Shown here in pieces: positions 1-32,000 of a stretch of 32,000 nucleotides of DNA. Below the pieces are notes generated by a model. That model did not search any database. It was not told where the DNA came from and was given only the letters and a program-made list of their open reading frames with translations. The translations under genes and the position numbers were made by a program. The stretch covers positions 321,953 through 353,952 of the forward strand of contig JBASWV010000006.1 of the NCBI GenBank assembly GCA_049276655.1, written 5' to 3'. Each line of letters opens with the position of its first letter. Within the stretch, counting starts at the first letter, position 1. The stretch is from Candidatus Nitrosotenuis sp. GTDB taxonomy: Archaea > Thermoproteota > Nitrososphaeria > Nitrososphaerales > Nitrosopumilaceae.

Positions 1-581
1 CCAGAGTTGAAGGGAGGATTTTGCTTGACGGCCAAGACCTCTACTCAAAGGATGTCGATCCTATATACCACAGGCGCAAAGTAGGCATGGTATTCCAAAA
101 GCCAAACCCCTTTCCCACAATGTCGATTTATGACAATGTCGCAGCTGGCCTGAAACTAAACGGCCTCAGAGACAAAAAGATCCTAGATGAGATAGTCGAG
201 GATTCGTTGAGAATGGCATACATCTGGGACGAGGTAAAAGACGATTTGAAAAAGCCGGCAATGGAGCTTTCTGGCGGCCAGCAGCAGCGAATCTGTATTG
301 CGCGCGCCCTTGCTATCCAGCCGGAGGTTCTCCTAATGGATGAGCCAGCGTCGGCGCTGGACCCGATTGCGACCCAGAAAATCGAAGAAACGATCACAGA
401 GCTTGCAAAAGAGTTCACAATAATCATAGTAACGCACAACATGCAGCAGGCAGTACGGGTTTCTGACTATACTGCGTTTATGTACCTTGGAGACTTGATA
501 GAATTTGACGAGACACGAAAGCTGTTCACGCAGCCAAAAAACGAGCTGACTGCAAAATACGTAAAGGGGCAGTTTGGATAA
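1..581 (+). CDS. pstB: Phosphate ABC transporter ATP-binding protein PstB (5' end outside window)
   Basis: Frame is open to position 1. Translation shows the ABC signature LSGGQQQR, Walker [12 protein letters not shown] and H-loop VTHNM. phoU follows directly, as in pst operons. Confidence 0.9.
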
Positions 582-582
582 A

Positions 583-1233
583 ATGACGCGCCTCATCGAT
601 CCGTCCCTTAGAAAGCTTTCTTTGATAATGTCTGAAATGGGTGAACTTTCCTTACAATCGTTTGTGCTTGCCATAGACTCTTACATTTATGGGAAAAACA
701 CCGTAAATGAGGTTCGCGACATTTCAAACGAGATTTCAAAAAAATACTTTCAGGTTGCGGATTTGACGTTTGAGATTTTGTTGAAATATCAGCCAGTGGC
801 AGATGATTTCAGGCTGATTCGTTCATCAATAGAAATTTCTTATGGCTTTTCTAGGTTTGGTAGATACGCGTACGATATCACTCAGGTCAGAGATATGTTC
901 GGAGACATTTCCGAATGCGACAAGAGTTGGCTTGTCGAAGCCTCAAATAAGGTAAAGGCCATGATCAAGGATTCTGTGATATATTTTGCAGAGCTTGACA
1001 TCAGAAAAGCCATCACCATACAGCAAAATGAGGAGTTTGTCGACAGACTCTACAAGGAACGCCTTCCCATGTTAATTAACTCAAACAATACCAAGTGTGC
1101 CCTTGCTGAAGCCCTAGTATTGCGTTATCTTGAGAGAATAGCTGATCATGCCATATTCATGAGTGATGCAATCAATTATATAATAACTGGAAAACACAAG
1201 TTAGCAAAACAGTTTTTGACAAATGACTTGTAG
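583..1233 (+). CDS. phoU: Phosphate uptake regulator PhoU
   Basis: ATG 583 (TTG 574 is an alternative) sits at the pstB stop (579-581). Two PhoU-type repeats are present: QPVADDFRLIRSSIEISYGFSRFGRYAYDI and LRYLERIADHAIFMSDAI. Confidence 0.8.
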   Translation: MTRLIDPSLRKLSLIMSEMGELSLQSFVLAIDSYIYGKNTVNEVRDISNEISKKYFQVADLTFEILLKYQPVADDFRLIRSSIEISYGFSRFGRYAYDITQVRDMFGDISECDKSWLVEASNKVKAMIKDSVIYFAELDIRKAITIQQNEEFVDRLYKERLPMLINSNNTKCALAEALVLRYLERIADHAIFMSDAINYIITGKHKLAKQFLTNDL

Positions 1234-1310
1234 GCATACTACAGAGGCCACGTATTCATCAGAAAACTATTTTAGAAAACGTCTTTAATTTTTGAACCAC
1301 ATTACTTGTG

Positions 1311-1484
1311 TTGCCAGATGAAAGTTGTAGGAAATGTGGTGGAAGTTTGATCGATTATGCACGCTGTACTGAATGCAAGGGCATTCTACTTAAGATGTGC
1401 AAAAGATGTTGCAGTGTCATAATTCAGAACAGTCATGTAGAGTGTAGATTTTTTGATACCGGCGGATTCTCGATTACAAATTAA
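1311..1484 (+). CDS. Small Cys-rich zinc-ribbon-like protein (57 codons, below ORF-track cutoff)
   Basis: TTG 1311 (or in-frame GTG 1308) to TAA 1482-1484. Product is PDESCRKCGGSLIDYARCTECKGILLKMCKRCCSVIIQNSHVECRFFDTGGFSITN. Cys pattern is CxxC-x9-CxxC-x7-CxxCC-x10-C. It fills an otherwise empty 280-bp gap. Confidence 0.3.
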   Translation: MPDESCRKCGGSLIDYARCTECKGILLKMCKRCCSVIIQNSHVECRFFDTGGFSITN

Positions 1485-1511
1485 GTGGAGAGGACAAGAT
1501 CACAATCTAGA

Positions 1512-1793
1512 CTAGATTTCCTTAATGTAATTTGCAATGAATTCATAGAATAATGCAATTTTTGGCTGATCCAGCGCCATTGCGCCAGAGATCTTGCCGA
1601 GCTCCCGTTTTATTTTAAGCTGATCAGCCAAAATTTCTTCTAGTTCTGACCTGTCTTTTGTTTGAAGGCTCCTTACCAAAAAAGAGACCTGCGCCTCGAT
1701 TTTTCTTCTTAATTCGGAATCTGCAAGTGGACGCTTTTCAATTACTTGGCTGAAAGTAAAATTTTGCAGTACGATCATATTCAAATCAACCAT
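1512..1793 (-). CDS. Hypothetical small helical protein
   Basis: 93-codon ORF with an ATG start and charged, coiled-coil-like composition. No family recognised. Confidence 0.45.
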   Translation of the reverse strand: MVDLNMIVLQNFTFSQVIEKRPLADSELRRKIEAQVSFLVRSLQTKDRSELEEILADQLKIKRELGKISGAMALDQPKIALFYEFIANYIKEI

Positions 1794-1856
1794 GGATATT
1801 TTTTTTAAAGTTGATTTTATAAAATTATTCTAAAATTTCAAATTTGGGTAAATGCC

Positions 1857-2348
1857 TCAGAGCACTTCGGATGGCGTGTATTGTTTTTTGCCAATTCTGG
1901 CTAGTCTTTTTAATGCGCATGCAGCCGTTTCACTCACATAAGAAACTGGATCCTTTAGGGCTTGGTACATTGCGTCTTTTGATTCATGTGCCCTCATCAA
2001 GGCCAGGCACTCCAATGCTTCATGTCTAGCAATTGCGCTTTTGTCATTTAAGGCGGTATTGATGAGAGCGGGGATCTTTTTTCTCATATCTCTCGCTGCA
2101 ATTTGAAAACACGCCTCATGTTTTATGATACCATTGTCGTCATTTTCTAAAATCCAAGACATTAGGTCTGCTACTTCGTCAAAAATTGGATCAGACGTAT
2201 TTTCATTTGCAATTTCACCTGCTAGATATACGGTGTCCCATCTTTTTGATTCATCGGCATCGCTCTTTATGATAGATATGCATCTTTGCAGTCGTTCCCT
2301 TGGGGGAAGTTTTCTGAGATCATCATCATCCAGTATATCAAGAACCAT
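1857..2348 (-). CDS. HEAT/PBS-lyase-like repeat protein
   Basis: ATG at 2348. Repeated helical hairpins carry HEAT-like signatures (IIKHEACFQIAARD, IARHEALECLALM, VSETAACALKRL). Confidence 0.6.
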   Translation of the reverse strand: MVLDILDDDDLRKLPPRERLQRCISIIKSDADESKRWDTVYLAGEIANENTSDPIFDEVADLMSWILENDDNGIIKHEACFQIAARDMRKKIPALINTALNDKSAIARHEALECLALMRAHESKDAMYQALKDPVSYVSETAACALKRLARIGKKQYTPSEVL

Positions 2349-2515
2349 GGTTGCAATAAAGAATGAACCGCTGTTAATATTTCACACGGTATCACGGTGA
2401 GTTTCACGCGGCCGGATTTGAGCGTGCGTAATTAGGTGAAGCGTAAATAACGCATGTAAAATCCACAGCGGATGATGCCATGATTTGAGTCATATTTAGA
2501 ACCATGATGGTAGGT

Positions 2516-2526
2516 GGGTCTAGTGG
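2516..2526. repeat. Degenerate copy of the tRNA-Lys att core (gggtctagtgg), proposed outermost and oldest att remnant
   Basis: 11 nt identical to the centre of the 18-bp repeat at 5425-5442 and 10251-10268. It lies at the transition from host-like genes to AT-rich mobile-type genes. Confidence 0.35.
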
Positions 2527-2658
2527 CGTACGCGGGGGCGGTCGGCGGCGGCGCGTCCTGTTTTTTGACCGTTTAGTTTGCTGGTGTTGCAAGTGCCGCA
2601 GTTGCTGTAACTACAACTGTAGTTGTTGGTGAAATGTCATTACACACTCAAACATGAG

Positions 2659-2689
2659 TAAATAGTTATACTATTAGTATAACTATTTA
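2659..2689. promoter_or_regulatory. Perfect 31-bp palindrome (14-bp arms, 3-nt spacer), putative operator upstream of the wHTH gene
   Basis: TAAATAGTTATACT-ATT-AGTATAACTATTTA, verified base by base. Lies 38-68 bp upstream of ATG 2727. Confidence 0.5.
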
Positions 2690-2690
2690 A

Positions 2691-2717
2691 ATTAGTTATA
2701 TCAATAGTATAACTAAT
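2691..2717. promoter_or_regulatory. Second palindrome with the same half-site (10-bp arms, 7-nt spacer)
   Basis: ATTAGTTATA-TCAATAG-TATAACTAAT. It shares the TAGTTATA / AGTATAACT half-sites with the first palindrome at a 30-bp register and ends 10 bp before ATG 2727. Confidence 0.5.
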
Positions 2718-2726
2718 AGTGATATT

Positions 2727-3653
2727 ATGAGATGGGTTCCATCATGGTTAGCAAAATCCTGTGCTATAATGTATGTTGAGAAAGGGACGGCATGGTTTAG
2801 TTTTGCTGAAGCGAAAACTATTCTGGATATAAAAGAAAATAGCGTATTGTCGCTTCGTTTGACGAAACTCGAAGAATCTGGATTTCTGGTTGCTAAAAGG
2901 GATGCAATAGACAGGAGGAAAAAGTATTTCAGAGCTCTGAATCCCAATGATGTATTTTTTTCATATGGCATAGTATCGCTTTCTCAAACTAAAGATGTCA
3001 TGCAACGTCTGGTTATTGCATCAAAGAAAATTACATTTGTTATAGGAGGAGCTTATGCAGCATACGTTCATAGTGGATATTCAGTTCCGGGAAAAATCGA
3101 CATTTATATCAAGAACGAAGATCTGGATAGGTGCATATCTCTCCTTTCCGATAAGTTAACCGCTGTTTCAGTTGACGATATGCTAGCAGAAAAAATCAGA
3201 CAAACAAACTTCCATCTTCATTCAGCACTGACTGAAGAAATGTTAGAAGAGTTTGTAATCGTGGAAGGAATAAGGTATGAATCGCCTGAAAATCTAATAA
3301 TAAATGGATTAAAAGAGCAGTCTGATTTTTCTCTTACAGATTCCCTTTCAATATTGATTAAGAAAAGAAAAGATATTGATTTCAATAAAGTTTTGAAGAC
3401 TGCAAAGACTGAGATGTTAGAAAGAGAATTGGGTGCATCTCTAGAATTACTAAATCATGAAGCCAAGAAAAAGATCTTTAGCGACGAAACAATACGTAAG
3501 ATTCGCTCAAAAGTAGATTTGTCGAGAGAAAAGACTTTTCCCAAACACAAAAAAGAAAACGATGATTATCCCCACATAGGAGAAAAATGGAACCTACAGA
3601 TTACTTTGCCAAGGGCTTTTGTATCCAAGATCATTACTGATTTGGTGAGATGA
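2727..3653 (+). CDS. Winged-helix DNA-binding domain fused to a degenerate nucleotidyltransferase-fold domain (AbiEi-like position)
   Basis: N-terminus is MarR-like wHTH (LSLRLTKLEESGFLVAKRDAIDRRKKYFRAL). It is followed by ITFVIGGAYAAYVHSGYSVPGKIDIYI, a GG...DxD-type NTase motif with the second Asp replaced (DIY). Confidence 0.6.
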   Translation: MRWVPSWLAKSCAIMYVEKGTAWFSFAEAKTILDIKENSVLSLRLTKLEESGFLVAKRDAIDRRKKYFRALNPNDVFFSYGIVSLSQTKDVMQRLVIASKKITFVIGGAYAAYVHSGYSVPGKIDIYIKNEDLDRCISLLSDKLTAVSVDDMLAEKIRQTNFHLHSALTEEMLEEFVIVEGIRYESPENLIINGLKEQSDFSLTDSLSILIKKRKDIDFNKVLKTAKTEMLERELGASLELLNHEAKKKIFSDETIRKIRSKVDLSREKTFPKHKKENDDYPHIGEKWNLQITLPRAFVSKIITDLVR

Positions 3654-4390
3654 ATGGCCAACCCGAAACCAGAAGATGTTGAGCGTGAGAGCCTCAAAGA
3701 CCTCAAAATCATTATAGAAAAGGCGAAGAAATGGAGGGTTGAGACGGTAGTAATAGGAGGTTACGCAGTAAGGGCCTTACGAATGCCTACAGACATACAA
3801 AAGACATCGATATGGCTGTGGCAAAAGAGGAAAAGGGGAAATTTACTGCCCTTCTTAAAGGACTTGATTACGAGTTACGAGACACTGAATTCGGCCTTGC
3901 GGCAAGCAAAAAGTTCGACTCGGACTTTATAGATGTGCACATTAGCGTTGGAAAAATATATGATATTTCTACGGGCAATTCTTATCCCATTACAAAACAA
4001 TTATTCGATGAAAAGAATGATTTGCTGGTACGGTCTAGATATGATGACAATGGAAAGTTTGATACAACTGCACCAATAGTTGATTTGAATACTCTGATAA
4101 TACTCAAACTTATTCCAAAGGGAAGGCCTGAAAAGGATGCCATAGATATCAGTTCTTTGATTTTGGATCAGCGAGAGAGAATAGACATTTCAAAAATTGT
4201 AAAACAATGCAAAGAAACAAGACTCACTGATCACATACGATCTCAGATTCAAGAGTTTGCAAAAAAAGTAAACAACGGCAGTATGGATAGAGTATGGTCT
4301 GATGTTACGGGTGCAAGACTGGCTGGCGTTCAGAGACAAAGTATCCAGAAGTTTCTGAGAGAGTTAGACGGTAGCTTGAGAAATTCATAA
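3654..4390 (+). pseudogene. Nucleotidyltransferase-fold protein (AbiEii/DUF2204-like), split by a frameshift near 3771-3790
   Basis: ORF 3654-3932 gives ...VVIGGYAVRAL. ORF 3812-4390, read upstream in its own frame, gives YRHTKDIDMAVAKEE. Joined, they restore a GG-x-A...R-x-T-K-D-I-D NTase active site. The C-terminus has LIILKLIPKGRPEKDAIDISSL. Confidence 0.55.
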
Positions 4391-4460
4391 GGTATCTGAA
4401 CCCAAATGGGTCTGAGAACCGTCGGGCCCGCCATCTTTTAGGTATGAGCCCTGCTTATCT

Positions 4461-5423
4461 TTGCGAATTCAATATTTTATCATGAGTCAAAAGAAGTATC
4501 AGTATCTTCTAGAGGACAAAGACGTTAAACGATGGTATGAGAATAGGATGAGGGGTTCTTCTGTCACTGCGGATGTTTCTTTGAGGAGATTGGGTGCTTT
4601 TTGTGATGAAAATGACATAACGCCCACTAAACTCACAAAGATGGATGAAAAGGAGTTATTCGACCTTCTCTTGGATTTTGTTTCATCGTCTGAAAAGAAA
4701 GTCCATGCAGAAAGTTACATTTCGTCAATTATGAAGGCTATCAAATCTTGGTTAACGTTCAACCACAAAGAGATTAGAGGTAAGATCAAGATGCATGGGC
4801 AGGAGGATACTCCCTCTCTGAAGAATGAGAAGATTCCAAGTCAGGATGAACTAAAGAGAATACTACTTTCAGGTGATAAAAAGACAAGAGTTACTTGTGT
4901 TTTGATGGCCTATAGTGGAGTTCGTCCTGAAGTAATCGGGAATTATTATGGGAATGATGGACTTCGTGTCGGTGATCTTCCTGAAATTGAGATAAAGGAA
5001 GGCAAAGTTACGTTTGCCAAAACTCCGACGATGATAATTGTAAGAAATGAATTGAGTAAGACGAAGAATCAGTACATCACTTTCCTCAGTGAAGAAGGAT
5101 GCAGTTACTTGAAGGATTATCTTGAAGAGCGAATACTGGAAGGGGAGAAAATTGCTCCAGACGCTTTGATAACGGAAATGAAAAACGCGTTTCTGAGAAG
5201 CGAGGAGTTCCTTGATCTTGAAATCGAAACCGGACAAACACAGACGGAAAACATATCGAGGATAGAAGAGATTGTAACGTCATGTCTGATGAAGACGCAG
5301 GAAAGGTAGAAAGTTGCGACTCCGAAAGAAGTAGAACAACTAATCGAGGAAGGGTGGCAATATGTCGTGTTATTGCACAACGGAAAAGTCGTCGTCAAAA
5401 AACAGGACGCGCCGAAACCGTGA
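4461..5423 (+). pseudogene. Tyrosine-recombinase (integrase)-like gene, degenerate: in-frame TAG at 5307-5309, catalytic His/Tyr not identifiable
   Basis: Has a SAM-like N-terminal region, box I-like LMAYSGVRPEV, and SKTKNQYITFLSEEG (Lys hairpin). Only a weak box II (AFLRS) is present. TAG is followed in frame by KVATPKEVEQLIEEGWQYVVLLHNGKVVVKKQDAPKP, ending at TGA 5421-5423, 1 nt before the att core. Confidence 0.55.
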
Positions 5424-5424
5424 G

Positions 5425-5442
5425 AGCGGGTCTAGTGGGATT
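5425..5442. repeat. att core copy: 18-bp exact direct repeat of the tRNA-Lys 3' end
   Basis: agcgggtctagtgggatt is identical to 10251-10268. A further partial copy (cgggtctat) lies at 5460-5468. Confidence 0.65.
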
Positions 5443-5616
5443 ACCTTCCCCTGTGGGTTCGGGTCTATTAACGGCAGAGAGCCATTGTGGGGCTTAGAAT
5501 ACCACTATCAATTTTTTATCCATTAAGAATAAAAGATTTACATGCCGAAGGATTCCAGCAACTTATTCAAACAATTCATTACAATCTGTTTTGGTCTGTT
5601 CTGTTTCTTCTCTAAA

Positions 5617-5636
5617 CTGAACAATTTTTTGTTCAG
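5617..5636 (-). terminator. Hairpin downstream of gene 5667-6275
   Basis: CTGAACAA-TTTT-TTGTTCAG, a perfect 8-bp stem. Lies 30 nt past the stop. T-rich context. Confidence 0.3.
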
Positions 5637-5666
5637 GTTATCTTAATAGAAATAAAATAAAAGGGG

Positions 5667-6275
5667 TTATTTCCCTTGTTGCCCAGCAAACTCGCTGTTA
5701 ACACCATAAGGAAATTTTTCATTGTAGGCTTTGTCATCAATAATCTTGTACTTTCCAAACTCACCAAGTTTCACAAAGTAAGGATTAGAAATTCCAGGAA
5801 TGTTGCCTAATGCAGCATGTACAATTACCTCTTCCCCTTCCTCAAATGTTGCCTCAAAGGGTTGAATGTAGAATTTACCACCTTCTTTTATCGAGTCCAA
5901 GTATAAGGTGAAAACTTCTCCAGACTTTATCTTGCCCTTGTATGATTTTTCGACTAGAATCTCGACTGGTATTGAACCCTTCGTATTTCCAGCACTATCA
6001 GTCCATATTACTGGATCCCCAATACTGACGACCTTACCTTTTATGGTAATTATTACCTGAGCCTTGATGTCTTCGATATTGGTTGTGACAAGTGATATTT
6101 CGCCTGTTCCCTTTTGGAAAAGTGGATTGCTTTTTGAAATATCAGAGGGGATGTAAGGCGTTGGTGCATCTGCTAACATAAGCACGGCGTTGTAAGTATT
6201 TGGAGTAAACACTACAACTGCTGAAACAACAATAGCTGCTACTAACCCAAAAACCAAATAGTAATTTTTCTTCAT
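5667..6275 (-). CDS. Secreted or membrane-anchored hypothetical protein, co-oriented partner of the metzincin
   Basis: Hydrophobic N-terminal segment MKKNYYLVFGLVAAIVVSAVVVF followed by a beta-rich sequence. Its start lies 11 nt after the stop of the upstream gene. No family recognised. Confidence 0.55.
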   Translation of the reverse strand: MKKNYYLVFGLVAAIVVSAVVVFTPNTYNAVLMLADAPTPYIPSDISKSNPLFQKGTGEISLVTTNIEDIKAQVIITIKGKVVSIGDPVIWTDSAGNTKGSIPVEILVEKSYKGKIKSGEVFTLYLDSIKEGGKFYIQPFEATFEEGEEVIVHAALGNIPGISNPYFVKLGEFGKYKIIDDKAYNEKFPYGVNSEFAGQQGK

Positions 6276-6286
6276 TTCATTTACCT

Positions 6287-6904
6287 CTAGTATAGACCAT
6301 TGATTTGGTTTTTGTCGTCTATTTTTATGGCAGCATAGTCATTGCTACAGAAGCTTTTCATCATTGTATGTCCTGATGGAACAAGCCACTCATTGTTTGG
6401 ATGCTTAAGTCCAGCAAAGTGACCAAATTCATGATTCGCAATGAATCTTGGACTTACGTCTTGTCCTACAGTACATATGCTACTAGTGCTATAATTCTTG
6501 GCTCCATTATTATTGTACCATATTATCTTATACAAACTCGGCTGACCGACATTGAATGCCTGAGTAACACCATTGATGTTTGTATCTTGATAATATTGAG
6601 CACTTATTTGATTGTCGCCTGAATTACATACACTGTCAAATGCTATGTTGATGTCAGTGTTAGAATCCACATGCTGCCTTGCAACCTCAACTTCTGATTT
6701 TAATAAAGTGGCTTGGCCAGTTTGCCCATTTACCTTTACTGTTCCAAGAGCAGTCATTTGATAGCAAACAGACTTGTTTGCACTGCTAAATACATATTCA
6801 GTCGGAAGTGGGTGAGCTGCATAAGCACTGCTTGTAGAGATGCCCAACATGATGACAAATGTTGCTGCAAAGATTGTCTTTGTTTTGTTGTCGTACAAAG
6901 TCAT
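6287..6904 (-). CDS. Secreted zinc metalloprotease, metzincin (matrixin/M10-like)
   Basis: Signal-like N-terminus ending SSAYA. Carries the HEFGHFAGLKH motif (HExxHxxGxxH), a downstream Met-turn candidate GHTMM, and a C-terminal DDKNQINGLY resembling the matrixin DD..GI..LY ending. Confidence 0.7.
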   Translation of the reverse strand: MTLYDNKTKTIFAATFVIMLGISTSSAYAAHPLPTEYVFSSANKSVCYQMTALGTVKVNGQTGQATLLKSEVEVARQHVDSNTDINIAFDSVCNSGDNQISAQYYQDTNINGVTQAFNVGQPSLYKIIWYNNNGAKNYSTSSICTVGQDVSPRFIANHEFGHFAGLKHPNNEWLVPSGHTMMKSFCSNDYAAIKIDDKNQINGLY

Positions 6905-6951
6905 TGCTTTTTCCTACCTTCCTACGAATTAATAAGACGAACTCACAGTTA

Positions 6952-6972
6952 GTAGCTACGATCTGTAGCTAC
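6952..6972. promoter_or_regulatory. Two copies of the palindromic octamer GTAGCTAC, 13 bp apart, upstream of the metzincin gene
   Basis: GTAGCTAC at 6952-6959 and 6965-6972, plus a partial GTAGAT at 6978-6983. Lies 48-68 bp upstream of start 6904. Confidence 0.25.
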
Positions 6973-7010
6973 CGATTGTAGATAATGTTTATATCATTAG
7001 GATTTTTGTA

Positions 7011-7025
7011 CTGAAAATTTTTCAG
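7011..7025 (-). terminator. Inverted repeat downstream of the wHTH gene
   Basis: CTGAAAA-T-TTTTCAG, 50 nt past the stop of 7075-7371. Confidence 0.25.
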
Positions 7026-7074
7026 AAAATTAACTCGATTTGTTATTATGGATTTAAGCAATTTTGGGTACTAA

Positions 7075-7371
7075 TTACAAAACTTGTATAATAGATGAGT
7101 TTTTACGAATTTTTTCGTGGAATTTTAAAAGATGATCAAGTACTTCTCTGCCAGATTCTGTAAGGAAATACTCTTCGTCTTTTTCAATTGTTTTGCATTC
7201 CACATGCCCATTTTTAATTAATAGATCCATATGGCGCTCAAACGAGTGCCAGTTTGTTCTTGAGTAAAAATAAAGGCGTGTTTTTTTAATTGAATGGTGC
7301 GCGAACAGTGCATTTGTGAGCCTTACCATAATCTCCATGCCTATTTTTGATCTATTGGTTGCGTTTATCAT
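7075..7371 (-). CDS. Small winged-helix transcriptional regulator (HTH_45-like)
   Basis: 98 aa. Pattern HSIKKTRLYFYSRTNWHSFERHMDLLIKNGHVECKTIEKDEEYFLTESGREVLDHL matches small archaeal wHTH proteins. Confidence 0.6.
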   Translation of the reverse strand: MINATNRSKIGMEIMVRLTNALFAHHSIKKTRLYFYSRTNWHSFERHMDLLIKNGHVECKTIEKDEEYFLTESGREVLDHLLKFHEKIRKNSSIIQVL

Positions 7372-7653
7372 ATTATTTTCAGTTTCTTATCATTTCCAAG
7401 ACTGGTAACATGAATTCAGAAAATCAGTCTATAAAATGCTTGTGTATGTTTTCTCTTTTTACACTAGCTTTATGTAGATCAAAGGTAGGATTTAAGTATA
7501 GCACGTAATTCGTATTTATTTTATGTCTGATCCGTGGTACATTCTTCTATAACTTTCTTCAATGGAATCGTGATATAATCCTAAAGTACGAATATCGTCA
7601 TTTCCAATTCTGGCAGTTGGTATTTTTATAATAACCAAATCATCAAACGTTTG

Positions 7654-7935
7654 ATGGGCCTTCCAGTAAAGCAAGAAAAGCAAAGGAGCAAGAAAAGTAT
7701 CACTATAGAAAAGGGGATAGAGTCGGCCCTCAAAAAGATCCAGTCGCAGCTCATAATAAGCAGCGAGGGCTACTGGAGTCTCTCAAATGTGCTAAATATC
7801 GTGACTGCTGGAGGGTTAATTGCCTCAAAGAGGCTTGATCGGTCCGAATGGCAGAAGATAAGGGCTGCAGTGGAGCAAAAAAGGCTTGATTTTGACCACA
7901 AGGCAATCCAGGATTTGGCAAAAAAGATTGCTTGA
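7654..7935 (+). CDS. Hypothetical small protein, possibly ribbon-helix-helix
   Basis: ATG 7654 (TTG 7651 upstream). SITIEKGIESALKKIQSQLI looks like a beta-strand plus helix. Divergent from the wHTH gene. Confidence 0.4.
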   Translation: MGLPVKQEKQRSKKSITIEKGIESALKKIQSQLIISSEGYWSLSNVLNIVTAGGLIASKRLDRSEWQKIRAAVEQKRLDFDHKAIQDLAKKIA

Positions 7936-8069
7936 CATATTGATTTTTATCAGTTAACGACGGCATAAAGGCCTGTTCTGTTGACATAATGGATTCACTT
8001 TGAATAGACCACATCCTCGTCCCCATCCCCCTGCGTATAAATCTGACCGCTTATCTTCTTAGCATAACT

Positions 8070-8895
8070 TCATGCCTTTTTCACGTCTTGAAAAATCTTG
8101 AAAACTTTATACTGGCACATCTGGTCGCAGTTCATCTCGTCAGGATACACTATCTTGTTTTGTTTCAAGATCTCGTAGATAATCCTCTGGTGCTCGTTCA
8201 GCTTTGCGAGAAGGTATGAGAATCTGTACTTTCTTGCGAACTTCGACGCGGTTTTCACATCCTCGATTGTTATGGTATCACGATTCTGCATCTCCGCCTC
8301 CCGAGCCGCGAGCCTCAAAGTCTGAAGCCCGATCCTGGCGTCGCCGTTGCACATCCTGGCGACGAGTGAAACCAGTTCTGTTGAAACCGATCTTGGCTTC
8401 ATGCCATATTCGACTCGCTCCTTCAGTAAGTCAAAGACTTCATTGGCGCAGTAGGGCCTGAATTCTATTTCGTCGAGCAGCAGCCTGCTCTTGATCCTGC
8501 CGTCCATCTCTGCAAGGGAATAAGGCTCGTTTGAGATTATGACGAGGCCGCGCGAGTTTTTTCCACAGGTCGTAGAGAATGTCCGTCTCTTCCAGATGGT
8601 CGAACTCATCGAGGCAGATGATCCTCTTTTGTTTGATCTCGAACATTTTGACGAGCTCGCTCGTGGGTTCCTTTCCGTGGATGATGGTGCCGAACTTCTG
8701 GAGGATGTCCTTGATCACCGTGTGGAAGGTCATGTTTCTCCAGCAGTTTACGTAGACCGAGTTCTTGTCGAAATGCTCCTTGAGGATCCACCTTGTGACT
8801 AGCGTCTTTCCCACCCCGGTCTTTCAGCTTAAGGTTATCTCCGGTGGATTTCCGGTAGGGATTGATACATCAAATTCTTACTCTAGTTTAACCAT
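8070..8895 (-). pseudogene. Orc1/Cdc6-family AAA+ replication initiator, disrupted three times
   Basis: Walker A (S*KTGVGKT, where TGA 8824-8826 occupies the expected Gly codon). Walker B IICLDEFD. Also ISNEPYSLAEMDGRIKSRL, FRPYCANEVFDLLKERV, NGDARIGLQTLRLAAREAE and a C-terminal winged-helix remnant. In-frame TAA at 8878-8880. Frameshift in the T6/A6 run at 8557-8562. Confidence 0.8.
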
Positions 8896-9143
8896 CAGAT
8901 GAAATTAAATTTGAAGTTTTAGAACATAGACTATGATGTATCACAAAGTCAGAATTTTCCATAGGCGTTGAGGCTGGCTGAAAGGGAAAAACCAATTGCT
9001 TTAGGCCTCCTCTTCAGTAATGTTAAATATTCGTAATTTGTCAAAGTGGACAATAACATGACGGATAATTCGGTAGTAGTATTGGCTTGAAACCCTCCGT
9101 ATTTATCATAGGTAAGCAAATTAGTTAATGGAGGCTAACAGGT

Positions 9144-9641
9144 ATGTTGAGTAAAAGGATAGAGCAAAGCCTGTTTGATGAAAAGTTTAGAGAAACCTGC
9201 GTAAAAATACTCGACTCTGCACGCCATGAGATTTACATAATTGCAGGAGAGCTTGGTTCCCTGAAATTTTATGACATGAGAGAGGCGACTGAGCACGCTG
9301 CAAGACGTGGTGTCAAAGTACATGTGTATGCAACGAATCGAACGCCGGACACTTTCAGGAATTACTGCGTTTCGAGAGGCTATGAACTATTCATAGGGAC
9401 AGTGGGTCTGCCTACCCATTACCTGCTGGTGGACAGAGAAAACATGGTGATTTCAATGAATAAAAAACCTAACGAGGCAACGAAGGTGGGTGAAAGGGTG
9501 GGTGAAGAGCGCCATGGTGACAAACAAAAAGGAGAGGAAATATTGAAAATTTTCAAAGAGCGAATAAATGATAAAAATACCATCAAGATTACCGATTTCG
9601 ACAAGATGAAAGATCCATTCTACCAAGCAATTGCTCTTTAA
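9144..9641 (+). CDS. PLD-like domain protein with non-canonical HKD motif
   Basis: ILDSARHEIYIIAGEL...AARRGVKVHVYAT...THYLLVDRENMVISMN follows the phospholipase-D/nuclease-fold layout. The motif reads H-Y-L (Lys absent). Confidence 0.45.
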   Translation: MLSKRIEQSLFDEKFRETCVKILDSARHEIYIIAGELGSLKFYDMREATEHAARRGVKVHVYATNRTPDTFRNYCVSRGYELFIGTVGLPTHYLLVDRENMVISMNKKPNEATKVGERVGEERHGDKQKGEEILKIFKERINDKNTIKITDFDKMKDPFYQAIAL

Positions 9642-9649
9642 TCAAAAAT

Positions 9650-10117
9650 TTGTCCTTCGAAGATTTTCCATCACAAAATTCACCATTGGTTGATTCTGAT
9701 CTTCTGATAAGGAGATTTGTAGAGAATGACGTAGAGGCAAAGTCACGACTTAATTCACATTTGTCTAAATTAAATCTCAGTAAAAAAGAGTTTTTTATAA
9801 TAACCGATTATTGTCTAAATGATGTTCTAACCGCGGCAACAAAAAAAGGGATTTCACAAGTAGAAATAATCGAAAACCTACTTCCTCCATACACTGCTTA
9901 TTGTCACCTTTTTGTTTGTGGTTCAGGAATTTTCAAAAAATGCGCAGACAGTTTAGTTGAATTTCGGAAGTATGACCTTAGTTTAACTGATTGGGCAAAC
10001 TTGTGGGTCATGGCTATGGAGGGTTTCAAATTGCTCATTTCCGACAAGACGAAAATTGATAATGTCTTAATTGAGCCTAGACTCGCAAATGATTTTGGCC
10101 ACATTAAGCGAGCATGA
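9650..10117 (+). CDS. Hypothetical protein (TTG start), same frame as the downstream integrase-tail remnant
   Basis: 155 codons starting 9 nt after the PLD-like gene. No family recognised. Its TGA (10115-10117) is in frame with the tail ORF 10118-10237. Confidence 0.4.
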   Translation: MSFEDFPSQNSPLVDSDLLIRRFVENDVEAKSRLNSHLSKLNLSKKEFFIITDYCLNDVLTAATKKGISQVEIIENLLPPYTAYCHLFVCGSGIFKKCADSLVEFRKYDLSLTDWANLWVMAMEGFKLLISDKTKIDNVLIEPRLANDFGHIKRA

Positions 10118-10237
10118 GTCAAAATCAAGATCAACTTCCTTGCGACATTTTCAATCGAAACATCACCCATGATTTCTAGCGGATGGATTTTCGTCGGAAC
10201 ATTTCCTAACGGAAAGGTCGTGCTGCAAAAGGATTAG
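10118..10237 (+). pseudogene. Integrase 3'-terminal coding remnant of element B
   Basis: ...FLATFSIETSPMISSGWIFVGTFPNGKVVLQKD* aligns with the tail of the element A integrase (VATPKEVEQLIEEGWQYVVLLHNGKVVVKKQD). The aligned Asp codon lies 16 nt before the att core in both copies. Confidence 0.5.
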
Positions 10238-10250
10238 CACCCAGAGTGGA

Positions 10251-10268
10251 AGCGGGTCTAGTGGGATT
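10251..10268. repeat. att core copy overlapping the 3' end of tRNA-Lys
   Basis: Identical to 5425-5442. It covers 2 nt downstream of the tRNA, then the discriminator, the acceptor 3' strand, the T-stem 3' strand and 3 nt of the T loop. Confidence 0.65.
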
Positions 10269-10341
10269 CGAACCCACGACATAAGGATGTCTCCAAGTAA
10301 TTTTAAGAGTCCTTCGCTCTACCTGGCTGAGCCATAGACCC
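10253..10341 (-). tRNA. tRNA-Lys (anticodon CUU) with a 15-nt intron at the canonical 37/38 position
   Basis: Folded by hand: acceptor GGGTCTA/TAGACCC, D arm GCTC-AGCCAGGTA-GAGC, anticodon arm AAGGA-CTCTTAA-TCCTT. The anticodon arm is interrupted by AAATTACTTGGAGAC (10289-10303). T arm GTGGG-TTCGAAT-CCCAC, discriminator G. No encoded CCA. Confidence 0.85.
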
Positions 10342-10413
10342 TAGAGCAAGACACGCTTGCGAGGTTATAAAATCATAGCGCGCGTGCACAAAACCGACAG
10401 GATATTGAAAAGC

Positions 10414-11076
10414 CTAGTTCGTAGTCTTGGCTTCGATTTCGTTGTATTTTTCCAGAATTGCCGTCAAAACAGTAGACACCGGCACGTTGTTCATCTTCTT
10501 TTTCTCTGCCAGAAGCTTCTGGTATGCATCAAGCGTGATGTATACTGGGATGGAGCCATTTCCTTCAAGCAGGCCCTTTACCTTGTATAGGGCGCTTTCC
10601 ATTCCCCTTTCTGCAGACTTGGCAAACTTGATTTTGCTCAAAAAGCCGCCTAGTGGGCCAAATGGCATCTCATAGTTTACGGTCATGGTAACGTTGGTGA
10701 GTCTTTCCGACTTTGGAGTAAACTCGGTTGCGATGTCCCAGCTCTTGAATGGCCCGCGGGTCATTTTTGCTGCGATTCTTCTTTCCCTTTCGAACTCGGT
10801 CGTCTCGCAGTCCCATTCCAGTCTCTTTCCGCCAAAGTCGCCTACAATTCTGAATGTGGTGCCTACGCCCATCCCGTCTTTGATCTCCATTGGGATGACG
10901 GTCATTGCGACGCCTTTTTCGGTCATCTGATCGGACACGTGTTCCGGTCTTGCAAAATACGTAAAAACTGCGTCAATTGGTGCTTTGATGTCAATTGATT
11001 TTTTGACTCTAGTCAACGATTGGGCTTTTTCCAAGTCTGCATTTAAAGCTTTTGTCATTTTCCGAAAAAGAATCAT
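10414..11076 (-). CDS. SRPBCC (START/Bet v1-like) domain protein with C-terminal ribbon-helix-helix-like tail
   Basis: KAPIDAVFTYFARPEHVSDQM... has a typical SRPBCC layout. The last ~45 aa (IPVYITLDAYQKLLAEKKKMNNVPVSTVLTAILEKY) look like strand-helix-helix. Start is uncertain: ATG at 11133, 11076 or 11058. Confidence 0.6.
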   Translation of the reverse strand: MILFRKMTKALNADLEKAQSLTRVKKSIDIKAPIDAVFTYFARPEHVSDQMTEKGVAMTVIPMEIKDGMGVGTTFRIVGDFGGKRLEWDCETTEFERERRIAAKMTRGPFKSWDIATEFTPKSERLTNVTMTVNYEMPFGPLGGFLSKIKFAKSAERGMESALYKVKGLLEGNGSIPVYITLDAYQKLLAEKKKMNNVPVSTVLTAILEKYNEIEAKTTN

Positions 11077-11434
11077 TTTGACATATCGGACATTTGTTTG
11101 GGCGGATCGTGCCCAGGTTTGCGTTTTTCGCATTTTTGATCTTTTTCATTTTTGCCCCAGACAAATGCGCACTCGCTCTCCAATTCGGCCGTCCACAATA
11201 ACGGTTAGTCGTGTCCAGATCGCAACCTAGCCGGAGATCGCAGGCGCTAAAAGGCCGAGATTTTGCTGCGCGTAACGGACCTAAACCTGGAGGGGGTCAA
11301 GCGGTTTACTGTTGGAGCCAGGTGCGCCGGTTACGCACACGTTTAACAAAAGCACGCAAAACCCCTTTGGCTACGCCTTTATCTATGGTGTCAGGCGCAA
11401 TCGGCCTTGCGGCACTGGTGTACATCCGCCTGCC

Positions 11435-11457
11435 AAAAAAGTTCAGGGCTAGGCCCT
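11435..11457 (-). terminator. Hairpin plus T6 tract at the end of the oxidase operon
   Basis: On the minus strand: AGGGC-CTA-GCCCT (overlapping the ctaA stop), then gaac, then TTTTTT. Confidence 0.4.
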
Positions 11458-11892
11458 AGTTTGGATGGTTGCCTTGCCGAGTCTGAAGGCAAATATCGTA
11501 GTAAGCAACATCATTGCAAAGAGCAGTATTCCGATTCCCAGGTGTATCGCAACTAGCAGCGCATGGAGTTTTAGGTCTATTACCAGTGCGCCAAGTGTTA
11601 TCTGCGTGACGACAAGCAGTGATGCCAGTGTGCTTGTCAGCTTTATCTTTTTGTCGGTGTTTTTGTTTAGCCACACGCCAATTGTGGTGGCGATGATCAG
11701 GGTCCCAGTCGTTGCAGCAATGAATCGATGAATCCATTCTATCAGATATTCATTGTCCGGCAAGATTCCGTTTGGGCAAAGGGGCCAGTCAGGGCATGAG
11801 AGGCCGAGGCCTGCAGCAGACACATATCCGCCGATAAACATCAGAGTATACAAGACTGCAAGGGATGCTAGCGACAGATATTTTAGAAACAA
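11449..11892 (-). CDS. ctaA: Heme A synthase, short four-helix form (CtaA/COX15 family)
   Basis: Motifs GLGLSCPDWPLCPNG, EWIHRFIAA and AIHLGIG, with four hydrophobic segments in 147 aa. The TTG start lies 1 nt after the upstream stop. Confidence 0.7.
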   Translation of the reverse strand: MFLKYLSLASLAVLYTLMFIGGYVSAAGLGLSCPDWPLCPNGILPDNEYLIEWIHRFIAATTGTLIIATTIGVWLNKNTDKKIKLTSTLASLLVVTQITLGALVIDLKLHALLVAIHLGIGILLFAMMLLTTIFAFRLGKATIQTRA

Positions 11893-11893
11893 G

Positions 11894-12838
11894 CTACTCT
11901 ACTATGAAATCGCCTTTCATTCCAAGTGCGGCGTGGCCCGGAACAGTACATATGTAATAATATCTTCCGGGCGCTCCCGCAGTAAAGGTCACCTCGCCTG
12001 TATCGCCCGGCTTTAGCGGGTTGTTTGCCGATCTGATGGCAGAGTTGAATACGATAGAGTTAGGATCGTCGGGGTTTGTTACCACGGCAAACGCGTGGAA
12101 CGACTTGCCGTCGTTTGCGGACCTTATCGTTACGGAATCACCCGACTTTACCTTGATTTCTGGGTTGCTTCCATCCTCTCCAGGGAGTGCGTTAAATGCA
12201 TAGTTTTTGAAGTCGGCAGACTCGATAAAGTTCAGATCAAAGTCGCGGCTAACGCCGGTAGGTGCCGCGGCTTGCGGCGCTGCGCCCTTTGGCCCCACGA
12301 TGATTTTGCCGGCCATTCCCAGTTCTCTGTGTCCTGGCACTGTACAAATATAGTAGTACGTGCCCTCGCTTGTCGGGATGAACGTAGACGATCCGTCCTC
12401 ACCCGGTTTTAGTGGGTTGTTTGCCGAGCCCACCTCCGTTCCCGCAAGTATGTCGCCAAATCCCTCCGTTGCCGGAGTAACGCCAAATGCGTGGAACGAC
12501 TTGCCGTCGTTGCTTATTGTGAACTCGATCTTGTCCCCTACGTTTGCCTGTATGTCAGGGTTGTGTCCTTCCCCTCCGGGCAGAGCGTTAAATGCCAGTG
12601 TCCTAAAGTCGGCTGACTCGATGAAGTTGAGCGTGACTGGAATTGTCATTCCGGTTGCGACTGCAGGACCCTCTCGTGGCCCCGCTACCATCTGGTTTCC
12701 AGGGGGAAGCGATATCCAGTAATCCCAAAAGCTGAAAAAGAGCACTCCTCCGGCAATGCAGATTCCGAACATTATTGCCAGCATCTTTGCAGTCCTTGCC
12801 GGGCTTGTCCTGTAGATTGGTTCTGTGTGTTGTTCCAT
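11894..12838 (-). CDS. Membrane-anchored tandem double-cupredoxin (plastocyanin-like blue copper) protein
   Basis: N-terminal TM segment followed by two homologous modules. Each has LNFIESADF..AFNALPG, NDGKSFHAF and YYYICTVPGH..LGM (type-1 Cu His/Cys/His/Met). Confidence 0.8.
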   Translation of the reverse strand: MEQHTEPIYRTSPARTAKMLAIMFGICIAGGVLFFSFWDYWISLPPGNQMVAGPREGPAVATGMTIPVTLNFIESADFRTLAFNALPGGEGHNPDIQANVGDKIEFTISNDGKSFHAFGVTPATEGFGDILAGTEVGSANNPLKPGEDGSSTFIPTSEGTYYYICTVPGHRELGMAGKIIVGPKGAAPQAAAPTGVSRDFDLNFIESADFKNYAFNALPGEDGSNPEIKVKSGDSVTIRSANDGKSFHAFAVVTNPDDPNSIVFNSAIRSANNPLKPGDTGEVTFTAGAPGRYYYICTVPGHAALGMKGDFIVE

Positions 12839-12844
12839 GGTTGA

Positions 12845-14371
12845 TCAGTGGTGTGGCGTCTTTGCCTGGTATGGGAAGTAGTACTTTCCGCCGAGGCCCC
12901 ACGGGTCGTCCATGTTTGCCTCTTTGCCTTTTGCGGAACTGTATATCATGTTGAATATCCAAAGCGCCATGCTTGCTCCTATTATCATTGCGCCAATTGA
13001 CGCAATCTGGTTCATCACAATGTATTCGGGCAGCGGTATGTAGTCGTAGACCCTCCTTGGCATTCCATACAATCCAAGAATGTGCTGTGTGAAAAATACC
13101 ATCACCGTACCGACAAAGGACATGATAAAGTGAACCTTGCCCATTGACTCGTTGTACATTCTTCCGGTAATGTATGGGAACATGTAGTAGAGGAATCCTA
13201 TCGAGCCAAACGCAATCGTTCCCATCACAAAGAGATGGAAGTGTCCCACCACCCAGTACGAGTCGTGCGTGATAAAGTCAAACGGCATCGCGGCGTTTGC
13301 TACTCCACCGGCCCCTGCAGAGAAGAAGAGCGCGATTCCGCCTACTGCCCACATCATCGGCGTTGCGAACTTGATTCTGCCGCCCCACATCGTGGCCAAA
13401 AAGTTGAACACGTGCATCGCAGATGCCGGAACCGCCGCAAGGGTTCCAATCATAAACACGGTTTTTTCTGTAAACGACATTCCAGTAGAGTACATGTGGT
13501 GAGCCCACGACGAAAATGAAACGATACTTAGCATCACAAACGCAAAGATCCCAGAGGACTGGGAAAATATCGGCTTTCTTGAGAACCTCGGAATTATTTC
13601 GTACATCATTCCGATTGCGGGAATTACCAGCACATACACCTCCGGATGGAATGTAAACCAGAACAGGTGCTGGTACGCAATAGGATCTCCGCCCCTTGCG
13701 GGATCAAAGAAGCCCGTCACTCCGAGCCTGTCTGTAAGCAGCATCACAAGCGCGGAAGCAAATGTCGGTATTGCAACTATGACAATAAGTGACGAGGTCA
13801 GAAATGACCAGGCCAAAAGCGGCATCTTGCTTAGCGGAAGGTCTGGGTGCTTGCATTTCAGAATGGTTACGATGAAGTTAATTGCGCCAAGCACCGACGA
13901 AACGCCCAAGATCTTTAGCCCAAAGATCCACATGTCTGCTGCAGGCCCCGGCGCCCTGATTGCAGAGTATGGCGGAGTGGCATACCACGTAAAGTCCGCA
14001 AAGCCAAGCCATATCAGTGCGCCTGCCGGCGGGATCATCCAGAACGCCACTGCGTTTAGTTTTGGATATGCCATGTCTTTGTATCGCACCATTATCGGCA
14101 CGAAATAGTTTCCAACTCCCGACGCAAATGGCAGCAAGAACAAAAAGATCAGAGTCGTTCCATGGACTGTAAACATTCTGTTAAATGTCATAGAGTCGGC
14201 AATTATCTGCGATCCTGGCAAGAACAGCTCCGCCCTGATTCCCAGTGCGAGTGCTCCGCCCATAAAGAAAAATGCCAGCGACATTATGGTGTACAATAAT
14301 CCGATATCTGTGTGATGTGTCGAAAACATTATCTGCCAAATTGGTCGCGGCTTTTGCAGTTCTAGTACCAT
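12845..14371 (-). CDS. Heme-copper oxidase subunit I
   Basis: 508 aa and polytopic. Motifs HHTDIGLLY, WFTFHPEVYVLVIP, WAHHMYSTG and HDSYWVVGHFHLFV. Confidence 0.95.
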   Translation of the reverse strand: MVLELQKPRPIWQIMFSTHHTDIGLLYTIMSLAFFFMGGALALGIRAELFLPGSQIIADSMTFNRMFTVHGTTLIFLFLLPFASGVGNYFVPIMVRYKDMAYPKLNAVAFWMIPPAGALIWLGFADFTWYATPPYSAIRAPGPAADMWIFGLKILGVSSVLGAINFIVTILKCKHPDLPLSKMPLLAWSFLTSSLIVIVAIPTFASALVMLLTDRLGVTGFFDPARGGDPIAYQHLFWFTFHPEVYVLVIPAIGMMYEIIPRFSRKPIFSQSSGIFAFVMLSIVSFSSWAHHMYSTGMSFTEKTVFMIGTLAAVPASAMHVFNFLATMWGGRIKFATPMMWAVGGIALFFSAGAGGVANAAMPFDFITHDSYWVVGHFHLFVMGTIAFGSIGFLYYMFPYITGRMYNESMGKVHFIMSFVGTVMVFFTQHILGLYGMPRRVYDYIPLPEYIVMNQIASIGAMIIGASMALWIFNMIYSSAKGKEANMDDPWGLGGKYYFPYQAKTPHH

Positions 14372-14415
14372 ATTAGCTGCTCACTCCGGCTTGATTTATT
14401 AAGTTATTACTCATT

Positions 14416-14841
14416 TCATTCCTCCACATATAATGTCGCCCTCATGTTATAGTGGAGAAGGCCGCAGTACTCCCTGCACTGGATGGTGTATTCCCCCACC
14501 TTGTCCGGCACAAACCAAACGGTGTTGATTCTTCCCACTATTGCGTCCTGCAATACGACATAATCATGAATGTTAAATGCGTGGTTGACGTCTTTTGCGG
14601 TTATCTCAAATTTGTACGGCTTGCCTTTCTTTACGTGCAGCTCGCCCACCTCTTTAGTTCCGTCTTCGCGCTCAAATGTCCAGAACCACTGCTGTCCTAC
14701 GACTTTGATGATTTCGGCTTCCGCTGGGGCGACCTCGACAATTCGTTCCACGTTCCACGCCTCTGCGCCGACATATGCAAGAAGCGCGATTATCACGCCA
14801 ATGTAGATCCATTCCGGCCAGTTAGAGTGGTGCTCTCCCAT
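14416..14841 (-). CDS. Heme-copper oxidase subunit II (one TM helix plus CuA cupredoxin domain)
   Basis: CuA ligand pattern NHAF...CREYCGLLHYNM (CxExCGxxHxxM). A single N-terminal hydrophobic helix WIYIGVIIALLAYVG. Confidence 0.85.
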   Translation of the reverse strand: MGEHHSNWPEWIYIGVIIALLAYVGAEAWNVERIVEVAPAEAEIIKVVGQQWFWTFEREDGTKEVGELHVKKGKPYKFEITAKDVNHAFNIHDYVVLQDAIVGRINTVWFVPDKVGEYTIQCREYCGLLHYNMRATLYVEE

Positions 14842-15114
14842 TTACCATTCACCCTTTTCTTCGTATTTGGTGGGCTTTGCGTTTGGGTTTGATTCCCTGA
14901 ATCGCCACACAAGCCAGATGAGCGTGCCAGACACTACGGCGCCGACGGTAAATGCAATTGTCATCATCCTAAAGAAGAGATTCCAGATCTCGACTTTGCG
15001 CTGGACGTATTGTCCCGGCTCTGTGCCTTCGGCGGCAAAGACTAGCTGTACAGTCGGTAAAACAACCAAGACGGCCAGAATCGAAAATAGTGCAAATCCC
15101 CTAACCATGACCAA
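14842..15114 (-). CDS. Small two-TM membrane protein, first gene of the oxidase operon
   Basis: Two hydrophobic segments. Its TAA abuts the ATG of subunit II (TAAATG at 14839-14844). Start is TTG 15114 or ATG 15108. Confidence 0.5.
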   Translation of the reverse strand: MVMVRGFALFSILAVLVVLPTVQLVFAAEGTEPGQYVQRKVEIWNLFFRMMTIAFTVGAVVSGTLIWLVWRFRESNPNAKPTKYEEKGEW

Positions 15115-15160
15115 TTATAGCTCGTGGTCTTCAAATTCTATTTAAGGGTTATGGAAAAAT

Positions 15161-15787
15161 TCAGAAAGGTCCTTGGTTGTATCTGTCGGGATTCATTGCG
15201 TTAATGGCCGCAAGCGAAAATTTGCTGTCATATTCTCTGGCTATTGTCAGCGAGGCGTTTGCGATTATCAGCTCAAACAGTGATCGGGGGGTCAGGTTGA
15301 GTATGTTTGAGATCATCGCCTTTATCGGATCCATGTGGGTGACAAAGAGCACGTTTCTGTCGGGGTGGTTTTTGCAAGCATGGTCGACCATGCTCAGGAC
15401 TCGCTTTCGCACCTGGTCAAATGTCTCGACTCCGTTTTCCGCTATTGTCGGATCGCCCTGATAGAATTTCAAAAAGACGTTTCCGTGCTTTGCAAAAAGA
15501 TCATCGTACGCCATTCCGGAGAACTTGCCCATCTCCAGCTCGTATAGTCGCTCGTCCTCCCTTGGTGGGAGATTCAGGTGATTGCCTACAATTTCTGCGG
15601 TGTGCCTTGCACGCTCAATCGGGCTGGTGTAGATGTGGGTGATGCTTAGCGATTTTAGGAACTTGGCAATGTCGTGCGCTTGCTGGATTCCCTTTTCTGT
15701 TAGCGAAACGCCGGGCGCCCTTCCTGCCAGAACACGTGCTGTGTTGTTTTGTGCCTGACCATGGCGCAAAAATATTATCAGTCCCAT
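15161..15787 (-). CDS. Histidine phosphatase family protein (phosphoglycerate-mutase-like)
   Basis: MGLIIFLRHGQAQNN (RHG catalytic motif), SPIERARHTAEIV and VTHMDPI. ATG 15787 is preferred over the upstream TTG 15805. Confidence 0.75.
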   Translation of the reverse strand: MGLIIFLRHGQAQNNTARVLAGRAPGVSLTEKGIQQAHDIAKFLKSLSITHIYTSPIERARHTAEIVGNHLNLPPREDERLYELEMGKFSGMAYDDLFAKHGNVFLKFYQGDPTIAENGVETFDQVRKRVLSMVDHACKNHPDRNVLFVTHMDPIKAMISNILNLTPRSLFELIIANASLTIAREYDSKFSLAAINAMNPDRYNQGPF

Positions 15788-15805
15788 GGATTTTTGAAAT
15801 TGCAA

Positions 15806-17070
15806 ATAAAGATAATAGTGAACTTGCTATCGTACAAGTACAATAGTTTCTTCCTGCTTCCTTGATCTCTGAGAGATCTCTACAGGCGTAACTTCCCGCA
15901 GTCCCTGCGGTAGGCTTGATTTGATTTCAAAAACTTTCAAACCTTTTTTGAGAATGTTGATTGCAGCGTTATGATCTCTGTCCAAAATCAATCCACAGAC
16001 ATTGCAAGTGTGAATCCTTGTGGCTAAAGATTTTGGTGTAGGATAACCACATCTTGAACAGTCAGTGGTTGTATTTTTTGCAGGAACCTCAACCAACATG
16101 CATTTGTAGGCAAGCATTTTGGTAAACATACCCCACCCAGAATCAAGAATATTTCTCGCTAGATGATGATTTTTCACCATGTTTAATTTTGCCAGTCTTT
16201 CAACAAATACAATATCATGATTTTTTGCATAATGCGTTGATAATTTGTGTAAAAAGTCCTTTCTACGGTTTTTAATTCGTTCGTGGATTATTTGATACCA
16301 TTTTACAGCTTTTTTTCTGTTGTTTGATCCTATTTTTCTTCGGGATATTTTTCTCTGAATTCTTGCCAGGGGTTTTAGCAGTTTTTTCAAGTTTAGTGGA
16401 TTTGGTGTCACGTAACCATTTGAGTCATATGCAAAATTCCTAATTCCTACATCGATTCCAGTTGATTTTGTGATATTGATTTTTGGTAGATTTGAATCAA
16501 TATCGCACGTGATACACGCATACCATTTTTCTGATTTTGATTTTGTTACTATGATTTGTTTGATTTTTGCATTTTCGGGAATATTTCGATGTTTTCTAAT
16601 TTCCACAAACCCAATTTTTAGCAGATGTAATAGATCGGCATTACCATGTTTTACTACGTCAAAACCGGATTGATTGTATGTAAATGTGCGATAATCATTA
16701 TACTTGACAAACTTGAGAGCCCCTGTGTTGTGACCATTTTTATGTAAAGATGCCAGTGCTTTTTGTGCTACAGCAATCTGTGTTGATACCATTTGAAGCA
16801 TTTTGGAGTGATAATCATATAACCAATGTTCTGATTGTTTTAGCTCAGTTAAAAAATAATTCAGATCGTTTCGTGAGGAATATCCGTTTTTGTGTATTGT
16901 CTCCACCATTTTGTTGTAAACCCAACGACATGCATCTAAATTCTCTTGTAGTTTCTTTGCTTGATCAGAGTTTGGATATAAACGGAACTTGAAGTTTTTT
17001 GTCTGCATTGTACAGGATTTAGTTTTTTGTAGTTTAAAACGTTAATGTTTGAAGAATAGTTCTCCATTAT
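15806..17070 (-). mobile_element. IS200/IS605-family tnpB-only element (IS1341-like); boundaries approximate
   Basis: A full-length tnpB without tnpA is wedged between the divergent phosphatase and F420/NADP-reductase genes. AT-rich. Ends could not be defined from a single copy. Confidence 0.5.
15827..17008 (-). CDS. tnpB: TnpB (OrfB) RNA-guided endonuclease-type transposon protein
   Basis: N-terminus KFRLYPNSDQAKKLQENLDACRWVYN. RuvC residues in GIDVGIRNFA, VFVERL and DRDHNAAINI. Zn finger CSRCG...CNVCG. Confidence 0.9.
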   Translation of the reverse strand: MQTKNFKFRLYPNSDQAKKLQENLDACRWVYNKMVETIHKNGYSSRNDLNYFLTELKQSEHWLYDYHSKMLQMVSTQIAVAQKALASLHKNGHNTGALKFVKYNDYRTFTYNQSGFDVVKHGNADLLHLLKIGFVEIRKHRNIPENAKIKQIIVTKSKSEKWYACITCDIDSNLPKINITKSTGIDVGIRNFAYDSNGYVTPNPLNLKKLLKPLARIQRKISRRKIGSNNRKKAVKWYQIIHERIKNRRKDFLHKLSTHYAKNHDIVFVERLAKLNMVKNHHLARNILDSGWGMFTKMLAYKCMLVEVPAKNTTTDCSRCGYPTPKSLATRIHTCNVCGLILDRDHNAAINILKKGLKVFEIKSSLPQGLREVTPVEISQRSRKQEETIVLVR

Positions 17071-17151
17071 TTGATGAGCCATCCGCATGATAAATTTGCG
17101 ATCATTGAAATCTTCCATAAGGATAATAATAACATTGCCTGTCGGGGATCG

Positions 17152-17823
17152 TTGAAAATAGGAATAATCGGCGGCACCGGCGGAATGGGCAAGGGGTTTG
17201 CACTGAGATGGTGCCAAAAACACGAGATCCTAATCGGCTCGCGGGATGCAGCTCGTGCAGCTGCGGCCGCATCCGAATATCTTTCCGAGGCAAAGCAGTT
17301 CTATGGAAGCATTTCCGGTACGATATCTGGCAAGGACAACCTGGCAGTTGCGCAGGAAAGCGATGTTCTGATCTTATCCATTCCATATGAGAATATCGAC
17401 TCGGTCTGCTCTGAGCTGCTCGGTAAAATAAAAAACGGCTGCGTTGTGGTCTCGCCAATTGTTCCGATGACAAAGACAGATATCGGATTTGAGTTCATAC
17501 CGCTAAAAGAGAACAAGCCGTTTTCTCACCAGCTTGTGCAAAAATACATGAAGGACAAGACAAAGCTGGTTTCTGCGTTTCATGTGATATCGGAAAAAAA
17601 GCTTGCAGACCCCAAGTTCGCGCTGGACTATGACATTTTTGTTTGCGGCGACGGCAAGGAATCGGTGGATGTCGTCAACGGTTTGATTTTGGAGATAAAG
17701 GGTCTAAGACCGATCTTTTTAGGTTCTGGCGCACTGGCGTACATGGCAGAGATTGCAACTCCGCTGCTTCTCAACGCCATGATTAAAAACAAGATGAAAA
17801 ACCCAGGCATCAAGATTCTATAA
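17152..17823 (+). CDS. F420-dependent NADP oxidoreductase-like protein (NpdG family)
   Basis: LKIGIIGGTGGMGKGFALRW Rossmann start typical of the family. TTG 17152 is preferred. The ORF track starts at 17071 with a 27-codon extension lying next to the IS end. Confidence 0.6.
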   Translation: MKIGIIGGTGGMGKGFALRWCQKHEILIGSRDAARAAAAASEYLSEAKQFYGSISGTISGKDNLAVAQESDVLILSIPYENIDSVCSELLGKIKNGCVVVSPIVPMTKTDIGFEFIPLKENKPFSHQLVQKYMKDKTKLVSAFHVISEKKLADPKFALDYDIFVCGDGKESVDVVNGLILEIKGLRPIFLGSGALAYMAEIATPLLLNAMIKNKMKNPGIKIL

Positions 17824-18051
17824 ATGAGCCACGCCACCCGCCGCGGCAGAAACTGGTACTCTGCCATGGGAGTTTTGTTCATAATAGTGGGCGCCATAGT
17901 GATGATACGAAATGTTATCATCTGGAGCCCCGAGTTTGTGCTGGACTTTCTTTTAAATTCCGAAATTACAAACGAAAAGATCTCAGTCGGAATGTTTGTC
18001 TTTGGCGGAGTCTTGTTATTTGTGGGGTTTAGAAAGAAAAATGTTCAGTAG
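17824..18051 (+). CDS. Small two-TM membrane protein
   Basis: ATG directly after the upstream stop (TAAATG). Two hydrophobic helices. Confidence 0.4.
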   Translation: MSHATRRGRNWYSAMGVLFIIVGAIVMIRNVIIWSPEFVLDFLLNSEITNEKISVGMFVFGGVLLFVGFRKKNVQ

Positions 18052-18439
18052 GGACAGATTCCTAAAGGAACAGAAAATACTGCACCTTGCCACAGTTGGC
18101 TCAAATGGAAATCCGCACATAGTTCCGGTCTGGTACAGGTATGTGGCAAAAAAGTTCTACGTCGGCACAAGCACAAAAACCGCAAAGGCAAGAAACGTGC
18201 GAAAAAACAAAGCGGTCTCGTTTTGCGTCGACGCCGGCGTGTGGCACCCAATAAATGGGATCATGGGGGTAGGCAGGGCAAGGCTGATCATGGAAAAATC
18301 AAAGGTAAGGAAAATCGCAGGCCAGATCATGCTCCGCTATTTTAAGAGCCTTGACAACAAATCCGCAAGGCAGCTGCTGGCTGATACCGACTGCATAATA
18401 GAGATTACGCCAAAAAAAATCACTAGCTGGCACTACTGA
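18041..18439 (+). CDS. Pyridoxamine 5'-phosphate oxidase family / split-barrel flavin (possibly F420) binding protein
   Basis: From ATG 18041: MFSRDRFLKEQKILHLATVGSNGNPHIVPVWY...AVSFCVD, a typical PPOX-like split-barrel signature. Confidence 0.65.
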   Translation: MFSRDRFLKEQKILHLATVGSNGNPHIVPVWYRYVAKKFYVGTSTKTAKARNVRKNKAVSFCVDAGVWHPINGIMGVGRARLIMEKSKVRKIAGQIMLRYFKSLDNKSARQLLADTDCIIEITPKKITSWHY

Positions 18440-19628
18440 CGAACCTTTCTATTTCGTCCAGCGCAAATCCCAGAGTCTTCAGATCGGGCAAAAAGACGAT
18501 TCTGAAATGGCCGCTGCCGTATTTTGTTCCAAAGCCGGAGCCGTGCACTGTGAGGACTCCGGTTTTTTTTAGCAGCTCCACTACGAACTCTTGGTCTGTT
18601 TTGTATGGGTTTCTTTCTATTCTTGGAAAGGCGTAGAATGCGCCCCTTGGGTTTGAGCACGACAGCCCCGGAATGGAGTTGATTCGCTTTACGACAAAGT
18701 CGCGCCTTTTTTTCAGCTCCGATACGAACTGGCCTATGTATTCCTGCGGGCCGCGGAGCGATTCCAGGGCCGCATGCTGGACTGGTAGGTTTGTCGATAT
18801 TCTTACGCGCGCAAGCTTTGGTAGGTTTTCTCGTAGCGGTGCGAGCCTTGCCGAGTTGTTAAATGCGACGTATCCTATCCGCCAGCCGGACATGAGGTGG
18901 ACCTTTGAGAATCCGTTTAGCAAAATTATCGGCGAGTCCTGCGATACCTTGCCTATTCCGGTGAACTTTTCGTCAAATACTATCTGGTCGTATATCTCGT
19001 CGCAGATTATGTAAAGGTCGTGCTCGTTTGCAATGTCCACTAGCTGCTTTAGCGATTTTTCTGAAAAGACGACGCCCGTCGGGTTGTTGGGGCTGATAAG
19101 GCATATTGCCACGGTTTTTTTCGTGATTTTTGACTTGATGTCAGAAATGTCCGGAGTCGAGTTTTTCAGATCCACTGCAAACTCTACTGGTATCCCGCCG
19201 TGCAGTCTCACATATGACGCATATGGCGGATAGTATGGCCCCGGCAGCAGCACCTCGTCTCCTTCTTCGACAATCGACGACATCACCATGTCAAGTGCCT
19301 CGGATACGCCGTTTGTGACTAGGATGTCGTCTGCGGAGACCGAGAGGCCCTTGGCTTTTTCTTTTTGTGCTATTGCCTCTCGCAGCTCGGGCAGCCCCTC
19401 GGACTGGGCGTAATAGTTTTGGTTCCCCTGTATTGCCTGTATCATGGCGTCCTTTACGTTCTGGGGCGGCTGGAACCCGTACTGGACAGGGTCGCCTATG
19501 TTGAGATACGTGATGTTTTTTCCTTGTTTTTCTACCTGCCTTGCGACAAGTACGATGTCTCGTATTGCGTACTCTACTCCTGAGACTTTTTTTGAAACCT
19601 TCAAGAATCTAGACAGATATTTAGCCAT
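18423..19628 (-). CDS. Class I/II PLP-dependent aminotransferase (aspartate/alanine aminotransferase-like)
   Basis: ISPNNPTG and NGFSKVHLMSGWRIGY (PLP-lysine motif). 401 aa. Confidence 0.85.
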   Translation of the reverse strand: MAKYLSRFLKVSKKVSGVEYAIRDIVLVARQVEKQGKNITYLNIGDPVQYGFQPPQNVKDAMIQAIQGNQNYYAQSEGLPELREAIAQKEKAKGLSVSADDILVTNGVSEALDMVMSSIVEEGDEVLLPGPYYPPYASYVRLHGGIPVEFAVDLKNSTPDISDIKSKITKKTVAICLISPNNPTGVVFSEKSLKQLVDIANEHDLYIICDEIYDQIVFDEKFTGIGKVSQDSPIILLNGFSKVHLMSGWRIGYVAFNNSARLAPLRENLPKLARVRISTNLPVQHAALESLRGPQEYIGQFVSELKKRRDFVVKRINSIPGLSCSNPRGAFYAFPRIERNPYKTDQEFVVELLKKTGVLTVHGSGFGTKYGSGHFRIVFLPDLKTLGFALDEIERFVSSAS

Positions 19629-19876
19629 GTTAAAGTCTTACCCCTTTGGACTCGGGTTCTGTTCAAATGCCAGAGTATCACGTAAAATCTCCAGCTTTCA
19701 ACTTCGATACATCGACTCTGAGGATTACCGGATTCTGAAGATCTGGGTTCTCCCTCATTGGATCGATGAATTTTATTGGGATTCCTACCGGTAAAACCTT
19801 GGCATGGAATAGAATCTCCGTTTTGGTTTTTGTTTATCATAGCTAGACAGATATGTGCCTATAATCAAAGTGTCTT

Positions 19877-19951
19877 GGACTCGTAGCACAGTCTGGATAG
19901 TGCGGGCGGCTTCGGACCGCCAGGTCGAGGGATCGAAGCCCTCCGAGCCCT
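19877..19951 (+). tRNA. tRNA-Arg (anticodon UCG)
   Basis: Hand fold: acceptor GGACTCG/CGAGCCC (A3-C70 mismatch), D arm GCAC-AGTCTGGATA-GTGC, anticodon arm GGCGG-CTTCGGA-CCGCC, T arm GAGGG-ATCGAAG-CCCTC. Confidence 0.75.
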
Positions 19952-20022
19952 TATCTTAAATATGGATTTTTTCTAAATCAAAAGATGAAAAGCGATTTTT
20001 GTTTTCGAGCTGAAGTGGAACC

Positions 20023-20472
20023 ATGAACAAGGCTTTAGCTGATGAATTAAGATTGGTAAAGGCTGCAAGGGGAGATTATCGTTTTATTTATAAAATTGTC
20101 AGGGACTGGATGGAACAAACTGATCATTCGGTTACGGTGCTAAAGATGCCGTCTTTTGCAAAATTCTTCAAAGCAAAGGCTAGCAGGTATGTTATAAAAA
20201 AAGGCCCAACCAAGATAGGTTTTGTCCACATCCTTGCAAATAATGAAATTGGATACTATTTGGCACCTGAATTTCAGGGCATGGGTATTGGTACTTGGGC
20301 CGTAGCAAGCCTCATGAAAATAAAAAAAAGAGGGCGATATTTTGCTACAATTAACAAAAAAAATGCTGCTTCTGTAAAGCTGGTAACCAAACTAGGATTC
20401 AAGCCAAAGGGAATAATTTACGAGAAAGTTATGACAAAAGGCCGTAAAAGAAAGAAACCAAATAAACACTAG
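20023..20472 (+). CDS. GNAT family N-acetyltransferase
   Basis: Motif A-like FQGMGIGTWAV and NAASVKLVTKLGFKP. Lys-rich C-terminal tail. Confidence 0.7.
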   Translation: MNKALADELRLVKAARGDYRFIYKIVRDWMEQTDHSVTVLKMPSFAKFFKAKASRYVIKKGPTKIGFVHILANNEIGYYLAPEFQGMGIGTWAVASLMKIKKRGRYFATINKKNAASVKLVTKLGFKPKGIIYEKVMTKGRKRKKPNKH

Positions 20473-20523
20473 GTTGTCGAACCGTTGAGACCAGGTAACT
20501 ATATTAGAAGAAATCACGTACGT

Positions 20524-20766
20524 ATGTCCATGCCCGGAATAGGCCTGATGAAAAAAAGACTGGAAACAGAAAAGCAGGCAATCGCTTTGGCAGTCTCCGG
20601 CGTCGCAAAACAATACAACGTCATGCCCTCTGAGACCAAAACGCTTGAAGTGCAGTACGATACCGAGGCGGGGGACTGGTATGTCGCGCTAGGATTTGGA
20701 GAAAAGCGCACAGTTGTAAGGATGGATTCGGTCCATGCCACCATCACTGAAATAAAAGAAGTCTAG
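20524..20766 (+). CDS. Hypothetical small protein
   Basis: ATG 20524 lies within ORF 20485-20766. No family recognised. Confidence 0.35.
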   Translation: MSMPGIGLMKKRLETEKQAIALAVSGVAKQYNVMPSETKTLEVQYDTEAGDWYVALGFGEKRTVVRMDSVHATITEIKEV

Positions 20767-21399
20767 TTATTTTTTGAATTGGACGTTTGGCGCTTCTTGC
20801 GTCGGTATTATGATCAGCCCGCCCTCTCTTAGCTGGTTTATGAGCTGGAGCACCTCTTTTTCCACCTGGGACCGGTGCAGGCCTGTCTTTTGCGCAAAGA
20901 CATCCACTAGCTCCGTTATCTTTCTTTTTCCGTTGCATGATTTCCAAAAGTCCACAATTGCCTGGTTTACCATGAATCCCTGGTCGTGCTCGTTTGCAAG
21001 CACCATTCCGCCGTCTTCCTGCTGGATTAGTGAGCCCACGCCCTGCGGCATTGCGGTTTCATAATCTATTGGCGCCGGCATGCCTTTTGCCGAGAATCCC
21101 TTTAGCTTTGCCCTTGCCGTTTCTGACATTTTGTCTATTGTCCATGGGGGATCCCACACGATATCGACTGTCACGTTGTTGACGCCGGGGACCTTTTTTG
21201 CATATCTGGTCACATCCTGGACCAGCGTTTGGTGCAGGGGGCAGCCCTGTGTAGTCATTGTCATTTTGATGTGCACGTCATTTGATGGAGTGATGTCGAT
21301 TCCGTAGATCAGGCCCATCTCCACTATGTTTAGCGGGACTTCGGGATCCATACAGTTGGTGAGGGATGTTCGTATTTGCTCGGCAGTTACCGCAGTCAT
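20767..21399 (-). CDS. DUF59/MIP18 (SufT-like Fe-S assembly) domain fused to a PqqD-like domain
   Basis: N-terminus: CMDPEVPLNIVEMGLIY...MTMTTQGCPL...VDIVWDPPWT. C-terminus: FMVNQAIVDFWKSCNGKRKITELVDVFAQKTGLHRSQVEKEVLQLINQLREGGLI, matching the PqqD/RRE pattern. Confidence 0.7.
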   Translation of the reverse strand: MTAVTAEQIRTSLTNCMDPEVPLNIVEMGLIYGIDITPSNDVHIKMTMTTQGCPLHQTLVQDVTRYAKKVPGVNNVTVDIVWDPPWTIDKMSETARAKLKGFSAKGMPAPIDYETAMPQGVGSLIQQEDGGMVLANEHDQGFMVNQAIVDFWKSCNGKRKITELVDVFAQKTGLHRSQVEKEVLQLINQLREGGLIIIPTQEAPNVQFKK

Positions 21400-21435
21400 A
21401 TTTTGTATTTCTTTTTAAAAATGAATAAAAACTTT

Positions 21436-22491
21436 CTATTTCTTAGCTGCAAATAACTTTTTGATAGACTGCTCAAATGGGGGCTTTGCCACGCCTGCCT
21501 CGGTTATTATGCCTGAGATTAGCTCTGGTGGCGTCATGTCAAAGGCCGGGTTTATCACGCCTATACCATCTGGCGCGGTTTTTTTGTCGCCGATTTGCGT
21601 GACCTCGGTTCCCTTTCTTTGCTCAATTATGACATTTTCTGGGTTGCTTTTTAGGTCAAATGTAGAAAGCGGCGCCGCAACATAAAACGGGATTCCGTGC
21701 TGTTTTGCCATCAGTGCTACCTGGTATGTTCCTATTTTGTTGTAGACGTGGCCTGTCCTTAGGATCCTGTCTGCTCCCACTACTACCTTGTTTACAAGCT
21801 TGTTTGCCATGGTGTATCCTACTGCGGTATCTGGAATAAGGCTGACATCTATTCCGTCGTGGTGCAGCTCAAATGCTGTCAGCCTTGAGCCTTGTTGCAC
21901 GGGTCTTGTCTCTGTTGCAATTACCTTGATTTTTTTGCCGCTTTCTTTTGTGGCGCGTATCACCCCAAGTGCTGTACCATATGCCACAGTAGCCAGCGAG
22001 CCGGCATTACAATGCGTCATGATGGTGTCGTTGTTATCAAACAGTACGGAGCCGTTTTTTCCCATCGCCATGTTTATCTTGATGTCCTCGTCTGCCATTT
22101 GCTTTGCAGTGTTGATTATGGTTTCTCTGATCTGAGATACGTCGCTGCCGTTTTTTGCTACCTTCATTATTTGCTCAAGGCCCCACGCCAGGTTCACAGC
22201 AGTCGGTCTTGTTTCAAAGAGAATTTTTTTTGCGTTTTCCAGATCCGAGATCAGCTCGTCTTTTGTTTTTGCACTGCTTTGTAATGCTGCCAGGGCCAGC
22301 CCAAATGCGCCTGCCACGCCGATTGCCGGCGCGCCGCGTATTATTAGCGTCTTGATTGCGTGCGCCACGTCCTTAAAATCCGAATATTCCACGAACACCA
22401 GCTCGTTTGGGAGCCTAGTCTGATCAATCATTACCACTTTGTTGTTTTTCCATTCGATTGTCTTTAGCAAGGTAAACGCTTTTTCTTCCAA
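21436..22491 (-). CDS. mtnA: Methylthioribose-1-phosphate isomerase / aIF-2B-like sugar-phosphate isomerase
   Basis: IEWKNNKVVMIDQTRLP...IRGAPAIGVAGAFGLALA...CNAGSLAT...VVVGADRI. TTG start. Confidence 0.8.
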   Translation of the reverse strand: MEEKAFTLLKTIEWKNNKVVMIDQTRLPNELVFVEYSDFKDVAHAIKTLIIRGAPAIGVAGAFGLALAALQSSAKTKDELISDLENAKKILFETRPTAVNLAWGLEQIMKVAKNGSDVSQIRETIINTAKQMADEDIKINMAMGKNGSVLFDNNDTIMTHCNAGSLATVAYGTALGVIRATKESGKKIKVIATETRPVQQGSRLTAFELHHDGIDVSLIPDTAVGYTMANKLVNKVVVGADRILRTGHVYNKIGTYQVALMAKQHGIPFYVAAPLSTFDLKSNPENVIIEQRKGTEVTQIGDKKTAPDGIGVINPAFDMTPPELISGIITEAGVAKPPFEQSIKKLFAAKK

Positions 22492-22524
22492 TCTGATAAG
22501 ACGAGACTAGATTCTATATTTAAA

Positions 22525-23586
22525 ATGAACCTGTTAACGTTATATTTTCAATCTTTTAGCAAGAATCAATTGTTTGATTTGAACACCTTGGAAAGATATG
22601 ATTCGCTTGGCATGTACAAAGTGTATGATAGCTGGCCGCAGATTGCAAAAAAATGCCGTGATTCGGATCTTGCGCCTGTCAGCTTTGAGAATGTCTCCCA
22701 TGTCGTTTTGGCCGGGATGGGCGGCTCTGGGGCAATTCACGACATAATCTCTGCCATCCTATCCAAAGTAAATGTGCACATCTCGGTTGTAAAGGGATAC
22801 CACATCCCAAACACGGTTGACGCCAATACTTTGGTCGTGACGACTAGTGTGACTGGCAATACTGCGGAAACTCTGACTGTTTTGGATTCTGCCAAAAGAT
22901 CCGGTTGCAAAATCGTCGCGTTTTCAGACGGCGGAAAAATGATGGGTTACTGTACTAAGAACAATATCGAGCACCGGCGCATTCCAATGTATCACTCCCC
23001 AAGAGCATCGTTTACCTCGTTTCTATTTTCAATGCTGAGGGTTTTGCAGCCCGTCATTCCGATAAAAAGCGAAGATATTACGGAGTCGATTGATAATTTA
23101 GAACTTTTACAACGTTCCATATCGACCGGGAACCTAACTGAGACGAATTCGGCGCTTGGCCTTGCAAACTGGATAACCGAAATGCCTGTGATTTACTATC
23201 CGTGGGGACTGCAGGCAGCGGCCATTCGTTTTAAGAATTCACTTCAGGAAAATGCAAAGATGCACGCCATTGCAGAAGATGTAATCGAAGCATGCCATAA
23301 TGGGGTGGTCGCGTGGGAAAAACAGTCGAACTTTAAACCGATTTTGCTGCGCGGGCAGGACGATTATATAAAAACCAAGGAACGCTGGGAGATCCTAAAA
23401 GACTTTTTTGAGAAAAAGCAGATAGACTACAAAGAGATCTCTTCAGTGAGCGGAAGCATCCTGTCGAAGCTGATCAATCTCATTTATCTGCTAGATTTTG
23501 CTACGATTTACCTTGCCGCAATACGCGGCGTCAACCCAACCCCCGTCGACGCAATAGACTTTATCAAGTCCAGAACCGACGGCTAG
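22525..23586 (+). CDS. Bifunctional phosphoglucose/phosphomannose isomerase (archaeal SIS-domain PGI/PMI)
   Basis: VVLAGMGGSGAIHD, the SIS-domain layout, and the typical C-terminal IRGVNPTPVDAID. Confidence 0.8.
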   Translation: MNLLTLYFQSFSKNQLFDLNTLERYDSLGMYKVYDSWPQIAKKCRDSDLAPVSFENVSHVVLAGMGGSGAIHDIISAILSKVNVHISVVKGYHIPNTVDANTLVVTTSVTGNTAETLTVLDSAKRSGCKIVAFSDGGKMMGYCTKNNIEHRRIPMYHSPRASFTSFLFSMLRVLQPVIPIKSEDITESIDNLELLQRSISTGNLTETNSALGLANWITEMPVIYYPWGLQAAAIRFKNSLQENAKMHAIAEDVIEACHNGVVAWEKQSNFKPILLRGQDDYIKTKERWEILKDFFEKKQIDYKEISSVSGSILSKLINLIYLLDFATIYLAAIRGVNPTPVDAIDFIKSRTDG

Positions 23587-24359
23587 TACTTGTATCCCTG
23601 AGATTGGCGCTTTTTTAGTATCTTTGCGTAATCTGAATTGATCTCTTTTATCAGATTCAGAGTTTCGTCTTTTATCAGGTCGAGATTCTCTATTACACAG
23701 TGGCCTCCGATGAATCCCGGAAACATCTTTGGCCTGTTTCCTAGGAACTTGTGGATTTCATCCGCAAAGGTCCACATTTCGTCATAGTTTACTTTGTTTT
23801 TAATGGCGATCATGTTGCTGAGCTGCGAATATGTGATGAGCCAGCCGTAATACGAAGTGTCGCATACAATTTTTGCTAGCTCCAAAGTAAGAGGCGTGGA
23901 CATTTTTTTTGTCTTGACTTTGCATTTTTTCATCAGTCTTGCAAATTCTGCGGACGCCCATTTTTCCTGCGGCGCACTCGGCTCAATTGCGTAGAACTTG
24001 GTGTATCGCCTAAGATCGGTAAGCATCCTTTTGTGAACGCCGCGTGTGGCGCTATAAATCACCGGCACGTCCACCATCGACTGGATCTTGCTTGTCGTAC
24101 CAGGAGTTATTGTGCTGTGTATTACGATGCCCCTTGGGGCAAATTTTTTGTAAAGGCCAAGTATGTTTTTTGCAAAATTGTCATTATATGGAATGCAGAC
24201 ATGGAGCAGTGTGGTGGGTAGGTTTGCGTGTTTTTTTTCTAGCTTCTTGTCTACCAGCTTTTCGTTGATGTCAAATCCTGCGGCAGGTACTATCTCAGAG
24301 ATTAGCTGTAAAATTGGCGTTCCTATTTCGCCCAAGCCGGCTACTACATTTTTTTCCAT
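23583..24359 (-). CDS. Short UDP-glucose/GDP-mannose dehydrogenase-family paralogue lacking the C-terminal nucleotide-sugar domain
   Basis: Rossmann start VAGLGEIG. The central domain LELAKIVCDTSYYGWLITYSQLSN...FPGFIGGHCVIENL parallels the GGSCLPKD region of the full-length Ugd at 25615-26919. Only 258 aa. Confidence 0.55.
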   Translation of the reverse strand: MEKNVVAGLGEIGTPILQLISEIVPAAGFDINEKLVDKKLEKKHANLPTTLLHVCIPYNDNFAKNILGLYKKFAPRGIVIHSTITPGTTSKIQSMVDVPVIYSATRGVHKRMLTDLRRYTKFYAIEPSAPQEKWASAEFARLMKKCKVKTKKMSTPLTLELAKIVCDTSYYGWLITYSQLSNMIAIKNKVNYDEMWTFADEIHKFLGNRPKMFPGFIGGHCVIENLDLIKDETLNLIKEINSDYAKILKKRQSQGYKY

Positions 24360-24404
24360 CAACTATTGGAATCGATAAACCCCTAATTAACCATGAAATA
24401 AACA

Positions 24405-25535
24405 CTATTGCTTTGGAACTTTATTTTTCAGGTATAATATGTACAGAAAAGCCGTGCTTAAGATCGACGATGCCAGAACCGCCATGGATAGTCCTGTTAA
24501 ACCAAAGGTGTTGCCAAGAATCGCAAGTAATATGAGCAGTGAGCCGATCCTTACCGCTGCAAGAAAGCCTACGCGGGTAGACCCAATCGCCTGTAGTTTT
24601 GCAGTCAGAATGGCCCCCACAGTAAGAGGTATGATCGAGACTACAAGAATTTGAAAGCTGTAGGTTCCCTCCTGGTATTGCGGAAATAATTTTCCGATGA
24701 CAAATGGGGCAAGAACTATCACAACTGCGGATATTGCTATCGATGCGGCTACGACAACTGCGCTTATTTTTTTCTGGCTCTTTCCGCTTGATTCCTCCGA
24801 TAGCAAAAACGAGTGAAGCGCCAGTGGAAGCATTTCAAGGCCTGACAGTATCTGCAGGTTTAGCTGGTAGATTCCCGTGTATGCAAAACCCATGATCGGC
24901 ACGATGAGGAGCTTGTCGACAAACCTGGTGGCGTTTGTGGACATGTCCACGCCAAAGTTGTGCGCAAGCACCTTGTAGTTGTTTTTAATGACATCAAATG
25001 AGTTTTTGAATTGCAGGAATTTGAAAAAATGTGGGCTGCAAACCAAATAGCTGATTGACGAGCCAAGAAGTATTCCTGGTATTTCGAAGACGAAATACAA
25101 AGCTATTGGCAGCGTGACTATGAGAATCCCTTTTGTGATGTCGATGCCCATGTATTTTTTGTATTTTTTTAGTCCCGTCAAGTTGTGGATGTTCATTAGA
25201 AACAGAGACATTGAAAAACACAGCAGAGCAACGTTTGGATCCACCAGCAGGAGCAAAAGCGATGCTGCAGTGGTAGTTATTATGGCAAGGGAATTTACCT
25301 GACTTGACATCCGAGTTTCGCCTTTTGCCTGATATACCGTGACGGTGTGGTTTAGGCCAAAACGCGAGACCGTCGAGACGGTTCCGGCAATGGCAATTAG
25401 GTAGCTTAGCTGGCCGTATGCCTCTGGCTGCAGCAAGGCAGCAAAAATGAGATAAAACAACGCCTGCAATCCCGCAGAGACTATCCTTCCTACCATGACA
25501 AAAGAAAAGTCCCTTGTAGAATTCACAGAGCCCAT
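24405..25535 (-). CDS. Polysaccharide/oligosaccharide flippase (Wzx/MOP superfamily-like)
   Basis: 376 aa and polytopic. The N-terminus GRIVSAGLQALFYLIFAALLQPEAYGQLS is typical of polysaccharide-biosynthesis membrane proteins. Confidence 0.7.
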   Translation of the reverse strand: MGSVNSTRDFSFVMVGRIVSAGLQALFYLIFAALLQPEAYGQLSYLIAIAGTVSTVSRFGLNHTVTVYQAKGETRMSSQVNSLAIITTTAASLLLLLVDPNVALLCFSMSLFLMNIHNLTGLKKYKKYMGIDITKGILIVTLPIALYFVFEIPGILLGSSISYLVCSPHFFKFLQFKNSFDVIKNNYKVLAHNFGVDMSTNATRFVDKLLIVPIMGFAYTGIYQLNLQILSGLEMLPLALHSFLLSEESSGKSQKKISAVVVAASIAISAVVIVLAPFVIGKLFPQYQEGTYSFQILVVSIIPLTVGAILTAKLQAIGSTRVGFLAAVRIGSLLILLAILGNTFGLTGLSMAVLASSILSTAFLYILYLKNKVPKQ

Positions 25536-25614
25536 ACAGACATCATCCCTATCATTTTCGTTTCTAAATACTTGGAAGAAAAGTTTTGCAACGGAGCTGG
25601 TTAGTTTTAGTTAT

Positions 25615-26919
25615 TCACGCGCCAAGCCCTGTGGCTCTAAAGTTTGCTTTTGAGAACTTGGCAGGATCGAACACTCGTCTGGAGTCAATAATGTTTAGGG
25701 TTTTCATCGTGTTTTTAAAATCAGACATCTGTAGTTTTTTGTACTCGTCCCAGTCCGTCATTATTATGCAGCAGTCACTGTTTTTGAGGCAGTCCTTGAC
25801 TGTCTTGCAGTAGGTGATGTTTTGGAATAGCTTGGCAAAGTTTTGTGCCGCCATTGGGTCGTGAACCTTAACGGATATGTCGTAGTCCAGTAGTTTTGCA
25901 ACCAACGGAATTGATACGGACTCTCTTACGTCGTCGGTATTCTTTTTGAAGGCAAGTCCAAGCACGGATATTGTTTTGTTTTTGCGCAATACCTTCATCT
26001 GTTTTAGCATGTTGATGATTTTATCAGGTTGTGTCTTGTTTACTTGTTGGACTGCCCTTAGGAGTACGTTGGTGTCGCCAAGGTTCTTTGATAGTGTGAT
26101 CAGTGCCGAGAGGTCTTTTGGGAGGCAGCTGCCGCCAAATCCTGGTCCTGCGTTTAAAAAGAGCGGGCCGATTCTTGGGTCTTTGCCTATTGCGTATGCT
26201 ATTGTGGTTACGTCTGCCATCGGAAAGTTCTGGCAAATGTTTGCAATGGAGTTTATGAAGCTTATTTTAGTCGCAAGAAACGCGTTGTTAGAGTATTTTA
26301 TCAGCTCGGCGGTGGTAAAGTTTGTTCGCAATGTTTCAGGCAGCTTTTTGTAAAATGCCTTGTAGTATTTCGCAAGGGCGTTTCCTGCCCGCTTGTCTTG
26401 CTCTCCTATTACTATTAGATGTGGCTCCAAAAGATCTCGCACCGCGGTTCCCTCCCTTAGAAATTCGGGATTTACTGCAAGCATTACGTTTCTGAGATGT
26501 CTGAGCTTTGGCAAAATGACGTCATTTGTGGTGGTCGGGGCAACGGTGCTCTTTACCACTACTAGGTGTGGTTGTTTTTTCTTTGATAGTGCCTTGGCTA
26601 TTTCCGTGACGACCCTGTTGACTTGGGACAGATCTATTTTGCCGCCCCTGGTCGGCGTTCCTACCGTGACAAAGGTAATGTCCGTGTTTACGATAGAGTT
26701 TATTTTGTTGGAAAAGCTGATCTTCTTTTTGCGAATGGCGTTTTTTAGAAATTCTTCCAGCCTGGCTTCATAAAAGTCCGGCTTGCCTTTTTTGAGACTT
26801 GATAGTTTTTTTTCGTCGATGTCGATTCCTATCGTGTCAAATCCTTTTTGTGCATTGACTGCTGCAAGAGATAATCCGACAAACCCCAGTCCTATTACTG
26901 AGATTTTTTGGGCAGTCAT
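25615..26919 (-). CDS. ugd: UDP-glucose 6-dehydrogenase
   Basis: ISVIGLGFVGL, NPEFLREGTA, GFGGSCLPKD and the C-terminal UDP-binding domain. 434 aa. Confidence 0.85.
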   Translation of the reverse strand: MTAQKISVIGLGFVGLSLAAVNAQKGFDTIGIDIDEKKLSSLKKGKPDFYEARLEEFLKNAIRKKKISFSNKINSIVNTDITFVTVGTPTRGGKIDLSQVNRVVTEIAKALSKKKQPHLVVVKSTVAPTTTNDVILPKLRHLRNVMLAVNPEFLREGTAVRDLLEPHLIVIGEQDKRAGNALAKYYKAFYKKLPETLRTNFTTAELIKYSNNAFLATKISFINSIANICQNFPMADVTTIAYAIGKDPRIGPLFLNAGPGFGGSCLPKDLSALITLSKNLGDTNVLLRAVQQVNKTQPDKIINMLKQMKVLRKNKTISVLGLAFKKNTDDVRESVSIPLVAKLLDYDISVKVHDPMAAQNFAKLFQNITYCKTVKDCLKNSDCCIIMTDWDEYKKLQMSDFKNTMKTLNIIDSRRVFDPAKFSKANFRATGLGA

Positions 26920-26959
26920 AGTGTTATTGATTTTTTTGCTTTATTAAAAAGTGTGGCAC

Positions 26960-27796
26960 TTATTTTAGCGACACCAGCACTTTGCTGTATGATTGCGGCG
27001 TTCCGATGTCGATTCTTCTCTCTCCTTTTTGAAGTAAGACCCCTATGATTCTGTCGCCATTTTTTAGCGCCATGTTAAATGCCTCGGCCAGCTGGTTTTG
27101 CGGATTTGATTTTTTTCTGGCTAGTGCGAGATAGTTGAAGATTTTTGGCTTGAAGAGGTATATCGCAATTACTGCGTGCTTTGAGCGCGGTTTTTTCGGT
27201 TTTTCGACCATTTCCTTTACGTCGATTATCCCTTTTTCAAGTAGCGGTCCGTTGACGACACCATATTGGGAAGGGTCGTTCACATCCTCGATTAGGAATG
27301 CCATATCTGCCTTGTATTTTTTGAAGTTGGCCTCAAGGCGCTTTAGATGCATGTTGTTTTTCGATATCACGATGTCGTCTCCGGCATGAAGCAGAAAATG
27401 ATCTTTGCCTACAAAGCTCTTGCTCCACTCTATGGCGTCTCCAAATCCGATTGGCTTTGGCTGCGAGACAAACATTATGTTAGAATGCTTTAATTTTTTA
27501 AAAAAATCATCTAGCAGTCCTGCCAAGTCTTTTTTCTTTTCGTGTTTTAGCTGGTTTAGTAGATCATAGTTTGGCGTAAAGTGATCTTCCACTGCCCTCT
27601 TGGTTCGCCCCACCACAAAACAAAAATCTCTAATTTTATAGTCGTGCAACGATTCAAAAATGACTTGTAGGATTGGCTTTAGGACGAGCTTGCCGTCCTT
27701 TGACTTGTTGTATATCGGAAGCATCTCTTTTGGGATTTCTTTTGTAAGTGGCAAGAGTCTGGTTCCAAGGCCGCCAACTGTCAGTACGCACTTCAC
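26960..27796 (-). CDS. UTP-glucose-1-phosphate uridylyltransferase-like sugar nucleotidyltransferase
   Basis: GGLGTRLLPLTKEIPKEMLPI and GFGDAI. GTG start. Confidence 0.8.
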   Translation of the reverse strand: MKCVLTVGGLGTRLLPLTKEIPKEMLPIYNKSKDGKLVLKPILQVIFESLHDYKIRDFCFVVGRTKRAVEDHFTPNYDLLNQLKHEKKKDLAGLLDDFFKKLKHSNIMFVSQPKPIGFGDAIEWSKSFVGKDHFLLHAGDDIVISKNNMHLKRLEANFKKYKADMAFLIEDVNDPSQYGVVNGPLLEKGIIDVKEMVEKPKKPRSKHAVIAIYLFKPKIFNYLALARKKSNPQNQLAEAFNMALKNGDRIIGVLLQKGERRIDIGTPQSYSKVLVSLK

Positions 27797-27873
27797 AACT
27801 AGAACACTTGAGTACCTCTAATTATACTTGTGAGTAAATTAATTGAACCAGCCGTAGGCAAGATGTTTTTATT

Positions 27874-28824
27874 TTAGTCGGTTTCGTCTTGTTTGTTGTG
27901 CAACCTTAGCAGGTATAGTATTTCTTCTAACAAAACCGACTGCCTGCCCAAAATAGACGATACTACTGCCATGAGCGCAGAGACGGAGCCTACCACCAAG
28001 AACAGCACGGCTGCCATCGCAGACGGGTAATACGGTGATACAGAACCAGTGATATAGAAATGATTCAGCACAAATACGGAAAAAGCCACCCCTATTCCAA
28101 ATAAGATAGCGGACAGGATGCTGAAAAATTTGAATGCCTTGTAAAATACCAAGGTAGCAGTTACAATCGTGAGTGTTTTGTATGCGTATGAAAAGATATT
28201 TGAGATGAGTCGCGACTTGTCGGCCCTTTTGCGGAAGGTTATTGGGACGTTTGCCATCTTTAGCTTTTTGAATTTTAACTCCATCAGGGTTTCCTGGGTG
28301 AAGGTATAGTTGGAAAATATGTGCAGTTTTGCTACAGTCTCCCTAGTATAGGCCCGAAAGCCCGACTGGCCGTCCGATATGTCCAGGCCAATAATTGAGG
28401 AGAGCGTCTTTGTGACCATTATGTTTCCGATTTTATTTCCAAACTTCATGTGGTCCAGTTTTTTGACTTGGCGATCGCCTAGGACCATGTCCGCTTTGTT
28501 TTGGATTATCGGCTCTACTATTAGCGGAATCTCCTTGGAATCGTACTGATCGTCGGCGTCTGTCAGTACAAGTATGTCAGAGCCGCTTTCAAGGAATTTT
28601 GCAAATCCCTCTGCGACTGCCTTTGCCCTTCCTTTGTTTTGCCTAAAGGAATAGACCGTTGCGCCTGCGCTTTTTGCGACATCGGCAGTTTTGTCCGAAG
28701 AGCCGTCATTGATTACCATGACGTCGACTTTGTCAATGTTTGGAATGGATTTCGGAATTTCAGATATTACCTTTCCAATTGTTTTTTCTTCATTATAGGC
28801 AGGGATTACGACGGTTAACTTCAA
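27874..28824 (-). CDS. Family 2 glycosyltransferase with C-terminal TM helices (dolichol-phosphate sugar synthase-like)
   Basis: VVIPAYNEEKTI, NDGSSDKT and TDADDQYD, followed by hydrophobic C-terminal segments. TTG start. Confidence 0.85.
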   Translation of the reverse strand: MKLTVVIPAYNEEKTIGKVISEIPKSIPNIDKVDVMVINDGSSDKTADVAKSAGATVYSFRQNKGRAKAVAEGFAKFLESGSDILVLTDADDQYDSKEIPLIVEPIIQNKADMVLGDRQVKKLDHMKFGNKIGNIMVTKTLSSIIGLDISDGQSGFRAYTRETVAKLHIFSNYTFTQETLMELKFKKLKMANVPITFRKRADKSRLISNIFSYAYKTLTIVTATLVFYKAFKFFSILSAILFGIGVAFSVFVLNHFYITGSVSPYYPSAMAAVLFLVVGSVSALMAVVSSILGRQSVLLEEILYLLRLHNKQDETD

Positions 28825-28978
28825 TTTCGAATACTTGATTTTTTGATGATATAAAATCTATGGGGTTACTGTCTGTTAATCACGAGGGTTATGCCAATCC
28901 ATTATTGTGATTTGACTGTTTCAAGGCAGCTAGCCGTGCATAGTTTTATTTTGTACCTGCCACAAGCCTCAATGAAAA

Positions 28979-29689
28979 TTGTCTGAATACAGCGGCCATG
29001 AGAATTTAGAGACTGCCACCAAGAGAAAAAACTTTACAAAATGGGTCTTTGATGTGGTTTCGCCCGCATTGAAAGGAAATATCCTTGAGGTCGGAAGCGG
29101 GCTCGGAACTTTTTCTGAGCACATAATCCAGAGATTTCCGGAATCTTTGATAACGCTATCAGATGTCTCGACCACATATGTGAAGAATCTGGAAGAAAAG
29201 TTTGGCTCAAGCAGAGTAGACGCCTACAAACTGGACCTAAATGATTCTGAGGATTTTAGAAAGATGTCTCATAAAAAATTCGACTCTATAATTGCAATAA
29301 ACGTTTTAGAGCACATCGAAGACGACAAGATGGCGCTGCGGCAGCTGCGTGACTTGCTCAACGTCGGCGGAACCCTGGTCATACTTGTGCCGGCAAACAA
29401 GTTTCTCTATAACGTAATAGACAAAAGCATCGGCCATTGGAGACGATACACAAAAGGCGAGCTGCGAGCCAAGGTAAAAGAGTGCGGCTTTGGCATAGAT
29501 GAGATGTTTTCCTTTAACATCTTGGGAATGGTTGGTTGGTACATCAATGGAAACGTATGCAAAAACCCGGTGATAAACAAACAGGCTTCTGGGGTATTTG
29601 ACAAGCTGATTCCGGCAATGAGAGTAATCGAAAAATTGCTCGGCAGGAAAATAGGCCTTTCGGTTATTTGCTTTGCAAGAAAAGCCTAG
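28979..29689 (+). CDS. Class I SAM-dependent methyltransferase
   Basis: ILEVGSGLGTFSEHI (motif I), IIAINVLEHIEDD and GGTLVILVP. TTG start. Confidence 0.75.
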   Translation: MSEYSGHENLETATKRKNFTKWVFDVVSPALKGNILEVGSGLGTFSEHIIQRFPESLITLSDVSTTYVKNLEEKFGSSRVDAYKLDLNDSEDFRKMSHKKFDSIIAINVLEHIEDDKMALRQLRDLLNVGGTLVILVPANKFLYNVIDKSIGHWRRYTKGELRAKVKECGFGIDEMFSFNILGMVGWYINGNVCKNPVINKQASGVFDKLIPAMRVIEKLLGRKIGLSVICFARKA

Positions 29690-30630
29690 AGATATTTTTT
29701 CGTCTCAGAGCACCACTTGATGCAGTTTTTGATGCCTTCGTCTAGCGGCATTTTGGGCTCGTAGCCTATCTCTTTTTTTGCCTTGGATATGTCAGAATGG
29801 GTCTTTTGTACGTCTCCTGGTGGCGAGTCTACGTGTTCTCTGTCTAGTTTTGTGCCAAGATGCCTTTCCAAAAGGGAGACCATCTCGTTGACTTTGACTG
29901 GCCTTCCTGAGCCCAAGTTGTACGTGCCTTGGCCTCTTTTTGCCGCCAGAATTGTTCCGTTTACAATATCTGAGACATAGGTAAAGTCCCTTTCTTTGTT
30001 TCCATCACCGTAGATCGGTATTGGTTTTTTTTGCTGCGCAAGCCTTATGAATTTGGTAAAGGCCTCGTCTGGCCTTTGCCTTGGACCATACACGGTGTAA
30101 AATCGGAGCATTGCAAGTTTTGTGTTGGTTTCTTTGGAATGTTGCAGGCATATTTTTTCTGCCTCTTTTTTTGTTTGGCCATATGGAGATATTGGGTTCA
30201 GTGGGTGATCCTCTTTTACTGGGAAATCCTCTGCTGCGACCTCGCCGTACACTGATGAGGTTGACGCAAAGACGATTTTTTTAGCCCCGTCCTTGAATTT
30301 AGCGAGGAGTTTTTTGGTTCCTTCCACATTTATCTGGAAATATTCTTGTGGGTTTAGAATGGAGTTTCTCACGCCCGCTATAGCGGCAAAGTGGTAAAGG
30401 CAGTCTACTTTTGGCAGCTTGTCCAGATCACCATCGGATAGAATGGAGCCCTCTATGAACTGGAAGTTTTTTGATTTTTTTGCATTCTCCAAGTTTAGCT
30501 CCTTTAGCTTTCGCGGATAGTATGGGTGAAAGTTGTCTATTCCAACCACTTCCCAGTTATTGTTTAGCAGTTCCTCGGTAAGATGTGAACCGATAAATCC
30601 GGCACAGCCGGTGACCAAACCAATAGGCAT
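29686..30630 (-). CDS. NAD-dependent epimerase/dehydratase, UDP-glucuronate 4-epimerase-like
   Basis: VTGCAGFIGSHL, STSSVYG, YGQTKKEAE (YxxxK), LRFYTVYGPRQRPDEA and RDFTYVSDIV. Confidence 0.85.
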   Translation of the reverse strand: MPIGLVTGCAGFIGSHLTEELLNNNWEVVGIDNFHPYYPRKLKELNLENAKKSKNFQFIEGSILSDGDLDKLPKVDCLYHFAAIAGVRNSILNPQEYFQINVEGTKKLLAKFKDGAKKIVFASTSSVYGEVAAEDFPVKEDHPLNPISPYGQTKKEAEKICLQHSKETNTKLAMLRFYTVYGPRQRPDEAFTKFIRLAQQKKPIPIYGDGNKERDFTYVSDIVNGTILAAKRGQGTYNLGSGRPVKVNEMVSLLERHLGTKLDREHVDSPPGDVQKTHSDISKAKKEIGYEPKMPLDEGIKNCIKWCSETKKYL

Positions 30631-30705
30631 AGCTGTGAATTAGAATTTCTACATATAAGCCAGACCTCATAATCTATTAAATAACTCAGAATTTCCTCTG
30701 ATATA

Positions 30706-32000
30706 GTGGACAGTCTCTATTCCTTCAGGTCGTTTGCCAAAAACGAAGGATTGTTGCTCAACATAGCGAAAATTCTGCTGATTTGTTTTGTGTCTTTTTT
30801 TCTTCTTGGCAACATAGAGCCGTTCTATGAGGGAAGGGATGCGTATACGCATGCGCTGGCGTCGATTAATTTCTCGCATGGACGGCTGGAAAGAACCAAC
30901 CCGCTGCTCCAAGAGACCGGACTGAGGGAGTTTGCCGGCGACAGGTGGCTTGTGACTGACTTTAACACGGCTGTTCCTAGGATCCCAGGCATAGGAATTG
31001 TGTTCTTTGGCGGCATTTCATTTCTCTTGGGCGGGTATTATGGCCTGTTTTACCTGACGCCTATTTTTACCATCATTCTGCTAATAGTTTCAGAAAGGGT
31101 AGCAACCAAGCTATTTGGAAGGTATGTAGGACTGTTCACTTTGCTCGTGGTGGGAACAAGCAACCTGCTATTTAGGAACAGCACGTCGCTTCAGACGGAA
31201 AGTCTGTTTTCGGTTTTTTTCATTTTGGCTAGTTTCTACTTTGTAAAGTACCTGAGGGGCAAAAATAACCTGTATCTGCTTTTGGCCTCGTGCCTTTTTG
31301 CGGCCTCGACGGCAGTCAGGCTGCAGGGGGTGGTGAGCTTTCCAGTTGAAATAGCGGTAGTTGTCGGGTTTTTTGCAGTAAATGTGATTCAAAAAAGACG
31401 CGGCGTTTCCACAAATCAAAGAATACTTGGGCGCAGATCAGACGTTGCAAAGGCACTTGTGTACATTGCCATTCCGTGGATAATCTTTTTTGCTTCATAC
31501 ATGGCTTTTTTTGATTATTATTTTGGCAATCCCTTCACAAACTACGGCGAGGTTGCAAATTTTAAGAGCTACGAGACCTCGCCGTCCTCTTTTACGACCA
31601 TAAGGGGCGAGGATCTGGACAATGTCAAACAATACTCGAAATATCTTTTCCCGTACCAGATTCCGGCCATTTTTGACAGAACCGACAATAATTTAGAGAG
31701 TCTTTTTGGCAGTGATTGGCTAGGAGTTGTGGCCCTTTTGATCATTGCGTTTTCATTGCTTGTTTCACTACGAATTAAAAAACACAGGCTCGAGATGATT
31801 TTGTTTTTGCCATTGATATTTGCGACAGTTTGGTTTTATTCGTCGCTGACAAGCGAGGACAGGGCTGCAAGCGGCGTTCCTGGGAGATTTATGATTCCGG
31901 CCTTTATCCTCAGCACGATGGTTTTTGGATTTTTGTTAAGAGAATTCACAAGGATTGCGGCTACAAGATCTATCATACTGAGATCGTTGAGGGTTGTGGT
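30706..32000 (+). CDS. Polytopic GT-C-type membrane glycosyltransferase (PMT/ArnT-like), 3' end outside window
   Basis: Absent from the ORF track because no stop is reached. The frame is open from 30685 to 32000, with GTG 30706 as the likely start. Many hydrophobic helices (GIGIVFFGGISFLLGGYYGLFYL..., LGVVALLIIAFSLLVSL...). All track ORFs overlapping it are antisense and non-protein-like. Confidence 0.6.
   Translation, partial: MDSLYSFRSFAKNEGLLLNIAKILLICFVSFFLLGNIEPFYEGRDAYTHALASINFSHGRLERTNPLLQETGLREFAGDRWLVTDFNTAVPRIPGIGIVFFGGISFLLGGYYGLFYLTPIFTIILLIVSERVATKLFGRYVGLFTLLVVGTSNLLFRNSTSLQTESLFSVFFILASFYFVKYLRGKNNLYLLLASCLFAASTAVRLQGVVSFPVEIAVVVGFFAVNVIQKRRGVSTNQRILGRRSDVAKALVYIAIPWIIFFASYMAFFDYYFGNPFTNYGEVANFKSYETSPSSFTTIRGEDLDNVKQYSKYLFPYQIPAIFDRTDNNLESLFGSDWLGVVALLIIAFSLLVSLRIKKHRLEMILFLPLIFATVWFYSSLTSEDRAASGVPGRFMIPAFILSTMVFGFLLREFTRIAATRSIILRSLRVV

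Follow-up and report, generated by a model that had tools for sequence, protein, structure and literature searches.

Tandem integration at tRNA-Lys has already been described in the genus Candidatus Nitrosotenuis. Krupovic et al. 2019 (PMC6563490, Table S2) listed NitAQ6f-E4 and NitAQ6f-E5, a tandem pair in Ca. Nitrosotenuis sp. AQ6f that occupies tRNA-Lys(CTT) and has AGTAGCGGGTCTGGTGG and TAGCGGGTCTGGTGGGAT as its att sequences. In this phylum, att sites down to 8 bp in length have been published. As judged from the published listing, the locus described here shares with that pair its genus, its target tRNA, the stacking of two elements, the class of 'cryptic integrated elements' and att sequences close to AGCGGGTCTAGTGGGATT; the published elements are 16 and 24 kb long, whereas those here are decayed, measure 2.9 and 4.8 kb and retain one chimeric integrase and one integrase tail.

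The integrase family of this locus, as seen in its intact members, resembles the pNOB8 type ('classical', type II) in carrying the motif R..YxxR..Y (consensus quoted from the review PMC8371274). As in that type, integration leaves the integrase gene undivided and attP lies at the stop codon or just beyond it, which we observed at three related loci (L001, L007 and L012). Unlike pNOB8-type integrases, the sequences are very divergent, falling below threshold or finding no match in Pfam and NCBIfam, and they have about 100 extra C-terminal residues. Identity between att sites is 12-16 bp here, as against 40-50 bp in Sulfolobales pNOB8 elements (PMC8371274). Integrases of the SSV type ('suicidal'), in which attP lies inside the ORF and integration splits it into int(N) and int(C), were ruled out: the reading frames stop at the core, and none of the cores is followed by a piece of integrase.

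A tandem array at the 3' end of tRNA-Lys(CUU)

The window, the whole stretch of 32,000 nucleotides that was analysed, comes from Candidatus Nitrosotenuis, an ammonia-oxidising archaeon in which both elements described below are now immobile on their own.

Positions 2516-10268 very probably form a tandem array of two cryptic integrated elements, A and B, at the 3' end of tRNA-Lys(CUU), both of which would have entered by site-specific recombination through a divergent tyrosine recombinase of the 'classical', pNOB8-like kind (motif R..YxxR..H..Y). The main features are:

2516-2526, + strand: core0, distal att junction of A, GGGTCTAGTGG
2527-5424: element A, 2.9 kb
5425-5442, + strand: core1, A/B junction (18-mer)
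5443-10250: element B, 4.8 kb
10251-10268, + strand: core2, tRNA-proximal att (18-mer)
10253-10341, - strand: tRNA-Lys(CUU), intact, with an intron at the canonical position; the attB target (Rfam 61.4 bits and sequence)

A scan of the window confirmed the exact 18-bp repeat noted in an initial sequence-only reading: the 18-mer AGCGGGTCTAGTGGGATT has exactly two copies, core1 and core2, even with three mismatches allowed (0.01 expected by chance). The second copy forms, as had been claimed, the 3' end of an intact tRNA-Lys gene, which Rfam recognizes with a 17-nt insert in the anticodon loop. Core2 takes in the discriminator and the 3' strands of the acceptor and the T-stem, together with 2 nt of trailer on one side and 3 nt of the T-loop on the other. 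Read by eye, the anticodon is CUU and the intron follows position 37; the same intron is present in the tRNA-Lys of relatives with an empty site (L036, L037 and L039). ARAGORN called this gene Phe(aaa), a miscall that arises from the intron.

All three cores lie in one orientation, and the array consists of two direct-orientation units with att cores between them, and each unit is separable, A being absent in L013 and B in L007. The units sit at a tRNA 3' end between short direct repeats and carry integrase sequence but none of the hallmark genes of viruses or conjugation; Pfam, PHROGs, NCBIfam and PADLOC detected no genes for capsid, terminase or conjugation. Logan contigs from another sample reproduce window positions 1591-7457 and 7662-10870 at 100% identity, and all three junctions are thereby confirmed outside this assembly. 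GC content is 0.390 in A and 0.395 in B. The enclosed DNA is thus more AT-rich, as first proposed, than the outside mean of 0.455 (minimum 0.412 for 2.9-kb windows), but not than the stretch just left of core0 (1445-2515), which is equally low at 0.393.

The coding tails belong to a divergent tyrosine-recombinase family

Each copy of the 18-mer is preceded by a coding tail. The two tails are homologous, have an Asp codon 16 nt ahead of the 18-mer and differ by five synonymous changes, all as originally reported. We put this similarity to a formal test by searching all 1178 six-frame peptides from the window with a profile built from the 44 C-terminal residues of the integrase family. Both tails were significant, with E=3.9e-14 for tail A and E=1.3e-6 for tail B; the best of the other peptides scored 0.69. 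On the strength of these alignments, the tails represent the genuine C-terminal end of a divergent family of tyrosine recombinases about 420 aa long. Full-length homologues have 418-428 aa and end in ..QKVV..GW.[FY]V..L.N.K..V.., with G396, W397 and V400 invariant in 30 sequences. The catalytic residues R162, K206, Y285-x-x-R288, H315 and Y323 are invariant in 30 intact homologues.

The family profile matches XerA (5hxy, E=3e-4), and an AlphaFold model of the intact integrase P0011 (pLDDT 79) has the two-domain recombinase fold, matching XerA, IntI, Cre, Tn1549 Int and lambda Int in Foldseek with probability 1.00. Sequence and model together identify the family as tyrosine recombinases, with catalysis predicted. 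In the AlphaFold model, the extra C-terminal residues end in a small strand-helix-strand-strand module. The intact integrases of the P0011/P0008 type that we searched have no Pfam or NCBIfam match at thresholds, P0002 scores below threshold, and precomputed Pfam Phage_integrase matches exist for some other homologues only. No relatives of the family were found in IMG/VR. The window encodes no complete catalytic domain (A lacks the box II Arg, the His and the Tyr, and B has a tail), and the family HMM found no other integrase fragments in it.

The sequence-only reading had suggested searching for intact relatives of the tail peptide. We found intact homologous integrases abutting the same tRNA at five loci (L001, L007, L012, L021 and L023). 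Intact integrases at this tRNA adjoin the same SRPBCC, CtaA and COX genes. The integrase stop codon lies 2 nt before the 18-mer in L001 and within the core in L012; in L007, the integrase abuts the same intron-containing tRNA. Together with the tail profile and the strain variant L013, described below, these relatives support the original proposal of two decayed, serially integrated elements, each ending in an integrase C-terminus followed by a core.

Junctions and attachment sites

The left boundary and the attP arms comprise:

1857-2348, - strand: HEAT-repeat gene (Pfam HEAT_2), flanked by the native trailer and by the conserved promoter block of orf93
2466-2515, no strand assigned: native tRNA-Lys 3' trailer, host side of attB, now 7.7 kb away from the tRNA
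2527-2569, + strand: A-type attP arm (P' arm), GC-rich, including IR-R (2549-2569); 100% identical to the L001 distal arm
5394-5414, + strand: IR-L, inverted repeat arm within the last integrase codons (VKKQDAP)
5443-5467, + strand: B-type attP arm; contains one half of an inverted repeat (5445-5458) and, at 5460-5467, a second CGGGTCTA

The trailer shares 82-84% identity with the DNA that immediately follows tRNA-Lys in L020, in L034 and at the proximal site of L015, and the '..TGGTAGG/C' flank is found again beside the tRNA in L019, L020, L022, L028 and L034. Immediately to its right, window positions 2516-2562 match L001 positions 7618-7664 at 100% over 47 bp, and this is the distal junction of the intact L001 element; the core0 junction is also present in L098 and L099. 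Judged by this alignment, core0 is a normal A-type junction whose short identity is set by the A-type attP arm. The 11-nt core described earlier at 2516-2526, GGGTCTAGTGG, is therefore present but not degenerate, and the proposed decay of core0, with core1 and core2 being refreshed, is incorrect for all but one base: T at 2515, where relatives carry C, looks like the sole later substitution at core0. Similarly, the partial core noted at 5460 is real as a sequence (5460-5467) but is part of B's attP arm rather than a separate att scar; the 8-mer CGGGTCTA occurs three times in the window against 0.25 expected, and the B arm is 100% identical in L013.

Both elements have inverted repeats at their ends. 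In A, a perfect 21-bp repeat pairs IR-R with IR-L, and IR-L is the same nucleotide for nucleotide (100%) in the tails of L001, L007 and L021, within coding sequence that is otherwise 69-87% identical. The reconstructed A attP folds into a hairpin of -54.4 kcal/mol (z=-4.4). In B, a 14-bp repeat (12/14 complementary) pairs 5445-5458 with 10239-10252 around an 18-nt centre.

These features suggest how the elements would have integrated. The integrase gene ends just before attP or a few bases into it; once the element is integrated, the final codons of that gene therefore lie against the att core at the element's tRNA-proximal end. The A-type attP shares 12 bp with the tRNA 3' end (CGGGTCTAGTGG) and the B-type attP 16 bp (CGGGTCTAGTGGGATT), each identity stretch being flanked by element-specific inverted repeats that are putative binding sites. 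Each integration would rebuild a functional tRNA and leave a usable core, which would allow another element with matching specificity to join. Scans of viral and metagenome contigs found no free or circular attP of either type.

The left boundary is backed by the trailer homology, yet the HEAT-repeat gene just past it has no homologue in any of 80 related loci. An empty site with the HEAT-repeat gene adjoining the tRNA had been predicted; no relative shows one, and in the empty sites of L029, L037 and L039 tRNA-Lys is followed directly by orf93.

Gene content and decay of the two elements

Element A contains:

2727-3653, + strand: cargo ORF, 308 aa (ORF list)
3654-4390, + strand: two overlapping cargo ORFs, 92 and 192 aa
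4482-5423, + strand: chimeric integrase pseudogene, 314 codons, three-quarter length, with an in-frame fusion at 5150-5161

The 308-aa ORF has no match at threshold in Pfam, NCBIfam, PHROGs or PADLOC and is absent from the 80 related loci. The 92- and 192-aa ORFs look like one frameshifted gene. The 192-aa ORF has an 87% homologue in L018, adjoining a truncated integrase at tRNA-Lys, and this is the only homologue of any A gene among the 80 loci.

Element A had been thought to keep an integrase tail alone; it proved to retain the 314-codon pseudogene, which joins an N-terminal part of P0002 type (84% identity to P0002, 40% to P0008) to the C-terminal 88 aa of a P0008/P0011-type integrase (89% identity to P0008, 29% to P0002). 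Family HMM positions of about 230-310, the second half of the catalytic domain with the second Arg, the His and the nucleophile Tyr, are missing, and the gene carries one stop codon, an in-frame TAG at 5307-5309. Element A probably descends from a two-integrase element with a P0002-type gene upstream of a P0008/P0011-type gene, as in L007 and L012. A deletion over roughly 12 bp of imperfect homology would then have fused the two genes in frame and taken out the second half of the catalytic domain, and a C-to-T change would afterwards have created the stop codon. Module exchange by recombination between tandemly integrated archaeal elements is described by Redder et al. 2009, in the account given in PMC8371274. 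Set against that account, the case here is alike in that neighbouring integrase genes recombined into a hybrid gene, but differs in that the product is a dead in-frame fusion over short imperfect homology and not a functional mosaic element.

Element B contains:

5667-6904, - strand: 202-aa ORF and 205-aa matrixin-like metalloprotease (ORF list and Pfam)
7075-7371, - strand: winged-helix regulator, 98 aa (Pfam HTH_45 1e-7; PHROG transcriptional regulator)
8070-8814, - strand: Cdc6/Orc1-like AAA+ pseudogene, frameshifted, N-terminally truncated, GC 0.49
9144-10117, + strand: cargo ORFs, 165 and 155 aa, no family assignment
10160-10237, + strand: tail B, last ~25 codons of a P0008-type integrase and stop; rest of the gene deleted

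By eye, the 202-aa ORF has a putative hydrophobic N-terminal segment. The 205-aa protein matches Pfam Peptidase_M10 (3e-5, 24.4 bits against a cutoff of 24) and, weakly, an NCBIfam serralysin family. The Cdc6/Orc1-like pseudogene matches Cdc6_lid (8e-14), AAA_22 and PHROG profiles. With the winged-helix regulator and the integrase pseudogene of A, it is the basis for describing the enclosed genes as typical of mobile elements, since most of the cargo could be assigned to no family. None of the B genes occurs in the 80 related loci, and exact protein from the 9144-10117 region was recovered elsewhere only in L015 and L016. Tail B keeps only family HMM positions 401-424, and its region shares 82% identity with the stretch of L007 that covers the integrase tail and the junction with the tRNA. 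B would have become immobile on its own through loss of its integrase except for about 25 codons; since we found no relative of B with an intact integrase, its former autonomy is deduced from the tail alone.

Strain variants and the order of events

In the strain variant L013, the host flank (98%) is joined straight to the B arm (100%) at the core1 point. Because the host flank joins B directly there, element A is missing exactly between core0 and core1. The L015 strain likewise has B and lacks A, and it contains a third, integrase-less unit, C. B may thus have integrated first, giving host-core-B-core-tRNA as in L013, with A arriving later in B's distal att rather than in the tRNA-proximal core. 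We regard this order as a serious candidate, at somewhat less than even chances. Both strains show B without A; only one event per lineage is required provided that Z and B are shared, with A and C being specific to their lineages; and B's integrase is more degraded than A's, although how much has been deleted is a poor guide to age. L013 would be explained equally well, and in a single event, if A had been precisely excised from an A-B array at a time when an integrase was still active. Conservative recombination yields identical junctions whichever element came first, and the order of arrival therefore cannot be read from the junctions.

It is rather unlikely that at least three integration events took place, either because A represents two elements (P0002-type and P0011-type) whose boundary was deleted or because the HEAT segment (about 1845-2515) is an older remnant. 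The chimera joins two integrase families that are only 29-40% identical, and the L015 strain has its third unit; yet L007 and L012 have neither a core nor an attP arm between their two integrase genes, which favours a single two-integrase element as the ancestor of A. For the HEAT segment, an older insertion would fit its low GC content, the absence of the gene from related loci and the empty sites, where tRNA-Lys is followed directly by the orf93 promoter block that lies just past HEAT in the window. Against it, the 50 bp left of core0 are native tRNA trailer, and the far end of the HEAT segment has no recognisable core remnant.

The alternative that tRNA pieces were copied, or the assembly is faulty, and that the tails are ORF ends arising by chance, as the short att cores (11-18 bp) and the metagenome-assembled origin of the window might suggest, is effectively refuted by the Logan contigs, the significance of both tails against the family profile and the intact integrases at the homologous position in relatives, and repeats below the assembly k-mer length should, from the way assemblers work, create no false joins.

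Implications

In Streptococcus, accretion arrays at tRNA-Lys(CTT) combine integrative elements with integrase-less, cis-mobilisable elements (the ICE/CIME model); these arrays are bacterial and conjugative, and the model has been shown experimentally. The present locus is similar in that one tRNA 3' end is re-used by tandem units with att sites between them, some of the units being without a working integrase. At this locus, mobilisation in trans is only a possibility. A broader view, which we consider unlikely and offer as speculation, is that the site is a population-level accretion platform, where units (A, B and the integrase-less C), whether or not they carry an integrase, are added, excised and intercalated at any core by an uncharacterised integrase clade in which one attP inverted-repeat arm lies within the integrase's last codons. 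If this were true, expression or binding of the integrase could be governed by whether the element is integrated or circular.

The conceptual gain is small, as tandem tyrosine-recombinase elements at tRNA genes are well known and the site has been listed in this genus since 2019. The locus is of value as a clean case with clear limits: it has att sites and arms, strain variants that carry or lack a unit, and two integrase genes fused in frame. It also draws attention to an integrase family that is widespread in Nitrososphaerota and Bathyarchaeia and largely missed by standard profile libraries. In the genomes of ammonia-oxidising archaea, it singles out tRNA-Lys(CUU)/SRPBCC as a hot spot where variable DNA recurs.

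Att cores and the tRNA-Lys target

A sequence-only reading of this DNA proposed that two decayed elements had integrated serially at the 3' end of tRNA-Lys(CUU). Our analysis shows that the array is real and that this interpretation is correct in its main claim. Its parts are as follows.

2516-2526: core0, the leftmost att core
2527-5424: element A
5425-5442: core1
5443-10250: element B
10251-10268: core2
10253-10341, minus strand: tRNA-Lys(CUU), with core2 as its 3' end

The 18-mer AGCGGGTCTAGTGGGATT, claimed to be an exact direct repeat, lies at 5425-5442 and 10251-10268, and allowing up to three mismatches adds no further copy in the window (chance expectation 0.01). It spans two trailer bases, the discriminator, the 3' acceptor strand, the 3' T-stem strand and three T-loop bases. 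The tRNA that ends in the second copy scores 61.4 bits in Rfam and carries a 17-nt insertion in its anticodon loop; read by eye, its anticodon is CUU and an intron follows position 37. Because of the intron, ARAGORN labels the gene (10252-10341) tRNA-Phe(aaa). A tRNA-Arg(tcg) called by ARAGORN at 19877-19951 is not listed in the Rfam gathering-threshold scan.

The core copy proposed at 2516-2526 is likewise present, as GGGTCTAGTGG, but it is not the decayed 18-mer that it was taken for. In a relative (loci L001-L006) whose flanking SRPBCC, CtaA, cupredoxin and COX genes are ~70% identical in nucleotide sequence, an intact 418-aa integrase stops 2 nt short of the same 18-mer at tRNA-Lys(CTT), and the 3.6-kb element has its distal end at AGCGGGTCTAGTGGCGTA. 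This distal junction and window positions 2516-2562 match at 100% over 47 bp. We therefore conclude that core0 is an authentic, normal distal junction followed by a conserved attP arm. The A-type attP has only 12 bp in common with the tRNA end, and the sole sign of decay in core0 is a T at 2515, the discriminator position, where relatives have C.

The integrase family behind the tails

The coding tails preceding both full cores read as they had been reported. ORF 4461-5309 has 282 codons (275 aa when counted from its ATG at 4482) and shares its frame with the tail at 5310-5420, a single TAG separating the two. With the joined sequence as query, we recovered ~366 homologues, mostly 418-428 aa long and several annotated as site-specific integrase; one, from a Ca. 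Nitrosotenuis MAG, is a 100% match. All of them end in ..QKVV..GW.[FY]V..L.N.K..V.., and the tail is therefore the real C-terminus of the family. A profile built from the last 44 residues of the family was run against all 1178 peptides from six-frame translation of the window. Tail A scored 3.9e-14 and tail B 1.3e-6, the next best peptide reaching 0.69; the homology claimed for the two tails thus holds. The full-length family HMM found no further integrase fragments in the 32 kb.

The family belongs to the tyrosine recombinases. R162, K206, Y285-x-x-R288, H315 and Y323, together with the tail residues G396, W397 and V400, do not vary among 30 intact members. The family profile matches archaeal XerA (5hxy, 3e-4; 4a8e, 1e-3), and the AlphaFold model of P0011, a homologous integrase from a relative (pLDDT 79), matches XerA, IntI, Cre, Tn1549 Int and lambda Int. 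The motif R..YxxR..Y is the one quoted for pNOB8-type integrases (PMC8371274). Against Pfam and NCBIfam, intact members gave no match or sub-threshold matches only, and a family-profile scan of IMG/VR found no relative. An SSV-type split integrase was considered, since an integrase fragment reads into each core; we rejected it on finding stop codons at the core and, by the family HMM, no C-terminal integrase part after any core.

Element A is a separable unit with a chimeric integrase

The N-terminal 225 aa of the A integrase are 84% identical to P0002 and 40% to P0008/P0011, all integrases from relatives, whereas its C-terminal 88 aa are 89% identical to P0008, 85% to P0011 and 29% to P0002. 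On these identities, the A integrase is a chimera of a P0002-type N-terminal part and a P0008/P0011-type C-terminal part. At the DNA level, window 4320-5161 tracks the first integrase of L007 and 5150-5442 tracks the tRNA-proximal integrases of L007 and L001, the switch from one to the other falling within ~12 bp that match imperfectly. The reading frame runs through the fusion, from which the segment with RPYVLRS, WMGHKG and ENRY is missing; the extra stop is a CAG-to-TAG change where P0008 has Q. Two integrases occur at the same site in L007, which shares the intron-containing tRNA of the window, and in L012, an NCBI MAG that shares the flanking genes. In both, a P0002-type integrase lies ~1.7 kb upstream of a P0008-type integrase adjoining the core, and neither has a core between the two. 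In the simplest reading, a deletion of ~3 kb inside an L007-like two-integrase element would have produced the A integrase fusion. We looked for the att site of a P0002-type integrase around P0006 (L008-L011) and found no tRNA and no convincing flanking repeat.

The Logan contig L013, which carries the exact HEAT protein of the window, matches window 1445-2526 at 98% identity and then passes directly to window 5426-5507 at 100%. The order in this strain is therefore host trailer, core, B arm, and what is missing between core0 and core1 is precisely element A (2527-5424). In another sample, contigs L014 and L016 show the window arrangement with 100% identity across all three cores. We found no support from PADLOC, Pfam or tblastx for a defence or toxin-antitoxin identity of the A cargo among window genes; an AbiEii gene lies upstream of the integrase in L012. 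Just upstream of the first A ORF (2727) are two adjacent AT-rich palindromes (2659-2715; 15-nt arms 100% complementary, 26-nt arms 88%), putatively operator-like in look.

attP anatomy

Element A contains a perfect 21-bp inverted repeat, 2549-2569 in the arm pairing with 5394-5414 in the integrase codons VKKQDAP; in L001 the distal-arm repeat is 14 bp. The coding arm shows 100% nucleotide conservation in L001, L007 and L021 and the codons around it 69-87%, a pattern that suggests a cis-acting site overlapping the integrase coding sequence. For the reconstructed A-type attP, the predicted hairpin has a folding energy of -54.4 kcal/mol (z=-4.4). Element B has a 14-bp repeat (12/14 complementary) directly flanking an 18-nt centre, CGGGTCTAGTGGGATTAC; a stable hairpin for the reconstructed B attP was rejected, as it was no better than shuffled sequence (z=-0.04). 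An extra CGGGTCTA at 5460, just beyond the B repeat (three copies in the window against 0.25 expected), we read as part of the B arm and perhaps a further, putative binding site. Exact-pattern scans for free attP forms with both arms gave no match at all in viral contigs; in metagenome contigs the B arm had no matches and the A arm three, every one a distal junction.

Element B

The exact 18-mers delimit element B; L013 fixes its left end, and the tRNA and L015 its right end. Of the B integrase, just the last ~25 codons are left. The other contents of B are as follows.

8070-8814: Cdc6/Orc1-like pseudogene
Winged-helix regulator
Matrixin-like protease
Several unassignable ORFs

No homologues of B genes were found in 80 related loci. 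The Cdc6/Orc1-like pseudogene has a GC content of 0.49 against 0.37-0.39 in the rest of B, which suggests a different origin, from the host or from another element.

The left boundary

The sequence-only reading predicted empty sites with the HEAT-repeat gene beside tRNA-Lys. A genome scan with the SRPBCC protein as query gave 80 loci, none of which has a HEAT gene homologue; the predicted arrangement was therefore not found. Empty sites (L029, L037 and L039) instead show SRPBCC, tRNA-Lys, 10-15 nt, a conserved promoter block and then a homologue of orf93 (window ORF 1512-1793). The 50 bp left of core0 are 82-84% identical to the sequence directly after the tRNA in L020 and L034, and the flank TGGTAGG/C is common beside tRNA-Lys in relatives; we therefore place the end of the att-delimited array at core0. 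The HEAT gene is either a host gene or an older insert. That the 50-bp block is an older element's end is less likely, since it directly follows the tRNA in L020 and L034, with ordinary-looking genes next; as a C/D-box small RNA it shows no proper boxes by eye.

Collinearity with the close strain L013 and with the empty-site locus L037 does not extend into window 1-1445 (PstB, PhoU and a zinc-ribbon ORF at 1308-1484); beyond orf93, both have a 211-aa ORF, a methyltransferase, an aminotransferase and an amino-acid kinase. The breakpoint falls at ~1445, inside the zinc-ribbon ORF; either the locus was rearranged here or the MAG contig is chimeric. L099 has a homologue of this ORF immediately next to an A-arm-type distal junction.

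Elsewhere in the window, synteny with L001 breaks between 15627 and 17117 at an islet with a GC content of 0.34.

15827-17008, minus strand: TnpB/OrfB_IS605 gene, 393 aa (Pfam OrfB_IS605, 1e-20; Cas12f1-like TNB; HTH_OrfB)

Order of events and turnover at the site

Under conservative recombination the junctions are identical whether A or B came first. The L013 arrangement may reflect integration of B without A, precise excision of A, or later intercalation of A at the distal att of B. The L013/L015 strain also has a further unit, C, which has no integrase and lies between tail B and the tRNA, showing continuing turnover at the site.

L015 2597-6064: unit C, 3.5 kb (sample SRR22372584 strain), with one ORF of 794 aa, whose N-terminal segment is hydrophobic, and one of 153 aa that is largely hydrophobic

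At the left junction of unit C the core lacks TA (AGCGGGTC joined to GTGG), and on the tRNA side the unit ends in another copy of the native trailer, with 91% identity to L020. Other occupied loci have two cores (L017, L019) or three (L063), and integrases or their fragments also occur in L018, L021 and L023. In L063, a Nitrosopelagicus single-cell genome, the tRNA-Lys cores lie at 10747, 17200 and 19373, downstream of the same SRPBCC gene, and no integrase of the tail-related family was detected; this locus is likely a two-unit array.

Comparison with known elements

In Thaumarchaeota, Krupovic et al. (2019) catalogued 74 integrated elements, 57% of them at tRNA 3' ends, intron-containing tRNAs included (PMC6563490). 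Att sites there are as short as 8 bp, most elements are "cryptic integrated elements", and arrays of tyrosine-recombinase elements form, according to the authors, by re-use of the site (PMC6563490). Two of these elements, NitAQ6f-E4 and NitAQ6f-E5, lie back to back at tRNA-Lys(CTT) in Ca. Nitrosotenuis sp. AQ6f, within 999916-1039881 of NZ_CP024808, and their att sequences are AGTAGCGGGTCTGGTGG and TAGCGGGTCTGGTGGGAT (PMC6563490 Table S2); this is essentially the same site and the same arrangement as in the window. The chimeric integrase, the inverted repeat within integrase codons and the strain-level modularity are worthwhile details, and no surprises, of this kind of array.
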